64,000 nt of DNA from Abditibacterium sp. (GTDB taxonomy: Bacteria > Armatimonadota > Abditibacteriia > Abditibacteriales > Abditibacteriaceae), in NCBI GenBank assembly GCA_965246885.1, contig OZ251992.1, positions 2,976,001 to 3,040,000 on the forward strand, read 5' to 3'. Each line of letters starts with the position of its first letter. Positions within the stretch are counted from its first letter, which is position 1. The translations under genes were made by a program, and so were the position numbers. The notes beneath the pieces were generated by a model. It was given only the letters and a program-made list of their open reading frames with translations. It did not search any database and was not told where the DNA came from. This document shows, piece by piece, positions 1-64,000 of the stretch.

Positions 1-359
1 TCCTCGCGCTTGCGCGCGACGGGCGCGCTGCGACGGGCAACCCCCTCGAACGCGCCGAACTGCGCGCCTTGCGCGAAGCTGGGAGCGCCGCTCGGATACT
101 CGTGTGCCCCTTGGAACCCGATGTGCTCGTCGCGGGCGCGCTACTGGCTCTCGGCGTGGACTGCGCCCTGTTCTCGCTCGAATCGCCCCTTGACGGCGCG
201 ACGCACCGCGTGAGCGCGCCGCGCGCCCCCGGCCAAGGGTTCCCGCGCTTTGTGGGCGGCACGCTTCCCGACGAGGCGCGCGCCTTGTGGGAAGAGTATC
301 TGCACGCCCACCCCGGCGACACTTACGCCCAAAGCGTCGTCGCGCACGCGAAAAAGTAG
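1..359 (+). CDS. Nucleoside/tRNA deaminase-fold protein, 5'-truncated by the window edge, with degenerate Zn ligands
   Basis: Frame open from nt 3: GNPLERAELRALREAG..ILVCPLEPDVLVAGALL..FSLESPLDG. This matches the TadA-like pattern PTAHAE..LYVTLEPCxMCAGA with H>R, C>D and C>V. Confidence 0.6.
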   Translation, partial: LALARDGRAATGNPLERAELRALREAGSAARILVCPLEPDVLVAGALLALGVDCALFSLESPLDGATHRVSAPRAPGQGFPRFVGGTLPDEARALWEEYLHAHPGDTYAQSVVAHAKK

Positions 360-362
360 GGC

Positions 363-467
363 GGCGAACCATTCCCGCATGCGCGCCGACGACTCGCGCG
401 CATGCGCCGACCATTGAATTAGGGGCGCCGATGGCCGAATCAGGGGCGCTGATGGCCGAATTAGGGG
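363..467. repeat. Five degenerate 21-bp tandem units in the gap between convergent genes
   Basis: Units start at 363, 384, 405, 426 and 447, e.g. CGCCGATGGCCGAATCAGGGG / CGCTGATGGCCGAATTAGGGG. Confidence 0.8.
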
Positions 468-493
468 CACCAACCGTCGGCCCGAACCTGCCA

Positions 494-1348
494 TTATGCC
501 GCGCGCCACGTTCGGAGCAGGCGCGGCGTCGGCAGCGACTCGCCGCGCTCCAACCGTTTGCGTAGCTCGCGCGGCGGGTGGCCGTAGGCGTCCTTGAAGG
601 CGCGCGAGAAGTGAAAAGGCGACGCGAAGCCGGTTAGGTGCGCGATGTCGCCGACCGAGAAATTGGTGCGCGCGAGCAGGAGCGCGGCGCGGTCGAGGCG
701 GGCCAAACGCACCACTTCCAAGGGTGAACGGCCCGTCGCGGTTTTGAACAAGCGGCACAGATGTTCGGGCGACACGAACGCCGCGCGCGCGAGAGCATCG
801 AGCGAAATCGGAGAGGCCGCATCCTGTTCCAAACGCGCCCACAGCCAACCGAGTGCGCGCTCGACCGGTTCGGGCGCCACCAAGGGCGGCACGTCGCCCA
901 AACTGCTTTGCCCCGACACGAACGCCACGAGGAGCAGACTCGCCGCCAAATCGCGCTGAAAGGCGTCGCCCGTTTCGCTCCACGTCAGCAGATGCCGCAC
1001 AAGCGGAGCGAACAGGTCGTCGTCCCCCATCGGGCGCACGCGCGGCCACGCGCTCGCACCCCAGTCGCCCGCAGGAAGCGCGAAGTGAAAGAAGCCGTGC
1101 CGCGTGCGGGCGTGCGCATCCCACTCGAACCAGTCGCGCTCGTCGGGGCGACACAAGAGCAGTTGCCCGACGCCAAGCGCAATTTCGCCGCGCTCCGACT
1201 TGGTTTGAAAGCGGTAGAGCGCGCGTCCTTCGAGGAGCCACACGAACTCCCACGACGCCGCTTCGCGCGGGCCAAAGGTCGCGCCGGGCGGATAGGTCGC
1301 CACGTTCGCGCCGTCCTCGACGTGAACGCGGAGCGGGAAGTCACTCAT
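494..1348 (-). CDS. AraC family transcriptional regulator
   Basis: N-terminal cupin-like domain plus C-terminal double HTH (LARAAFVSPEHLCRLFK; IAHLTGFASPFHFSRAFK). ATG at 1348 overlaps the 3' end of rsmI. Confidence 0.92.
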   Translation of the reverse strand: MSDFPLRVHVEDGANVATYPPGATFGPREAASWEFVWLLEGRALYRFQTKSERGEIALGVGQLLLCRPDERDWFEWDAHARTRHGFFHFALPAGDWGASAWPRVRPMGDDDLFAPLVRHLLTWSETGDAFQRDLAASLLLVAFVSGQSSLGDVPPLVAPEPVERALGWLWARLEQDAASPISLDALARAAFVSPEHLCRLFKTATGRSPLEVVRLARLDRAALLLARTNFSVGDIAHLTGFASPFHFSRAFKDAYGHPPRELRKRLERGESLPTPRLLRTWRAA

Positions 1349-2048
1349 CGTCCTCCTCATCAGTGGCGGCGGGCGCAGGCGGCGACACGACGATGCAGAA
1401 TTCGCCTTTCACCTCACTGCGCGCCGCGAAGTTCGCCGCGACTTCAACGGCTGAGCCGCGCACGGTTTCCTCGAATTGCTTCGTGAGTTCGCGGCACACC
1501 ACGACGCGCGCTTCGGGCGCGACTTCCGCCAAGAAGCGCAGCGTTTTGGCGGCGCGAAACGGCGACTCGTAAAACGCGAAGGTTTCGCCGCGCGCGCAAT
1601 ACGAGTCGAGGAGCTTGCGGATTTTCCCCGGCTTGCGCGGCAAAAAGCCGACGAAGGAGAAGCGCTGGGCATCGAAGCCCGATACGGAAATGGCCGCGAC
1701 GAGCGCGCACGGGCCGGGAACCGGGCGCACCTCAACGCCCGCGAGAGTCGCCGCGCGCACCAAGGCGGGGCCGGGGTCGGACACTCCCGGCGTTCCGGCG
1801 TCGGTCACGAGCGCCATCTCCTCGCCCTCAAGCATGCGCCGCGTGAGGATGTCTATCTTGGCGAGGGAGGTGTGCTCGTGGAGCGATTCGAGGCGCGTCG
1901 AGATGTCGAAGCGGTGGAACAGCTTGAGGGTGTGGCGCGTGTCCTCGGCGCACACGACGGCGACGCGGCGCAGCGTGTCAAGCAGGCGCGGCGAAGCGTC
2001 GTCGAGGTTTCCAAGGGGTGTGGCGCACACCCACAGCGTTCCGGGCAT
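1341..2048 (-). CDS. rsmI: 16S rRNA C1402 2'-O-methyltransferase
   Basis: GTLWVCATPLGNLDD, CAEDTR, TDAGTPGVSDPG and YESPFR motifs. Confidence 0.95.
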   Translation of the reverse strand: MPGTLWVCATPLGNLDDASPRLLDTLRRVAVVCAEDTRHTLKLFHRFDISTRLESLHEHTSLAKIDILTRRMLEGEEMALVTDAGTPGVSDPGPALVRAATLAGVEVRPVPGPCALVAAISVSGFDAQRFSFVGFLPRKPGKIRKLLDSYCARGETFAFYESPFRAAKTLRFLAEVAPEARVVVCRELTKQFEETVRGSAVEVAANFAARSEVKGEFCIVVSPPAPAATDEEDDE

Positions 2049-2068
2049 GGGAACAGTTTGATGTGTGG

Positions 2069-2164
2069 AGCGACTGAAGTCGCAGCCAACAGGAGCGTCG
2101 GCCTTCGCCGACGGCAACACGTCAACAATGGTTGAAGATCTCGCTGGCTGCGACTTCAGTCGCT
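2069..2164. repeat. REP/REPIN-like (MITE-like) element, copy 1
   Basis: Perfect 20-bp terminal inverted repeats AGCGACTGAAGTCGCAGCCA; an inverted homologue lies at 16686-16788. Confidence 0.85.
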
Positions 2165-2176
2165 TGCAAATACAAC

Positions 2177-2214
2177 AACAAACCGCGCCATCCTTGGGGG
2201 TGGCGCGGTTTGTT
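2177..2214 (-). terminator. Intrinsic terminator-like hairpin after the bS22-like ORF
   Basis: Inverted repeat AACAAACCGCGCCA / TGGCGCGGTTTGTT. Confidence 0.7.
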
Positions 2215-2259
2215 AGATTAAGCCCGGAGCGATAAGGGCCGCATGGCGGCGCGGTGCGT

Positions 2260-2358
2260 TTAGCGACCGCGACGGCGAAGCGCGCGGGACGCCTTGCGGC
2301 GTTTTTTCGCCCAGTGGGTCTTGACTTTGCGCCGATGTTTTTTCTTGTCTGAACTCAT
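2260..2358 (-). CDS. Small basic protein, bS22/mS38 (AURKAIP1/COX24)-like
   Basis: MSSDKKKHRRKVKTHWAKKRRKASRALRRRGR (32 aa). It has a GAGGA SD, TATAAT at 2428-2423 and a downstream hairpin. Confidence 0.7.
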   Translation of the reverse strand: MSSDKKKHRRKVKTHWAKKRRKASRALRRRGR

Positions 2359-2453
2359 AATCCTCGAATAATGTCCGCTTGCGCGGGAATCTGGCAACTC
2401 GCACTCGCTGTAGGGCCTTCACATTATAAAGCAATGGGCGCGGCGCGGCAACC

Positions 2454-3080
2454 TCACTTTGCGGCGCGCCGCTCTTTGAGGGCGTGGAGAATAATCGGGA
2501 GGATGGACAGGAGCACAATGAGGAGCACCACCTTTTCCAAGTTGTGCGCCACGAACTGGTTTTTGCCCAGAAAGTAACCCAGAGTGCACATCGAAACGAC
2601 CCACGCGACGCCGCCCACGACGTTGAAGGCGACGAACTGGCGGTAGTCCATGCCCGCCGCGCCCGCGACGGTGGGCGCGAAAGTGCGCACGATGGGCACG
2701 AAGCGCGCGAGGACGATGGTTTTTGGCCCGTGTTTTTCATAGAAAGCGCGCGCGGCGTCGAGGTGCTTGCGCTTGAACAGCTTGGAATCTTCGCGGCGGA
2801 ACAGCGAAGCCCCGGCGCCGCGCCCAATAAGAAAGCCGACGGAATCGCCCGCAATTGCTGCAACCGACAAAGCCACGAGCAGAAGCGCGAAGTTCAAGTC
2901 GCCGCGCGCCGCAACCAATCCGGCAATAAACAGCAGCGAGTCGCCGGGCAAAAAGAAGCCGATGAGAAGCCCCGTTTCGGCGAAGACGACCGCGAAGAGA
3001 AAAGCGATGCCGAGGGTCTGGATGAGGGTTTGCAGCCCGCCACCTGCCGAGGTATCGAACAATTTGTGCAGAAATTCCAT
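2454..3080 (-). CDS. dedA: DedA/VTT family membrane protein
   Basis: FAETGLLIGFFLPGDSLLF and LARFVPIVRTFAP motifs. Confidence 0.93.
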   Translation of the reverse strand: MEFLHKLFDTSAGGGLQTLIQTLGIAFLFAVVFAETGLLIGFFLPGDSLLFIAGLVAARGDLNFALLLVALSVAAIAGDSVGFLIGRGAGASLFRREDSKLFKRKHLDAARAFYEKHGPKTIVLARFVPIVRTFAPTVAGAAGMDYRQFVAFNVVGGVAWVVSMCTLGYFLGKNQFVAHNLEKVVLLIVLLSILPIILHALKERRAAK

Positions 3081-3159
3081 AGCGCGCGAAAAACTCGCCC
3101 TTCCATTTTAAGCGGCGCCCGCATTGGAGGAGCGGGTAGCGCCGCCTAAACTACGCGCC

Positions 3160-4164
3160 ATGCCTCGCACTCCCGAACAATTTGTGCGCTCGCGTCAGGA
3201 AAGCTGGACGCGGCTGGAGGAACTCGTAGACCGCGCGCAGGCCCAGAAGATTGGCGCGCTGTCCGATGGCGAACTGCTGGAACTGGGCACGCTGTATCGG
3301 CGCGTGTCGTCGGATTTGGCGCGCGCCCAAACGCGCTACGCCAACACGCTCGCTGGGCGCGAGTTGGTGCGCAGCCTTAACGCGCTGGTTTTGCGCTCGC
3401 ACGCCCAAGTGTATTCCGCGCCCACTCCTCAAACGAGCAACTTCTGGGAGTTCGTGCTGTACGGCTTTCCCGCCGCGTTCCGGCGCAACCTCCGCCCGAT
3501 TCTGCTCGCGGCGTTCTTCATGTACGGCCCCGCGCTTATTGCGTACGTTGCGGTGTGGACGAACCCGCAGAACGCGCATTTGTTCGTGAGCGACGATGTG
3601 GTGCAAGAAGTGAAAACGCGCGCCGAGAAGAAGCTGACGACGGGCTGGGGCGGTCGGACGGAATACGAGGGCTTGGCCTCCTCGCCCGCGACGAGTTCGT
3701 TCATCATGACGCACAACATTGAGGTGTCGGCGCTCGCTCTGGCGCTCGGCGTGACGGCGGGCATCGGCACGGTGTTCGCGCTGGTGGGCAACGGCCTCTT
3801 GCTGGGCGCCTTGGCGGGCGTGGCGACGAATTACCACACCGATTTGCTGTTCTGGGCGGTGATTCTGCCGCACGGGGTCTTGGAGCTAACGGCCATCTCC
3901 ATTGCAGGCGGAGCGGGCTTTGTGCTTGCCCGCGCCATCTACGCTCCCGGCGACCTCCCCCGCCGCGACGCCCTCAAATTGGCGGGCAACGAGGCGGGTC
4001 AACTGCTGATGGGCGTCGTCCTGTTCCTCGTTTTCGCGGGCCTTATCGAGGGCTTCCTCACCCCCACCCCGCTCCCGCCCGTCGCCAAGCTGACTTTTGC
4101 GGCGATGTCGGGCGCGATTATGTTGGGGTATTTGAACCTGCGGGCGCCGAGAAAGAAAGCCTGA
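3160..4164 (+). CDS. SpoIIM (DUF95)-family membrane protein
   Basis: W..LEEL, LYRRVSSDLA, HNIEV and ILPHGVLEL motifs; multiple TM segments. Confidence 0.88.
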   Translation: MPRTPEQFVRSRQESWTRLEELVDRAQAQKIGALSDGELLELGTLYRRVSSDLARAQTRYANTLAGRELVRSLNALVLRSHAQVYSAPTPQTSNFWEFVLYGFPAAFRRNLRPILLAAFFMYGPALIAYVAVWTNPQNAHLFVSDDVVQEVKTRAEKKLTTGWGGRTEYEGLASSPATSSFIMTHNIEVSALALALGVTAGIGTVFALVGNGLLLGALAGVATNYHTDLLFWAVILPHGVLELTAISIAGGAGFVLARAIYAPGDLPRRDALKLAGNEAGQLLMGVVLFLVFAGLIEGFLTPTPLPPVAKLTFAAMSGAIMLGYLNLRAPRKKA

Positions 4165-4175
4165 AGTTGGGGGAG

Positions 4176-4628
4176 TTAATTGTCGAAGCTCAAACCTACG
4201 AACCACACGCGGCCCGTCGTTGCGTCGCGCAAATAATGGCAGAACCATTCGTAGCCGTCTCGCCCCTTAATCATAAACTCGCCCGCACTCGCGTTTTCCG
4301 GCGTGATGCGAGGCGGGTAAAACGCTTCGCGGCCCTGCGCGAACTCGCCGTAGTGCGCCCGCAGGTTGGGCGTGATATCCCGGAACCGGTTCGCACCCTG
4401 AAATCGCGTCCGAAGCGCGGGCCAAGCGGCGGCGGGGATTTGCAACACCATCTGGTGTTCCTCCGATGTCAACCACCAATCCGTCTTGTGCGAAACGATG
4501 GCTGACTGGGGCACGTGCAAACCAAGATTAGGAAAGAACTCGTCGGTTTTGAAGTGGCGCCAAACACACAAGGCCGCGACGCTCCCAATGGCGAGCGGCC
4601 AAAAGGCTTTGCGGCGGGTGATTCTCAT
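4176..4628 (-). CDS. Hypothetical protein with N-terminal membrane anchor or signal
   Basis: ATGA overlap with the PIN stop; basic then hydrophobic N-terminus. Confidence 0.65.
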   Translation of the reverse strand: MRITRRKAFWPLAIGSVAALCVWRHFKTDEFFPNLGLHVPQSAIVSHKTDWWLTSEEHQMVLQIPAAAWPALRTRFQGANRFRDITPNLRAHYGEFAQGREAFYPPRITPENASAGEFMIKGRDGYEWFCHYLRDATTGRVWFVGLSFDN

Positions 4629-5071
4629 TGCGTCGGCACCGGCGCGAAGAACTCTTCGCTGCCTTGAAGCCCTACGCGGCACGCGCCCGCCAATCGCTCG
4701 AAATCTTTGGCGTTGTCCGTCACCACAACTACCCCGGCGCGGCGGGAGCAGACGGCGAGCAGGCAGTCGTTGAACAAGCGCACCCGCTCTTCGGGTGAGG
4801 CTTTGGGCGTCGCGCCGAAGTTCTCGCGTTTGGATTGCTGGCTCAGGCGCTGCAACGTCAGCCCCGCTTGGAGCCAGTCGTCGGCGTCAGGGACGAGGAA
4901 GCGGTCGGCGTGCTCGAAAGATGCTTTAGTCGCTTGCCAGAACTTGAGCGATGCGCGGTCTTGGCAACCTGCGATTAGCTCCGTTAGGACAATCGAGGAC
5001 AAGTAGTGGCTGCGCGGGAACGCGCGCAACTTGCGCGAGATAATGATGTTGGTGTCGAAAGAGACTTTCAC
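4625..5071 (-). CDS. PIN-domain (VapC-like) ribonuclease toxin
   Basis: FDTNIII, LTELIAG, NDCLLA and TDNAKDF acidic motifs. Confidence 0.88.
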   Translation of the reverse strand: MKVSFDTNIIISRKLRAFPRSHYLSSIVLTELIAGCQDRASLKFWQATKASFEHADRFLVPDADDWLQAGLTLQRLSQQSKRENFGATPKASPEERVRLFNDCLLAVCSRRAGVVVVTDNAKDFERLAGACRVGLQGSEEFFAPVPTQ

Positions 5072-5229
5072 TGCTCGCCCTGCGCTTGCTTCTCTTTTTC
5101 CAGCGCCGCGAAATACAAGTCCATTGCCTTCCCGAAGTTCTCATTGCCCAAGCGAAACGCCTCGTCTTTTTCCTTGCGCGTCAGCTTTTTCTTTGGCGCC
5201 CCGTTGAGTGGTGTCTTTAATTTGGTCAT
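5068..5229 (-). CDS. Putative antitoxin (53 aa)
   Basis: Small ORF with a purine-rich SD; its stop overlaps the PIN GTG start (GTGA). Confidence 0.6.
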   Translation of the reverse strand: MTKLKTPLNGAPKKKLTRKEKDEAFRLGNENFGKAMDLYFAALEKEKQAQGEQ

Positions 5230-5256
5230 CTCTTTTCTCTCCCACCCAAGTAAACG

Positions 5257-5283
5257 AAAAAGCGGGGCGAAAGCCCCGCTTTT
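5257..5283 (-). terminator. clpB intrinsic terminator
   Basis: A5-GCGGGGC-GAAA-GCCCCGC-T4. Confidence 0.85.
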
Positions 5284-5290
5284 CCAACGC

Positions 5291-7951
5291 TTACGCTGCC
5301 ACAAGTTCTCGTTCGCTCACCCGGAATTGGAGTTCACCTTCGTGTCCGGCTTCGACGCGGATGGCGTCTCCGTCGCGCAGTTCGCCCGCCAAGATGCGCC
5401 GCGCGAGCGGGTCTTGGACGAGGCGTTGGATGGCGCGCTTGAGCGGGCGGGCGCCGAAAGTGGGGTCGTAGCCTTCCTCGCCGATGATGGTCTTGGCGTC
5501 GTCGGACAGTTCGAGGCCGATGCCACGCTCCCCTAACCGCTTTCGCAAGCCCTCCAATTGTATCTCCACGATGCGGCCCAGTTCCGCCTTATCCAACGAG
5601 TTAAAGGCGACGATCTCGTCTATGCGGTTGAGGAATTCGGGGCGGAAGTGCGCGCGCAACTCCTCGGTCAGGCGGTCTTTGAGCGTCCAGTCGCCCGGCT
5701 CACTCGCGGCGATGAGGTGCGAGCCGAAGTTGCTCGTCATAATCACGACAGCGTTTTTGAAGGAGACGGTGCGGCCCTGTCCGTCGGTTAGGCGTCCGTC
5801 GTCCAGCAGTTGCAAGAGGACGTTGAAGACATCCGGGTGCGCTTTCTCGATTTCGTCCAGCAGCAGCACGGCATACGGACGGCGGCGCACGGCCTCGGTC
5901 AGTTGTCCGCCTTCCTCGAAGCCGACATACCCCGGCGGCGCTCCGATAAGACGGGCGACCGAGTGCTTTTCCATGTATTCGCTCATGTCCAGCCGCACCA
6001 TCGCGCGCTCGTCGTCGAACAAGAACTCGGCTAAGGCCCGCGCCAACTCCGTCTTCCCGACGCCCGTTGGCCCCAGAAAGAGGAACGACCCCAAGGGCCG
6101 ATTCGGGTCGGACAGCCCCGCGCGCGAGCGGCGCACGGCATCGGCGACGGCTCCCAGAGCGTCGTCTTGCCCGACGACGCGGCGGCGCAGATGCTCCTCT
6201 AACCGGAGCAGCTTTTGCGTTTCCCCCTCCACCAAGCGCGCGACCGGAACGCCCGTCCACTTCGCCACGACTTCAGCGATGTCCTCCTCGCCGACTTCTT
6301 CCTTAAGCATGGGGTTAACATAGTTCGCCAGCTTTTCGGTCGCTTCCGCCAACTGCTTTTGCAACTCCGGCAAGCGCCCGTAGCGAAGCTCGGCGGCGCG
6401 GCCCAAATCCGCCGCTTGCGTGGCGCGCTCGATTTCAAAGCTTAGCCCCTCCAACTCGCGCTTCAAATCCGATACGCGCTCGATAGCTTCCTTCTCGGAT
6501 TGCCACTGCGCGCGCAGTTTCGAGCTTTCCTCGTTTAGCTCCGCCAGTTGCCGCTCGATGGCTTCGAGGCGGTCTTTGGTGGCGTCCGATTTGTTGCCGC
6601 CGCCAAACAGCGAGAACCCCTTGGACTCGCGGCTAATCGCTTCGCGCTCGATCTCCAACTGCATCACGCGGCGCTCGATTTCATCTATCTCCTGCGGAAC
6701 GGACGCTATCTCGATTCGCAGTTTGGACGCGGCTTCGTCCACCAAATCTATCGCCTTGTCGGGCAGAAACCGCTCGGTCAGGTAGCGGTTCGAGAGCGTT
6801 GCGGCGGCCACGAGCGCCGCGTCTTGAATGCGGACTTGGTGATGAGTTTCGTATTTGCCCTTCAAGCCGCGCAGGATGGCGATGGTGTCCTCGACCGACG
6901 GCTCGCCCACGTAAATCGGCTGGAAGCGGCGCTCCAAGGCGGCGTCCTTTTCGATGTATTTGCGGTATTCGTCAAGCGTCGTCGCGCCGACGCAGCGCAG
7001 TTCGCCGCGCGCCAGCATCGGCTTAAGCAGGTTCGCCGCGTCCACCGCGCCCTCGGCGGCGCCCGCGCCGACAAGCGTGTGCATCTCGTCAATGAACAGG
7101 ATAATGGCGCCTTGGGCGCGCTCGATTTCCTTCAAAACCGCCTTGAGCCGCTCCTCGAACTCGCCGCGATACTTGGCGCCTGCGATGAGCGCGCCCATGT
7201 CGAGCGCGAGGACTTTCTTGTCGGCGAGGGTATCGGGAACGTCGTTGGAAGCGATGCGCTGCGCCAGCCCTTCCACGATAGCGGTCTTGCCAACGCCCGG
7301 CTCGCCGATGAGAACGGGGTTATTCTTCGTGCGGCGCGACAACACTTGGATGACGCGCCGTATTTCTTCGTCGCGGCCTATCACCGGATCTAACTTGCCC
7401 CGCGCCGCGTCGCGCGTCAGGTCGCGGGTGAATTTTTCGAGCGCCTGATACTTCTCTTCCGGGTTCTGGTCGGTGACGCGCTGCCCGCCGCGCACTTGAG
7501 CGAGCGCCGTCAAAATCGCCTCGCGCGTCAAACCGTTCCCCTTGAGCAGGCCGCCCGCAAAGCCCTTATCTTCGGCGACGCCGAGCAGCAAATGCTCCGT
7601 CGAAAGGAACTCGTCCTTGAGTTCCCCGACCGCTTTTTGCGCCGCGCCAAGCGCGCCGCCTTGTCCGTCGCGCCCCGCACCTCCCAAACGGGCTGTGAGC
7701 GCCCGTCCCAATTCCGCGCCCGCAACTTTGGGGCGCTTGGCGAGTTCCTGCTCCAACTCGCGCGTGAGCGCGCCAACATTCGCACCTATTTTCCCGACGA
7801 GGGGCGCCGTCGTGCCTTCCTTCTGCGTGAGGAGCGCGAGCAGCAGATGCTCCACGTCTATCTCCTGCTGTCCATATTCAACGGCCCGCTCGCGCGCGCC
7901 GGTTAGTGCTTCTTGTGATTTGGTCGTCCAGTGGTCAAAGTCCAATGCCAT
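5291..7951 (-). CDS. clpB: Chaperone ClpB
   Basis: Clp N domain, two AAA+ modules ([16 protein letters not shown]) and a coiled-coil M domain. Confidence 0.97.
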
Positions 7952-7970
7952 GAGTTGCCTCCCGTAGAGG

Positions 7971-7991
7971 GTTGAGTGTTCCGCACTCAAG
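7971..7991. promoter_or_regulatory. HAIR-like (HspR) operator
   Basis: GTTGAGT-N7-ACTCAAG against the consensus CTTGAGT-N7-ACTCAAG, about 20 bp upstream of clpB. Confidence 0.75.
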
Positions 7992-8040
7992 ACGAGGGGA
8001 GAATTGCCCGGTTGCGCGTTGTTTGCGGGAGACTGGGCGC

Positions 8041-9618
8041 ATGGCTCTGTTCGGTTCCTTGTTCGGGCGCAAAGACGCGCCGCCCGCCGCGCCGCGCACG
8101 TTTGATTTCGCCTTTGGGCAGGCGGGGTTACAAGACGCGTTGGACGTTATCAACGCCGCGTCACGTGCGAACGACGAAGCGACGTTGCGCGCGGTGTTCG
8201 ACTTCTTGGACGGCAACGCTTCGCGCGAGGAAGAGGACAAAGTGGAAGCCTCCAAGTCCACCTATGCCGCCTTGGTATTGGGGCGCTGGCTCAACAATCA
8301 AAAACGCTTCGCCGAAGCCGAGGTCGTCCTCAAGCGGGCGCGCGGCTGGAAGAAGGTGATGACGGGGCCGTTTCTCGATTCGCGTTTTGCCCTCGCCGAC
8401 GCCATCTGGAGCCAAGGGCACCGCGAGCGCGCCGAAAAGGAAGCCTTGGTTTGGATAGACAAGCGGCTCAGACCCGTCGCGGCTCCGCAGTGGCCCATCT
8501 CCAAATACCGCGCGAAGTTGGCGCAGTATTGCTTCAACTTCGCGGATCAAGCGCGCTGGGAAGCGCAGTCCTTTGAAGAAGGCGAAGCCGACCAGCCCGG
8601 CGACCTCGAAAAGCGCCGCGCCGACCCGGTCTTACAAATGAAGACCGCGCTCGCCTACTACAACGCCGGACGCGACACGCCCGCCCGCGCGCATCTCGAC
8701 CGCGCCTTGGAGTGCGCCCAGACGACTGATAATCGGCAATACGTCTTGATGGCGCTGAACCTCCAAGCCTTCTGGCAAAGCCGCACCGACGACTGGCAAG
8801 GCGTGCCCGCGCTCGGCAACTTGGCGACGCAATGGGCGGGCGACGACCCAGTTCACCAAAGCACAGCACGGCGCATCCGGGCGAGCATCGCCCATGCTTG
8901 GGGCGACTTCGACGCCGAAGAACGACTCCTCAATACGCCCGACCCGACCGGCACGCCCCACGAACAAACGGCGGCGCTTATCAACCGTCAAGTGTTGTCG
9001 CAAACGCGCGGGCGCTTCGAGGAAGCACGCCAGTTTGCCACCCAGCGCGCCGCCTTGTTTCCCGTCGCGTCGCGCGACGGGAGCCGCTCTACTGCCATCT
9101 GTCACATTGGGCGCGTCGAGTTAGAACTGCGCGCGCACTACTGCGGTGAAGTGGCGCGGCTCGACCAGTCGCTTGCCGCGCTCTCGCAGGCCGCCACGCT
9201 TTTGCGCGGCGACGAGAAACTCGGCGTGTGGGTGCGCGCCCTGATGGTCGCCGTGCGCGCCGCCCAAGGCGATGCATCGGCGGCCAGCGAAGCCCTCGCC
9301 GTCGAAGCCGAATACCCCAAATGGAGCGACGCGGGCGACACGCGCATGAACCTGTGCGAAGCGCTATGCCTCTCGTGGTTTTATCTGGGCAATGCGCCGC
9401 GCGCCGCTTACTACGCCGAGGGCTTGGCGCACATGGCCAAAACCCCTCTGCTCAACGCGAACGCCCGCGAACTGTGGGCGCGGGCACTTCACGCGAGCGG
9501 CGACACCGCGCGCGCCCGCGAGTTGTGGGAGCAAGTCGCCGCGTGCCCCTTCGATGCCGTCGCCGTCCGCCTCGCCCGCCGCGCGTTGAACGGCGACGCG
9601 AAGAGCGCTGTAATTTAA
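8041..9618 (+). CDS. TPR-like alpha-helical hypothetical protein
   Basis: Long Ala-rich helical ORF with TPR-like spacing; divergent from clpB. Confidence 0.7.
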
Positions 9619-9649
9619 TCGCTCAGCACCTCCCCAAATTCATTCGCGG

Positions 9650-9718
9650 ACATCCGTCACTGGCCGACGGACGTCTGTCGGCCAGTGACGGACGTATGTC
9701 GGATAGTGACGGACGTCC
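9650..9718. repeat. 21-bp repeat cluster forming a 16-bp hairpin between convergent genes
   Basis: Unit ACGTCTGTCGGCCAGTGACGG; inverted repeat at 9653-9668 / 9677-9692. Confidence 0.85.
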
Positions 9719-9740
9719 CGTTTTCCTCGCCGGATGCCGC

Positions 9741-10676
9741 TTAGAGAGTGGGCGCCAGCACGTCGCCCTTTTCCCCTTCTCCCACACGTAATGGGGAGGG
9801 CACTCCGTTCCCGCCGTCGTCTTTTCCATCGGGTCCGATGGAATAAATGACGCCGTTTTTCTCTTTGAGCGGCCCGACGCCGAAGGGGTCGTCGGGAAGC
9901 GGCGCGGTGGGGGCGCGGCCTTCCAATCGGTCGGCGCGGCGCACCAAAGCGGCGGCAACGAGGAGGCGCTCCGTTTTGAGGCGCGTCCACAGAAAGCGCG
10001 CTCTTGGCATCGGCGAGCCGAACAACTGGGTGAACGGGTCAACGGCTACGACGGTCGGCGCGGCGCCGTAGGGCCGCGCGGCGTCCGCTTGTGCGAGGGC
10101 GAAGACTTTTTCGATATTGGCGCGAATTTGCGCGACGGGCACTTTTCGCATGGCGTCTTGGTCGCGCGGCGCGTCCCCGAAGAGGGCCAAAAGAGTTTGC
10201 TGCCACGCTTTCGGTGTTGCAGCCATCTCATCGAAATCCTTCAACTTTTCCCTTTTGCGGTTGGCCAGAATCGCGGCATACGTCGGGTTCTTGGTTTCAA
10301 TGTCCGCGAGCCGCGCGGCATCCTTGCGGCACGCGGGGCCGTCCAAATGCGAGGCAATCGGCGCCAAATCGCCCACAGCGAGCGGTTGCGTCGCGCCATA
10401 CACGAGCAATCCCATTTCGGACGCGTCGCTTTGCCCGACCCCCAATATCTGCAACCGTAGCTCCATCGCCCCGGCATAATCGCCTGCTGCCGCGCGTGCG
10501 TCCGACTGATGGCGAAGCTCGCGGGCGTCGCGCCGCTTCGCCGTCCCGTTGTGCGTCACGGCATCCACGATGGCCTTAGCGGTTTGGGTCTTGTTGTCCG
10601 GCGCTGGCCCCTCGGCATGGGCTACCGCGCAAAAGGCGGCGGCGAGAAGGGGCAAGAATTTCGATGTGAGTATCAT
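9741..10676 (-). CDS. Secreted hypothetical protein with GspG-like C-terminal motif
   Basis: Signal peptide (..AVAHA); C-terminal PDDPF..IYSIGPDGKDDGG. Confidence 0.7.
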   Translation of the reverse strand: MILTSKFLPLLAAAFCAVAHAEGPAPDNKTQTAKAIVDAVTHNGTAKRRDARELRHQSDARAAAGDYAGAMELRLQILGVGQSDASEMGLLVYGATQPLAVGDLAPIASHLDGPACRKDAARLADIETKNPTYAAILANRKREKLKDFDEMAATPKAWQQTLLALFGDAPRDQDAMRKVPVAQIRANIEKVFALAQADAARPYGAAPTVVAVDPFTQLFGSPMPRARFLWTRLKTERLLVAAALVRRADRLEGRAPTAPLPDDPFGVGPLKEKNGVIYSIGPDGKDDGGNGVPSPLRVGEGEKGDVLAPTL

Positions 10677-10736
10677 GCTTTCCACTCTACGGAAGCGGGA
10701 TTAAGTTTGTATTAAGAGGCGAGAAACCGCCCTATG

Positions 10737-13700
10737 CTACACCCGCTCCACCCGGAGCCGCACCGTCTCGTCTCCCATTTTCGCGTCGGCGAGTTCCGGG
10801 TAATCGGCGCCGACGAAGCGCAGTTCGTCGGCGAGGGTTTCAGCTTGAATGACGTCGCCGAACCCTTCCAGCACGTCCGCGAAGCGGGACTTCGCGTCGT
10901 CTACCGTGAGAATGGCGATGCGGTCGGAGAGTTGGAAGTCGGCTTTTTGGCGGGCGGCTTGGACGGCGCGGATGAAGTCGCGGGCCATGCCTTCCAATTC
11001 TAATTCGGGCGTGAGGCTCGTATCGAGGGCGACGCTCCAACTGTTCTCGGACGCGAAGGAGTAGCCGCTCGCTTGGCGCGCGTCGGCCAAAACTTCGGCG
11101 GGTTCGAGCGTGATGAACGCGCCTTCGAGTTCGATTGCGACCGACTCGCCACGCTTCACCGCCGCGCCGATGCGTTTGGCTTCAGGCGCATCCGCGTTTT
11201 CGAGATAGGCGCGCAGGGCGCCGACTTGCTTGCCGTATTTGCGGCCCACGACGGGCAAATTGGCGCGCAAGCTGTAGGTTACAAGGTCGCCCGCATCCGC
11301 GAGCAGTTCGATGGCATAGACGTTGAGTTCGTCTTTGATGGTATCGGCAAAAGCCTCGACCGCGCGGCGGGCCGCGTCGTCGGGGGCTTGGATGAGGACG
11401 CGCGAGAGCGGTTGGCGCACGCGGATTTTGGCGTCCTTGCGCGCCGATAAGCCGAGCGAGACGGCTTGCAAGACGCCCTCGACTTGCGCGACTAACTCAT
11501 CGTTGCGGAAGCGTTCTTCGACGACGGGCCACGCGCACAGATGCACGCTTTCCGGCGCGTCGGGCACGACGGACGCGAGGTTGCGGTAGATGTGTTCCGC
11601 CGAAAAGGGCAAGACGGGCGCGACCAATTTGCACAGCGTCAGCAGGACATGGTGGAGGGTCGCATACGCCTGCGCTTTGTCAGTGTCGGACTCGGACTTC
11701 CAAAAGCGCCGCTTGCCGCGCCGGATATACCAGTTGGACAGGTCGTCCACGAACGCTTCCACTTCGCGCACCAAACCTTGCGGCTCCAAGTCGTCCAGAG
11801 CCGTCGTCACGCCCGCGACGGCGCGCTGCAAGCGGGCGAGAATCCACTTGTCGAGCACGTTCTCTGGGGCGAGTTCAACGCTGAGGTCGGGATTATCCAG
11901 GTTGGCGTAGCTCACGAAAAACGCGACCGTGTTCCACAGCGTCACGAGGCGGCGCGACGATTCATAAACCGGGTCGCCGATTGGCTTGTTCTCGTCGGCT
12001 TTCGGCTCGTTTTCCCTGTCCCAGCCGAGGGCGCCGTCGGGCGGCGTGATGCCCCCCGCGTTTTTCCACGCGCGCGGGTCGAGGCCGAAGCGGATGTCTT
12101 TGGTGGTCGGGTTATTGGCGAACGTCCAGCGCATCGGGTCGGCGCCCGCGACCGCGACCGCGTAGCCGAACGGGACGCCGTTGCCCTTGGTCTTGGAAAT
12201 ACGCTCGCCGTATTGGTCGAGCATCGTTTCATACAGCATCACCCGCTCGTAAGGCGCGCGGTCTTCCAAGGCGACGCTCATGAACAGCATCGAGAAGAAC
12301 CAGAGCCGGATTTGCTCGCGCATTTCCGAGATGAAGTCGGCGGGCTTCCAATCGGCGGCAGGGAGGGCGATGTCGGGCATCCGCACGTCGCGCGCGCCGT
12401 TATAGCCGAGCGTCGAAAAGGGCACGATGCCCGCGTCAAGCCAAGCGTCGCCCACTTCGGGCACGCGCCGCATCCGGCGGGTGCGGTCGCTGTTCCAGAT
12501 TTCGATTTCGTCTATCCAAGGGCGGTGCAATTCGGGTAGGGCGTCCACGAGGGCGGGGTCTACTGCGCGCTCGCGGAGTTGCGCGCGGCTGGAAACCACG
12601 TCCCACTCGCCCGTTTCGTCGTCGCGCCAGATGGGGAGCGGCAAGCCCCAGAAGCGTTTGCGCGAGATCGTCCAATCGCCCATGTTGTCGAGCCAGTCGT
12701 CCATCCGCTTGCCGCCATATTCGGGGTTCCACTCGACCTGAGCCGACGCCGCTTTGAGCCGCGCGCGCGCCGGACGCGGCCCCGCGTCGGGCTTGATGAA
12801 CCATTCGGGCGTGGCAAAGAAGATGAGTTCCGAGTTGCAGCGCCAGCAGTGCGGGTAGGAGTGCTTGTAACGCTGCGTGCGATAGAGGCGATTGTTCTTT
12901 TGCAACTCGGCGAAGATGGTTTGAACTGTCGGGTCTGCGAGCGCGTGCAACCCTGCCAAGGCGTCGCCGCACTCGCTTCTGAAGTGGGCGGAGGAGGTAA
13001 CGGGAATCAATCGGTGTAGTCCCTCTCTCATGCCAAGCTCAAAGTCCCCCGCTCCACAGCCCGGAGCAATATGAACGATGCCAGTGCCCTCAGCTTCCCC
13101 AACCTCTTCCCATGCAACCACACGCGAAGCTCCACGCTGCCCTTGAAGTGGAACTTCTGGGAGCGGACTCTCATATATTTGGCCGACCAAATCTCGCCCA
13201 GATACTTCGCCTACGACGTTTCGGTCTTCCGGCTTGAGGGCAGTGCTAACCGTCTCCTTGGATAGGATTAGAATCTCCCCTTCTTGCGTTTGAGCGAACA
13301 CATAAGTCAGGTCTGGATTAACAGCAAGTCCGCTATTTGCCGTCAACGTCCAAGGCGTCGTTGTCCAAACCAAGAAGAAGGGCTGTATGCCGTCGTTCCT
13401 CAGCAGCCTATCTACTGGAAATGTAGCCACAGAGCGACCTACGTTCCGCATATTGACTCTCGCAGGCAGCTTCACGAAGACGCTCGTATGCGTGATGTCC
13501 TTATAAGCATCGCTCAGTTCGTGCTGGCTTAGGCTGGTCTCGCAGCGCGGGCACCAAGGCATGACGCGGTAATCGGGGGCGAGCCAGCCTTCTTCGTGGC
13601 ACTTGCCGAGGAAGTTCCAGATGTTCTCGATGTTGGAATCATCGAAGGTATAGTAGGAGCGCTCCCAGTCGTTCCACATTCCCAGCCGCTTCGACTGCTC

Positions 13701-14096
13701 GGTGATAACGCCCGCGAAGCGTTCGACGCGCTCACGGCACGCGCGCGAAAAGTTCTCCATGCCAAAGGCGAGGATGTCGGGCTTACCCTTGAAACCGAGC
13801 GCCTTTTCGACTTCGACTTCGACCCAGAGGCCTTGGCAATCGAAGCCGTTCTGCCAGCGTAGGCGCCGCCCCTGCATGGCGTGGTAGCGGTTATAAAGGT
13901 CTTTGTAGGTGCGTCCCCACGCATGATGGACGCCCATCGGGTTGTTGGCGGTGATGGGGCCATCTTGAAAATCAAAGCGCGGGCCGTGCGCGTTTTGGGC
14001 GCGCAGCTTCTCGAAGATGTGGGAGTGTTCCCAGAACTGGAGGACATTCTCTTCCAAGCGCGGATAGTCGGGCGCGCCTTCGACGGGTTGAAACAT
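10737..14096 (-). CDS. ileS: Isoleucine--tRNA ligase, type 2 (IleRS2)
   Basis: DGPITAN, GFDCQGL, WTTTPWTL, DWTISRKRFWG, WYIRR and a type-2 C-terminal domain (EGMARDFIRAVQ..RQ). Confidence 0.96.
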   Translation of the reverse strand: MFQPVEGAPDYPRLEENVLQFWEHSHIFEKLRAQNAHGPRFDFQDGPITANNPMGVHHAWGRTYKDLYNRYHAMQGRRLRWQNGFDCQGLWVEVEVEKALGFKGKPDILAFGMENFSRACRERVERFAGVITEQSKRLGMWNDWERSYYTFDDSNIENIWNFLGKCHEEGWLAPDYRVMPWCPRCETSLSQHELSDAYKDITHTSVFVKLPARVNMRNVGRSVATFPVDRLLRNDGIQPFFLVWTTTPWTLTANSGLAVNPDLTYVFAQTQEGEILILSKETVSTALKPEDRNVVGEVSGRDLVGQIYESPLPEVPLQGQRGASRVVAWEEVGEAEGTGIVHIAPGCGAGDFELGMREGLHRLIPVTSSAHFRSECGDALAGLHALADPTVQTIFAELQKNNRLYRTQRYKHSYPHCWRCNSELIFFATPEWFIKPDAGPRPARARLKAASAQVEWNPEYGGKRMDDWLDNMGDWTISRKRFWGLPLPIWRDDETGEWDVVSSRAQLRERAVDPALVDALPELHRPWIDEIEIWNSDRTRRMRRVPEVGDAWLDAGIVPFSTLGYNGARDVRMPDIALPAADWKPADFISEMREQIRLWFFSMLFMSVALEDRAPYERVMLYETMLDQYGERISKTKGNGVPFGYAVAVAGADPMRWTFANNPTTKDIRFGLDPRAWKNAGGITPPDGALGWDRENEPKADENKPIGDPVYESSRRLVTLWNTVAFFVSYANLDNPDLSVELAPENVLDKWILARLQRAVAGVTTALDDLEPQGLVREVEAFVDDLSNWYIRRGKRRFWKSESDTDKAQAYATLHHVLLTLCKLVAPVLPFSAEHIYRNLASVVPDAPESVHLCAWPVVEERFRNDELVAQVEGVLQAVSLGLSARKDAKIRVRQPLSRVLIQAPDDAARRAVEAFADTIKDELNVYAIELLADAGDLVTYSLRANLPVVGRKYGKQVGALRAYLENADAPEAKRIGAAVKRGESVAIELEGAFITLEPAEVLADARQASGYSFASENSWSVALDTSLTPELELEGMARDFIRAVQAARQKADFQLSDRIAILTVDDAKSRFADVLEGFGDVIQAETLADELRFVGADYPELADAKMGDETVRLRVERV

Positions 14097-14186
14097 AAGA
14101 TTTAGTGTGGCGCCTTGTGCTCCGGGGCGAATTGGGGGCACACTCACGCGCTTTTTTGCCCAAGGGCCAAAGCAAGGAGAACAACA

Positions 14187-15602
14187 ATGGCAACTCAAAC
14201 CGAACTTTCCACTCGTCTGCGCGCTGCTCTTAAAGGCCCGGTATCGGGCGGAGGAGACCTCGGTTTGACGAGTACTCTCCGTGCCGTGCGCGCCGAAGAC
14301 ATCGCCGAAGCCGCCCGCGAACTGTCCAACCCCGAAATCCTCGCGGTCTTCAACTGGCTCGACAACCCGCGCGCCGCCGAACTGCTCGGCCTGCTCGAAG
14401 ACGAGGCGACGGGCTACATCCTCGAAAACGCGCCCGCCGCGCGCGTCACGGACATGCTCGACCGCTTGCCGATGGACGACGCGGCGGACGTGCTGGACGA
14501 AGCCTCGCCCGCAAAAGCCGAAGAGTTACTCCAATCGCTCGCCCGCACCGCGCCCGACGACGCCGAGGAAATCCGCGACCTGCTCTCCTACCCCGAACGC
14601 TCGGCGGGCCGCCTGATGACCGATGCTTTCGTGCGTTTGCGCGCCGATATGAGCGTCAACGACGCTTTTGCCGTCGTGCGCGACTCGGATGAGGAAGTCG
14701 AGACCATCTCCGACTTGTTCATCACCGACGTTGTTTCGCCCGACCGCGAAGTCCTCATCGGCGTCATTTCGCTGCGGGAACTGGTGCGCGCAGGCGCGCG
14801 GCGCAAAGACCCCAACGTGAAAGTGCGCGACTTCATGGTGACGGACGTAATTTCGGTCTCGACCGACACCGACCAAGAAGAATGCGCCCGCATCATCGCC
14901 AAATACGACTTCATGGCGCTCCCCGTCTTGGAGCGCAACGGCGATTTCGTGGGCATCATCACCGTTGACGACATCATAGACGTGTTGGTCGAAGAGAATA
15001 CCGAGGACTTGTTGGCGATGGGCGCCGTCACGCCGACCGAAAAGCCCTACCTTTCCAACTCCATCTTCGACTTGTTCAAGCAACGCTTCGGTTGGCTGCT
15101 GCTTCTGTTCGTCGCCGAAAGTTTTACCGGCTCCGTCTTGCGGCATTACGAGGACGAACTGGCCAAAGTCGTCGCGCTGTCGTTCTTCGTCCCGCTTCTG
15201 ATTGGGAGCGGCGGCAACGCGGGCGCGCAGGCGGTCACGACCATCACGCGCGCCCTCGCACTGGGCGAAGTGACGTTCCGCGATATGCTGCGCGTGGTGT
15301 GGCGCGAAGCGCGCGCGGGCGTTCTGCTCGGTTTGGCGCTCGGCGTGGTCGGGTTTTTCCGCGTTTTGCTGTGGGGCAACGGCCCGAACTTGGCGATGGT
15401 CATCGGGCTGTCGCAGTTGGTCGTCATTCTATGGGCCGTCACGGTTGGCGCGAGTTTGCCCATCATCTTCAAAAAGCTGGGCCTCGACCCCGCCGTGATG
15501 AGCGCGCCGTTCATCACCACCCTTGTGGACGCGACCGGCCTCGTCTTCTACTTTTCCATCGCCAAGATGCTACTGCCGGAGTTGCACCAAGGCGGCTCCT
15601 AA
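14187..15602 (+). CDS. mgtE: Magnesium transporter MgtE
   Basis: N domain, CBS pair, GSGGNAGAQ and DPAVMSAPFITTLVD; SD AAGGAG. Confidence 0.96.
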   Translation: MATQTELSTRLRAALKGPVSGGGDLGLTSTLRAVRAEDIAEAARELSNPEILAVFNWLDNPRAAELLGLLEDEATGYILENAPAARVTDMLDRLPMDDAADVLDEASPAKAEELLQSLARTAPDDAEEIRDLLSYPERSAGRLMTDAFVRLRADMSVNDAFAVVRDSDEEVETISDLFITDVVSPDREVLIGVISLRELVRAGARRKDPNVKVRDFMVTDVISVSTDTDQEECARIIAKYDFMALPVLERNGDFVGIITVDDIIDVLVEENTEDLLAMGAVTPTEKPYLSNSIFDLFKQRFGWLLLLFVAESFTGSVLRHYEDELAKVVALSFFVPLLIGSGGNAGAQAVTTITRALALGEVTFRDMLRVVWREARAGVLLGLALGVVGFFRVLLWGNGPNLAMVIGLSQLVVILWAVTVGASLPIIFKKLGLDPAVMSAPFITTLVDATGLVFYFSIAKMLLPELHQGGS

Positions 15603-16672
15603 TCCACGTCCACAATCGCCTTGACGCACGTGGCGCGGTTGGCGAGGACGTACTCGAACGCTTCGGGCACTTGCGCAAGCGCGAAGCGCTTGGAGATAAG
15701 CGGCTTCAAGTCCACCTTTCCACTGGCGAGCAGTTCCACGCCCGTCGGGAAGGTGTTGTTGTAACGGAAGATGGGGCGTAGCGTTATCTCGCGCACGATG
15801 AGGTCGTTGACGTTGACTTGGGCGGTATCTTCGGGCGGCATGCCAATCAAGACAACAACCCCACCCGCGCGCGTCGCGGCGATGGCCGCGCTCAGGGCGG
15901 ACGGATGCCCCGCGCACTCGATGGCAACGTCGGCGCCAAGGCCATTGGTAAGCTCCTGCGCGGCGGCCTTGAGTTCTCCTGCGCCGCCATTAACGGTGCG
16001 CGTTGCGCCAATCTCGCGGGCAACGGCCAACCGCTCCGGCACGCGGTCAGAGATAATTATCTGCGTCGCGCCCGCCGCGCGCGCGGCGAGCAAGTTCATG
16101 AGTCCTATCGGCCCCGCGCCCGTGATGACAACGGTGTCTCCCATGCGAACGGGCGCGACGCGCGACGCATAAATGCCCGTCGAAAGCGGCTCAATCAGCG
16201 CGCCTTCTTCGAGGCTCACGTTGTCGGGCAGCTTAAAGCAGAAGTCCGCTTTGTGGTTGACGAAGGAGCAGAAAGAGCCGTCGTCGGGCGGCGTAGCGAA
16301 GAAGAAAATGTCGGGGCACAGGTTGTATTGCCCGCGCTTCATGTAGTAGTTCGAGGCGAAAGTGGACAAGCGCGGCACGCCGGGTTCAATGGCGACGCGG
16401 TCGCCTTCTTTCAGATGAGAAACGCCCGCGCCAACGGCGACGACGGTTCCCGCGCACTCGTGACCCAGAATCATCGGTTTCTCGACAACGAAGTTCCCGA
16501 TGCGGCCATGCTCAAAGTAGTGGACATCGGAGCCGCAAATGCCGACTTTGCCGATGTGCACTTGAACCTCGCCGCGCGCGGGCGAACCGGGAACAGGAAC
16601 ATCTTCGACGCGCAAGTCGTGCGGGCCGTGCAAAACTGCGGCGGGCATGGTGGCAGTGGAGGTGGAAGTCAT
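15599..16672 (-). CDS. Zn-dependent sorbitol/xylitol (L-iditol) dehydrogenase
   Basis: GICGSDVH, GHE, GAGPIG and FRY motifs. Confidence 0.9.
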   Translation of the reverse strand: MTSTSTATMPAAVLHGPHDLRVEDVPVPGSPARGEVQVHIGKVGICGSDVHYFEHGRIGNFVVEKPMILGHECAGTVVAVGAGVSHLKEGDRVAIEPGVPRLSTFASNYYMKRGQYNLCPDIFFFATPPDDGSFCSFVNHKADFCFKLPDNVSLEEGALIEPLSTGIYASRVAPVRMGDTVVITGAGPIGLMNLLAARAAGATQIIISDRVPERLAVAREIGATRTVNGGAGELKAAAQELTNGLGADVAIECAGHPSALSAAIAATRAGGVVVLIGMPPEDTAQVNVNDLIVREITLRPIFRYNNTFPTGVELLASGKVDLKPLISKRFALAQVPEAFEYVLANRATCVKAIVDVD

Positions 16673-16685
16673 GGGTTTCAAGTAA

Positions 16686-16788
16686 AGCGACTGAAGTCGC
16701 AGCCAGCGAGAACGTCAACCTTTGTTGACGTGTGCAGCAATCCCGTCGGCGGAGGCAGACGATTTTGCTGGCTGCGAATTCATCCGCT
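16686..16788. repeat. REP/REPIN-like element, copy 2 (inverted)
   Basis: Starts AGCGACTGAAGTCGCAGCCAGCGAGA; aligns along its length with the reverse complement of 2069-2164; right end degenerate. Confidence 0.85.
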
Positions 16789-16858
16789 TCCAAAGCGGCC
16801 ACTCAGTTTGCGCGCATTGCGCCCTCTCCTTTCATCCCTTCAAACTCACTCCTAAGCA

Positions 16859-17275
16859 ATGATTCCCTTGATCCCCGAAAAAGACGTGTCGCTCGCGCAG
16901 TTGCAAACCGTGTTCGAGGCCGCGTTCGTTGAGAACGACGTGGACGACGACGGCGATTTGTATATCCGCACCGAGAACAACACCAAAATTTTCATCTCCC
17001 TCGACGAGCGCAACAAGGTCATCCGCTTCACCGCCCTTTACGGCCTGCGCGATGACGCTCTCGAAGCTGACAAGATCGCCCTCGCCAACGCGCTCAACGA
17101 CCACATCGTCTTCGTGCGCTTTTCCGCCACTTCGCGCTCCTCGCTCGTGTGCGATTATTACCTGCCCTTCAACGGCGCCGTTTCGCCGCTCCACATCGTG
17201 ACGGTCACGCGCCTCTTCAACCGCATCATCGCCTCGTCGCTGAGCGAATACGACTCGGCGGATATTCTGCTGTAG
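16859..17275 (+). CDS. YbjN-like (T3SS chaperone-fold) protein
   Basis: DDDGDL, LANALN..VFVRF pattern; 138 aa. Confidence 0.7.
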   Translation: MIPLIPEKDVSLAQLQTVFEAAFVENDVDDDGDLYIRTENNTKIFISLDERNKVIRFTALYGLRDDALEADKIALANALNDHIVFVRFSATSRSSLVCDYYLPFNGAVSPLHIVTVTRLFNRIIASSLSEYDSADILL

Positions 17276-17312
17276 CCAGTTTCGCCCACCCTCGCCCTAA
17301 ACTCCCCCCGCT

Positions 17313-18185
17313 TTGCTTCTCCCCTTTGATCCCGCCGATTACGCCGTCGCGCGCTCGGCCCTTGGCTCGCTTGGTGCGCGGCCCAACAAGACGTTGGGGC
17401 AAAACTTTCTGCTTGACCCCGCCGCGCTCGATGCCATCTGCGACGTCGCGCGATTAGAAGCCTCTGACGCGGTCTTGGAAATCGGGCCGGGGTTGGGCGC
17501 CTTGACCGTGCGGCTTTTGGCGCGCGCCGGGCGCGTAACGGCCATCGAAAAGGACGCCAAGTTCGCGGGCTTCGTCGCCAAGAAGCTGCGGCGCGAGGGG
17601 TTTAGGTTGGTCACTGGCGACGCTTTGGAGGTGAGTTGGGAATCGCTCGAATTGCCCGCAACGGGCGCCAAGGTCGTGGCCAATCTGCCGTATTCCATCT
17701 CCAAACCCGTCTTGCGCCGCTTGCTGGAGGAGTGGCGCCCGCACCTATCCAGCGCGACCGTCTTGGTGCAACGCGAGGTCGCACACCGCTTGACGGCGCC
17801 GCCCGACTCGGAGCATTACGGGCCGATGAGCATCATGGCGCACCTTTACACGCGCGCGCAAATCCACTTCGATATTGCGCCGGAAGCGTTTCTGCCGCCG
17901 CCCCAAGTGACCTCAACGGTGATTCACTTCGACATGCTTCCCTCGCCCGCGCTGGAACTGCGGAGCGAGACGCAGTTTTGGGCGACGGTGCGCGCGGCGT
18001 TTGGGCAACGCCGCAAGAACTTGGGCAACACGCTGCGCCCACTCGCCTCGCGCGAGGTGTTGGCGAGCGCGTTCGAGGTAACGGGTGTTGACCCCAAGCG
18101 GCGGGGAGAAACGCTCTCTCCGACGGAGTTCGAGGCGCTCGCACGGGCGCTGTGGGCCGAGGGCAAAGGGAGCGAGAAAGGGTGA
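17313..18185 (+). CDS. rsmA: 16S rRNA dimethyladenosine transferase
   Basis: LGQNFL, LEIGPGLGALT, ANLPYSI, QREVA and AFGQRRK motifs. Confidence 0.95.
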   Translation: MLLPFDPADYAVARSALGSLGARPNKTLGQNFLLDPAALDAICDVARLEASDAVLEIGPGLGALTVRLLARAGRVTAIEKDAKFAGFVAKKLRREGFRLVTGDALEVSWESLELPATGAKVVANLPYSISKPVLRRLLEEWRPHLSSATVLVQREVAHRLTAPPDSEHYGPMSIMAHLYTRAQIHFDIAPEAFLPPPQVTSTVIHFDMLPSPALELRSETQFWATVRAAFGQRRKNLGNTLRPLASREVLASAFEVTGVDPKRRGETLSPTEFEALARALWAEGKGSEKG

Positions 18186-18748
18186 AGCTACGCTCGGTTG
18201 ACCTGCCGCTTGGCATGGAACTCGAAACGCCGCGCCTGCGTCTTTGCGCTCCGCGCGAAGACGAGACAGTCGGCGCCGAAATGAACGCCGCCATTTGCGC
18301 CTCGTGGCCGGAGCTTTCCCTCTGGATGCCTTGGGCGCGGCAACTTCCCACCATTGAGGAGTCCGCTCGCACCGCCGCCCATTTCGCTTGGAAGTGGGAG
18401 AACCGCACTGAACTGGACTTCATCCTACGCGGGCGCGTCGGCGGCAGATTAGTGGGCAGGTGCGGCCTGCACACCATCGAGCCGCATGTCGGGCGCGCGG
18501 AGCTTGGCTACTGGCTCGACTCGCGGGTGTGCGGGCGCGGACTGATGACCGAAGCCGCCGCGCGCGTTGTCGAATGGGCCGGGGAGCTTGGTTTTGGGCG
18601 CCTCGAAATCCGCTGCGATGCGCGCAACGCGCGCAGTCAAAGTGTAGCCAAGCGCTTGGGATTCGAGCGCGAAGCCCGCTTGCGCCGTTACCAGTTCGAC
18701 AACGCGGGCAAGTTGTGCGACCTGGAAATCTGGGCGCATCTCTTCTAA
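18182..18748 (+). CDS. RimJ/RimL GNAT acetyltransferase
   Basis: ELGYWL..GRGLMTEA and NARSQSVAKRLGF; GTG overlaps the rsmA stop. Confidence 0.9.
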   Translation: MKLRSVDLPLGMELETPRLRLCAPREDETVGAEMNAAICASWPELSLWMPWARQLPTIEESARTAAHFAWKWENRTELDFILRGRVGGRLVGRCGLHTIEPHVGRAELGYWLDSRVCGRGLMTEAAARVVEWAGELGFGRLEIRCDARNARSQSVAKRLGFEREARLRRYQFDNAGKLCDLEIWAHLF

Positions 18749-18798
18749 GTGTCGCTTTCAAACCGCCTTCCTTTACCTTGGCCACGCCTTTGGGCGTC

Positions 18799-19680
18799 CT
18801 ATACATGAAAGCGGGCGCATAGCCACAACCGCGCCCGCGCTTGCCAACGCCGTCGCCGCGATGCCGCGTCGGAAGATGGGGCCAAAAAAGCGTCGAAATA
18901 GTCCCGCATATATTTTTTACGGCGCAGCAGAAAATGGAGTAGCGCCACGTCCGTTTTGGGCCGCAACGCCGTCTTGATGTTGGGATACGAGTCGTAGTAG
19001 CAGTTGTAGCGCGCGCACGGCAGCAAGGCCACCGCAACGCCCCCGACATCCCACATAACTGGCGGCGGGTTCATGCCGTGCCCCTTGACGTGCGCCAGCA
19101 CTCGCTCGCGTCCCACCCACTCGTTCAGGGCGTTTTGATCCCCCCACCAGAGCGCGTCGGCACCATGATGGTTCTCGTACACGCGAATTACCTCCGTCCA
19201 AAACAGCGCGGCCTCGCCCGCCCGCCCCGCTCCCACAAACATCGCCCCGCCGTTGATGGGCATCCCATGCTTGTCATCCAAAAGTGTTAGCCCGACATCG
19301 AACGGCAGTGCCCACAACTCTTCCAAAGAAGCGTGCAGCAGAATATCACCATCCAAGAACACAAGTGGCGCTTCGCGCTCCTCGCTTTGCGCATGGCGCA
19401 GCAAGTAGTCGCGCTGCGCTTTCATGCGCGACAGCATCATTTCCTCGCGCTTGACCGGGCCGCGCACGATGCGCACGTCCCCTTGAAAGGCGAAAGCCGT
19501 CGTTTCATCGGACAGCACAACGGCCTTGGCCTGCGCGTGAAACAGCCGCGCCGACGCGAACATCAACTGGATCAATGCACTGGGGTCGTACTGGCGCCAG
19601 CGCCGAAACTGCTTGCCCCGCTCATCGGCCAGACCCACCGGGGAATCACAGTGAAAGGTCACAAAGTGCATCTGCTTCAT
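18799..19680 (-). CDS. GT-A-fold nucleotide-sugar transferase-like protein
   Basis: VFLDGDI, INGGAMF, WGDQNALN, LPCARYN and LLHF motifs. Confidence 0.7.
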   Translation of the reverse strand: MKQMHFVTFHCDSPVGLADERGKQFRRWRQYDPSALIQLMFASARLFHAQAKAVVLSDETTAFAFQGDVRIVRGPVKREEMMLSRMKAQRDYLLRHAQSEEREAPLVFLDGDILLHASLEELWALPFDVGLTLLDDKHGMPINGGAMFVGAGRAGEAALFWTEVIRVYENHHGADALWWGDQNALNEWVGRERVLAHVKGHGMNPPPVMWDVGGVAVALLPCARYNCYYDSYPNIKTALRPKTDVALLHFLLRRKKYMRDYFDAFLAPSSDAASRRRRWQARARLWLCARFHV

Positions 19681-19801
19681 TTATTTTACTTGGCCACCAT
19701 CCCATCTCCCGGCTCCTTCGCCCCTCTTCATCCCCCTATCTTCTGGCACAGGCTTCAAACTCCCTTTATTACTCGCGCTTCCGATAGGCTCACGGCTTTC
19801 T

Positions 19802-20695
19802 ATGAACACCCTCCGCGCGCGCTCTGGCGCCAAAATCAACCTATCGCTTGACATCCTTGACCGCTTGGCCAATGGCTACCACACCTTGCGCTCCGTCGTG
19901 CATCCGGTCGGTTTATGGGACGAGTTGGAGCTTGAGTTTTGCCCCGACGCGGGCATCGTCTTTGAGTGCAGCGACGCGGCCCTTGCAGGCGAGGACAACC
20001 TGTGCGTGCGCGCCTTCAAACTCTGGCGCGACGCGAGCGGATACACAGGCGGCGCGACCATCCGACTTCATAAGCGCATCCCTCACGGCGCCGGGTTGGG
20101 CGGTGGATCGGGCAACGCCGCCGCCACTCTCAGGCTCGCCAACGCGCACGGCGCCGCGCCTTTGGGCGAAGCGCAGTTGTTCGCGCTGGCCGCGCGTTTG
20201 GGCGCCGATGTCCCGCTTTTCTTGCGTGACAGCCCGGCTTTGATGGAAGGCATCGGCGAACAACTCAGCGACTTGGCGCCCCTCGCGGGATGGGCCGTGC
20301 TTCTCAAGCCGCGCGAGGGTTTCGCCACGCCCGCCATTTACCGCGCGTGGGACGAAGCGGGTTTGCGCTCGAACAACGGCACGGACGCGCTACTTGACGC
20401 ATGGGGCATGGGCACCGTCGAAGCAGTTGCGCCGCTTGTGTCCAACGACTTGGAGCGCGCGGCCCGCCTCGTTTCGCCCCTGCCCGCGCGGTGCGTCGCG
20501 TTATTAAAGGGTGCGGGCGCGTTGGGGGCGGGGCTTTCCGGCTCCGGCTCGGCGTGTTTCGGGCTATGCGCGGACGAGGCGAGTGCCCGCGCGGTCGAAG
20601 AAAAAGTGATCGGCGAATTGGCGAAAGACGTGCTTTTGGAAGGTGCCACAACGCGGGCCGCTCCTTTGGTAGCGCGCGGGGTGGAGCCATTTTGA
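19802..20695 (+). CDS. ispE: 4-(CDP)-2-C-methyl-D-erythritol kinase
   Basis: AKINLSL, IPHGAGLGGGSGNAA, LGADVP and LSGSGS motifs. Confidence 0.95.
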   Translation: MNTLRARSGAKINLSLDILDRLANGYHTLRSVVHPVGLWDELELEFCPDAGIVFECSDAALAGEDNLCVRAFKLWRDASGYTGGATIRLHKRIPHGAGLGGGSGNAAATLRLANAHGAAPLGEAQLFALAARLGADVPLFLRDSPALMEGIGEQLSDLAPLAGWAVLLKPREGFATPAIYRAWDEAGLRSNNGTDALLDAWGMGTVEAVAPLVSNDLERAARLVSPLPARCVALLKGAGALGAGLSGSGSACFGLCADEASARAVEEKVIGELAKDVLLEGATTRAAPLVARGVEPF

Positions 20696-20707
20696 GACGT
20701 TCCAGAA

Positions 20708-21121
20708 ATGCCTTTTCCTGATTCCAAAGCCGTCGTCTTCGATTCCACCGCCGTGCTCATGGCGTTCGTGTCCTTTTCCTTGTCGGTAGGCGCCGCAGCA
20801 ATGGCCATCCGACTGTATGCCATTCTGCGCACCGGGAAAATGGGCGCTTCTTGGCGCGTGCTCATTATCGCGTCGGTGCTGTTCGCACTGTTGCAAACCG
20901 TGCGTTTGGTCGAGGCCGCCTTCGTGCAAGCCCGCGCGTTCCACTTCTCGTCGGTGGTAGAGGTCATCTTTATCCTCGCGCTCACCTACGCTTTTTACTT
21001 GCAAAAGCAAGTTTTTGACGAGAACCACTCCCACCGTCCCTCCGTCCGCCAGCGCGAGGTCGCCGATGACGAAGGCATTCTCGAACCCGCCGCCATCGCC
21101 ACCTACGAACGCTACTCTTAA
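20708..21121 (+). CDS. Small membrane hypothetical protein
   Basis: About three hydrophobic segments; follows ispE by 12 bp. Confidence 0.7.
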   Translation: MPFPDSKAVVFDSTAVLMAFVSFSLSVGAAAMAIRLYAILRTGKMGASWRVLIIASVLFALLQTVRLVEAAFVQARAFHFSSVVEVIFILALTYAFYLQKQVFDENHSHRPSVRQREVADDEGILEPAAIATYERYS

Positions 21122-21123
21122 CT

Positions 21124-21224
21124 GCCGACAGACGTCTGTCGGCGATTCCCACACGTCTGTCGGCGAGTGACGCACGTCTGTCGGCGAGTGACGCACGTCT
21201 GTCGGCGAGTGACGCACGTCTGTC
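21124..21224. repeat. 21-bp tandem repeat (about 4.5 units) with a leading 20-bp palindrome
   Basis: ACGTCTGTCGGCGAGTGACGC three times perfect; palindrome GCCGACAGACGTCTGTCGGC at 21124-21143. Confidence 0.9.
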
Positions 21225-21333
21225 ACTGCGTCACTGGCGTCTCTGGTCGGCCAGTTACTTCTGGGATTCTTTCGCCGACACCTCGCAACGCGTCGCGGAC
21301 GTCGGCATTTCATTGGCAGAGGAAGGACAACCG

Positions 21334-21855
21334 ATGAAACCACTCTTTCGCGCCGTTTTGTGCGCCGTTGCCCTTTCGACCGTCGCCACTACGAGCCACG
21401 CCAAACCCAAAAAAATGGCCGGGATGTTCTCCGACGCCGACCGCAAGTATCTTGTTGACAACGCGCAGGGCAGCATCTACGACTTCTCGCTCGCGCAACT
21501 GGCCGCCGGACGCGCGTCCTCGCCCGCGCTTCATCGCTACGGCTTGGAACTCATCGCCGACCATGCCCGCCTCAACGCCCGCCTGCTGACTTTGGGCCGC
21601 GCCAAGGGCGTCGAACTGCCCGTTCTCCTTTCCGATGAAGACAAAGCGAAGATCGAGGGATTGCAAAGCAAGACGGGCAAGGATTTGGACAAAGCCCTCA
21701 TCCAACAGTTTGTGGAAATCAACGCCAAAGATGTGGAAGACGCGCGCAAAGAAGTCAGCACCAGCCGCGACCCCGCCACCAACCGCACTGTTACCCAATT
21801 CATGCTCACCGAACAAAAGCACTTGGCTCAAGCCCGCAAATTGCAACACGGTTAA
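21334..21855 (+). CDS. DUF4142 secreted ferritin-like protein
   Basis: Signal peptide; D..YL..AQG, LAQLA, LIADH..LN..L and HL..AR.L pattern. Confidence 0.8.
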   Translation: MKPLFRAVLCAVALSTVATTSHAKPKKMAGMFSDADRKYLVDNAQGSIYDFSLAQLAAGRASSPALHRYGLELIADHARLNARLLTLGRAKGVELPVLLSDEDKAKIEGLQSKTGKDLDKALIQQFVEINAKDVEDARKEVSTSRDPATNRTVTQFMLTEQKHLAQARKLQHG

Positions 21856-21922
21856 TGTCTAGAGTGCTCCCGTAAGGGCGTTCCCCCCTCGCCCTCGCGA
21901 GCGCACTCCAAATTGTATCTTC

Positions 21923-22504
21923 ATGCTCCCCATTCAACACGCCGCCGTTTTAGCGGGCGGACGCTCGACGCGTATGGGGCGCGATAAAGCGCTTCTCCTT
22001 TTCGAGGGTGAGCCGCTCGTGCGCCGCGCGGTGCGCTCCTTGGAAGGCATTTTTAAAACGGTGCTCGTTGTTTCGAGCAGTCACGAAGTTTGGCGGAAGG
22101 CGGGGGCGGCGTGGATTTCCGACACATACAAGGAAAAAGGGCCGCTCGCGGGAATCGAGGCGGCCCTGTCGCATGTCGGGGAGCCGACGTTCTTTGTCCC
22201 GTGTGATGCGCCGTTTTTAAACGCCGATTTCATCCGTTTTCAGTGCGCCGCTTGGGAGGACGGTTTGGACGCCCTCGTCGCACAAAGTGAAAGCGGATTG
22301 GAGCCACTGCACGCGATATGGGCGCCAAGCGTTCTACCCATTATCGTTCGCGCGCTGCGAGAGGAACGCCCGCCGTCGTTGCGCCGCGTGTTGGCGGGGT
22401 TAAACACGCGCACTTTGGGCGTCGAGGATGCGCGTCGCTTTGACCCGGCGCTACGTTGCTTCGAGAATTGGAATGTGCCCGAAGATGTGGCGGCGAACCC
22501 CTAA
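21923..22504 (+). CDS. mobA: Molybdenum cofactor guanylyltransferase
   Basis: LAGGRSTRMGRDKA, GPLAGI, PCDAP, EPLHA and NWNVPED motifs. Confidence 0.9.
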   Translation: MLPIQHAAVLAGGRSTRMGRDKALLLFEGEPLVRRAVRSLEGIFKTVLVVSSSHEVWRKAGAAWISDTYKEKGPLAGIEAALSHVGEPTFFVPCDAPFLNADFIRFQCAAWEDGLDALVAQSESGLEPLHAIWAPSVLPIIVRALREERPPSLRRVLAGLNTRTLGVEDARRFDPALRCFENWNVPEDVAANP

Positions 22505-25380
22505 AATAGCGCCAGTGTGCCCGTCTCGTCGCGCACGACTTGCGACTGAATGGGCGCGCGTTCGGTCGGCGCTTCGGGTTCATTCCACTCGCCAAGTGTG
22601 ATGATGTTCACGGCACGCCCGTCCAAAACCGGCGCCGGGTGGCAAGTCACGAACACGATTTGCAGGGATTCGAGCGCATCCGAAAGCACGGCGCTTAGCC
22701 CTTGGCGGCGCCCGGAGTCAGACTGGGTGAAGGGGTCGTCCAGCACGACGCAACCGCGTTTGGACGGTAAGCGGTTCACGACCCGTTGGGCGAGAAGCAA
22801 GCGGAGCGCGAAGGCGACCTGCTCTTTCATGCCCTCGGAGTGCTGGGCAAAGGGGAGTTCGATGGTCGCGCCGTCGTGCTGCGTGCGAACACGCAGCAGT
22901 TTAGCGCCATCATCCGAGAAAACAAGGGCCGTCTCTTTGCCGCGTAGCTTGGACAGCCAAGGGCCGAGGCGGGCGTTAAGTGGCCCGCCCAAGTCGCGGC
23001 CTAACTGGGCGCGCAGCACTTCCATCGCCGCGCACACCAAGGCCAACCCCCGCAAGCGCGCTTCGTGCTCAGTCACAAGCGGCTCTAACCTCTCGATTTG
23101 CGCGTCCAATGCGTCCCGGCGCGTTTCGGGGTCTTGCTCGCACAAATGGAACAGGTCGCGCCGCCGTTCGGCGAGCTTGGTTTCCACGAGGCTCCGCTCT
23201 TCGGCCAAGCGCACGGCCTCACGGCGCGCGGCCTCGACCTTGAACTTGTCGAGGCTGTTGCCATAGCCGCCGCGCTGCGCGTTGGCATCACTGGCGCGCA
23301 TCTCGGCTTTGATGGCGCGCTCTTGGGCCTGACGCAAACGGGTGAGGCGCTCCTCGTCATCGGTGCCGTCGGCCCGTAGAACAAGCAACCGGGCGGCGCG
23401 GTCTTCAATGGTTTGGCGCAGTTGGCCGGGCCGGTTCGAGGCGGCGTTCCAGTTGGCTTCGAGAACACGCAGTTCGTGCGCGGCCTTGTCCCACGCATTG
23501 CGGGCGCGGGTGGCGAGGCTTTGGGCGTCACTTTCCAACTCTTCGGCTTCGCTCAGCTTCTCGCGGACTTGGGGGCGGCGCAGGCCGGAAAACTTGAGCG
23601 CGCCCTCGAAGCGGCGCGCTTCGTCGCGGCGGGCGTCGAACTCGGTGTGGGCATCGGCCAGCCGCTCCCGCGCGCGGGTGAGTTGACCCGCTTTGGCTTC
23701 CTCGTCCTCCAAGCGGCGGCGCGCTTCGGACAAGATGCGCCGCGCCCGTTCCCGTTCGGCGCGCGCTTCGTCCAAGTCGTCCAAGCGCGTGGGCGTTTCG
23801 TCCAGCGCGACGTTCCAGCGCAACAGCCTCGCCCCCAAGTCGGCGCGCTTTTCCTCCAATTCGGCGCTCAACTCCTCGACGCCGCGCGCGCCGGACTTGA
23901 TGCGAAGCCTCCCGACGCCCTCGATGTCAAGGGCGCCTTGTGCGCGGGCGTTTAGAAGTTGCCGCTCGCCCTCGGCCATGCGCAAGGACTGGGCGGTGTC
24001 GTTGTCTTTGTCGGCCTTGAAACTAACGCGCAAAGTGGCGTGGGCTTCGAGGGCGATTTGCAAGCCCCGGTTGGCTTCGCGCTCCAAGGCTTCCAAGGTC
24101 TCGAAGTCACGTCGTAGGGCGCGCAGTTCGGCTTCATCGGGCGCGGGCGGGGCACCATCTAACTCCGCTTGGGCGGCTGCGACCTCTTCGCCCAAAGATT
24201 CGAGCAGCGCCACACTTGCGTTTTCGGCCTTTAAATGGCGGTCGGACTCGAAGACTTCCCACACGGCCCGCCAGCGCGCGAGGGTTTCGCGCGCGGTGCG
24301 GGCGCCGGTTTCGGCGTGGTCGCGGGCGGCGGTTCCCGCCTCGCACGCGGCGCGCGCGGCCCCGATGTCGGCGTCCAAGGTCGCCAAGGAGTCGGAGAGA
24401 GAATCGAGTTCGGCCTGCGCCGCGCCGCGCTCCGTTTCCAACTGCCCGATCTCTTTCACCCGGCGCGCGAGGTCGTCGCGCGCGGCAACGGCTTCGCGGC
24501 GCTCCAGTTCGGCATCGGCGAGTGTTTTGTCGGCCTCGTACTGTGCGTTCAAGCGGTCGCCGAGTGAGTCTTGGCGCGCGGCGGCTTCGTCACCGGCGGC
24601 TTTGAGGGCGTCGCTTTGGCCGCGCAACTCCTCCAATTCGGCGCGGATGACCTCGATCTCGCCGCTCATCGCCTCGAAGCGGGCGCGCTCGGCAACGGCA
24701 GACTTCCACTCGTCGCGCGCGCGGGCGGCGTCGGTTCCGGCTTTGGCGCCGTCGAGGGCGCGGGGCGCAAGCTCCAGCATCAGGTCGCGCTTGCGCTCGC
24801 GTTCGAGGAGTTGCCGCACCCGTTCGAGGCGGTTGGTGAGGGCCAAGTCGCCCTCGTCGCCCATGCCGAGCGTCGAGCGCATGGCCGCGCCGCCGTCGAG
24901 CACGAACTCGACGCCCTCGCCTTGGTGCGCGACCAAGAGGGCGCTTTCGGGGGTCACGCCGCGCGCCGCGCCCAAGCCGTCCGCCGCGAACAAGTCGCGC
25001 AGCTTGGCCTGCGCTTCGGTGCGCTCGAACCACTCGTCCGGTTGCCCCGGCACGCGCACGCACAAGCGGCACTCGCGCTTACCGGCGTCCTCACAGACGA
25101 CTTTGGAAACGGTCGCGGAACAGTTGGCGAACTCGATTTCGGCTTCGACGCGCGGCTTGGCGGCGGGGTCGGTCGCGGGGATGATGCACTTGATCTCGTC
25201 GGTCTTGAGGCGCCCCGCGCCGCCAGTAACGTCGCGGAACAGCGCCCAGTCGAGCGCCTCGACAAGGGACGATTTGCCCGCCTCGTTGCGCCCGACGACG
25301 ACGTTGAGGCCATCGGCGAAGCGCAAATCGAGCGCGGCATGAGCGCGCCAGTGGGAAAGGGAGAGGCGGCGGAGAATCAT
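22501..25380 (-). CDS. SMC/Rad50-like (SbcC/YhaN-type) ATPase
   Basis: Walker A GRNEAGKSS, long coiled coil, signature-like HSEGMKEQ, Walker B VVLDDPF and H-loop VTCH. Confidence 0.88.
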   Translation of the reverse strand: MILRRLSLSHWRAHAALDLRFADGLNVVVGRNEAGKSSLVEALDWALFRDVTGGAGRLKTDEIKCIIPATDPAAKPRVEAEIEFANCSATVSKVVCEDAGKRECRLCVRVPGQPDEWFERTEAQAKLRDLFAADGLGAARGVTPESALLVAHQGEGVEFVLDGGAAMRSTLGMGDEGDLALTNRLERVRQLLERERKRDLMLELAPRALDGAKAGTDAARARDEWKSAVAERARFEAMSGEIEVIRAELEELRGQSDALKAAGDEAAARQDSLGDRLNAQYEADKTLADAELERREAVAARDDLARRVKEIGQLETERGAAQAELDSLSDSLATLDADIGAARAACEAGTAARDHAETGARTARETLARWRAVWEVFESDRHLKAENASVALLESLGEEVAAAQAELDGAPPAPDEAELRALRRDFETLEALEREANRGLQIALEAHATLRVSFKADKDNDTAQSLRMAEGERQLLNARAQGALDIEGVGRLRIKSGARGVEELSAELEEKRADLGARLLRWNVALDETPTRLDDLDEARAERERARRILSEARRRLEDEEAKAGQLTRARERLADAHTEFDARRDEARRFEGALKFSGLRRPQVREKLSEAEELESDAQSLATRARNAWDKAAHELRVLEANWNAASNRPGQLRQTIEDRAARLLVLRADGTDDEERLTRLRQAQERAIKAEMRASDANAQRGGYGNSLDKFKVEAARREAVRLAEERSLVETKLAERRRDLFHLCEQDPETRRDALDAQIERLEPLVTEHEARLRGLALVCAAMEVLRAQLGRDLGGPLNARLGPWLSKLRGKETALVFSDDGAKLLRVRTQHDGATIELPFAQHSEGMKEQVAFALRLLLAQRVVNRLPSKRGCVVLDDPFTQSDSGRRQGLSAVLSDALESLQIVFVTCHPAPVLDGRAVNIITLGEWNEPEAPTERAPIQSQVVRDETGTLALF

Positions 25381-25494
25381 CGGGCGAGAGAAGTTTGACG
25401 CGGTCGGCGCGCGCCCATCCGATGCGAGCGCGTTATCGCCCTTGGTCGCCCACTGGCCACGAAACGCTGCTTCATAATCTACACTGCGCGCGTC

Positions 25495-26259
25495 ATGAGC
25501 CGCACTTTCGCTCTTTTGCCTGCCGCCGGACGCATCGCACCGCCGTTTTCTCACGAGGCGGGAACAACCGTTAAAGCGCTCATCGAAGTGGGCGGGCAAA
25601 CGTTGCTCGAACGCGCAGTGCGAGCGCTACGCGAAGGCGGCGCCGTCGCGTCCATCGTGGTCATTGGCGGCGACGAAGTGGGCGAGCACGCGGCGACGCG
25701 CCTCGCGGACAGCTTTGTTTCTGCAAGTGAGCAAGCGTCCGGCCCGGACAACATTTTTCGCGGGTTGGAGCAACTACCGTTTCAACCCGGCGACCGCGCC
25801 CTGATTGTCACGACCGACTTGCCCTTCATTTCCGCGCCCAGCGTGCGCGATTTTGTGGCGGCGTGTCCCGTTGACAAGCAAATCAGCATTTCGGTGTGCG
25901 CGCGCACGGCCTTTGAAGCGCGCTTTCCCGATTGCGGTGGGCAGTGGGTGCGCTTGCGCGATGGCGAACTCACAACGGGCGGTGTGTTCCTGCTGGACAT
26001 TCAGTCGCTCCTTAGCGGAAGGGCACACATCGAGAAGCTGTTTCAAACGCGCAAAAGTCAATGGCAGATGGCGCGGTTGCTCGGCCCGATGGTCATCGCG
26101 CGTTGGGCGACGAAGCGACTGGGAACGGTTCATATCCTCGAACGCTGCGAGGAGATTTTGGGCTGTTCGGGCGCGGCGGTTGAAAGCGCGCCCGAACTGG
26201 CGTTTGATGTGGACAACCTTGATGAGTTCCGCTACGCGCGGCGGATGCTGGACTCATGA
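25495..26259 (+). CDS. MobA-like nucleotidyltransferase family protein
   Basis: AAG..KALIEVGG, TTDLPFI and FDVD motifs. Confidence 0.82.
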   Translation: MSRTFALLPAAGRIAPPFSHEAGTTVKALIEVGGQTLLERAVRALREGGAVASIVVIGGDEVGEHAATRLADSFVSASEQASGPDNIFRGLEQLPFQPGDRALIVTTDLPFISAPSVRDFVAACPVDKQISISVCARTAFEARFPDCGGQWVRLRDGELTTGGVFLLDIQSLLSGRAHIEKLFQTRKSQWQMARLLGPMVIARWATKRLGTVHILERCEEILGCSGAAVESAPELAFDVDNLDEFRYARRMLDS

Positions 26260-27587
26260 TCCCTCTCGCTCCCAACGCTTCCACCCACCCCGTATCGGCG
26301 CGCGATTATTTGGGCGTGTCACTGTTTTGGCTGGCGCTGTCGTTTTTCTGGGGGGCGCTGCTCACCATCGCCCTGCCCGCGCACGTCGCGGCGCTATTCC
26401 CCAAAAACAAGGACGCGGCGCTGTCCCTTCTCACGGCGTCGGGCGCGGCGGTGGCGGCGGTTTCGCAAATCGTCTTCGGCGCCCTGTCGGACGGCTCGCG
26501 CTCGCGGTGGGGACGGCGGCGCCCCTTTCTGCTGTGGGGCACGCTCTTGGCAATTCCACCCCTGCTTTGGTTGGGGCAAGCCCATTCGCTCGCGGCGCTT
26601 CTGGTGGCGTATGCGGCGTTGCAACTGTTTATCAACGTCGCGGGCGGGCCGTATACGGCCCTCATGCACGATGTCATCCCGCCCGAAAAGCACAACGCCG
26701 CGAGCACGTGGATTGGAGTATCGGGCTTAATCGGGCGCATCGGCGGGCCGTTCGTCGCATCAATTCTGCTGGGGCAAAAGGCGGGCAACTCGTTCGCCCT
26801 GCTCTTGGAAGTCTTCGCCGCCGTGCTTCTGGTGGTGATGCTCCTGACACTCCTGCTGGCGCACGAGGAGCCGCTCTCCGCCCTGCCAAATGCAACAACG
26901 GATTATGCCCCGCCGCCCATCGCCCTTCCCGTCGGCGAGGGAACTCCACCACCCGCCGCGCCCGCCCAGCGCATCCGCGACACATTTCGCGTTCCTCTGC
27001 GGCCTTATCCGTCGTTCGTGTGGCTGATTGTGTCGCGCTTCGGGATAATGATGGGGATTTACACGGTGTCGAACTTCCTGCTCTATTACATCCGCGATAC
27101 GCTGGGCTTCAGCGACGCGGCCTCGCTGGGGGTGCTGCGGAATTTCCTGATCCTGTCCACGCTGACCGGCATCGTCGGCACCATTCCGTCGGGGATGCTG
27201 GCGCAAAAGTATGGGCGCAAACCGGTGCTGTATGGCGCGAACCTGATTTGCATGGCGGCGGGTTTGGCGTTCGCGCTCGCGCACAACATCACGTTCGCAT
27301 ATGTGGCGGCGGGCATCTTCGGCGCGGGGTTTGGCGCGTTTTCGGCGGTAGATTGGGCCTTGGCGACGGGCCTCCTACCGCCAACGGAACCGGCGAAATA
27401 CATGGGCGTGTGGGGGCTGTCGGATACCGTTTCGCAAGTCTTGGCGCCCGTTGCGGCGGGGCCGCTCGCGTTTTTCGTCAACCACGCACTGGGCGGGGGC
27501 GCCGGATACCGCGCGCTGATGCTGCTCGCGCTCGTGTGGTTTCTGGTGGGAACCGTAGCGCTGCGCCCAATCGAAGAGAAGCACTAA
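26256..27587 (+). CDS. MFS transporter
   Basis: About 12 TMs; GALSDGSRSRWGRRRPF and GMLAQKYGRK. Confidence 0.92.
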   Translation: MIPLAPNASTHPVSARDYLGVSLFWLALSFFWGALLTIALPAHVAALFPKNKDAALSLLTASGAAVAAVSQIVFGALSDGSRSRWGRRRPFLLWGTLLAIPPLLWLGQAHSLAALLVAYAALQLFINVAGGPYTALMHDVIPPEKHNAASTWIGVSGLIGRIGGPFVASILLGQKAGNSFALLLEVFAAVLLVVMLLTLLLAHEEPLSALPNATTDYAPPPIALPVGEGTPPPAAPAQRIRDTFRVPLRPYPSFVWLIVSRFGIMMGIYTVSNFLLYYIRDTLGFSDAASLGVLRNFLILSTLTGIVGTIPSGMLAQKYGRKPVLYGANLICMAAGLAFALAHNITFAYVAAGIFGAGFGAFSAVDWALATGLLPPTEPAKYMGVWGLSDTVSQVLAPVAAGPLAFFVNHALGGGAGYRALMLLALVWFLVGTVALRPIEEKH

Positions 27588-28756
27588 CCACCCAAAACGC
27601 GGAAGTAAAGCGCGAGGGCTTCGGCGCGGGCGCTCTCGTCGCCGCTCCAGTCGTGAAGGCGCGGGGCGTCGGCGCGGCCCGCAAGCGCGGCCATATCGAG
27701 CGGGGCGCCGAGCAGGTCGAGGACGGCGGTTTCGAGTGGCTCCAATTTGAGCGGCTCGAAGTCGGACTTAGTGGGCAAGACACGCAGACGGCTCACGTCC
27801 ACATCGGCGCCCAACCAACCCTCGCGCAAGGTGGCGGCGAACTCTCCGGCGGCTTTTTGCAGGGCGGGCGTGACGGCGCCTTCCAAGCGCAGCTTGAGGA
27901 TGCACGTGTCGGGGTCGGGGATGGCGGCAAGTTCGGCGCGCGCGCGGTCGAGGTCGTCGCCGCTTTGCAAGCGGATGGTGCCCGCGTCGTGAAGCGCGAT
28001 TTTGCCGACTTTGTGCGGCGTAACGGTGGGCGCGTCGCCGGGGTTGTCGAGGCTAACAAGTAAGGCGTGTCCAGCGCGCATCGAATCGCGCGAGGTCAGT
28101 TCCGGCGTGCCCGCGTAAAAGGAGCGCGCTTTGGCCGCCGCGTGGTCGGCGGGCGTGAAGCCGTGATAATCGCCCAAAGCGAGGTAGTCCAACCCCGCGC
28201 GTCCGGCGCAGTCGCTGGAGATGCAGTTGAGTTCGCCTTCGTCTCCGCCAAAGTAGCCGCGCCAACCGCCGTGCGCGAGGCCGATGCGAAAGCGCTCGCC
28301 GCGTTGCCCGACAGGAATCCACTGCGTCGCGTCGGCGCGGGCGTACTTCTTGGTGACGGGACAAGGAAAGAGCAAGCAGTCGCTCTCGGCCTCGACGGGA
28401 GCGGCCTTAAGAGTGGGGTGAACGTGCGGCAGTTTGCGCAGTTCATCGGCAAAGCCGGGGTGGAACCACACGCTGCCTTCGGCGGCGGGGTCGTGGTTGC
28501 CGGATATGAGATAGACGGGCGCGGGCGCGTCGGCGAGCAGTTCGATGGCTTGGCGGCGGACGGACTCGGAGGGCGTGTCGGTGTCGAAAACATCGCCCGC
28601 AACAACGATAAAGGCGGCTTTTTCGCTTGCGGCGAGTTCCCAGATGCGGCGCACCGCGTCGAAGCGCCACTGCGCGGACTGCGTGGCGTTGCGCCCGATG
28701 CGCCAAAAGGTGTGGCCCAAGTGCCAATCGGCGGTGTGAACGAAAGAAAGCGGCAT
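27584..28756 (-). CDS. Mre11/SbcD/YhaO-type metallophosphoesterase nuclease
   Basis: HTADWHLG, AGDVFD, GNHD, AHG, LGDYH and YAGTPE motifs. Confidence 0.9.
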   Translation of the reverse strand: MPLSFVHTADWHLGHTFWRIGRNATQSAQWRFDAVRRIWELAASEKAAFIVVAGDVFDTDTPSESVRRQAIELLADAPAPVYLISGNHDPAAEGSVWFHPGFADELRKLPHVHPTLKAAPVEAESDCLLFPCPVTKKYARADATQWIPVGQRGERFRIGLAHGGWRGYFGGDEGELNCISSDCAGRAGLDYLALGDYHGFTPADHAAAKARSFYAGTPELTSRDSMRAGHALLVSLDNPGDAPTVTPHKVGKIALHDAGTIRLQSGDDLDRARAELAAIPDPDTCILKLRLEGAVTPALQKAAGEFAATLREGWLGADVDVSRLRVLPTKSDFEPLKLEPLETAVLDLLGAPLDMAALAGRADAPRLHDWSGDESARAEALALYFRVLGG

Positions 28757-28789
28757 TGCGGAGTGCGAAGAGTAGCTCTCAGTGTGCCC

Positions 28790-29230
28790 TCAAAGCTCGG
28801 CAATGCGCGCGATTTCGCCGATAAAGGCGCTCCAGATGGCGTCCGGCGCCCAGATTTTTTCCAAGTCGCCCCGCGCGGCGGCGGGGTCTTCGCCATTGAG
28901 GACGCGGAACAGGAACACGAAGACGCTCACGCGCCTGTTCTTGGCGCAGTGCACGAGGACGCGCCGCCCCTTACAAGAGCGCAAGACGGCCTCGAACAGC
29001 GCGAAGTCGTCCAACTTGGGCGCCGTCCACACGACCGGTAGCGCGACGTATTGCATCCCGGCATCGAGCACAGCGCGCGCTTCTTCCACGTCATAAGCCG
29101 TCGAGCGCGGCTCCGATAAGTTGATGACGACTTCGATGCCGTTTAGCGCAAGGAGGGCGAAGTCGCCGTGCGCAGGTTGCCCACTCGTCCACAGTTCGGG
29201 CGAGATAGCGAGGAAATGGGGGATTTGCAT
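28790..29230 (-). CDS. DUF442/PTP-like phosphatase-fold protein
   Basis: TSGQP, VINL and VHCAKNRRVS (CX5R). Confidence 0.8.
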   Translation of the reverse strand: MQIPHFLAISPELWTSGQPAHGDFALLALNGIEVVINLSEPRSTAYDVEEARAVLDAGMQYVALPVVWTAPKLDDFALFEAVLRSCKGRRVLVHCAKNRRVSVFVFLFRVLNGEDPAAARGDLEKIWAPDAIWSAFIGEIARIAEL

Positions 29231-29232
29231 GG

Positions 29233-31179
29233 CTATTTCTTCAATCCAGCCAGTTTGAGCACCCCCGACACGAACGAAGCCATCGCCCAGCCGTGTGGCG
29301 CGGCCCAATACGTTTGCCCGTCGGGGCCTTGCATCAGTTCGGGCAGTAGGCCCGTTGGCGTGGCGCGCTTCAAGACGACAAGGAGAAAGCCCTCGGCGCG
29401 CGTGATTAGCTCGTCTGCTTCGGCGCCCCGCCCGCGCGTGCGGAGGGCATCGGCGACGTGCAAGCAACAGCGCGCCATCCATAGCGTATTGACGCACGCG
29501 GGAACGCCGCCGACGTATTCATCGCCCTCGAAGCGGCGAATGGCCCGCCCGCCCTGCCAGTCCACTTCCAACTTCTCGGTGATGACTTGCAAGGTGCCCA
29601 GCGCCACGTCCAGTTCGGCGTCGCGGGAAAGGTCGAGCAAGCCGAACGGCTCAATGGCGCCCAAGCTGGCCGAATCAACCACCCCATCGGGCGAACCGTC
29701 CTGTTTGAAGCCGCGCACCAGAAAGCGGATGCCTCCCTGTTCGCGCGTGAAGTGGCGCAGGACGCCGGACTTGACGCGCGAAGCGGCGATGGCGAATTTC
29801 GGCTCATCGCACTCGCGTGCGGCGACCACGAGGTGCGCGTAGATGGCGGCGTTGGAATAGGTGAAGGAGCCGATGAAGGTTTCCCATGTGTCGAAAGCGT
29901 TGAGGTGAACGCCCGTGCGCTCATCCAAGCGGGAAAGGAGGTAATCGCCGGACACCCGCAGCATCCGTTTGTATTCGGGCGTCGCCTCGAAGCCGGGGAG
30001 GTCGGTTAGGCACTTGCCGAACGCCCAGCCAACAGCGCCGACTTCGTCTATTTGAAGCGTGTCGGGCGGTAGGCACCAGTTGGGCGCCACTTCGCCGTTG
30101 AGGTGGTAACGCTGGTGCCACAAGCCGCGCAAGTCTTGGTGGCGCGCGCACCACGCGAAAAACCCGCGCGCGAATTCCGGGTAGCCCGCGTCCAAGAGGC
30201 CCGACACGTACTCCCCCCCGTCGCGCGGCCAGTGATAGCCGTAGCCGCCGCAGGAAATGAACTCTGGGTCGAACTCCGGCGCCGCCACCGCCGCGCCCTC
30301 TTCGCCGTTGAGAAGCGGCAAGCACAAAAGGGAGCGCTTGTAAGCGTGGAAGAGTTCGGGAGACAAGGAGTGGGCGGGCGTGGGCGCAAGCCCCGCCAAC
30401 GTCGCCAAGCCGCGCTCCAAGTGCGCGGCGTCCACGCGCGCCCGCTCGTCGCGCATCCACTCGAAGCCGCGCGCCTTGCCCACGCCCAACACGTTGCGCG
30501 CTTCGCTCTCGCTTTCGCCGAGCGCGAAATACAGCGTCCTTTCAGCCTGCTCGCCCGGCTCCAAGTCGAGGTAAAAACCAAGCGCGAAGTTCACATCTCC
30601 TATTTCCAGTTCGTTGCTCGCCAAGACGCCGCGCTCTAAGGCATAACGGGCGTTGCTATTCCAGTTCGCGCCCGCTTTGCCCAAGTGGTGCCCTTCCAAG
30701 CCGTCGCCGCCGATGGCGAGGGCGAAGTCGCGGTGGTTCTGAATGAGGGTGCGGGTTTCGCTATCGAAGCGCACGCCGTTCCCCTCGCGGTGCCCGCCCA
30801 ATTTCCAGTCACCCAAATGGTAAATGCCGCCGTTCCAGCGTGCCTCACCCATATTGCGCACGCGCACCCGCCGGGCCAGAAGGGGGAAGTTGTCGGGCAT
30901 TACGTCCTCGAATTCCAGTTCCAACCCGCCCGCGCGGAGCGCCGTGTGCAGGACGTTGGAGTCGCCGACGTAGTGCTGCTCGCGCTCGAAGGCGCCCTCA
31001 AACGTGAAGTGCAACTGTCCATGTCCGCCGTCGCCGAAGTAAACGCACGGCAAGCAGGCGGTGATGTGCTGGAAGGCGTCCTTGTGGGGGTAGAACCACG
31101 CCATGATCTCGCCCGAATTGCCGAGAGTGACGAGGTTGTGAATGTTTCCGACGACCGAAGTTGGGAGATAAACGGGCAT
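29233..31179 (-). CDS. Glycoside hydrolase family 15 (glucoamylase-like)
   Basis: AAPE, GYGYHWPRDG, QIDE, DTWE and LLPE motifs. Confidence 0.9.
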   Translation of the reverse strand: MPVYLPTSVVGNIHNLVTLGNSGEIMAWFYPHKDAFQHITACLPCVYFGDGGHGQLHFTFEGAFEREQHYVGDSNVLHTALRAGGLELEFEDVMPDNFPLLARRVRVRNMGEARWNGGIYHLGDWKLGGHREGNGVRFDSETRTLIQNHRDFALAIGGDGLEGHHLGKAGANWNSNARYALERGVLASNELEIGDVNFALGFYLDLEPGEQAERTLYFALGESESEARNVLGVGKARGFEWMRDERARVDAAHLERGLATLAGLAPTPAHSLSPELFHAYKRSLLCLPLLNGEEGAAVAAPEFDPEFISCGGYGYHWPRDGGEYVSGLLDAGYPEFARGFFAWCARHQDLRGLWHQRYHLNGEVAPNWCLPPDTLQIDEVGAVGWAFGKCLTDLPGFEATPEYKRMLRVSGDYLLSRLDERTGVHLNAFDTWETFIGSFTYSNAAIYAHLVVAARECDEPKFAIAASRVKSGVLRHFTREQGGIRFLVRGFKQDGSPDGVVDSASLGAIEPFGLLDLSRDAELDVALGTLQVITEKLEVDWQGGRAIRRFEGDEYVGGVPACVNTLWMARCCLHVADALRTRGRGAEADELITRAEGFLLVVLKRATPTGLLPELMQGPDGQTYWAAPHGWAMASFVSGVLKLAGLKK

Positions 31180-31191
31180 GACCGGAAGATT

Positions 31192-32322
31192 TTAACGCGC
31201 CTCCGCCCCACACGCGCGAAACGCCGCCACAATGCGCGCTAAATCCGTCCGCGTCCACTCGCTCGATGCCCCGATGCGCAGCCGCGAGGTGCCGCGCGCG
31301 ACGGTAGGCGGGCGAATGGCGGGGCACCAAATCCCGCGCGCTTCTAACTCTGCCGCAAGCGCAAGCGCCCCGCGCTCCTCGCCGACAATGACCGGCACAA
31401 TCGCCGCGCCCTCCCAGCGCGCGTCAAAGCCCGCCTCGCGGAGCGCCTCCGCCAAAGCGTGGGCGTTGTCGCGGCAACGTCCGGCGCGTTCCGGCTCCCG
31501 TTGCAACACGCGGAGCGCCGCCAGAGCCGCGCCGACGGCAGGCGGGTTTAATCCGGTCGAATAAATGAATGAACCAGCCGTTGCCGTAAGATAATCCACC
31601 GCCGCGCGAGGCCCGCAGACGAATCCGCCTTGACTGCCGAAGGCTTTCGAGAGCGTGCCAACGGTTAGAATCCGGTCGGAGACGGCGCCGAAATGCTCCG
31701 CGACGCCCCGCCCCGTCACGCCGACGACTCCGGTGCCATGCGCGTCGTCCAGCACCAGAACAGCGTCGAACGCCTCGCAGAGTGCCAACACTTCCGGAAG
31801 CGGCAACAAGTCGCCGTCCATCGAAAACACGCCGTCCGCCACGACGATTCTTCGGCCCGCTTTCGCGCCCTCCAAGAGCGATTCCAACCTCGCGGGCGTC
31901 TCCCAAAACCGCACCGACGCCCCCTTCGCGCCCGCCAAACGGCAACCGTCCAACAGGGAAGCGTGATTGCGCTTGTGGCACAAGAGCAACGTATCGCGCC
32001 CCGCCAGCGCGCCCAAAACCCCGACATTCGCCGCGAACCCCGACGAAAACACCAGCGCCGCCTCGCACCCTTTCCAAGCCGCCAACTCCGCCTCGAACTC
32101 CTCGACAAGCGAAAAATGCCCCGACACCAGCCGCGACGCCCGCGCCCCCGCCCCAAACTCGGAGGCTGCCGCCCGCGCCCCCTCCACGACGGCGGGATGC
32201 CGCGCCAACCCCAAATAATCGTTCGACGCAATGTCCAGCACCCCCTCCGGCACCCCGCGCAAAGCCCGCCCCCGCCCCGCCAAAGCGCGCGCTTCCAACT
32301 CCACCCGCAGTTCATCCCACAT
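31192..32322 (-). CDS. bioF: 8-amino-7-oxononanoate synthase
   Basis: SNDYLGL, ASRLVSG, NHASL, FSMDGD, DDAHG, GTLSKAFG and IRPPTV motifs. Confidence 0.9.
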   Translation of the reverse strand: MWDELRVELEARALAGRGRALRGVPEGVLDIASNDYLGLARHPAVVEGARAAASEFGAGARASRLVSGHFSLVEEFEAELAAWKGCEAALVFSSGFAANVGVLGALAGRDTLLLCHKRNHASLLDGCRLAGAKGASVRFWETPARLESLLEGAKAGRRIVVADGVFSMDGDLLPLPEVLALCEAFDAVLVLDDAHGTGVVGVTGRGVAEHFGAVSDRILTVGTLSKAFGSQGGFVCGPRAAVDYLTATAGSFIYSTGLNPPAVGAALAALRVLQREPERAGRCRDNAHALAEALREAGFDARWEGAAIVPVIVGEERGALALAAELEARGIWCPAIRPPTVARGTSRLRIGASSEWTRTDLARIVAAFRACGAEAR

Positions 32323-33305
32323 CACGAATTCCCCAACAACGCCGGAATTTCTTCGGGCGCGACTTTGCCCCGCAACCACTCGCGCAGGCGCAAATGCGCT
32401 TCGAGGCGCTCGTGTTGGGTGGGCTTTGCAACGGGTAGGTCAAAAAATGGGCCAGCGCCAGAAGGGGACGAGTGGGTTAGATACTCGACGGCGCGATGGT
32501 GTGCGAAGTCTTTATTCCAAGCAGGGCGGTAATGACGGTAGGCGGCAGCAACTAACTGCCTCAACTCCTCTGTAACATTGGTGGGCTTCTCTCTACCAAA
32601 GGAAAACCCGAACAAAGGCTCGTCTTCCGGTTCAAATTCACCAAACGCATCGAGTTGATGAATCCACCCGCCTTCGTCATGATTCCAGCAGATGCACGCC
32701 CACGCAATCCAAATCAGAACTTGCTTCCACTGGTCGAAGTCGTCCTTGACTTGAGCGACAAAACGCCATCTCTCTTCGCGGCTTAGTGTCAGCCACTTCA
32801 ACGCAAACGCACAGTCGCTCTCCTCATCGGATAGCAGTTCATGGACGCAACTTTGTATTTCTGCGTCTGGCGCCGTCAGAACCCACTGGAAGCTCATGCC
32901 TTCTGGAAACTCCCAAGGCGCCTCTCCACTGCCAACCGACTGTTGCCAATGCGCCATGTCTCTACATAGCCGCAACTGGAGGTCGAAGGAAATATGCTGA
33001 TAGTCCAACTTCCGGCTCCAAGACCACTTTCTCAGTATTTCTTCGGGATTCTCAAGCCTCTTCTCTAACGTCGGCTCTGAGCGGCGGCGGTAAGAGTAGA
33101 GAACAGGCGAGTGAGTAGCATCCAATCGCAAGAACACCATTGTCTTGTCTAAAGAGTAAAGAGCGGGATTTCCACCAAAGCACTCGCGCAGTAAATACCA
33201 ATCTTCCCCCACCTGAACGCGCGCCGACGCGGGAGCGACGGCGGGTTCATCCTCCGCGCACTCCTCCAATTCCAACGGCCCCAACTCAAAGTCTGGCAAC
33301 GGCAT
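32322..33305 (-). CDS. Hypothetical protein with low-GC core
   Basis: 327-aa ORF abutting both neighbours; no family recognised. Confidence 0.7.
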   Translation of the reverse strand: MPLPDFELGPLELEECAEDEPAVAPASARVQVGEDWYLLRECFGGNPALYSLDKTMVFLRLDATHSPVLYSYRRRSEPTLEKRLENPEEILRKWSWSRKLDYQHISFDLQLRLCRDMAHWQQSVGSGEAPWEFPEGMSFQWVLTAPDAEIQSCVHELLSDEESDCAFALKWLTLSREERWRFVAQVKDDFDQWKQVLIWIAWACICWNHDEGGWIHQLDAFGEFEPEDEPLFGFSFGREKPTNVTEELRQLVAAAYRHYRPAWNKDFAHHRAVEYLTHSSPSGAGPFFDLPVAKPTQHERLEAHLRLREWLRGKVAPEEIPALLGNS

Positions 33306-33312
33306 AATCGGC

Positions 33313-34077
33313 TCAATCGCGCGATGGCGCTGTCCAGTCGGGGATTTGGTCGTCGTCTATGGCGCCGTAGAGGGCGAAGGGGTGGCCGCCGCGTAATGCC
33401 CAGCCCGGTTCGCCGTAGCTCCAGTGCCACCATTCGCCGGGGAAGTTCGTCAGGCCCGACTGGGTGAGAACATCCGCCAGCAGGAGGCGGTTGCGGCGCG
33501 CTTCGGCGCTTAGTCCTTCTTTGCGCATGGGCGCCGAGTCCCAGCCCATCTCGAAGGGCGAGATGAAGTCGAGGCGCTCGCCCGCCGCGTCCACGATGCC
33601 AACGTCTACGGCGCCGCCCGTCGTGTGTGGGGGCGGCGTGTCCCAAATGGGGGGCGCCGAAAAGACGTTGATGTATTGCGTCAGGAACGCCTCGCTCCAG
33701 TGCGGGTGCTTTTGGCGCGTCTCCTCGCGCACGATGTCATACATCGCCTTTTGCGTGGCGAAGGGGCGAAAGACGCCGATGATGAGCAGGTGCAAGCCGT
33801 CGGGCAGAAGCCCTTGCGCGTGCGCCAGTTGGTTGGCGAGCGTGAGGCGCCCCAAGCCGTAGCGCGGAAAATCGAAGCGCGGGCTTTCGTGCAGCCAGCG
33901 CAACTCCGGGCAAACCGCGAAGACATCCACGAGCGGCTCGCCGTTGTCGCGCGTGGGGATGGGGATGAGCTTGCTCACCGGCTCGCCAAAGTCGTCTATT
34001 TCGGGCAGGGCGGGCAAATCCGCGTCGAGGTCGGTTTCGGGATCGAGTTCGTCGGTATGGTGGTCGCGCGAGGTCAT
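33313..34077 (-). CDS. M15D D-Ala-D-Ala dipeptidase (VanX/DdpX-like)
   Basis: FRP, PPPHTTGGAVDV and EWWHWSYG motifs. Confidence 0.9.
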   Translation of the reverse strand: MTSRDHHTDELDPETDLDADLPALPEIDDFGEPVSKLIPIPTRDNGEPLVDVFAVCPELRWLHESPRFDFPRYGLGRLTLANQLAHAQGLLPDGLHLLIIGVFRPFATQKAMYDIVREETRQKHPHWSEAFLTQYINVFSAPPIWDTPPPHTTGGAVDVGIVDAAGERLDFISPFEMGWDSAPMRKEGLSAEARRNRLLLADVLTQSGLTNFPGEWWHWSYGEPGWALRGGHPFALYGAIDDDQIPDWTAPSRD

Positions 34078-34155
34078 TGGCTTTGAGTGTGGCAAGGTCA
34101 GCGCCCCGCCAGAACCGCGCCAATGGTGGGGAGAGCCATTGGATACGCTTTATGG

Positions 34156-34977
34156 ATGCAAACCCTGCTTGTCGTTGGCGGCTCGTTCGACTTCTCCGGC
34201 GATTTCCCTGAACTGCGCGTTGTTCATCGCTCGCTAAGCGGCGCGAAGTGGTTGCTGGGCGGGGAGAACGCGCTTTACTTTCTTGACCGGAGCGGAGCGA
34301 TTCGCGCGGATGCCATCTTGTGGCGCGTCGGGGCGATTCGGGCGCGCGAAGAACATCGGCACGCGCTCGAACTGATTCGCTTGGCGGGCATACCGTGCGT
34401 CAACGCCGCCCAAACACTGCTGCGCGGCTTCGAGCGGTTGTCCATGCTGGCCGAACTGCGCGAAGCGGGCGTGCCGATGTTGCCGTTTTCGGTCACGCTG
34501 GGCGAAGGCGCGCTCGAAGAAGTGGAGCCGGAGTTGCCGTGCGTTCTCAAGGTCGGCAACTGGCATGGCGGCGTTGGCAAGGCGAAGCTGGAGGCGCGCG
34601 AGAACTATTTGGACGCGCGCGATTTGGCGAGCGCGGCGGGAGATTACACGACCATAGAGCCGTTCATCGAATATCGGCGCGACGTGCGAGTTTTGACCGT
34701 CGGCGAGCGGCTGTGGGCGATGGAGCGCGCTTCAAGTGCGTGGAAAGTCAATCGCGGCGACGCGCAGGTGCGCCTTATCGAACCGCCCGACGAACTCGCG
34801 CGCTGGACGAAGCGCGTGCGCGAGCATCTGGGCGCCGACATGCTGGGCTTGGACTGGATCGAAGCGCCGGACGGCGCGTGGTGGTGCCTCGAATCGAACG
34901 ACGTGCCGGGGCTTGCGGGCTGGCCCGACGAGGTGCGCCGCGCATTGGTAGCGAACGTGCGGAACAAAATCGCCTGA
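34156..34977 (+). CDS. RimK-like ATP-grasp protein
   Basis: PCVLKVGNWHGGVGK, EPFIE..DVRV, WK.N, GLDW and LESN motifs. Confidence 0.85.
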   Translation: MQTLLVVGGSFDFSGDFPELRVVHRSLSGAKWLLGGENALYFLDRSGAIRADAILWRVGAIRAREEHRHALELIRLAGIPCVNAAQTLLRGFERLSMLAELREAGVPMLPFSVTLGEGALEEVEPELPCVLKVGNWHGGVGKAKLEARENYLDARDLASAAGDYTTIEPFIEYRRDVRVLTVGERLWAMERASSAWKVNRGDAQVRLIEPPDELARWTKRVREHLGADMLGLDWIEAPDGAWWCLESNDVPGLAGWPDEVRRALVANVRNKIA

Positions 34978-34987
34978 GCGCCCCGTC

Positions 34988-35017
34988 TTGACAACGCGCT
35001 TCCCGGCGCCTTACAAT
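34988..35017 (+). promoter_or_regulatory. Sigma70-type promoter
   Basis: TTGACA-N18-TACAAT immediately upstream of the riboswitch. Confidence 0.7.
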
Positions 35018-35029
35018 CTCTGGGTTAAT

Positions 35030-35128
35030 TTCATAGCGCGCCCTTTTGGTTGGGGAAGTCCGGTGCAAGTCCGGCGCTGTCCCGCAACGGTAATGACTTT
35101 GGTCTAAGCCCGATTACCAACCCCAAGG
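35030..35128 (+). ncRNA. Cobalamin riboswitch (compact)
   Basis: GGGAA, CCGGTGCAAGTCCGG T-loop hairpin, GCTGTCCCGCAACGGTAA and AAGCCCG occur in canonical order; boundaries approximate. Confidence 0.88.
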
Positions 35129-35279
35129 CCGTCACAAAATCCCTGCGCGAGAACAGGGAAGACGAACCCGGCCCGCACCGCTCGTGCGCGGCTTGTCGCC
35201 CTTGGTGGCGCCCGTTTCCCCATTCTCAGCTTGGCTTTTGTGACACGCCCGCAGCCGCGTGCGACGGCTGCCGAGCCAC

Positions 35280-36122
35280 ATGTCACCCACATCCAACCAC
35301 CGCCCGCAACCGGGCCGGAGCGCTTTCACGCTCATAGAAATCCTCGTCGTCGTGGCGATTATCGCCCTGCTCGCCGCCATCCTGTTCCCGGCCTTTGCCC
35401 GCGCGAGGGAAAACGCGCGCCGCGCCAGTTGCCAATCGAACCTCAAGCAAATCGGCCTCGCGTGGATCCAATACTCGCAGGACTACGACGAGAAAATCAT
35501 GCGCTTCTCGACGGGCGCCGATTCCGCTTCCGTCGCTACGCCCGCCAATCCCATCAACTACTGGTGGGGCGGCTACGACGGCACCACCTTCCGCGCCGCC
35601 AACGGCCTCTTGCAACCTTATCTCAAGAGCGACCAAGTGCGCGCTTGCCCCTCGTTCACCGCCGCGCCCGCCAACGCCTACGAAGGCTCGACGGGCTACG
35701 CTTACAACGTCGACACCCTCGCGCCCACCGATTATCCGGCGCCCTCTTTCTCGCCGGTTCCGCGCACCGCCAGCCTTGCCTCGATTCAGGACACCGCCCA
35801 AACCGTCGCGTTCGCGGATTCGGCCCACTTGCGGAACTACGATCCCACCACCTTTGCGTCAATTTCGCCCGCCGTCTTCGAGGCCAATACCTTTCTAAGC
35901 GCGCCTAAAGCGAACTACCCCACTTTCGCGGCCCGTCACCTCGAAACCGGCAATGTCCTGTGGTGCGATGGGCACGTCAAAGCGATGCACCCGTTCTATC
36001 GCACTGGGAGCGTGGGTTTTGGCGCCTATTCTGCTGACGAGCTTCGCTCTTACAACCTCGGCGACATAGACCGCGACGGCGACCTTTCGACCGACGAACT
36101 CTTCAACGGCACCGGCAAGTAA
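35280..36122 (+). CDS. Prepilin-type N-terminal cleavage/methylation, DUF1559 and H-X9-DG protein
   Basis: [43 protein letters not shown] and [16 protein letters not shown]. Confidence 0.95.
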
Positions 36123-36203
36123 ACAGCGCGACACTTGGGGGCGCCCGAAGACGCACTCAGGTGGCGAAACCGAACGAGGGGGCGCGTGATACTTCCGGGC
36201 ATC

Positions 36204-37415
36204 ATGCGCCCATTGCTCCTTCTCGTCCTGCTCGTCGCGTTGCCTCTGGGCGCGCGGGCGTGTCTCAACGACCGCGACTCCGACGCGCTCGCGGTTCAGA
36301 ACGGCCGCGTTCCCGATGCGTTGCGCGTCGTTAGTGGGCGCTTCGAGCGCAACCCGCCGCGCTTTTATCAAATGCGAATCGCGCGGGTGAGCGGCGAACT
36401 CAAAGTCCATCCGCGCGACTTCGGCTTATACGACGACCTCGCCGTCGCGCACGACAAGTTGGGCGACGACGAGGCGGCCCTGCGCGTCATGGCCGCCAAG
36501 CGCGCCCAGTTGCCCGCCTACAACGCGCACGACAAGGCCAACAAAGAAGCGTGGTATCGCTTCTTCGCCAACGACGGCACCTTCCGCGCCCACCTCTTCT
36601 TGCACGCGGGCGCCCCAGTCGCGGGGTTGGGCGAGATGAAACAAGCGCGGGCGGAGATCGCGCGCGCCCTGCGCATCAAGCCCAACGCCCACTTCGGGCG
36701 CGAGAAGTATCAGGTGGCGGTGATGGATTGGGTGGTGCTCGCCAAAACGGGCAAGACCGAGTTGTCGCTGGGCGACTGGATGCAAGCGCGCTTCAAATGG
36801 GACGGCGGCTACGACTGGCCAAGGCAACCGCTCGCACCGCAAAATCAAGAGGCCGCGCAAGGGTTGGCGGGCCTCATCGTGTTGGGCGCGGCGTGGCGCA
36901 GCCCCGACGTGTTCGACGCCCTCGCAACGGCCTTGGAAGCGCGCCCGACCATCGCGCTGTCGTATCTGGCGCGGCACCGGAGTCAGGAACTGCTCGCAGG
37001 CGGCGCCAAATCTCTTCAGCCCAAAGCCGTTCTGCCGTTGGACGAGTACTGGCTCCGCGACCGGATGGATCGCGGCCTGAACGACACCAACGCCAAGACC
37101 CTCGACGCCTTTTACCCGAAGCTGCGCGCCGATGCCGAAGCGTGGCAAACCCGCCGCGCGGCATGGATGAACGCCCGCTTTGTGCGCGGCGAGCATCCCG
37201 ATACCGATGCCGACTTCTGGCGGGGTTGGCAAGATAGCGCGCCCATGTCGCTCGATGTCGCGTGGTATGACACCCGCGCCGAAACTCAGCGCATAATGCG
37301 CAACGCGAAGTTCATCGCATTGTCAACGGTGTTGGGGGTTCCCACACTGCTTTTGGTCGCCTGCTTCTGGTTCGCGCGCCGTCGCCGCGCCAAGCGCCAG
37401 AACGCTCCCACTTAA
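36204..37415 (+). CDS. Secreted TPR-like protein with C-terminal membrane anchor
   Basis: Signal peptide; C-terminal TM followed by RRRRAKR. Confidence 0.75.
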   Translation: MRPLLLLVLLVALPLGARACLNDRDSDALAVQNGRVPDALRVVSGRFERNPPRFYQMRIARVSGELKVHPRDFGLYDDLAVAHDKLGDDEAALRVMAAKRAQLPAYNAHDKANKEAWYRFFANDGTFRAHLFLHAGAPVAGLGEMKQARAEIARALRIKPNAHFGREKYQVAVMDWVVLAKTGKTELSLGDWMQARFKWDGGYDWPRQPLAPQNQEAAQGLAGLIVLGAAWRSPDVFDALATALEARPTIALSYLARHRSQELLAGGAKSLQPKAVLPLDEYWLRDRMDRGLNDTNAKTLDAFYPKLRADAEAWQTRRAAWMNARFVRGEHPDTDADFWRGWQDSAPMSLDVAWYDTRAETQRIMRNAKFIALSTVLGVPTLLLVACFWFARRRRAKRQNAPT

Positions 37416-37466
37416 GCGATTGCACTCGCGCCCAACTCGAAGCACACTGCGTTTCTACTTATCTCC

Positions 37467-38405
37467 ATGAAACACCTGCTGCCCTTGTTGCTCCTGTTGC
37501 TCGTGTCGGGGTGCGCGTCGAATCCCGGTGCCGGGTATGCCGGTAAGCAGTTAGCGACCGAGCGCAAGGCGTTCAAAACATCGCTTGTAGCGTCGGGGAT
37601 CGCGCGCGAAGCGGCACCGACCGCGCCGACGGATTTCATGCAAACGGTCAAGTTCCCCGCGCCATCGGGTCAACTGAGCGCCTATCTGAGCTATCCGCCC
37701 AAAGACGGGAGTAAAGTCCCCGGCGTGGTGTGGATAACGGGCGGCGATTGTAACTCCATCGGCTCGGTTTGGGAGCGCGAATCGCCTTCCAACGACCAAA
37801 CGGCCACGCAATACGGGCAGTTCGCCATGATGTACCCGTCGTTGCGCGGCGGCAACGACAACCCCGGCCAGAAAGAGGGCTTTTTGGGCGAAGTGGACGA
37901 CGTGCTCGCCGCCGCTGACTTCCTCGCCAAACAACCGGGCGTTGACCCCACCCGCATTTACTTGGGCGGCCACTCGACGGGCGGCACTCTTGCGTTGCTC
38001 ACGGCGGAAAGCACAAAGCGTTTCCGTGCCGTCTTCGCGTTTGGGCCGGTCGGCGACGTTTCGACCTACGGCGACGACCGCCAGTTTCTGCCCTTCGACA
38101 CGAGCAAGCCCGAGGAGATCGCCATTCGCTCGCCCATCAACTGGCTCCACTGCGTCCAGTCGCCGACATGGGTCATCGAAGGTGACGGGCGCGGCAACAG
38201 CGACCAACTGCGCCTCATGAAAGCCGCGACAAGCAACCCACAACTGCACTTCGTCGAAGTTGCGGGCGCGAGTCATTTCAGCGTCTTGGGCGCGTCCAAC
38301 GGCGTCATCGCTGGGAAAATCGCCGCCGATACGGGGCCAAATTGCAACATCGCCCTCGACGGCGACGAACTCGCCCGCGCAGTGAAAGCGGCGGGGGCAA
38401 CGTAA
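37467..38405 (+). CDS. Alpha/beta hydrolase (S9-like) lipoprotein
   Basis: Lipobox VSG-C; GHSTGG nucleophile; ASHFS. Confidence 0.85.
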   Translation: MKHLLPLLLLLLVSGCASNPGAGYAGKQLATERKAFKTSLVASGIAREAAPTAPTDFMQTVKFPAPSGQLSAYLSYPPKDGSKVPGVVWITGGDCNSIGSVWERESPSNDQTATQYGQFAMMYPSLRGGNDNPGQKEGFLGEVDDVLAAADFLAKQPGVDPTRIYLGGHSTGGTLALLTAESTKRFRAVFAFGPVGDVSTYGDDRQFLPFDTSKPEEIAIRSPINWLHCVQSPTWVIEGDGRGNSDQLRLMKAATSNPQLHFVEVAGASHFSVLGASNGVIAGKIAADTGPNCNIALDGDELARAVKAAGAT

Positions 38406-38416
38406 CCGGCGCCTGC

Positions 38417-38962
38417 ATGACCAGACCCACGCGCGAACAACTCCTCGCCGCCGCAGGGCGCACCATGCCCGACATTCTCGCGCCGGGGTTGCGCGTCGCG
38501 TTTTGCGGGATCAATCCGAGCGTTTATTCGGTGGTCGTCGGGCATCATTTCGCGCGGCCCGGCAATCGCTTTTGGCCCGCCTTGTTTGCGGCGGGCTTTA
38601 CTCCGGCGCGCTGGGCGCCTGCCCAAGACCGCGAGTTATTGGGGATGGGGTTGGGCATTACCAACGTAGTGGCGCGCTCCAGCGTGGCGGCGGCGGAAGT
38701 AACGCGCGCAGAGTTCGAGGCGGGCGGGCAACTGCTACGCGCCAAGATGGAGGAGTTCCGACCGGAAGTGCTGGCGGTGTTGGGCATTGGCGCCTACCGC
38801 GCGGCGTTCAATCGGCCCAAAGCGACGCTTGGCTTGCAAGCCGAAACCATCGGCACAACGCGCTTGTGGGTGTTGCCGAATCCAAGCGGCCTTAACGCAC
38901 ACTACCACCCGCCCGACTTAGCGCGCCTGTTCCGCGAATTGCGCGAGTGGGCGGATGAATGA
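38417..38962 (+). CDS. mug: G/U mismatch-specific DNA glycosylase
   Basis: CGINPS, HFARPGNRFW and LPNPSGLN motifs. Confidence 0.95.
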   Translation: MTRPTREQLLAAAGRTMPDILAPGLRVAFCGINPSVYSVVVGHHFARPGNRFWPALFAAGFTPARWAPAQDRELLGMGLGITNVVARSSVAAAEVTRAEFEAGGQLLRAKMEEFRPEVLAVLGIGAYRAAFNRPKATLGLQAETIGTTRLWVLPNPSGLNAHYHPPDLARLFRELREWADE

Positions 38963-39046
38963 ATTAGCCACAGATGAACACCGATGGACACGGATAAACC
39001 CCTTCCAAAATCATCTGTGTTCCCCGTGTTCATCTGTGGCTAATTC
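38961..39046. repeat. Element with 21-bp terminal inverted repeats between convergent genes
   Basis: GAATTAGCCACAGATGAACAC..GTGTTCATCTGTGGCTAATTC; CCGTGTTCATCTGTGG recurs at 53515-53530. Confidence 0.8.
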
Positions 39047-39456
39047 CACTCCGATTTATCCGTCAAGAAGCAGATGACGGGCAGGAATACGACGACCGTA
39101 TGCAGCAAGCACTGGCCGATTTGCGCCCCAAGCGTCACGCCCGCAAAGCGCGGGGATTTGGTGTAGCTCAAGCGATAGGGCAAGTGGAACGAGAGCAACA
39201 GTAGCACGGCGGCGAGCGTGAGGAAAACCGCGTGGCGCGTCCGTTTGTCGGGGAAAAGGGCGGCAAGCAAGGCGTAGCCGAGCGCGACCAACAGGGCGCC
39301 GCCAACCGTTCCGCTCGTGATTTGCTGGGGCAAGAGTGGCGGATACGTCGGCGGCACGCCGGCAATGCGCAACAGCACAAAGCCAAGCGGCACACAGACG
39401 CACGTCGAAAGGATGGCGCCGAGGGCGAAACGGGAGAACACTTCAGGGAATGGCAT
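39040..39456 (-). CDS. Small four-TM membrane protein
   Basis: Four hydrophobic segments; divergent from the LuxR gene. Confidence 0.7.
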   Translation of the reverse strand: MPFPEVFSRFALGAILSTCVCVPLGFVLLRIAGVPPTYPPLLPQQITSGTVGGALLVALGYALLAALFPDKRTRHAVFLTLAAVLLLLSFHLPYRLSYTKSPRFAGVTLGAQIGQCLLHTVVVFLPVICFLTDKSEWN

Positions 39457-40133
39457 TTTTAGGAGTAGAAGGAGTAGACGCGTTTCGGACGGGCAGTGAA
39501 ACGCCCCGAACGGGTATTCTTTTGGGCCACCTGCTCGCGTCGTTGCGCGACGCGGTCGGGGCGGACGAAGTGCGGGCGCGGCTGTTCCCCGCCGCGACGC
39601 AGTTCTTCGGCGCCCTGCGCGGCGCGCTGTTTCTTCGCGCCGAGGCGCCCGACGACCCGCGCTTCGCCAACAACCCCTTCGCCCGCGCCCTATCCAAGCG
39701 GCCTGCGCCATTGCACGATGGGCAACTGGCGGACGGGGAAGGGTGGCGGGCGCAGCGGATGCGCGCCGATCACGGGCACGCTTTGGTCGGGCCAATTGTC
39801 GCGCGCGGCGAGTTAATTGGCGTCTTGGGTTTCACGCGCCATGTCGAGGGCGAGCCGTTCGATGCCGACGATGTGGCGAACCTGAGCGCGCTGTGTTTGC
39901 ACGTTTCGACGCTGTTGGCGAGCGCCCCGTTGCCCGCACCGTTCGCGCTCACGCCGCGCGAGCGGGACATCGTGGCTCTGGTGGCGCAAGGACGAACCAA
40001 CGCGCAAATCGGGCGGGCGCTCTGGGTTTCCGGCGAGACTGTCAAGGGCGCGCTCAAGACCTTATTTCGCAAAGCCGGGGTGTCGTCGCGCGCGCAGTTG
40101 GTGGCGGTAATGGCCGGACGCGCCGCGACTTGA
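39450..40133 (+). CDS. GAF + LuxR HTH regulator (start uncertain; TTG at 39522 possible)
   Basis: LTPRERDIVALVAQGRTNAQIG..SGETVK..LFRK.GV.SR. Confidence 0.85.
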   Translation: MAFLGVEGVDAFRTGSETPRTGILLGHLLASLRDAVGADEVRARLFPAATQFFGALRGALFLRAEAPDDPRFANNPFARALSKRPAPLHDGQLADGEGWRAQRMRADHGHALVGPIVARGELIGVLGFTRHVEGEPFDADDVANLSALCLHVSTLLASAPLPAPFALTPRERDIVALVAQGRTNAQIGRALWVSGETVKGALKTLFRKAGVSSRAQLVAVMAGRAAT

Positions 40134-40190
40134 TAAAATGTATGGGCCGAAAAGAAGCACCCGTCGAATGGCGGTGGAGAACCGAATCTA

Positions 40191-40688
40191 ATGAAAGTAA
40201 TTTTGACACAGGATGTCGAGAAGTTGGGTCACGCGATGGACGTTGTGACCGTCGCCGACGGCTTTGCCCGCAACTATTTATTCCCGCGCTCGATGGCGAT
40301 GAGCGCCACCAAAAGCGCCCTCGCCTCGCTCGATAACATGAAGGCCGTCGAGGAGCGCCGCCAAGCCAAGCTCAAAACCGGCGCGCAGGAACTGGCCGGT
40401 AAAATCGGCGCGACCGTTGACTTTCCCGATGCCAACGTCGGCGAAGGCGGCAAATTGTATGGCGCCATCACCGCCGCCAACATCGCCGAGCAGTTGCAAA
40501 AGCAATACGGCGTCGAAGTCGAGCGCAAGTTCGTCCTGCTGCAAGACCCCATCCGCGCCGAAGGCTTTTATGAAGTCCCGCTTCGCTTGCACCGCGACGT
40601 TTCTAAAACTGTGCGCGTCAAAGTCGGCAACCCCGCCGAAGTCGCCGCCACCCCGCCCGCTCCGGTCGAAGAAGCTGTCGCCGTGTAG
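40191..40688 (+). CDS. rplI: 50S ribosomal protein L9
   Basis: MKVILTQDVEKLG..VADGFARNYLFP and GKLYGAIT. Confidence 0.97.
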   Translation: MKVILTQDVEKLGHAMDVVTVADGFARNYLFPRSMAMSATKSALASLDNMKAVEERRQAKLKTGAQELAGKIGATVDFPDANVGEGGKLYGAITAANIAEQLQKQYGVEVERKFVLLQDPIRAEGFYEVPLRLHRDVSKTVRVKVGNPAEVAATPPAPVEEAVAV

Positions 40689-40705
40689 GTCGCGGTTAAA
40701 CTCTT

Positions 40706-40740
40706 GGGCGCCCGCGACTCGAAGAGTCGCGGGCGCTTCT
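40706..40740. terminator. Hairpin between convergent rplI and the CPBP gene
   Basis: 13-bp stem GCGCCCGCGACTC-GAA-GAGTCGCGGGCGC. Confidence 0.7.
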
Positions 40741-40741
40741 A

Positions 40742-41752
40742 TTAACCGCTCCACCACGCCGCGTGTGGCAGCTTGTGGCCCTGCATGGCTGCCGCCGCGA
40801 GGAACGAGGTCGCGTCTATAAAGCCGTGTGCCCACACTGCGGGCCAAATCGAGCGGTGTTGCCACGTAACCGCGCCCAAACCCGCGCCCAAGATGGTCGT
40901 GAACACCACGCCCAGCCAGCCCTGATACGCGTGGCCCAACCCGAACACGACGGACGAAATAGCAATGGCGACCATCCAGCGCGCAGTGGGCTTCAGTTCT
41001 TGCGGCAGCACATGGCGGAGCGCCGCCAGACACGCTGTGCGCCATAACTCCTCGCGCACTCCCGCCACCACGAATGATAAAAGCGTGACCACTAAGAACA
41101 AATACAAGGGATTGTGCAACGCGCCGGGCGGGAACAGCGCGTCGGTTTGCGGCTGGTTTTGCTCGATGAAGTGCGCGAACTGCTTGGGATCGGTGTGCGT
41201 CAGCAGCAAAAACGCCCCCGCCGCGAACATGATGAGGAACAGCAACCCCATACGAAGCGCGAAGGCGTAGCCGAAGCCTTGCAAGACCGGCAATACTCCG
41301 CCGCGCCAACGCAGCAATAGCTCGTCTTTGCTCGCGCGCGAAAACGCCCACGCCAAACCCCAAAACAGGGCGAAGGTGCCAAGCTCCAACGCCGAAATCC
41401 ATAGCAACCCGCCCACCGAAGACGGCAACGCCGCGCCGCTTTTGCCGCCGTGTTGCGGACGCAATCGCCCCAACAGAGACACCCACACCGGATACAGCCC
41501 GACGAGCAACAGCGACACCGCCCAACGCCAGCGCGCCGCGCGCCGAGAGAAATCCTCCGTCTGGGAACCGTTGACAGACGTCCGGGAATCATTCCCAGAC
41601 GTTTGGGAACCGTTGGCGGATGTCTGGGAACCGTTGACGGACGTCTGGGAATCGTTGGCGGGCGACGGCGCTTCTTCAAACGTCGGCGCTGACGGGTCGA
41701 GGGGCGGCGGTGGCGGAACGAAAAACGGAGATGGCTGTTCGGGCGGCGTCAT
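40742..41752 (-). CDS. CPBP (CAAX/Abi) intramembrane protease
   Basis: EELWR, FGLGHAYQG and HGFID motifs. Confidence 0.9.
   Translation of the reverse strand: MTPPEQPSPFFVPPPPPLDPSAPTFEEAPSPANDSQTSVNGSQTSANGSQTSGNDSRTSVNGSQTEDFSRRAARWRWAVSLLLVGLYPVWVSLLGRLRPQHGGKSGAALPSSVGGLLWISALELGTFALFWGLAWAFSRASKDELLLRWRGGVLPVLQGFGYAFALRMGLLFLIMFAAGAFLLLTHTDPKQFAHFIEQNQPQTDALFPPGALHNPLYLFLVVTLLSFVVAGVREELWRTACLAALRHVLPQELKPTARWMVAIAISSVVFGLGHAYQGWLGVVFTTILGAGLGAVTWQHRSIWPAVWAHGFIDATSFLAAAAMQGHKLPHAAWWSG
41557..41661. repeat. Five 21-bp units in frame within the CPBP gene
   Basis: ACGTCTGGGAACCGTTGACGG-like units encoding SVNGSQT-type heptads. Confidence 0.85.
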
Positions 41753-41830
41753 TGAAGGGGTGGACGAACGACGGGAAGGCAAGGACGCGCGCAATCGGCG
41801 GGATGCGGCGTCGGGCAAACTAACCACCCG

Positions 41831-43060
41831 ATGTCATTCACGCACCCGCGCGCCCGGCGGCGCTCCGTCTTTGTTCTTGGTGCCGCCGCGTGCGCGGGTC
41901 TGCTCGTGGGCGGCGCGCTGTGGAGTCGCACTTTAGCCCAAGCGACGGATACATTCACCGAAGTCGCGCCCGGCCTGACGCTCCGCGCCGTTACGCGCCA
42001 AACCCCGCAAGGCCCGCTCCGCTTCTGGCTCGTCAAAGCGGCGCCGTCCGCGTTCAACTTGGGCTTGGCGCTCCCCGACTCGACCGACGCGCAAAAGAAG
42101 CGCACCGTGCGCGCTCTCGCCGCGCAAAGCGGCGCGACCGTCGCGGTTAACGGCGGCTTTTTCGCGTATGGCGGCGCGGCGGTTGGGGCCGTGAAGGTGA
42201 ACAGCTTTTGGCAGCGAACACCTTGGATGCGCCGCACAGCAATAGGATGGAACACAGCGCAAGACGCTCGCATCGGCCCTGTGCAAGGGTGGGTCACGCT
42301 TATGGTTCGGGGAGCCGATAGAAACGCGCAGCTGAAAGACGCGACGTTTAACGGCTTCACAATTCAGGCGAAAGAATACAACACCAATCCCAACGGATTC
42401 GCCGTGTTGACGCCGATGTTCGCGCGCACCTACACGCTCAAATCCGGAGAAATTGCCTTTGGGCAATATGTGAACTATGTGAGCAAGGATGGTATAGACG
42501 CTCCGCCTCCCGTCCTCATGCAAAGCGCTGGAAAGGTGGATTTACAAGCCTACAGGTTTGTCGTCATCGCGCGCGGCCAAGCGGCGAAGCAAATTGACCC
42601 GCAAAAACCACCGCGCTTTTGCTATTGGATTGGAACTACACCCGACGACTGGAACTCCTACGCCAACATCCTCGGCGCCGGCCCGCGCTTGGTGGAGCAT
42701 GGGCTGGCCCTCACCACCGGCGCTCCCGAAACCGCCGAGGAGTTCCGCCCCGATGTCCTCGCGCGCGGCCCGCGAACGTGTGTGGGCTTGGACGCGGAAC
42801 GCAACTGGTTGCTGCTCGTCGCTGATGGTCGCTCCGCGACCTCTGTCGGCCTGACCCTCCCCGAAACCGCCCAACTCTTCAAAGAACTGGGCGCGACCGA
42901 AGCGATGAACCTCGACGGCGGCTCCTCGACGCAACTCGTCGTCAACGGCGCGCTCATCAACACCCCGTCCGGCTTCGACCCCGCCAACCCCACCCGCCCC
43001 CGCGAAGTGCAAGTTTCCAACGCGCTCACGCTCTCGCCCGTGCCCGAAGGAGGACACTAA
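41831..43060 (+). CDS. Phosphodiester glycosidase (NAGPA) family protein
   Basis: AVNGGFF, GAGPRL, PRTCVG, DGR and AMNLDGGSS motifs; signal peptide. Confidence 0.9.
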   Translation: MSFTHPRARRRSVFVLGAAACAGLLVGGALWSRTLAQATDTFTEVAPGLTLRAVTRQTPQGPLRFWLVKAAPSAFNLGLALPDSTDAQKKRTVRALAAQSGATVAVNGGFFAYGGAAVGAVKVNSFWQRTPWMRRTAIGWNTAQDARIGPVQGWVTLMVRGADRNAQLKDATFNGFTIQAKEYNTNPNGFAVLTPMFARTYTLKSGEIAFGQYVNYVSKDGIDAPPPVLMQSAGKVDLQAYRFVVIARGQAAKQIDPQKPPRFCYWIGTTPDDWNSYANILGAGPRLVEHGLALTTGAPETAEEFRPDVLARGPRTCVGLDAERNWLLLVADGRSATSVGLTLPETAQLFKELGATEAMNLDGGSSTQLVVNGALINTPSGFDPANPTRPREVQVSNALTLSPVPEGGH

Positions 43061-43066
43061 GCAACT

Positions 43067-43732
43067 ATGAAACGGGCGAAGGTAATCTTAGTTGTAGTGC
43101 CGCTCTTATTATTAGGCGGCTCGGTCGTTGTGGCGAAAAAGCGCGCGGACAGGCAACGTGTAATTCTCGTCAACACGCAGTTCCGCCGCGCGCTGGACAA
43201 CGGGGACGCTAAGAGCATGATTCACTGGCTGCATCTGGGCGCCAATCCCAATGTGGATGGAAAGTATGGCTTGTCCGCGCTGGATTATGCTGTCGGCGGC
43301 TTTGACGACACAGGGGATTTGGATGAAGAACTGTTGCGCGCCCACGCCGATGTCAACCGCCGCAACGCGCACGGCGAACCTCCATTGACCGCAGCCATCG
43401 TCGTTTGCGGCGGTTGTGGTTGCACTACGAATGACGAAGAAGCAATCTTCCTTCTCGATCACGGCGCCCACGCGAATGTCTCCTACAAGGGCCGAACCCT
43501 TCTTTTGGACAGCGCGGATATGGTGGGCTACGCGCCTCAGAATCTTCGCATCATCCCCGTTCTCCTTCGACACGGCGCTGACGCCAACAAGCGCAACCCG
43601 CGCGGGAAGACTGCTTACGATTTAGTCAACGAGGATTCTTTGCAGGACGCGAAGCAAGAGAAGCAGCGCCAGCACGTTCTCGCGCTTCTCCTTGCCGCCA
43701 TGAAACACCCCAAGACAGCCCGCGTCGGGTAA
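43067..43732 (+). CDS. Ankyrin-repeat protein with N-terminal anchor
   Basis: LGANPN..GLSAL, ADVN..GEPPL and LLRHGADAN..GKTA. Confidence 0.85.
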   Translation: MKRAKVILVVVPLLLLGGSVVVAKKRADRQRVILVNTQFRRALDNGDAKSMIHWLHLGANPNVDGKYGLSALDYAVGGFDDTGDLDEELLRAHADVNRRNAHGEPPLTAAIVVCGGCGCTTNDEEAIFLLDHGAHANVSYKGRTLLLDSADMVGYAPQNLRIIPVLLRHGADANKRNPRGKTAYDLVNEDSLQDAKQEKQRQHVLALLLAAMKHPKTARVG

Positions 43733-43747
43733 ATTAACCCTTCGCAC

Positions 43748-44932
43748 ATGAACCACGAACACCTGTTCCCGCTTTTGGATGCCTTCGCCATCGAAGTGCC
43801 GTCGTGGGGTTTCGCAGATACGGGCACGCGCTTTGGCAAGTTCCACCAGAGCGCCGCCGCCGCAACCATCGAAGAGAAAATCGAGGACGCGAGCGAAGTC
43901 CACCGCCTGACCGGGGCCGCGCCGACGATGGCGGTTCACGTCGAGTGGGATTTCAAACCCGGCCAAGACCCGCAAGAGGTCGCGCGCATGGCGACCGAAG
44001 CGGGCATCCGCATCGGCAGCATCAACCCCAACCTGTTCCAAGACCAAGATTATAAATACGGCTCCGCGTGTTCGCCGGTCGAGGCGGCGCGCGCCAAAGC
44101 GAACGAGCATCTGGCGCGTTGCCTCGCAATCGGGGCAGCGACGGGGTCGGAGTTCCTGAGTTTGTGGTTCGCCGACGGCACCAACTACCCCGGACAAGAC
44201 GACATCATCGCGCGCAAGCGGCGCATGGAAAGCGCCTTGAAGCAGTGGCACGACGCCATGCCGGACGGCATGACGATGCTCGTCGAATACAAGCCGTTTG
44301 AACCCGCCTTCTACCATACCGACATCGCCGACTGGGGCATGGCCGCGCATTTCGCCCGCAAAGCGGGAAGCAACGCGAAGGTCTTGGTGGACACCGGACA
44401 CCATCTTCCCGGCGCCAACATCGAACACATCGTCGCGTTTCTGCTCGATGAGGGGATGCTGGGCGGCTTCCATTTCAACGACCGCAAATACGCCGACGAC
44501 GACCTCACGCTCGGCTCCATTGACCCCTACGCCGTCTTCCGCATCTTCCACGAAATCCGCCAAGCCGCCGCGCGCGGCACGGACGTTTCGGGCGTCGCCT
44601 ACATGATAGACCAAAGCCACAACCTCAAGCCCAAGGTCGAAGCCATGCTGCAAACCGTCGTCTCTGCGCAGGAGCTTTACCTCAAAGCGTGCCTCGTTGA
44701 CCGCGACAAACTCGCGCACTTCCAAGCCCGCACCGACATCGTGGGCGCCGAAGAAACCCTGCGCGCCGCCTTCTATGCCGACACCACGCCGGTTCTATCC
44801 GCGTGGCGCGAGTCGAAAGGCTTGCCCGCCGACCCGCTCGCCGCGTATCGGTCGAGCGACTACGCCACCCGCCGCGCGAGTGAGCGCACCGCGCGCCGCC
44901 CCGACGCGGGCAAGGGCACGAGCTACGCCTGA
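43748..44932 (+). CDS. rhaI: L-rhamnose isomerase (RhaI-type)
   Basis: IEVPSWGF..GTRF, DGTNYPGQ, EYKPFEP and FHFN..YADDDL motifs. Confidence 0.9.
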   Translation: MNHEHLFPLLDAFAIEVPSWGFADTGTRFGKFHQSAAAATIEEKIEDASEVHRLTGAAPTMAVHVEWDFKPGQDPQEVARMATEAGIRIGSINPNLFQDQDYKYGSACSPVEAARAKANEHLARCLAIGAATGSEFLSLWFADGTNYPGQDDIIARKRRMESALKQWHDAMPDGMTMLVEYKPFEPAFYHTDIADWGMAAHFARKAGSNAKVLVDTGHHLPGANIEHIVAFLLDEGMLGGFHFNDRKYADDDLTLGSIDPYAVFRIFHEIRQAAARGTDVSGVAYMIDQSHNLKPKVEAMLQTVVSAQELYLKACLVDRDKLAHFQARTDIVGAEETLRAAFYADTTPVLSAWRESKGLPADPLAAYRSSDYATRRASERTARRPDAGKGTSYA

Positions 44933-44953
44933 CCCAATCACACTCCCAACGCC

Positions 44954-47134
44954 ATGCAATTCCAACACGTTTCCTACCTCTGGGACGACGCGCACGCCGA
45001 CTCGCTCGACGCTGTGGGCCGCCTCATTTATCGCTCGAACATCCTCGGCGCCGACGGGCGTATCACCAATACCGGCGGCGGCAACACGAGCGCCAAGCTG
45101 CCCGAAACCGACCCGTTGACGGGCGAGAAGACGACCGTCATGTGGGTCAAAGGGAGCGGCGGCGACCTACGCACCGCCACGCGCGAGAACTTTTCCAGCC
45201 TCTACCAAGACAAAGTGATGGCGCTCCAAACGCTCTACGCCGGGAAGGATGGGCGCGGGGCGAAGACCGTCGCGGAAGATGAGATGGTCGGGCTTTACAG
45301 CCACACGACCTTCAACCTCAACCCGCGCGCCAGCAGCATTGACACCCCGCTCCATGCTTTCGTGCCGCACGCACACGTTGACCACACGCACCCCAACGCG
45401 GTCATTGCCCTCGCCGCGAGCAAAGACGGCGAGGCGCTCACGCGCGCGATTTACGGCGACGACGTGATTTGGACGCCTTGGCAACGCCCCGGCTTTGAGC
45501 TTGGTTTGATTTTGCAGGACATCGTGCGCGCGCACCCCAACGCGAAGGGCGTCATTTTGGGCGGGCACGGCCTCATCAACTGGGACGAGAACGACAAGGC
45601 ATGCTACGAACTCTCGCTTGAACTCATTGAAAAGGCCGCGCAGTTCATCGAAGCCCGCGACAAGGGCGCGGCGACTTTCGGCGGGCAAAAGTTCGAGACC
45701 TTGGACTCAGACAAACAGCGCGAAACGCTGTGCGCCCTTTTGCCTTGGCTGCGCGGGCAAGTGTCGGGACACAAGCGGCTCATCGGAACCGTCCAGTCGG
45801 ACGAGCGGACGTTGCGCTTCGTCAACTCGCACGACGCCGCGCGTTTGGCGGAGCTTGGCACATCCTGCCCCGACCACTTCCTGCGCACCAAAATCAAGCC
45901 ACTTTATGCCGAGTGGAACCCGCAAACCGAGGAGTTGGACGCGCTAAAAACCAAAATTAGCGCCGGACTCGCCGCCTATCGCGCGGACTACGCCGCCTAT
46001 TACGCGGCCTGCAAGCGCGACGATTCCCCGGCCATGCGCGACCCAAACCCGACCGTGATTCTCATCCCCGGCCTAGGCATGATCGCGTGGGGCAAGGACA
46101 AATCGGAATCGCGCGTCACGGCGGAGTTTTACGGCTGCGCCATCGAAGTTATGCGCGGCGCCGAAGCGATTTCGACCTACACCGCCTTGCCGCAACAGGA
46201 AGCCTTCGACATCGAGTATTGGCTCTTAGAAGAAGCGAAATTGAAGCGGATGCCGCCCGAAAAGTCGCTCGCGCGCCAAGTCGTCATGGTCATTGGCGCT
46301 GGAAGCGGCATCGGGCGCGAAGTCGCGCTGCGAATCGCTCCCGAAGGCGCGCATATCGTCTCCGTTGACCTCAACGCCGAAGCCGCCCAAAAGACCGCCG
46401 ACGAACTGAGCGCCAAGCTGGGCCAAGGCATCGGCGTCGCGGGAACGGGCATTAGCGGAAGCGGCCCCGCCATTGGCCTAAGCGCCAACATCACCGACCG
46501 CGCTTCCATCCAACACGCCTTGGACGACGCCGTTCTCGCGTATGGCGGACTCGATGCCATTGCGGTAACGGCGGGCATTTTCGTCGCGCCCGACACGTCC
46601 GGCCACATCCCCGACGACAAGTGGGCCTTGACGTTTGCCATCAACGTCACCGGTAGCTACCTCGTCGCCGACGAAGCCTTCAACCGCGTCCTCAAGCCGC
46701 AAGGTCTCAAAAGCCGCATCGTGCTAACCACCTCGGCCAACGCGGTCGTGTCGAAAAAAGGCTCGCTCGCGTACGATACGAGCAAAGCCGCCGCGAACCA
46801 TCTCGTGCGCGAACTCGCCGTCGAACTCAGCCCGCTCGTGCGCGTCAACGCCGTCGCGCCCGCAACGGTCGTCAAAGGCAGCACCATGTTCCCCCGCGAC
46901 CGCGTCGTTTCCAGCCTCGCCAAATACGACATCGCCTACACCGAGTCGGAATCCGACGACGACCTGCGCGACAAGTTAGCCCGCTTCTACGCCGAGCGCA
47001 CCCTCACCAAAGCCCCCATCGAACCCAGCGACCAAGCCGAAGCGTTCTACATCCTCCTCACCGAGCAACTCAGCAAAACCACCGGCCAAATCATCAGCGT
47101 AGACGGCGGTCTGCACGAGGCATTCTTGCGGTAG
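44954..47134 (+). CDS. Bifunctional rhamnulose-1-phosphate aldolase / short-chain dehydrogenase
   Basis: GGGNTS.K, VKGSGGDL, SIDTPLH, CPDHFLRTK and an SDR domain (GAGSGIG, YDTSK). Confidence 0.95.
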   Translation: MQFQHVSYLWDDAHADSLDAVGRLIYRSNILGADGRITNTGGGNTSAKLPETDPLTGEKTTVMWVKGSGGDLRTATRENFSSLYQDKVMALQTLYAGKDGRGAKTVAEDEMVGLYSHTTFNLNPRASSIDTPLHAFVPHAHVDHTHPNAVIALAASKDGEALTRAIYGDDVIWTPWQRPGFELGLILQDIVRAHPNAKGVILGGHGLINWDENDKACYELSLELIEKAAQFIEARDKGAATFGGQKFETLDSDKQRETLCALLPWLRGQVSGHKRLIGTVQSDERTLRFVNSHDAARLAELGTSCPDHFLRTKIKPLYAEWNPQTEELDALKTKISAGLAAYRADYAAYYAACKRDDSPAMRDPNPTVILIPGLGMIAWGKDKSESRVTAEFYGCAIEVMRGAEAISTYTALPQQEAFDIEYWLLEEAKLKRMPPEKSLARQVVMVIGAGSGIGREVALRIAPEGAHIVSVDLNAEAAQKTADELSAKLGQGIGVAGTGISGSGPAIGLSANITDRASIQHALDDAVLAYGGLDAIAVTAGIFVAPDTSGHIPDDKWALTFAINVTGSYLVADEAFNRVLKPQGLKSRIVLTTSANAVVSKKGSLAYDTSKAAANHLVRELAVELSPLVRVNAVAPATVVKGSTMFPRDRVVSSLAKYDIAYTESESDDDLRDKLARFYAERTLTKAPIEPSDQAEAFYILLTEQLSKTTGQIISVDGGLHEAFLR

Positions 47135-47141
47135 AACGGTT

Positions 47142-47183
47142 AACAAAAAAGCCCCCGCCGTATTCGGCGGGGGCTTTTTGTTT
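47142..47183. terminator. Bidirectional intrinsic terminator
   Basis: A6-GCCCCCGCCG-TATT-CGGCGGGGGC-T5. Confidence 0.9.
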
Positions 47184-47320
47184 GAGGTCGTGGCGGTCAG
47201 ATGACGATCTCACAAAAAAGAAAGGGAGCCGACCCCCTGGGCCGACCCCCTCGTAACTCCCCTTAAGACTATCAATAAATGCGCCAAGTTGCAAACGGTC
47301 TGGAAAGCGTTCGCACAAAT

Positions 47321-47938
47321 TTAAACTCTGAACAGCCGTTCAATCCAGGCGATGAAGGCGACGGCTTCGGGCGCCTCGGCCCGAAGATAGCGGAACTTGA
47401 TGGCGCTTCCCATCGGTGTTCCCGGCTCTTCCTGCAAGGCCAGCCAAGTGTGGATGTTGGCTTTCGAGACGTGACTGCCGAAAGGTTTGTCCGGCGCGTC
47501 GCTTACGCACTTTTGCGCGTAAGGCCACAACGTGTCGCCCGGAGGCACCAGACACGCGATAAAATCTTCGAGCATTCCTTCCAGTTGATTGTCTGGCATC
47601 AGCCAAATCCCGACTTTTGGTAGCCCCGCCGTTTCGATGATGGTGCCGCCCTTGTGTGGAGACAGGGGCACATCCTGATGCCCCAACTCCCTCAAGCTGT
47701 CTCGAATCGAGTGCCATCGCGCATCGAGATCCGTGTCGGCGTCCAAAACCACGCCCGCGCACTCTAAATCGCTTTCCCGCAGTTCCGTTTTGAGTTCTTT
47801 GAGCAACGTAGAAACGCCGTCTTTGCCCTTCACATCAAACGTCTCCGGCACCGCGTGATGCTCGAACAGATTCCAGAAAACGTGGCAGTCGTTGATGCCC
47901 TCGACCAGGAGTTTGCGATTGAATTTCTTTCTGGCCAT
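47321..47938 (-). CDS. DUF3226 TOPRIM-like protein
   Basis: LLVEGIND, VVLDAD, GIWLMPDN..GMLEDF and KANIHTWLA..EPG. Confidence 0.85.
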   Translation of the reverse strand: MARKKFNRKLLVEGINDCHVFWNLFEHHAVPETFDVKGKDGVSTLLKELKTELRESDLECAGVVLDADTDLDARWHSIRDSLRELGHQDVPLSPHKGGTIIETAGLPKVGIWLMPDNQLEGMLEDFIACLVPPGDTLWPYAQKCVSDAPDKPFGSHVSKANIHTWLALQEEPGTPMGSAIKFRYLRAEAPEAVAFIAWIERLFRV

Positions 47939-49069
47939 TTAGCGCACCTCGATGTCTTCGCGCACGGCGATTTGCAACTCTTCTTCGTCAAACGGCGACA
48001 CCACAACTTTTCCATCCTTGTTCTCCAGACGAATCAAAACGCCCGCGATGCCCGTCGCTTCGGTAGCGGCCTCCTCGAAGGCGCGAATACAATCGTAGGA
48101 GTGCGTGGTGGCGAACACTTGAATGTCGAGCCGCTTGGCCGTCTGGAAAACCAACTTCCACATCTCGGCTTGCACGGAATAATGCAAACCGGTCTCGATT
48201 TCGTCCACCAACAGCAAGCCGCCGCCCGACGACACCAGTGCGAGCGACAAACCGAATAGTCGGTTCATGCCCTCGCCCAGACTTCGCATCGGAATCGGGT
48301 CGGGCCGCGACGACAAACGCACCATCGCTATGCGGTCGGGGTTGCCTTCACGCGCGCTCACCAAATTGACGCGCAGAAGGTGGGGCGCCACGATTTGAAG
48401 CGCGCGAATGACATCATCTTCGCGCTCCGAAAGCGCCACCTGATCCCAGTAAGAGGCCGTCGTTTTGGCATCCAACCCCCGCGACCAGATGAAGGTGTGA
48501 TTTAATTCTGCATCCATCATACGAGCCACGTTTCGCAGGTAGAAAGAATGCGCTTCAAAAGGTAGCGAGAGCGCCTTGCTGTCAAAAGCCACGATGAAAA
48601 CACGACGTGAAAGAGAAGCAAGCCTTATCTGTTCCGCGCCGTCATCAATCGCTTTGTTACCAGTAGGGAAATAAGAAAAAGTCTCGTCTTCTTCGACTTC
48701 TTGGTCTTCCACCGAAAGCACGAGTTGATTACTCGTGTCATTCAGAGAACCAATAACTAACTGTTGATCCGTGTCTTTGGCTCCTGCTCTTCCATAAAAG
48801 ACATGACGCACATCGTCCAACAACTTCGTCATTTCGCCCGACTTCATGCTGCCTGAAACATATGTTTCGTCCCGTCGCACGAGCAAACTCTGCAAAACGT
48901 TCGGTTCGCCGCGCCGCGCGTAGACCTGCAACGCTTCCAGCAAGCACGTTTTGCCGACGTTGTTTTTGCCCGTGATCAGGTTCACGCGGCCCAATTTGGG
49001 AATTTGCAAATCCTCGAAGGCGCGAAAGCCACGCACGAGTAGCGAATCTAAAACCAAGGTGTCGTCCAT
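47939..49069 (-). CDS. AAA_15/AAA_21 ABC-type ATPase
   Basis: GKNNVGKT, SLGEG, LLVDEIETGLH and FATTHS motifs. Confidence 0.92.
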   Translation of the reverse strand: MDDTLVLDSLLVRGFRAFEDLQIPKLGRVNLITGKNNVGKTCLLEALQVYARRGEPNVLQSLLVRRDETYVSGSMKSGEMTKLLDDVRHVFYGRAGAKDTDQQLVIGSLNDTSNQLVLSVEDQEVEEDETFSYFPTGNKAIDDGAEQIRLASLSRRVFIVAFDSKALSLPFEAHSFYLRNVARMMDAELNHTFIWSRGLDAKTTASYWDQVALSEREDDVIRALQIVAPHLLRVNLVSAREGNPDRIAMVRLSSRPDPIPMRSLGEGMNRLFGLSLALVSSGGGLLLVDEIETGLHYSVQAEMWKLVFQTAKRLDIQVFATTHSYDCIRAFEEAATEATGIAGVLIRLENKDGKVVVSPFDEEELQIAVREDIEVR

Positions 49070-49079
49070 AATTTTCCAG

Positions 49080-49808
49080 TCAAACAGACTCCACCGCGTT
49101 CAACAACGCGCGCAACGTCGTTTTCCCCTCATATAGCGCCTTGCCGGTGATTAAGCCTTCGATGCCTTCGACCGCTTGCAGGGGCGCCATGTCGGCGGGG
49201 CTTTGGATGCCGCCGGAGGCGATGACGGGGATGGAGACGGATTGGCAGAGGGCTTCGAGGGCGGGGAGGTTGGGGCCGGTCAGCATTCCGTCGCGCGCGA
49301 TGTCGGTGAAGATGATTCGCATGGCGCCGAGTTCTTCCATATAGGCGGCGAAGCGGATGGCGTCTATGGCGCCGGTTTCTTGCCAACCTTCGACGGCGAT
49401 TTTGCCGTCGCGCGCGTCTATTCCGGCAATGACCGCGTCGGCGTAGATGGCGAAGGCTTCCTCGGCGAAGTTCTGGTTTTTCGCCAAGACGGTGCCCAGG
49501 ATGCAGCGTTGCACGCCCGCGTCGAGCAAGGCGTCGAGGGTGTCGAACGAGCGGATGCCGCCACCGACTTGGACGGGAATCGAAAGCGCGCCTGCGATGG
49601 ACTTAATGGCCTCGAAGTTGGCGCCCTGTCCGTCGCGCGCGCCGTCGAGGTCAACGATGTGGAGCCGGGTCGCGCCCTCGTCCGCCCACTTCTGGGCCAT
49701 AGCGAGCGGGTCGTCGCCATAAACGGTCTCACGCGCGTAATCGCCTTGGAGCAGTCGGACGCACTTGCCACCGCGAATATCAATGGCGGGGATGATTTGG
49801 AATGACAT
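49080..49808 (-). CDS. hisA: ProFAR isomerase
   Basis: IPAIDIRGGKCVRL.QG, HIVDLDGA, GGGIR and TDIARDG motifs. Confidence 0.96.
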   Translation of the reverse strand: MSFQIIPAIDIRGGKCVRLLQGDYARETVYGDDPLAMAQKWADEGATRLHIVDLDGARDGQGANFEAIKSIAGALSIPVQVGGGIRSFDTLDALLDAGVQRCILGTVLAKNQNFAEEAFAIYADAVIAGIDARDGKIAVEGWQETGAIDAIRFAAYMEELGAMRIIFTDIARDGMLTGPNLPALEALCQSVSIPVIASGGIQSPADMAPLQAVEGIEGLITGKALYEGKTTLRALLNAVESV

Positions 49809-49823
49809 GGAGAGTTAGTCTGC

Positions 49824-51065
49824 TCAGGCAACGCCCGTTTCGGGGCGAAGCGGCACGCTGAGGATAAAAGTTGCGCCTTCGCCGGGCGGACTTTCGATGC
49901 GGATGCAGCCGCCGTGAGCGCGCGCCACAAGGTCGCAAAATGTCAGCCCAAGTCCGGTGCCTCCTTCGACGTTTGTGGCGGAGTTCGGGTTGTTGGCCTG
50001 CGCAAATTTCTGGAAGATGCGCTCGCGTTCTTCGGGAGCGATGCCTTGGCCCGAGTCGGAAACAGCAAACGCGACGTGATCGTTTTCGCGGCGCGCTTCG
50101 AGCGAAACGGAGCTCCGAACCGGCGAAAACTTCAGGGCGTTGCCGAGCAAATTGACGAGCGCGCGCTGCAATTTGTCCTCGTCGGCCCGAAAGGGGGGCA
50201 AGTCGCTCTCGCTCCCGACGGACAGCGTGATGCCGCGATAGGTGGCGATGGAGGCGACTTGGCGCGCCGCCCCTTCGATGAGCGCTGCCGCGTTCACGTC
50301 TTGCCAGTTCAAATCCCATGTGCCGCTTTGCATCTTGGCGACATCCAAAATGGTGTTGACCAAGGACAGCACCCGCTCGCCGCCATGCAGCGAAAGCGAC
50401 AGCATTTCCTGTTGGTCGGCGTTGAGTTGTCCAAGCGAGGGAACCAACTGCAAGCCCATCAGCAAAGAGGAAAGCGGCGTTCGCAGGTCGTGAACCAGCA
50501 TCTGCACCGCTTCTTCGCCCGAAGCGCGCGCTTGGTAAACGTCGCTCAGGTTCGTGCGTAGCTGCGCGGTCGCCACACGCAACTCGACTTCGGACATCGC
50601 CGCCGCCGCCAACCCGCGCAGAATTTCGATATCACCCTCGCTCCACTGACGCGGCACGAAATCAATGGCGCAAAAGGAGCCGAGCGTGTGGCCTTGCGAC
50701 GTGACGAGCGGAATGCCCGCATACGCCACGACATTGGCTTCGAGGGTGCTCAGGTTGTCTTTGACGAGCGGATGCACGCGCGCGTCCTCGATGAGCATCG
50801 CTTCGCCGGACGCGACGACGTGCTTGCAAAACGAATGAGAATGCGGCGTTTGGCGCGCTTCGCACCACGAGATGTTCTGGCTTTTGAAAAACTGGCGCTC
50901 GGCGTCCACAAGGGAAACCAGCGCAATCGGCACGCCCAGCACTTTGCTGGCTAAGGTCGTCAGCCGGTCAAAAGCCGCTTCGGGCGCGGTGTCGAGCAAA
51001 CCGCTTTCTTGAAGCGCGGCCAAGCGCTGCGGATCGTTGACGCGATTAGAAACATCGAAAGACAT
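49824..51065 (-). CDS. GAF sensor histidine kinase
   Basis: GAF (FDRLT..SFC.H..YAGIPL), H box HDLRTPL, and N/G1/G2 boxes. Confidence 0.93.
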   Translation of the reverse strand: MSFDVSNRVNDPQRLAALQESGLLDTAPEAAFDRLTTLASKVLGVPIALVSLVDAERQFFKSQNISWCEARQTPHSHSFCKHVVASGEAMLIEDARVHPLVKDNLSTLEANVVAYAGIPLVTSQGHTLGSFCAIDFVPRQWSEGDIEILRGLAAAAMSEVELRVATAQLRTNLSDVYQARASGEEAVQMLVHDLRTPLSSLLMGLQLVPSLGQLNADQQEMLSLSLHGGERVLSLVNTILDVAKMQSGTWDLNWQDVNAAALIEGAARQVASIATYRGITLSVGSESDLPPFRADEDKLQRALVNLLGNALKFSPVRSSVSLEARRENDHVAFAVSDSGQGIAPEERERIFQKFAQANNPNSATNVEGGTGLGLTFCDLVARAHGGCIRIESPPGEGATFILSVPLRPETGVA

Positions 51066-51107
51066 AGAATTTCCTTCCACTGAAACGAACCGCGCGCGAA
51101 GCACGCT

Positions 51108-51674
51108 TTACAAACCCGGCAGTTGATGCCAATTGCTGAGTAACTTGAGCGATTGGAGGCGTTCGGAGTCTACGCGGACTTCGCTGATAGCTTCTAAATG
51201 AATGGTGGCTTCGCGGTCAATGACGCCGTAAGGGTCGAAGACTTCGAGGGTCATGGTTTCGAGTTCGACGCTCTTGACGGCGCCGTTGTCGAAGTCTTCG
51301 GCGGCGACTTCGACCGTGACCAGCAACTCCTCGCGCTGCGCGGCCATCAGTATCTCGACGACGAGGTTGGTTTGCGCGTCGAAGTCAGACACCAGCACAG
51401 TCGGGAACTGCTGCTTACGGGCGCTGAACAGGAAGGCGAGGCGCTCCAAGTAGCGCCCCTCGGTGTCCACGCGGAAGATGGAATCGCAGTATTTGAGGAC
51501 GTAGCCGTCGTAGCGGCCTTCGGGCGATAGGTGGCGCAGGATGACGTGCGTTTCGGACACGGCTTCGATCCAGCCCGCGAGAAAGGCGCGCGGGTTGTCG
51601 GGGTTGCAATAGATGGCGACGGGCATATCGCCTTGGCGCGCCTTGAGCAAGACGTTGTAAAACGGTTCGTTCAT
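51108..51674 (-). CDS. Hypothetical protein with two internal beta-rich repeats
   Basis: Host-like codon usage; two similar halves (..LSPEGRYDG.. / ..FDPYGVID..). Confidence 0.7.
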   Translation of the reverse strand: MNEPFYNVLLKARQGDMPVAIYCNPDNPRAFLAGWIEAVSETHVILRHLSPEGRYDGYVLKYCDSIFRVDTEGRYLERLAFLFSARKQQFPTVLVSDFDAQTNLVVEILMAAQREELLVTVEVAAEDFDNGAVKSVELETMTLEVFDPYGVIDREATIHLEAISEVRVDSERLQSLKLLSNWHQLPGL

Positions 51675-51727
51675 TTGGTGGCCCGCAGTTTAAACACGCG
51701 GCGTTTGAAGGGGTTTAACTTGCTGTC

Positions 51728-53409
51728 ATGTCCGAATTGCCCACCAAAGAAACGCAGCAAGTCGAATTCAAAAGCGATTTGAAGAAATTGTCCGACCGCG
51801 AACTCATGGGGACAGTTGTCTGCTTGGCCAACAGCGAGGGAGGCGATATTTACTTGGGCGTCGAAGATGACGGGACACCGACCGGGCTTCACCGCGAACA
51901 CCAAAACGTCGAAACGTTGGCCGCATTCGTCGCCAACCTCACCCTCCCGCCCGTGCCGGTGCGCGTGGAAAAGCTGAACGAGGCCGGAGTAAGCGTGGCC
52001 AAAATCAGCGTGCCTCGCTCTCAAACGGTGGTGGCAACCAGCGAAGGATTATCGCTCCGGCGACGTCTTAAAGCCGACGGCACACCGGAGTGCGTGCCCT
52101 TCCCTCCGCACGAACACCCGTCGCGTCAGAGTCGAATTAGCGCCCTCGACGTTTCGCTCCAAGCAGTCGCACAGGCGACGTTAGACGATTTAGACCCACT
52201 CGAACGGGCGCGACTGCGCGCGGTTATCGAACGCTACAAAGGCGAAAAGGCGCTTCTTGGGTTGGACGATGAAGAGTTAAATGGCGTGTTGGAGTTTACG
52301 ACGACATTTGAAGGGCGCACCGTTCCCACGCTGTGCGGCTTGCTGTTGCTGGGTAAAGAGGCTTCGCTTCGTAGGTTGGTGCCTACCCACGAAGTCGCGT
52401 TTCAAGTGCTGGATGAAACTTCCGTCAAGACCAACTATTTCTCCCGCGCCCCACTTTTGCGGGTTTTTGAAGCGATTTATGAGAACTCGTTTTTGCAAAT
52501 CGAGCGCGACGACGATGAGATTCAAGTCGGGATGTTCCGCGTGGCAGTTCCAGCCTACGAGCGGAGCGTGTTTCGAGAAGCCTTTGTGAACGCTCTTGTC
52601 CACCGCGACTTTTCGCGCATGGGCGCGGTTCATATCCAAGCGCAAATCGGCAGCGAGCCGCATCTTTCGCTGTCCAACCCCGGTGGTTTTGTCGAGGGCG
52701 TAAGCGTCTCGAACATTCTCGACACCCCGCCACGCCCGCGCAACCCCCGGCTCGCGGACGTTCTCAAACGCATCGGGCTGGCCGAGCGCACAGGGCGAGG
52801 AGTTGATCTCATCTTTTCCGGCGTGTTACGCTACGGACGCCCCGCGCCCGATTATAGCGCTCCAACGATGCGGGGGTTGTGGTGCGTCTGTCGGGAATTC
52901 AGCCCGACCTACCGTTTCTCCAACTAGGGTTGGAAGAGGAGCAACGTTTGGGGCACGGTCTGCCGCTCCCGATGCTGTTGGCGCTTTCCGCCTTACACCA
53001 CGAGCGCCGTTTGACGTGCGAGCAGATGGCGCCTCACCTTCAAAAATCCTCCAATGTCGCCCGCGCGACACTCGAAAAGTTGGTAGAGCAAGGGCTGGTC
53101 GAAGCACACAATGACGGCGCCGAGCGCGCTTACACCCTCAGTCGGCAAATCTATCGGCGTTTGGGCCAAAGCGCGCATTACATCCGGCAAACAGCTTCCG
53201 GCCCATTGGAACATCACGAACTGGTCAGAAAATTTGTCGCCGCAAACGGTTCCATCAAGCGAGCGCAAGTCGTCGAACTTTGCCGCGTCGAACCCAAACA
53301 AGCGACCCAGTTGCTCCTGATGATGGAAGCCCAACATGTCCTCCAACGCCGGGGAGCGCGACGCGGAACAAGCTACTTTCCGGGAAAGGCTTGGGACGAA
53401 GCCTCCTAA
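51728..53409 (+). pseudogene. Schlafen/AlbA_2 + HATPase_c_4 + wHTH protein with a frameshift near 52858
   Basis: ETQQVEFKSD, ANSEGG..GVED, REAFVNALVHRD and ERTGRG. ORFs 51728-52927 and 52879-53409 join if one base is restored. Confidence 0.8.
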
Positions 53410-53557
53410 AAACGCCCCCCAACCCAGTTATGACCCGCACTATAACCCAGAAGTCATAGTTATGACCTACAGGTCATAAAGAATTCATAACGCGAAGTTT
53501 CATCCACGCCCCCTCCGTGTTCATCTGTGGGCGAGAAAGGGCGTCAAACTGTTCGCT

Positions 53558-54955
53558 ATGAAACCGCGCTACTGGATACAAACCTACGGCTGCCAGATGA
53601 ACGTCCACGACTCCGAACGGATGGCGGGCATGCTCGAATCGCTGGGCCTCGCCGCAACAGATAAGGCGGAGGATGCCGATGTGATTCTGCTCAACACCTG
53701 CGCGGTGCGCGAGCGGCCCGAACAGAAGCTGTATTCCGACTTGGGGCGCTTGCGGACGCTCAAGGTCGCTAAGCCGAACCTGCTGATTGGCGTCGCGGGC
53801 TGTATGGCGCAACGCGAGGCGGACTCGATTCGGCGCCGCGTGCCCGAAGTGGACATCCTGCTCGGCCCGCGCAATTTGCATCACTTGCCGCTCCTCGTCC
53901 GCCAAGCGCAAAGCGGCGGCGGGCAAGCGGGGTTTGGCTTGGGACTCGATACCGACCCCACGCCCGTTACGCCGGTTCGCCGCACGAGCGCCACGAGCGC
54001 GTGGGTGGACGTGATTTTCGGCTGCAATTTCAAATGCACCTACTGCGCCGTGCCGAGCGCGCGCGGTCGGGAAATCTCGCGGCGCCCGTCAGAAGTTCTC
54101 GATGAAATCCGCGCGCTGAGCGATTTGGGCTACCGCGAGATTACCCTGCTCGGCCAAACCGTCAACGCCTACGGGCACGACTTGGGGCGCCTCGACGACG
54201 GCACGCGGCTCGACTTTGTGTGGCTGCTCGAACAAATCAACGCCATCAACCCTGACTTGCGCATCCGCTTCACCTCGCCGCACCCGATGTATTTCTCCGA
54301 TGCCTTGGTGGACGCCATCGCGCAGTTGCCAAGCGTGTGCGAGCACTTGCACATGCCGATGCAGTCGGGCGACGACGCGGTTTTGAAGCGCATGAAGCGC
54401 ACCTATTCGGTCGAACGCTACCGCGCCATCGTCGAGAAAGTGCGCGCGCGGATGCCGGACGTCACCCTTACAACGGATGCCATCGTCGGCTTTTGCGGCG
54501 AGACGGACGCGGAGTTTGAAAACACCCTGCGCGTCTTCCGCGAAGTGCGCTTTGACCAAGCGTTCATGTTCGCGTATTCGCCGCGCCACACGACTGAAGC
54601 CTTCGATTGGCCCGACGATGTGCCCGCGCCGGTGAAAAAGGAGCGCCTCAACCGCTTGATAGATTTGCAAGCCGACATCTCGCGCGACATCAACGGCGCC
54701 CTCGTCGGTAAACGCTTCGAGGTGTTGGTCGAAGGGCCAAGTGACAAAGACCCCACCCGCTTGGCGGGCCGCACGCGCGGCGGGAAGTTGATGATTTTCC
54801 CCGGCACACTCGCCGATGTTCCCGTCGGCACGCTCGTCGAAGTCGAAGCGCGCGAGGGGTTCTTGTGGGGCTTCACTGGCGAACTGTCGCGCGTGGTGAC
54901 GCCCACAACGACCCGCGCGCCGCGCGTCTTGATGGAGCTAACGATGGCGGGGTAA
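53558..54955 (+). CDS. miaB: tRNA methylthiotransferase MiaB
   Basis: TYGCQMN..DSE, NTC.VRE, CNFKCTYC and a TRAM domain. Confidence 0.95.
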   Translation: MKPRYWIQTYGCQMNVHDSERMAGMLESLGLAATDKAEDADVILLNTCAVRERPEQKLYSDLGRLRTLKVAKPNLLIGVAGCMAQREADSIRRRVPEVDILLGPRNLHHLPLLVRQAQSGGGQAGFGLGLDTDPTPVTPVRRTSATSAWVDVIFGCNFKCTYCAVPSARGREISRRPSEVLDEIRALSDLGYREITLLGQTVNAYGHDLGRLDDGTRLDFVWLLEQINAINPDLRIRFTSPHPMYFSDALVDAIAQLPSVCEHLHMPMQSGDDAVLKRMKRTYSVERYRAIVEKVRARMPDVTLTTDAIVGFCGETDAEFENTLRVFREVRFDQAFMFAYSPRHTTEAFDWPDDVPAPVKKERLNRLIDLQADISRDINGALVGKRFEVLVEGPSDKDPTRLAGRTRGGKLMIFPGTLADVPVGTLVEVEAREGFLWGFTGELSRVVTPTTTRAPRVLMELTMAG

Positions 54956-54985
54956 ACCTTCCGCGCACTTTCCCGTTTGGCCTAA

Positions 54986-56143
54986 ATGATGTTTCACCGT
55001 CTTCTACTTATGCGCTGGATTGCCATTCTCGCCGTCGCTTCGGCGTGCGCCCTGCCATTGTGGGCGCAAGGCGGCGCCGATTTGCCCGACTTCGATGCGC
55101 AAAGCAAGGCACTCTCCGCGCCGCGCGTGGATACGGTTGACCAACTCCGCGACCAAGGCCGCGCGCTGCTCGGCAAAACGGTCGAACTGCGCGGCGTCGT
55201 TCAAGGCGTGTCGGAGGGCGGCAACTCGCTGTCCATCTTGCTCGAACTTCCCGGCGGGCAAACGCAAGTTATCAGCGCCACACCCTCTTTCAAGAGTTCG
55301 CCCGCCGGACGCGCGGGGAACTGGGTGAGGTTGCTTTGCCGCGTGCAAGCGACGGTGGGCGACGACGCCCTCTTGCAACTCGTGAACGCTTCGGCGAAGC
55401 GGCCCACCGCTTCGGACGCCGATAGTGACAAGGGCGCGACGCTCGCCGTCCCCGCTTACGCGCCGGGAGCGCCCCCGCCGTCGCAGGTATTGGCCCCGGA
55501 AACGACGACCGACACCGGCATTGTCATCGGGCCGGAAGTTGAACTGCCCGCCGCCCTCCCCGTTCCCAAGCGGGACGGCGCTACCCGCAGGAGAGACACT
55601 GCTACTCCCAAGAGAGACGGCGCTCCTCGCACCATTGTCCCCCGCGACAACGCTTTTTACGGCTTTGACGATCCCAGCCGCGCGGCTTTCGCCTCGCTCG
55701 CGCTACGCACCAACCCGCGCTTGGGTTCCGACCGCGCCGACGAAATCGCCACTTCCCTGCTGGACGCCGCGCAAAGCCAGCACCTCGACCCGCGCTTTTT
55801 GGCGGCGGTCGTTCAAGTCGAGTCCGGCTTCAACCCCTACGCCGTCTCCGGCGCGGGCGCGATGGGCTTGGGCCAACTCATGCCGTTCAACCTGCGACCG
55901 CTCGGCGTCTACGACGCTTGGGATCCAGCCCAAAACCTGCGCGGCGCCGCCCGGTTGCTCCGCCAAAATCTGAACGTTTATGCGCGCGACGCCAACGGCA
56001 CCATGCTCGCCGTCGCCGCGTATCATGCGGGCGTGGGCGCCGTCAACCGCGCCGGACGCGCCATCCCTAAAGCCACCACGCAAAAGTATGTGTGGAAGGT
56101 CTACTACGCCTACCGCGCCTTGGCGCCGGAATTGTTCCGCTAA
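54986..56143 (+). CDS. Lytic transglycosylase (SLT) with N-terminal extension (start may be 55010)
   Basis: VESGFNPYAVS..GAMGLGQLMP and AAYHAG; signal peptide. Confidence 0.9.
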   Translation: MMFHRLLLMRWIAILAVASACALPLWAQGGADLPDFDAQSKALSAPRVDTVDQLRDQGRALLGKTVELRGVVQGVSEGGNSLSILLELPGGQTQVISATPSFKSSPAGRAGNWVRLLCRVQATVGDDALLQLVNASAKRPTASDADSDKGATLAVPAYAPGAPPPSQVLAPETTTDTGIVIGPEVELPAALPVPKRDGATRRRDTATPKRDGAPRTIVPRDNAFYGFDDPSRAAFASLALRTNPRLGSDRADEIATSLLDAAQSQHLDPRFLAAVVQVESGFNPYAVSGAGAMGLGQLMPFNLRPLGVYDAWDPAQNLRGAARLLRQNLNVYARDANGTMLAVAAYHAGVGAVNRAGRAIPKATTQKYVWKVYYAYRALAPELFR

Positions 56144-56152
56144 CCACCCACC

Positions 56153-56590
56153 ATGACCGGATTCGTTCACGCTTCCATCGGCGCCGCTTTGGGGCGCTAT
56201 CTCAAGAACCCCGCGCTCGCTTTTGTCGTGGGCGTCGCGTCGCACGTCGTTGGCGACATGATTCCCCATCACGACATGGACATTGGCGAAACGCCGCTTG
56301 TGTTCGGCACCCTCGCGCAGATTGGCCGCGTGCACGGATGGAAGTCGCCGCAGTTTTGGGGTGCGCTGGGCGCCGTTTGCCCCGACTTCGAGCACATCCC
56401 CTATGAACTCAAGCGCGACCCGCGCCGCTACGAGCCGATGAAAGAGAAGTTCATCCCCACTCACAACGGCAAACTCCCGCACCGCAAGTGGCCCTTCGAG
56501 GAAAAGTGGGGCGTCATGTTCAACTTCGCCGTGTTCATTCTGGGCCTGTGGATAGCGGGCACGCTCGTGACGGGCCGGGAGGGGAAGTAA
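56153..56590 (+). CDS. Membrane protein, possible metal-dependent hydrolase
   Basis: H..IGA, SH..GD..PHHD and PD..H motifs. Confidence 0.7.
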   Translation: MTGFVHASIGAALGRYLKNPALAFVVGVASHVVGDMIPHHDMDIGETPLVFGTLAQIGRVHGWKSPQFWGALGAVCPDFEHIPYELKRDPRRYEPMKEKFIPTHNGKLPHRKWPFEEKWGVMFNFAVFILGLWIAGTLVTGREGK

Positions 56591-57030
56591 TGGCACTGCG
56601 AAAGGAGGGGCAATACAGTTACGGTGACTCCAACCTCGACATTCGGGAGGGGTTGACAAGATATAGCCGCAAACAGGGTTGTTTGGCTGTGCACTTTGCG
56701 GATGCTGTTTGCGGCTGTGGCAGCAAGGTGTTCCATCTTTCGCTTGAGGACACCGAAGGTGCGGCAATTCGTGAGTGCATAAGTTGCAAGGCCGAGCATC
56801 CAATCGGCGACAGCCAAGACTATCTTGAGGACGCAGAGCTTAAGGAATGTCAGTGCCCCTGCGGTTCAGGCGCGTTTGAAATAACGGCTGGCGTTGCGCT
56901 GTATGGAAACAGCGAGGATGTCAAATGGCTCTACATCGGTTGCCGTTGCGTCAAGTGCGGTTTAACCGCGTGCTACGGCGACTGGAAAAACGAGTACAAC
57001 GGCTTCAGTAAGCTCCTGAGCCGCATTTAG
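56590..57030 (+). CDS. Cys-rich hypothetical protein
   Basis: CGC, CISC, CQCPC and CRCVKC; ATG overlaps the previous stop. Confidence 0.75.
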   Translation: MALRKEGQYSYGDSNLDIREGLTRYSRKQGCLAVHFADAVCGCGSKVFHLSLEDTEGAAIRECISCKAEHPIGDSQDYLEDAELKECQCPCGSGAFEITAGVALYGNSEDVKWLYIGCRCVKCGLTACYGDWKNEYNGFSKLLSRI

Positions 57031-57162
57031 AAGTTCCGCTCGCCTGCAACCCGACAAGCCGCTGCTCTACCCTCCGTCGCGCCTCTGTCCCGCCGCCCCG
57101 TGAGTGTGAGGGGAGCCTGTCACGCAGCGTACGATGGCGCACGCATTGCGGCAAAACCGTCC

Positions 57163-60100
57163 ATGACGCAGCGAAACCCGGCAGTCGAGGACATCGAAAC
57201 CTACGCGCAAGACATCGTGGACACCGTGCGCGAGCCGCTTCTGATGCTCGATACCACGCTAAGGGTGCGAAGTGCCAATCGCGCGTTTTACCAGACGTTC
57301 CAAGTCTCGCCGGGGGAAACCGAGAACCGCCTCATCTACGAACTGGGCAACGGACAGTGGGACATTCCCGACTTACGCACGCTCTTGGAGGACGTGGTGC
57401 CCAAGAGTTCGGTTTTCAATGACTTTGAACTCGAGCACACGTTTCCCATCATCGGGCGTCGTGTGATGCTGCTCAACGCCCGCAAGTTGCGGGCGGGCAG
57501 CCATGCCGAACTGCTGGTGTTGGCGATGGAGGACGTAACCGAGCGGCGCCGCGCCGAGGAAGCCTTGCTTCAAGCAGGCGCGCTACAAAACGCCATCTTC
57601 AACAGCGCCAACTTTTCGAGCATCGCTACCGATGCCAAGGGCGTCATCCAAATTTTCAACGTCGGCGCCGAGCGGATGCTGGGCTACGCCGCGTCGGAAG
57701 TAACCAACCAAATCACCCCCGCCGACATTTCCGACCCGCAGGAGGTCATCGCCCGCGCCGCGTCGCTTTCTCTGGAACTGGCCACCCCAATTACGCCCGG
57801 CTTCGAGGCGCTCGTCTTTAAAGCGGCGCGCGGCATTGAGGACATCTACGAACTAACATACATCCGCAAAGACGGCAGCCGCTTTCCGGCGGTCGTGTCC
57901 GTGACCGCTCTCCGTGACGCCGGAGACGCCATCATCGGCTACCTGCTGATTGGCACCGATAACACCGCGCGCAAGCAGGTCGAGGAAGAGCAGAAGAAGT
58001 TAGACCAGCGCCTGCGCGACCAGCAGTTTTACACGCGCTCGCTCATCGAATCGAACATAGACGCCCTGATGACGACCGACCCGCGCGGCATTATCACCGA
58101 CGTGAACAAGCAGATGGAGGCCCTCACCGGTTGCACGCGCGACGAACTGATCGGCGCCCCGTTCAAGAACTACTTCACCGACGCCGAGCGCGCCGAAGCG
58201 GGCATCAAACTCGTGCTGTCCGAGAAGAAGCTGACCGATTATGAACTGACCGTGCGCGCGCGCGACGGTAAGAAGACCGTTGTTTCCTATAACGCGACCA
58301 CCTTCTACGACCGCGACCGCCAACTGCAAGGCGTTTTCGCCGCCGCGCGCGACGTGACTGCCCAAAAGCAGGCCTCACAATACGCGCGCTCACTCATCGA
58401 AGCCTCGCCCGACCCACTCGTCACCATCAGCGCGCAAGGCAAAATCACCGACGTAAACGAGGCGAGCGTGCAAGCGACGGGCGTGGCGCGCGAACAACTG
58501 ATTGGCACGGACTTTTCCGACTATTTCACCGAGCCAGACAAAGCGCGCGCCGGGTATCAGCAAGTCTTCTCCGAGGGCGTGGTGCGCGATTACCCCCTCG
58601 CCATCCACCATACGACGGGCCGCATCACCGACGTGCTTTACAACGCGAGCGTGTACAAGGACGACCGGGGCAACGTCTTGGGCGTTTTCGCCGCCGCCCG
58701 CGACGTGACCATCAGTAAACGCTTCGAGCAGTCGCTACGCGAAAGCAACGTCGAGTTGGAAAGCGCCATCGCGGGCGCCGCCAAAGCCAAGGAAGCCGCC
58801 GAAACCGCCAACAAAACCAAGAGCCTCTTCTTGGCCAACATGAGCCACGAACTGCGCACGCCGCTCAACGCCATCTTGGGCTACTCCGAGATGCTCCAAG
58901 AGGAAGCCGCCGACCAACAGTTGGACGACTTCGTGCCCGACTTGCAAAAGATTCATTCGGCGGGCAAGCACTTGCTCGCGCTGATTAACGACATCCTCGA
59001 CCTTTCCAAAATCGAGGCGGGCAAGATGGAACTGTTCTTGGAATCGTTCGACATCGCGGGCATGATAGACGAGATCGCTTCGACGGTGAAGCCGATGGTC
59101 GCCAAGAACGGCAATGCCCTTCACATCGAGCGCGCGGGCGACCTTGGCATCATGCGCGCCGACGGCATCAAAGTCCGGCAAGGCCTGTTCAACCTGCTGT
59201 CCAACGCCGCCAAGTTCACCGAAGGGGGCGACATCACCCTCGACGTGCGGCGCGAGGTGATGGACGGGCGCCCTTGGATCGTGTTTCGCGTCGTGGATAC
59301 CGGCATCGGATTGAGTCCCGAACAGATCGTCAAGCTGTTTCAGGACTTCACCCAAGCCGACGCTTCGACCACCCGCAAGTTCGGCGGGACGGGCCTCGGT
59401 TTGGCCCTGACGCGGCGCTTTTGCCAAATGATGGGCGGCGACGTGACCGTGCACAGCGTTAAAGGAGAGGGGAGTACCTTCACTATCAAGCTGCCCGCCG
59501 TTGTCGCCGACGCCAAGCCCGAACACCCCGACACGCACGCCGCCAGTGTGCTTAGCGTGCCCGATGCCGCCATGACCAACGGCTGCATCTTGGTCATAGA
59601 CGACGACGCGACGCAACGCGAACTCATGGAGCGGTTTCTTTCCAAGGAGGGCTTTTGCGTGCGCACGGCGGGCGGCGGCGAGGAGGGCTTGCGCTTGGCC
59701 CGACAACTGCATCCTGTCGCCATCACGCTGGACGTGATGATGCCCGACTTGGACGGTTGGAGCGTCCTGTCGGCCCTCAAAGCCGACGCCGCCCTGCGCG
59801 ATGTCCCCGTAATTATGGTGACGATGGTGGACGACCCCGACCGGGGCTACACCCTCGGCGCCGCCGAATACGCGACCAAACCGGTGGACAGACACCGCTT
59901 GGCGCTGATTCTCAAGAAATACACCTGCGCCAACCCGCCCTGCCCCGTCTTGCTCGTCGAAGACGACCCCGCCACCCGCGCCCAAACGCGCGCCATCCTC
60001 GAACGCGAAGGCTGGAAAGTCTCCGAAGCCGCCACCGCACGCGCCGCCTTGGAACAAATGGCGGCCAATCGCCCAGCGCTCATCCTGCTCGACCTGATGC

Positions 60101-60309
60101 TCTCCGGCGACGGCTTCGATTTCGTTGACGCGGTGCGCGCCCACCCCGAATGGCGCTCCATCCCAATCGTCGTCTTAACCGCGAAAGACTTGTCGAAAGG
60201 GGAACAAAAGCGCCTGAGCGGGTCGGTCGAGACCATCCTCCACAAAACCGACAACCCGCGCGAAGCGCTATTGGAGCAAGTGCGAGGGTTGGTAGCAGGG
60301 TGCAAATAG
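57163..60309 (+). CDS. Multi-PAS hybrid histidine kinase with two receiver domains
   Basis: Four PAS-like domains, [14 protein letters not shown], HATPase boxes and two REC domains. Confidence 0.95.
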
Positions 60310-60339
60310 ACCGTTGCCCGCGAGTGCCACACCACCACC

Positions 60340-60723
60340 ATGCCGAAAATCCTTTTAGTCGAAGACAACGAAATGAATCGCGATATGCTGTCCCGGCGCT
60401 TGGAGCGCAAGGGGTTCGTGGTCGTGCTGGCGGTGGACGGACAAAGCGGCGTGGAGATGGCGCGCGCCGAAGCGCCCGACTTGGTGCTGATGGACATGAG
60501 TTTGCCGGTCTTGGACGGTTGGGAAGCGACGCGCCGCCTCAAAGCGGACGCCGCGACGCGGCACATTCCCGTGATTGCGCTCACGGCGCACGCCATGTCG
60601 AGTGACCGCGAGAAAGCGCTCGAAGCGGGGTGCGACGATTACGATACTAAGCCCGTCGAACTGCCGCGCTTGTTGGAGAAAATCGCCGCCCTGTTGCCCG
60701 TCGCACGAGGAGACACCCCATGA
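60340..60723 (+). CDS. Single-domain response regulator (DivK-like)
   Basis: ILLVEDN, LMDMSLP, ALTAHA and TKP motifs. Confidence 0.95.
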   Translation: MPKILLVEDNEMNRDMLSRRLERKGFVVVLAVDGQSGVEMARAEAPDLVLMDMSLPVLDGWEATRRLKADAATRHIPVIALTAHAMSSDREKALEAGCDDYDTKPVELPRLLEKIAALLPVARGDTP

Positions 60724-62135
60724 CCCCGCCCCCCCGCCACCCCCTCCCTTCGGCGCTTCTCCACGACCTGCGCACTCCGCTCAACCACATCCTCGGCTAC
60801 ACCGAACTGCTGCTCGACGCCGCACCCGAAGACGAGGTCGCGGGCGATTTGGGGCGCATCCGCGCCGCCGGAAGCCAACTGCTCGCCATCATGGACTCCA
60901 ACTTCCAAGCGGTGCGCGCCTTGGATGTCGTCGCCGCGCAGGTCGCGGCGCCCCCGTTCCCCAAACTCGAAACTCCCACCGCGCCCCGCCCGTCGGCGCC
61001 GGGAACCGGGCGCGGCTTGCTACTTGTCGTGGACGACATGGACGCCAACCGCGAACTGTTGTGCGCGCGCCTCAAAGTCGAGGGCTATGCCACCGACACC
61101 GCCGAAAACGGGCGCGAAGCGTTGGAAATGGTCGCTGCCCGCCCCTTCGACATGGTGCTCCTCGACGTGATGATGCCCGAAATGGACGGCTTTGAAACGT
61201 TGCGCCTGCTCAAGGCCGACGAAGCGACGCGCCATATCCCGGTGATTATGATCTCGGCCATGAGCGAGTTGGACTCCGTCGTGCGCTGCATCGAACTGGG
61301 CGCCGAAGACTATCTTTCCAAGCCGTTCAACCCCGTGCTCCTGCGCGCGCGCATCGGCGCGGGCTTGGACAAAAAGCGCGCCCATGACCGCGAAGCGGCC
61401 TTGTTCGCCCAATTGCAGGACAACTTCAAACGCCTGCAAGAGTTGGAGCGCCAGCGCGACGACCTGACGCACATGATCATCCACGACCTGCGCACCCCGC
61501 TTACGTCGGTTATCGTCGGCATGGAAACCGTTGAACTGATGGGCGAACTCAACGCCGACCAGCACGAAATGCTCGCCATCGCCCTGTCCGGCGGCGCGAC
61601 GCTCCTTGGCATGATTAACGACTTGCTCGATGTCGAGAAGCTCGAATCGGGCGCCATGACGCTCGACATCGCGCCCATCGCGCCCGCCGAATTGGTCAAA
61701 TCCGCCCTCGCCCAAGTCGCCTCTCTTGCGGCGGGCAAGAGTTTGCTCATGGAAGCCCGCGTCGTTCCCGGCACCCCAGACTTCTCCGGCGACGCGGGCA
61801 AACTGCGCCGCGTTCTCGTCAACCTGTTGGGGAACGCCATCAAGTTCACCCCGTCCAACGGAGTCGTCTCCGTTGGAGTAGACCGCGACGCCGACGCCGA
61901 CCGCGTTTCCTTTGCCGTGCGCGATACCGGCGAAGGCATTCCTCCCGAAGCGTTCGGGCGCATCTTCGAGAAGTTCGGCCAAGTCGAAGCCCGCCAAGCC
62001 GGACGCGCCATGTCCACCGGGCTTGGCCTCACCTTTTGCAAATTAGCCGTCGAAGCGCACGGCGGCCAAATCACCGTCGAAAGCGAGTTGGGCGCGGGCA
62101 GCACCTTCCGGTTTTGGATTCCATTAGGGCAGTAG
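60720..62135 (+). CDS. HisKA-REC-HisKA-HATPase hybrid kinase
   Basis: N-terminal HDLRTPLNHILGY, REC (LLDVMMP), then HDLRTPL and ATPase boxes. Confidence 0.92.
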   Translation: MTPPPRHPLPSALLHDLRTPLNHILGYTELLLDAAPEDEVAGDLGRIRAAGSQLLAIMDSNFQAVRALDVVAAQVAAPPFPKLETPTAPRPSAPGTGRGLLLVVDDMDANRELLCARLKVEGYATDTAENGREALEMVAARPFDMVLLDVMMPEMDGFETLRLLKADEATRHIPVIMISAMSELDSVVRCIELGAEDYLSKPFNPVLLRARIGAGLDKKRAHDREAALFAQLQDNFKRLQELERQRDDLTHMIIHDLRTPLTSVIVGMETVELMGELNADQHEMLAIALSGGATLLGMINDLLDVEKLESGAMTLDIAPIAPAELVKSALAQVASLAAGKSLLMEARVVPGTPDFSGDAGKLRRVLVNLLGNAIKFTPSNGVVSVGVDRDADADRVSFAVRDTGEGIPPEAFGRIFEKFGQVEARQAGRAMSTGLGLTFCKLAVEAHGGQITVESELGAGSTFRFWIPLGQ

Positions 62136-62158
62136 CACCGCCCCCTTTTCGCCCACTC

Positions 62159-62491
62159 TTACGAAATAGCAAAGTGCTTTTCATCGCGCCTAAAGACACC
62201 CTTTTGGCAATAGGGGCAGTTCTCACCATCCAACTCGCAAGTGTCGCGGATGGAGGAGGATTTACAGGAAGGGCAAGTCGAACGGGGACGCCCGGAATCC
62301 ACTTTCAACGACTTGCCGCAAGACAGGCACAAAAAGGGCCAGTCGTTGCCGACACATCCGTCGCGCTTCGGGTCGGGATGATAAGCATAGCTTTTCTTTC
62401 CCTGCGCGTCGAAGTAATAGGGGTTGCCATCATCCCAACTCTCTATGCGCTTTGAACACTGGTTGCAAACGAAGGCGTGTTGTTGAGCCAT
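62159..62491 (-). CDS. Small protein with four CxxC motifs
   Basis: CNQC, CLSC, CPSC and CPYC. Confidence 0.72.
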   Translation of the reverse strand: MAQQHAFVCNQCSKRIESWDDGNPYYFDAQGKKSYAYHPDPKRDGCVGNDWPFLCLSCGKSLKVDSGRPRSTCPSCKSSSIRDTCELDGENCPYCQKGVFRRDEKHFAIS

Positions 62492-62509
62492 ATTTCTCTT
62501 TGTTCCTCT

Positions 62510-64000
62510 TTAGTTCAGCTTTATTGCTCCTTTCCACACCCCCGCGACTGCCTCGAAGTCGCTCCCATCCGGCAATTCCACGCGCGCGCTTGTGTTCGGC
62601 GGGACGACGAAGCGGTAGTTAAACTGGCCGTCTGCCAGTTCCCACGCGCTTTCGATGCGGCCATGCGGGGTGTCGAGGTGGGCTTTGGCGTGGGTAAGTT
62701 CGCCGCCCGGTCGGGGCTTCAGGAGGAAGCGTTGATAACCGGGGATGTGGGGGTCGAGGGCGATTCCGGCGACGTAACCATACAGCCACGCGCCGACGGC
62801 GCCGTAAGCATAGTGGTTGAAGGAGTTCATGCCCGCGTCCTGAAAGCCCCGGTCGTGCGTCCAGCCGTCCCAGCGCTCCCAAATGGTTGTCGCGCCTTGC
62901 GTGACGGCGTATAACCAACTCGGCCACTGCTTCTGGTGAAGCAGTATATACGCCGTGTCAAGGTGCCCCTCGCGCGTCAGCACGCCGTTGATGTAGGGCG
63001 AACCCACAAAGCCGGTCGAGAGTTTTCCGCCGCGCTTTTGGATTTCCGCCACCAACTCCGCCGCCAATTGGGGGCGCAATTCGTCCGGCACAAGATTAAA
63101 CTCTAAGGCCAGCAGATAGGGCGTTTGATACGGCGGACTGAGCTTTCCGGCGGGGGTCACGTAGCGCGCGCAAAAGGCCGCTTTGACGCTCTCGAAAAGC
63201 GCGGCGTATTTAGCGGCGTCCTCGGCGTGGCCCAACACGCCCGCGATTTGGTGCATTAGGTCGGCGGCGTGGGCGTAAAACGCCGTCCCGATGAGGTCGT
63301 TGGGCGTGCCGCCGAAGGTATCGCCTGAGCCATCAATGGCCAGCCAATCGCCAAAGCCCCGAAAGTAGCCGCAGCCATCGTAGCAACGGATGCTGTCTTT
63401 CGCCGTGCTCGTGAGGTACTCGACGAAGCGCGTCATCACGTCGTAGTTTTCCGCCAGCACCTTCACATCCCCCGTCGCGCGGTAGACCGTCCAAGGACAA
63501 ATCAGCGCGGCGTCGGCCCATGCGGGGCCGCCATCGGCGGACTCGCAGCGCCCCGTTGCGGCGTCCACCTCGTCGGTGCCCACGACTTGGATGTCGGGCA
63601 CCACGCAAGGGATGCAACCCGCTTTGGTTTGCGCGTCGCGCACTTGGCGCAGCCACTCGGCCCAGAAGCCGCGCGAGTCGCGGTTCCACAGCGCGGTTTC
63701 ACAAAACGCTTGGGCGTCGCCCGTCCAGCCCAAACGCTCGTCGCGCTGCGGGCAGTCGGTCGGAATATCGAGCGAGTTGCCTCTCCAACCCCAATCTATG
63801 TTGCTTTGCAGTTGGTTGATGAGCGGGTCAGAGCACTCGAAGTCGCCCGTGCGCGCTTGCTCGGTTCCCATCACCACGCCGGTCACGAACTCAAGCGGCG
63901 GCACTTCGCCTGCCTTGAGTGCGGGGGTCAGCCCCACCACTTCGACAAAGCGGAAGCCGTGAAAGGTGAACATCGGCTCCCACTCCTGCAAGTTCCCATC
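62510..64000 (-). CDS. Alpha-L-rhamnosidase (GH78), 5'-truncated by the window edge
   Basis: FTFHGFRFV, PTDCPQRDERLGWTGDA, GATTIWERW and MNSFNHYAYG motifs. Confidence 0.95.
   Translation of the reverse strand, partial: DGNLQEWEPMFTFHGFRFVEVVGLTPALKAGEVPPLEFVTGVVMGTEQARTGDFECSDPLINQLQSNIDWGWRGNSLDIPTDCPQRDERLGWTGDAQAFCETALWNRDSRGFWAEWLRQVRDAQTKAGCIPCVVPDIQVVGTDEVDAATGRCESADGGPAWADAALICPWTVYRATGDVKVLAENYDVMTRFVEYLTSTAKDSIRCYDGCGYFRGFGDWLAIDGSGDTFGGTPNDLIGTAFYAHAADLMHQIAGVLGHAEDAAKYAALFESVKAAFCARYVTPAGKLSPPYQTPYLLALEFNLVPDELRPQLAAELVAEIQKRGGKLSTGFVGSPYINGVLTREGHLDTAYILLHQKQWPSWLYAVTQGATTIWERWDGWTHDRGFQDAGMNSFNHYAYGAVGAWLYGYVAGIALDPHIPGYQRFLLKPRPGGELTHAKAHLDTPHGRIESAWELADGQFNYRFVVPPNTSARVELPDGSDFEAVAGVWKGAIKLN

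Follow-up and report, generated by a model that had tools for sequence, protein, structure and literature searches.

The window, that is the whole 64,000-nucleotide stretch of DNA that was analysed, belongs to an Abditibacteriales-like genome (G000) of 3.55 Mb, which consists of two contigs and is 92.7% complete. The original prediction described a sigma70 promoter, a cobalamin riboswitch, a leader containing a TCCCTG..CAGGGA hairpin, and a prepilin-type DUF1559/H-X9-DG gene in this DNA, and all four were found again on the + strand. The features of the locus are as follows:

34988..35017, + strand: sigma-70-type promoter, TTGACA, 18-nt spacer, TACAAT (11 of 12 consensus matches)
35030..35139, + strand: cobalamin riboswitch aptamer, short form, 110 nt (Rfam RF00174, 36.9 bits)
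35131..35139, + strand: 5' arm of a predicted long-range helix, GUCACAAAA, pairing with 35236-35244
35140..35159, + strand: hairpin UCCCUG-CGCGAGAA-CAGGGA, directly 3' of the aptamer
35236..35244, + strand: 3' arm of the predicted long-range helix, UUUUGUGAC, pairing with 35131-35139
35251..35271, + strand: hairpin GCAGCCG-CGUGCGA-CGGCUGC, 8 nt upstream of the start codon and kept in the genus
35280..36122, + strand: P0001, prepilin-type DUF1559/H-X9-DG gene of the riboswitch-linked subfamily, 280 aa (ATG at 35280, stop at 36122)
35316..35387, + strand: class III (prepilin) signal and hydrophobic N-terminal helix of P0001, residues 13-36 (Ala -1, Phe +1, Glu +5)
35937..35972, + strand: H-X9-DG motif of P0001, H220 to G231 (TIGR04294)
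36135..37415, + strand: P0002, with a signal peptide and a C-terminal membrane helix; no Pfam family

The promoter begins 11 nt past the stop codon of the upstream ATP-grasp gene and is unique within positions 34800-38600, shuffled sequence averaging 0.3 TTGACA-18-TACAAT sites. The aptamer was matched over RF00174 model positions 1-189, with E values of 9.6e-6 in the window search and 1.3e-7 in the genome search, and its score lies ~5 bits above the gathering score of the model (31.5 bits). A search of the whole 3.55-Mb genome returned this aptamer as the single RF00174 match. The 110-nt form is without the P2 and P6 extensions, which are likewise missing or short in the other short forms of the genus. 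When the window aptamer was aligned with 12 short forms from relatives, the core letters (the B12 box and the P3-P6 junction) were seen to be kept throughout, and two pairs of the P4 stem switched from CG to UA on both sides, in 5/13 and 4/13 of the short forms, respectively.

Between the aptamer and the start codon lies a leader of 140 nt (35140-35279). The hairpin at 35140..35159 also trails the aptamer in the pilin, nrdAB and metE leaders of relatives and may be a regulatory P13-like hairpin; inspection by eye showed no covariation of loop L5 with the loop of this post-aptamer hairpin (a kissing loop). The predicted long-range duplex was calculated at -17.9 kcal/mol, compared with -13.2 +/- 2.4 for shuffles, and an equivalent pairing is formed by different letters in the relatives G005, G006 and G004. 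The hairpin at 35251..35271 is similarly located just upstream of the ribosome-binding site in these three genomes and in G014 and G002. No intrinsic terminator was found on the + strand of the window leader, and no clear sequestration of the ribosome-binding site was seen there; an intrinsic terminator is present in 13 of the 22 pilin leaders of relatives. As no terminator was seen in the window leader, control is likely to be translational or to act through Rho. The riboswitch is likely to repress the pilin gene when B12 is present.

It could be that the window aptamer has decayed to a relic, or matches RF00174 by chance, and has ceased to control the gene, since its score is no higher than 36.9 bits, P2 and P6 are cut short, and a terminator is absent. 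Note, however, that short forms with the same core head nrdAB and metE in the genus, that the changes in P4 are compensatory, that the leader hairpins and the long-range pairing are conserved, and that a strong promoter lies upstream of what is the sole cobalamin riboswitch of a B12-dependent genome. A relic or a chance match is, on these grounds, scarcely credible.

P0001 scored above the cut-offs of prepilin and DUF1559/H-X9-DG models. The Pfam N_methyl model gave 27.4 bits over residues 13-36 (cut-off 21.2) and TIGR02532 gave 25.2 bits (cut-off 16.3); DUF1559/SBP_bac_10 (PF07596) gave 53.1 bits (cut-off 23.3), the aligned part being just residues 41-70, and the H-X9-DG model TIGR04294 gave 22.1 bits over residues 216-236 (cut-off 19). 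The processing-site sequence is A15 / F16-T-L-I-E20. Across the riboswitch-linked subfamily, F16, T17, L18 and E20 hardly vary, position -1 is occupied by Ala or Gly, and H220, D230 and H232 are invariant. Some 52 genes of this pilin type are present in the genome, representing ~1.6% of its ~3300 genes (a rough estimate from 3.55 Mb), and of all G000 proteins P0001 fits the subfamily profile best, with 363 bits against 186 for the paralogue that comes next. Pfam found no Plug, TonB_dep_Rec or Peripla_BP_2 (PF01497) domain in P0001. As it lacks Plug and TonB_dep_Rec, P0001 is not a BtuB; what is proposed below is that it would work in BtuB's place.

A structural model of P0001, a check that had been suggested together with the original prediction, suggests a pilin fold (pLDDT 86.9), a helix of residues 18-68 being followed by strands. 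Comparison of this model with 48,161 chains using VIA-align listed pilins only, minor pilins being the nearest, with PilV (Z 5.5), the DNA-binding ComP (Z 5.4) and PilA4 (Z 5.1) at the top, although values of Z below 8 may reflect merely the common pilin arrangement. No known B12 binder (BtuG, BtuF, transcobalamin-like proteins or others) was among the fold matches listed, an absence that does not count against binding. Foldseek returned no match in the PDB at E 0.001 or better, and the matches of a PDB sequence profile of P0001 were confined to the N-terminal helix.

No terminator-like site was seen on the + strand between P0001 and P0002, and the two genes may be cotranscribed. P0002 was considered as a conserved partner of the pilin and rejected, none of the 52 loci compared carrying a homologue. 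A TPR-like resemblance of P0002 was observed and is recorded as a lead only. The earlier statement that genes for B12 transport or B12-independent isozymes are not adjacent was borne out, in that no B12-related family was found among the called neighbours between 27.5 and 47 kb of the window. The pilin gene is solitary here, without a BtuF or salvage gene next to it.

The rest of the genome was then considered. G000 encodes MetH with all five domains, and a class II B12-dependent reductase was the sole ribonucleotide reductase found using the NrdA and NrdD of relatives as queries. CbiC and CobS were not found in G000, and the genome needs external B12. Neither a Plug domain, nor a TonB-dependent barrel, nor a TonB_C domain was found in G000 either; because the genome is 92.7% complete, such absences mean 'not found'. 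G000 does have a FecCD permease alongside two Peripla_BP_2 proteins, and it also carries parts of a pilus machinery, namely six secretin ORFs, two prepilin peptidases (Peptidase_A24) and three PilT-family ATPases above the cut-off.

The genes that follow cobalamin riboswitches were surveyed in 41 relatives, where every one of the 59 riboswitch matches was inspected. A pilin-like gene came next in 23 cases and a Plug-domain receptor in 22. The 23 pilin-like genes comprised 20 with both Pfam domains, two with N_methyl only and one recognized by motif. The other targets were nrdAB (3), nrdD (1), metE (2), BtuF/ABC (3), DUF6580 with BtuF (1) and BtuR (1), with three unclear. A second survey covered 101 genomes of the phylum, each at least 90% complete, and the linkage that had been put forward for examination was found to be widespread: the riboswitch precedes a pilin as its first gene in 69 genomes and a Plug (BtuB-like) receptor in 20. 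The 59 new pilin ORFs from this survey all carry N_methyl and 56/59 carry DUF1559 (Pfam). For the riboswitch-controlled receptors the best model was TonB-B12 (TIGR01779), at 330 and 298 bits, which is under its cut-off of 599.7. The linkage of riboswitch and pilin is beyond chance.

The two arrangements are also complementary. Only three of the 101 genomes have both, such that the pilin arrangement occurs in 3/20 genomes with the receptor arrangement compared with 66/81 without it. When the same genomes were counted by family label, 21 families had the pilin only, five the receptor only, three both kinds and five neither. In the 41-genome sample, a subfamily pilin was located behind a riboswitch in 16/16 genomes without a Plug protein compared with 6/25 with one (for two of those 16 the riboswitch match falls short of the Rfam cut-off, and a targeted scan was the only source of one of them). 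Fisher values of 4.6e-8 and 7e-7 were obtained, which are overstated since related genomes are not independent. The survey suggested with the original prediction, which also asked whether such genomes lack btuB, spoke for that prediction. The complementarity holds for the riboswitch-controlled receptor only. For any Plug-domain protein the anticorrelation was weak, with the pilin arrangement present in 26/44 of the 101 genomes with such a protein and 43/57 without (p 0.09), and a general anticorrelation with any TonB-dependent receptor, which held in the 41 genomes, was dropped. With both arrangements present in three genomes, the pilin cannot be regarded as a mere substitute for BtuB. As the riboswitch heads either a pilin or a BtuB-like receptor across the phylum, the pilin is likely to take part in B12 uptake.

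The riboswitch-linked pilins form a subfamily of their own. In trees built with 20 and then 79 of them, using G000 paralogues only as the outgroup, they fell on one side of a branch that separated them from 51 such paralogues, with support of 94 and 88. In the reverse test, 24 matches scored at least 238 bits with the subfamily profile, and 22 of them sit behind a riboswitch match; no detectable riboswitch precedes the members G038:C139 and G025:C537. A Peripla_BP_2 (BtuF-type) gene directly follows the pilin in 13/59 of the new loci and also in loci L065 and L069. Locus L069 runs on into ORFs that resemble CobU, CobT and CobS (by eye only), and in locus L066 the neighbours are CobQ (Pfam) and then a BtuF-like ORF (by eye). 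In some families a protein of 440-531 aa that has no assigned function is encoded after the pilin. A check of 41 longer database proteins for fusions gave two candidates, both of which were read as adjacent genes merged: P0022, which combines Peripla_BP_2 with a P0001-like part, has its prepilin motif internally at residues 318-342, and in P0008 the motif, at residues 409-434, comes after GntR/LacI-type domains.

One reading of a pilin that is induced by B12 scarcity is that it serves adhesion, motility or contact with B12-producing neighbours, and hence behaviour rather than transport. Adhesion and twitching are common functions of type IV pili, and both PilT ATPases and secretins are present in G000. 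Against this, apparent operons join the pilin with BtuF, with CobQ and with the CobU-, CobT- and CobS-like ORFs, the arrangement is complementary to that of the BtuB-like receptors, and a dedicated orthologous subfamily better suits a ligand-specific role. Taken together, these points make a behavioural role highly improbable.

A parallel was noted for thiamine, in that the sole TPP riboswitch of G000 precedes a different DUF1559 gene and 7/22 TPP loci of the 41 genomes have a TPP riboswitch followed by a DUF1559 gene. These TPP-riboswitch-linked paralogues may be one further case in favour of the nutrient-import role that was originally suggested for the DUF1559 family as a whole. The same paralogues bear on the idea that P0001 serves as a pseudopilin in a machine resembling type II secretion, in which scarce B12 would lead to the export of a corrinoid-scavenging protein or to surface remodelling, and not to import. 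The N-terminus of P0001 weakly matches GspG-type pseudopilin models, the 440-531 aa protein would be a possible cargo, and surface B12 binders are used by Bacteroides, according to passages of PMC6143338. Export by this means nevertheless seems improbable, as a cargo-type partner is neither conserved across the phylum nor present in the window, and the TPP-linked paralogues would require a thiamine-binding cargo to match. In addition, we know of no precedent for a substrate-specific pseudopilin that serves a single cargo.

The role in corrinoid acquisition that had been proposed for P0001 draws strong support from the phylum-wide pairing of riboswitch and pilin, the complementarity with riboswitch-controlled BtuB-like receptors, the BtuF and salvage neighbours, and the need of G000 for outside B12 where neither BtuB nor TonB was found. 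Together with the promoter, riboswitch and gene at the locus itself, these observations point to a reading that we consider reasonably probable, in which P0001 would act at the outer-envelope step of corrinoid uptake as a predicted stand-in for the BtuB that was not found in G000. In the scheme envisaged, B12 bound to the aptamer would lower expression, as with other cobalamin riboswitches, and in the 13/22 leaders of relatives that carry an intrinsic terminator repression would operate through it. When B12 is scarce the prepilin would be made, one or other of the two prepilin peptidases would cleave it, and its N-terminal helix would place it in the inner membrane. The processed pilin would then probably be assembled into a short pilus or pseudopilus that passes through one of the six secretins, with its globular domain as the predicted corrinoid binder. 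Retraction, which the three PilT-type ATPases of G000 could drive, would draw the corrinoid into the periplasm, from where it would be passed to a BtuF-type binding protein and through the FecCD-type permease into the cell.

Filament assembly of P0001 is a prediction, and it could be that the protein is not in a fibre. The helix would in that case be an inner-membrane anchor only and P0001 a periplasmic corrinoid binder, or a protein that hands corrinoid over to BtuF and the ABC transporter, B12 crossing the outer membrane by other means. The Peripla_BP_2 genes that often adjoin the pilin would fit such a tethered protein, as would the mostly solitary position of the pilin gene, which does not have pilus-assembly genes beside it. 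However, Glu at +5 serves filament assembly in type IV pilins and pseudopilins, and it is nearly invariant here. A tethered binder would moreover be a redundant second periplasmic binder alongside BtuF, and it would leave the replacement of an outer-membrane receptor in the riboswitch regulon unexplained. We therefore regard a purely periplasmic P0001 as rather unlikely and retain the outer-envelope role as the preferred reading.

DUF1559/H-X9-DG proteins are among the largest protein families without a function, as the ~52 genes in G000 alone illustrate, and to our knowledge no function has been assigned to DUF1559. Because a riboswitch names its ligand, the linked subfamily offers DUF1559 a concrete and cheap functional test. 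No paper on the pairing of a cobalamin riboswitch with DUF1559 or prepilin-type genes was found in a literature search of non-subscription journals; among the papers listed on riboswitches, B12 and pilins none has a title that points to the pairing, a paper naming both a cobalamin riboswitch and a pseudopilin concerns Klebsiella gene networks, and those naming Abditibacteri with cobalamin are unrelated. A broader proposal, which we offer tentatively as a possibility, is that a retractile pseudopilus machine for import might replace TonB-dependent receptors in the Armatimonadota, and probably in the PVC group too, with the DUF1559 pilin-like proteins as its substrate-specific subunits. Each paralogue would serve one substrate, and the B12 and thiamine members would be those that riboswitches happen to label. 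Such a machine would account for the dozens to hundreds of these genes and for the few or absent TonB-dependent receptors. If the reading preferred for P0001 holds, large nutrients would have a second outer-membrane route, driven by pilus ATPases, in bacteria that lack TonB-dependent receptors, with a bearing on how soil and rock communities exchange vitamins and on the cell biology of the Armatimonadota.

Cobalamin uptake of the E. coli type involves a btuB-type leader, BtuB with TonB, and BtuFCD. The locus described here resembles that system in that a cobalamin riboswitch heads the gene for what would be the first envelope step of B12 uptake, and BtuF-type and FecCD-type parts exist in G000. 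It differs in that P0001, 280 aa long, carries a prepilin signal and no Plug or barrel, and in that TonB was not found in G000; pilus ATPases would here have to supply the energy in place of TonB.

A second point of comparison is BtuG, which works together with BtuB. According to passages of PMC6143338, BtuG of Bacteroides is a surface lipoprotein that is indispensable if B12 is to be transported efficiently. There, as here, accessory envelope proteins of unknown families came to light through linkage to B12 transport genes and riboswitch-controlled loci, with an early step of B12 capture as the role concerned. P0001, by contrast, is prepilin-type and occurs mostly where a riboswitch-controlled BtuB is absent, and BtuG showed no fold likeness to it among the matches listed.

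P0001 shares a class III signal, an N-terminal helix and a small globular head with the pseudopilins of type II secretion (GspG/PulG) and with DUF1559 proteins. It is a member of the DUF1559/H-X9-DG family by the Pfam and NCBIfam cut-offs, within which riboswitch linkage sets its own subfamily apart. Passages of PMC5394234 describe pili-like fibres of Planctomycetes that bind dextran, and its authors speculate there that uptake is tied to the crateriform structures and to the fibres that go with them. These are nutrient-binding fibres in a phylum rich in such pilins, although the phylum is another one, the substrate is macromolecular, and the fibre proteins are not named in those passages. The word TonB is absent from that paper.

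The competence type IV pili of Neisseria import DNA using the DNA-binding minor pilin ComP. ComP (PDB 5hz7, 2nba) is one of the three best fold matches of P0001 (Z 5.4, perhaps just the common pilin fold), and sequence likeness between the two proteins is confined to the N-terminal helix. The proposed ligand of P0001 differs in being a 1.3-kDa vitamin and not DNA, and its gene differs in being under riboswitch control. As in the ComP system, G000 offers a secretin channel as well as PilT-type ATPases for retraction, and the likeness proposed here is that of a pilin-fold subunit with a ligand-specific globular domain.

Within the 64-kb window, the cobalamin riboswitch RF00174 was the sole Rfam family above threshold (36.9 bits, E 9.6e-6; gathering score 31.5), which bore out the riboswitch of the original prediction, and the match was also the single one in the source genome, G000 (3,555,033 bases, 2 contigs). 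The other elements described at the locus were likewise confirmed in every part, by the promoter, the hairpin 3' of the aptamer, the families of the genes and a neighbourhood (27.5-47 kb) in which no B12-related family was found. The features were as follows.

34087-34977, + strand: upstream gene for an ATP-grasp protein (Synapsin_C / RimK-like), its stop 11 nt before the riboswitch promoter
34988-35017: near-consensus promoter TTGACA-18-TACAAT, with no other such site in 34800-38600
35030-35139, + strand: cobalamin riboswitch
35140-35159: hairpin, found again directly 3' of the aptamer in leaders of relatives' pilin, nrdAB and metE genes
35251-35271: hairpin just before the start codon, recurring in the genus
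35280-36122, + strand: pilin-like gene P0001, starting at ATG 35280, 280 residues
36135-37415, + strand: P0002, 426 aa, with a signal peptide and a C-terminal membrane helix
37467-38405, + strand: S9-type alpha/beta-hydrolase lipoprotein, two genes after the pilin
38342-38962, + strand: Mug/UDG glycosylase, three genes after the pilin

The aptamer was of a short form (110 nt), the P2 arm being reduced from about 23 model positions to 1 base and the P6 extension from 64 to 6 bases. Alignment with 12 short forms from relatives (n=13) showed that the core was kept, and that two P4 pairs changed on both sides in 5/13 and 4/13 sequences. Short forms of like kind also headed nrdAB (class I ribonucleotide reductase) and metE in the same genus, which are classical targets of B12 riboswitches. 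That the switch before P0001 is merely a decayed one is very hard to credit.

By analogy with other cobalamin riboswitches, the element would be an OFF switch. A clear intrinsic terminator lay between aptamer and gene in 13 of the 22 riboswitch-pilin leaders of relatives; none was found in the window leader (140 nt between aptamer and start codon) or in that of the relative G002. A 9-bp long-range pairing is predicted between the last nine bases aligned by Rfam (35131-35139) and the stretch 35236-35244, which lies 36 nt upstream of the start codon, and three relatives (G004, G005 and G006) keep the equivalent pairing with other letters, the duplex energies lying 2-3 standard deviations below those of shuffles. 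The window switch would probably act either on translation or through Rho.

The gene itself was as predicted, P0001 exceeding the cut-offs of the N_methyl, DUF1559 (Pfam id SBP_bac_10) and H-X9-DG models and carrying the prepilin motif A15|F16-T-L-I-E20. A protein of an Abditibacteriales metagenome-assembled genome was its nearest named relative (65% identity). Twenty subfamily members were the basis of an AlphaFold2 model (mean pLDDT 86.9, pTM 0.81), which placed a helix at residues 18-68, followed by strands. The nearest solved folds were pilins, namely PilV (Z 5.5), the DNA-binding minor pilin ComP (5.4) and PilA4 (5.1), and Z values this low say little beyond 'pilin-like'; Foldseek returned no match at E 0.001 or better.

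The linkage, for which a survey across Armatimonadota had been proposed, was then surveyed in 41 genomes (G000 and 40 relatives, 22 genera), in which all 59 RF00174 matches were examined. The gene behind the riboswitch was pilin-like in 23 cases, a Plug-domain (BtuB-like) receptor in 22, nrdAB in three, nrdD in one, metE in two, a BtuF/ABC operon in three, DUF6580 plus BtuF in one, BtuR in one, and unclear or truncated at the end of a contig in three. Both Pfam domains were present in 20 of the 23 pilin-like genes, N_methyl only in two, and one was recognised by its motif; one pilin stood second behind its riboswitch. As background, the prepilin motif together with H-X9-DG occurred in about 52 ORFs of G000, or roughly 1.6% if about 3300 genes are taken as a rough figure for 3.55 Mb.

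In a reverse test, a profile was prepared from 20 riboswitch-linked pilins. At 238 bits or more, 22 of its 24 matches lay behind a riboswitch match, four of these standing second in a tandem pair, and three having a riboswitch match below the Rfam cut-off; the two without a riboswitch were G038:C139 and G025:C537. Between 195 and 237 bits, 6/14 were linked, and same-genus genomes without the pilin arrangement held background paralogues only (about 172-182 bits). A maximum-likelihood tree placed the 20 linked pilins on one side of a branch and 51 G000 paralogues on the other (SH-aLRT 94), as did FastTree with 79 linked pilins (support 88), although non-linked paralogues of other genomes might fall inside the linked side, since the outgroup consisted of G000 paralogues only.

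A second sample covered 73 genera of the phylum with 101 genomes, all of a completeness of 90% or above. By our own count 136 riboswitch matches were present, in 98 of the genomes, and the 105 new ones were scanned. A pilin motif began no more than 520 nt after the aptamer in 69/101 genomes, and the new pilin ORFs matched N_methyl in 59/59 and DUF1559 in 56/59 cases. A Plug-domain ORF, as read from coordinates, stood just downstream of a riboswitch match in 20/101; for two full-length receptors of this kind the TonB-B12 model was the best match, below its equivalog cut-off. Both arrangements occurred together in only 3/101 genomes, all from the family to which the window belongs. The pilin arrangement was thus found in 3/20 genomes with a riboswitch-controlled receptor as against 66/81 without (Fisher 4.6e-8, a value that is too extreme, related genomes not being independent). 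By family label, 21 were pilin only, five receptor only, three of both kinds and five neither, and the families f1, f18 and f31 offer within-family contrasts, as each holds genomes of either kind.

As to whether such genomes lack btuB, as had been asked, a riboswitch-controlled receptor rarely co-occurs, but in the 101 genomes the relation of the pilin arrangement to any Plug-domain protein was weak (26/44 genomes with one, 43/57 without; p 0.09), and this cuts against a simple story. In the 41 genomes, a subfamily pilin lay behind a riboswitch match in 16/16 Plug-less genomes, two of these matches being below the Rfam cut-off and one of the two coming from a targeted scan only, versus 6/25 with a Plug domain.

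In G000 (92.7% complete), MetH is present with all five of its domains, as is a B12-dependent ribonucleotide reductase of class II, and no other ribonucleotide reductase was matched by blastp with the class I and class III queries of relatives. CbiC, CobS, the Plug domain, the TonB-dependent barrel and the TonB C-terminal domain were not found in this genome; two Peripla_BP_2 (BtuF-type) proteins and a FecCD permease were. This gene content suggests an organism that relies on B12 from outside, that has inner-membrane parts for importing it, and that lacks both the outer-membrane receptor customary for this task and the energiser of that receptor. Its single B12 sensor is placed on the pilin-like gene. 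We consider it probable, though well short of certain, that the pilin-like protein is repressed by B12 and takes over the role of BtuB at the outer-envelope step of corrinoid uptake.

A Peripla_BP_2 gene lay directly 3' of the pilin in 13/59 new loci (the next ORF being within 400 nt in 39/59) and in two further loci, L065 and L069, the latter followed downstream by ORFs resembling, by eye, CobU, CobT and CobS. At L066 the pilin was followed by CobQ (Pfam) and an ORF resembling by eye a BtuF-type lipoprotein. The window pilin gene had no adjoining Peripla_BP_2 or salvage-type partner.

Several other neighbours were observed. P0002 had no Pfam or NCBIfam family, was placed by the ESM Atlas close to TPR-like clusters from Planctomycetota and Armatimonadota (a lead only), and was not seen adjoining the pilin in relatives. 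An S9 hydrolase stood directly 3' of a linked pilin in G036 (L040) and G075 (L153), and a UDG-family gene in G072 (L150), which may be coincidence or old synteny. A 440-531 aa protein without a Pfam family followed the linked pilin in G057, G058 (twice), G070, G082, G093 and G110 (L131, L132, L133, L146, L163, L179, L197) and may, in those families, belong to the system as an additional component. DUF6580, a membrane protein, stood with a signal-less Peripla_BP_2 under a riboswitch in G037 (L041) and, as read from sequence, such a pair lay 3' of the pilin in G006 (L033); in G000 a family-less 183-aa ORF precedes a Peripla_BP_2 that likewise has no signal peptide (C1:2696466-2697877, L083). These genes may represent an inner-membrane corrinoid route. 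Two tandem riboswitch matches, 82 nt apart, preceded a single DUF1559 pilin in G089 (L172, C83:28755-29225, - strand), and G109 (L196, C50) had four within 8 kb. Longer database proteins (P0008, P0011, P0014, P0022 and others) joined a P0001-like part to GntR/LacI-type, glycoside hydrolase or Peripla_BP_2 domains. P0022 and P0008, the two checked that have a preceding domain, have an internal prepilin motif and so resemble adjacent genes that were called as a single one; in P0014 the motif stands at the N-terminus (residues 17-38), ahead of NAGLU domains.

A parallel was found for thiamine pyrophosphate (TPP). G000 has a single TPP riboswitch (C1:852282-852399, - strand, 69 bits), and it lay directly before another DUF1559/N_methyl gene (L052, C1:851451-852399), and the same order was seen in 7/22 TPP riboswitch loci across the 41 genomes. 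That two vitamin sensors unrelated to one another should each apparently control a DUF1559 paralogue of its own is hard to explain other than by vitamin acquisition.

For pilus-type machinery, G000 has six secretin ORFs, two prepilin peptidases and three PilT-family ATPases above the curated cut-off. Of the other readings, a periplasmic binder tethered to the inner membrane is to be given perhaps one chance in a handful. That P0001 is a pseudopilin serving the export of a scavenger protein is improbable, and an adhesion or motility response marginally more so. If the protein does act at the outer envelope in place of BtuB, the chances that it does so as the predicted corrinoid-capturing pilus are perhaps even: it would be assembled through a secretin, its head would bind the ligand, and PilT-driven retraction would follow, as with DNA and ComP. 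The riboswitch class, the pilin signal and the DUF1559 family are already known; in the literature searched, no published account of the riboswitch-pilin pairing, or of a vitamin-uptake role for a pilin-like protein, was found. The closest precedents are Bacteroides BtuG, a surface protein linked to B12 that was discovered through genetic linkage (PMC6143338), and the pili-like fibres of Planctomycetes, which bind dextran (PMC5394234).
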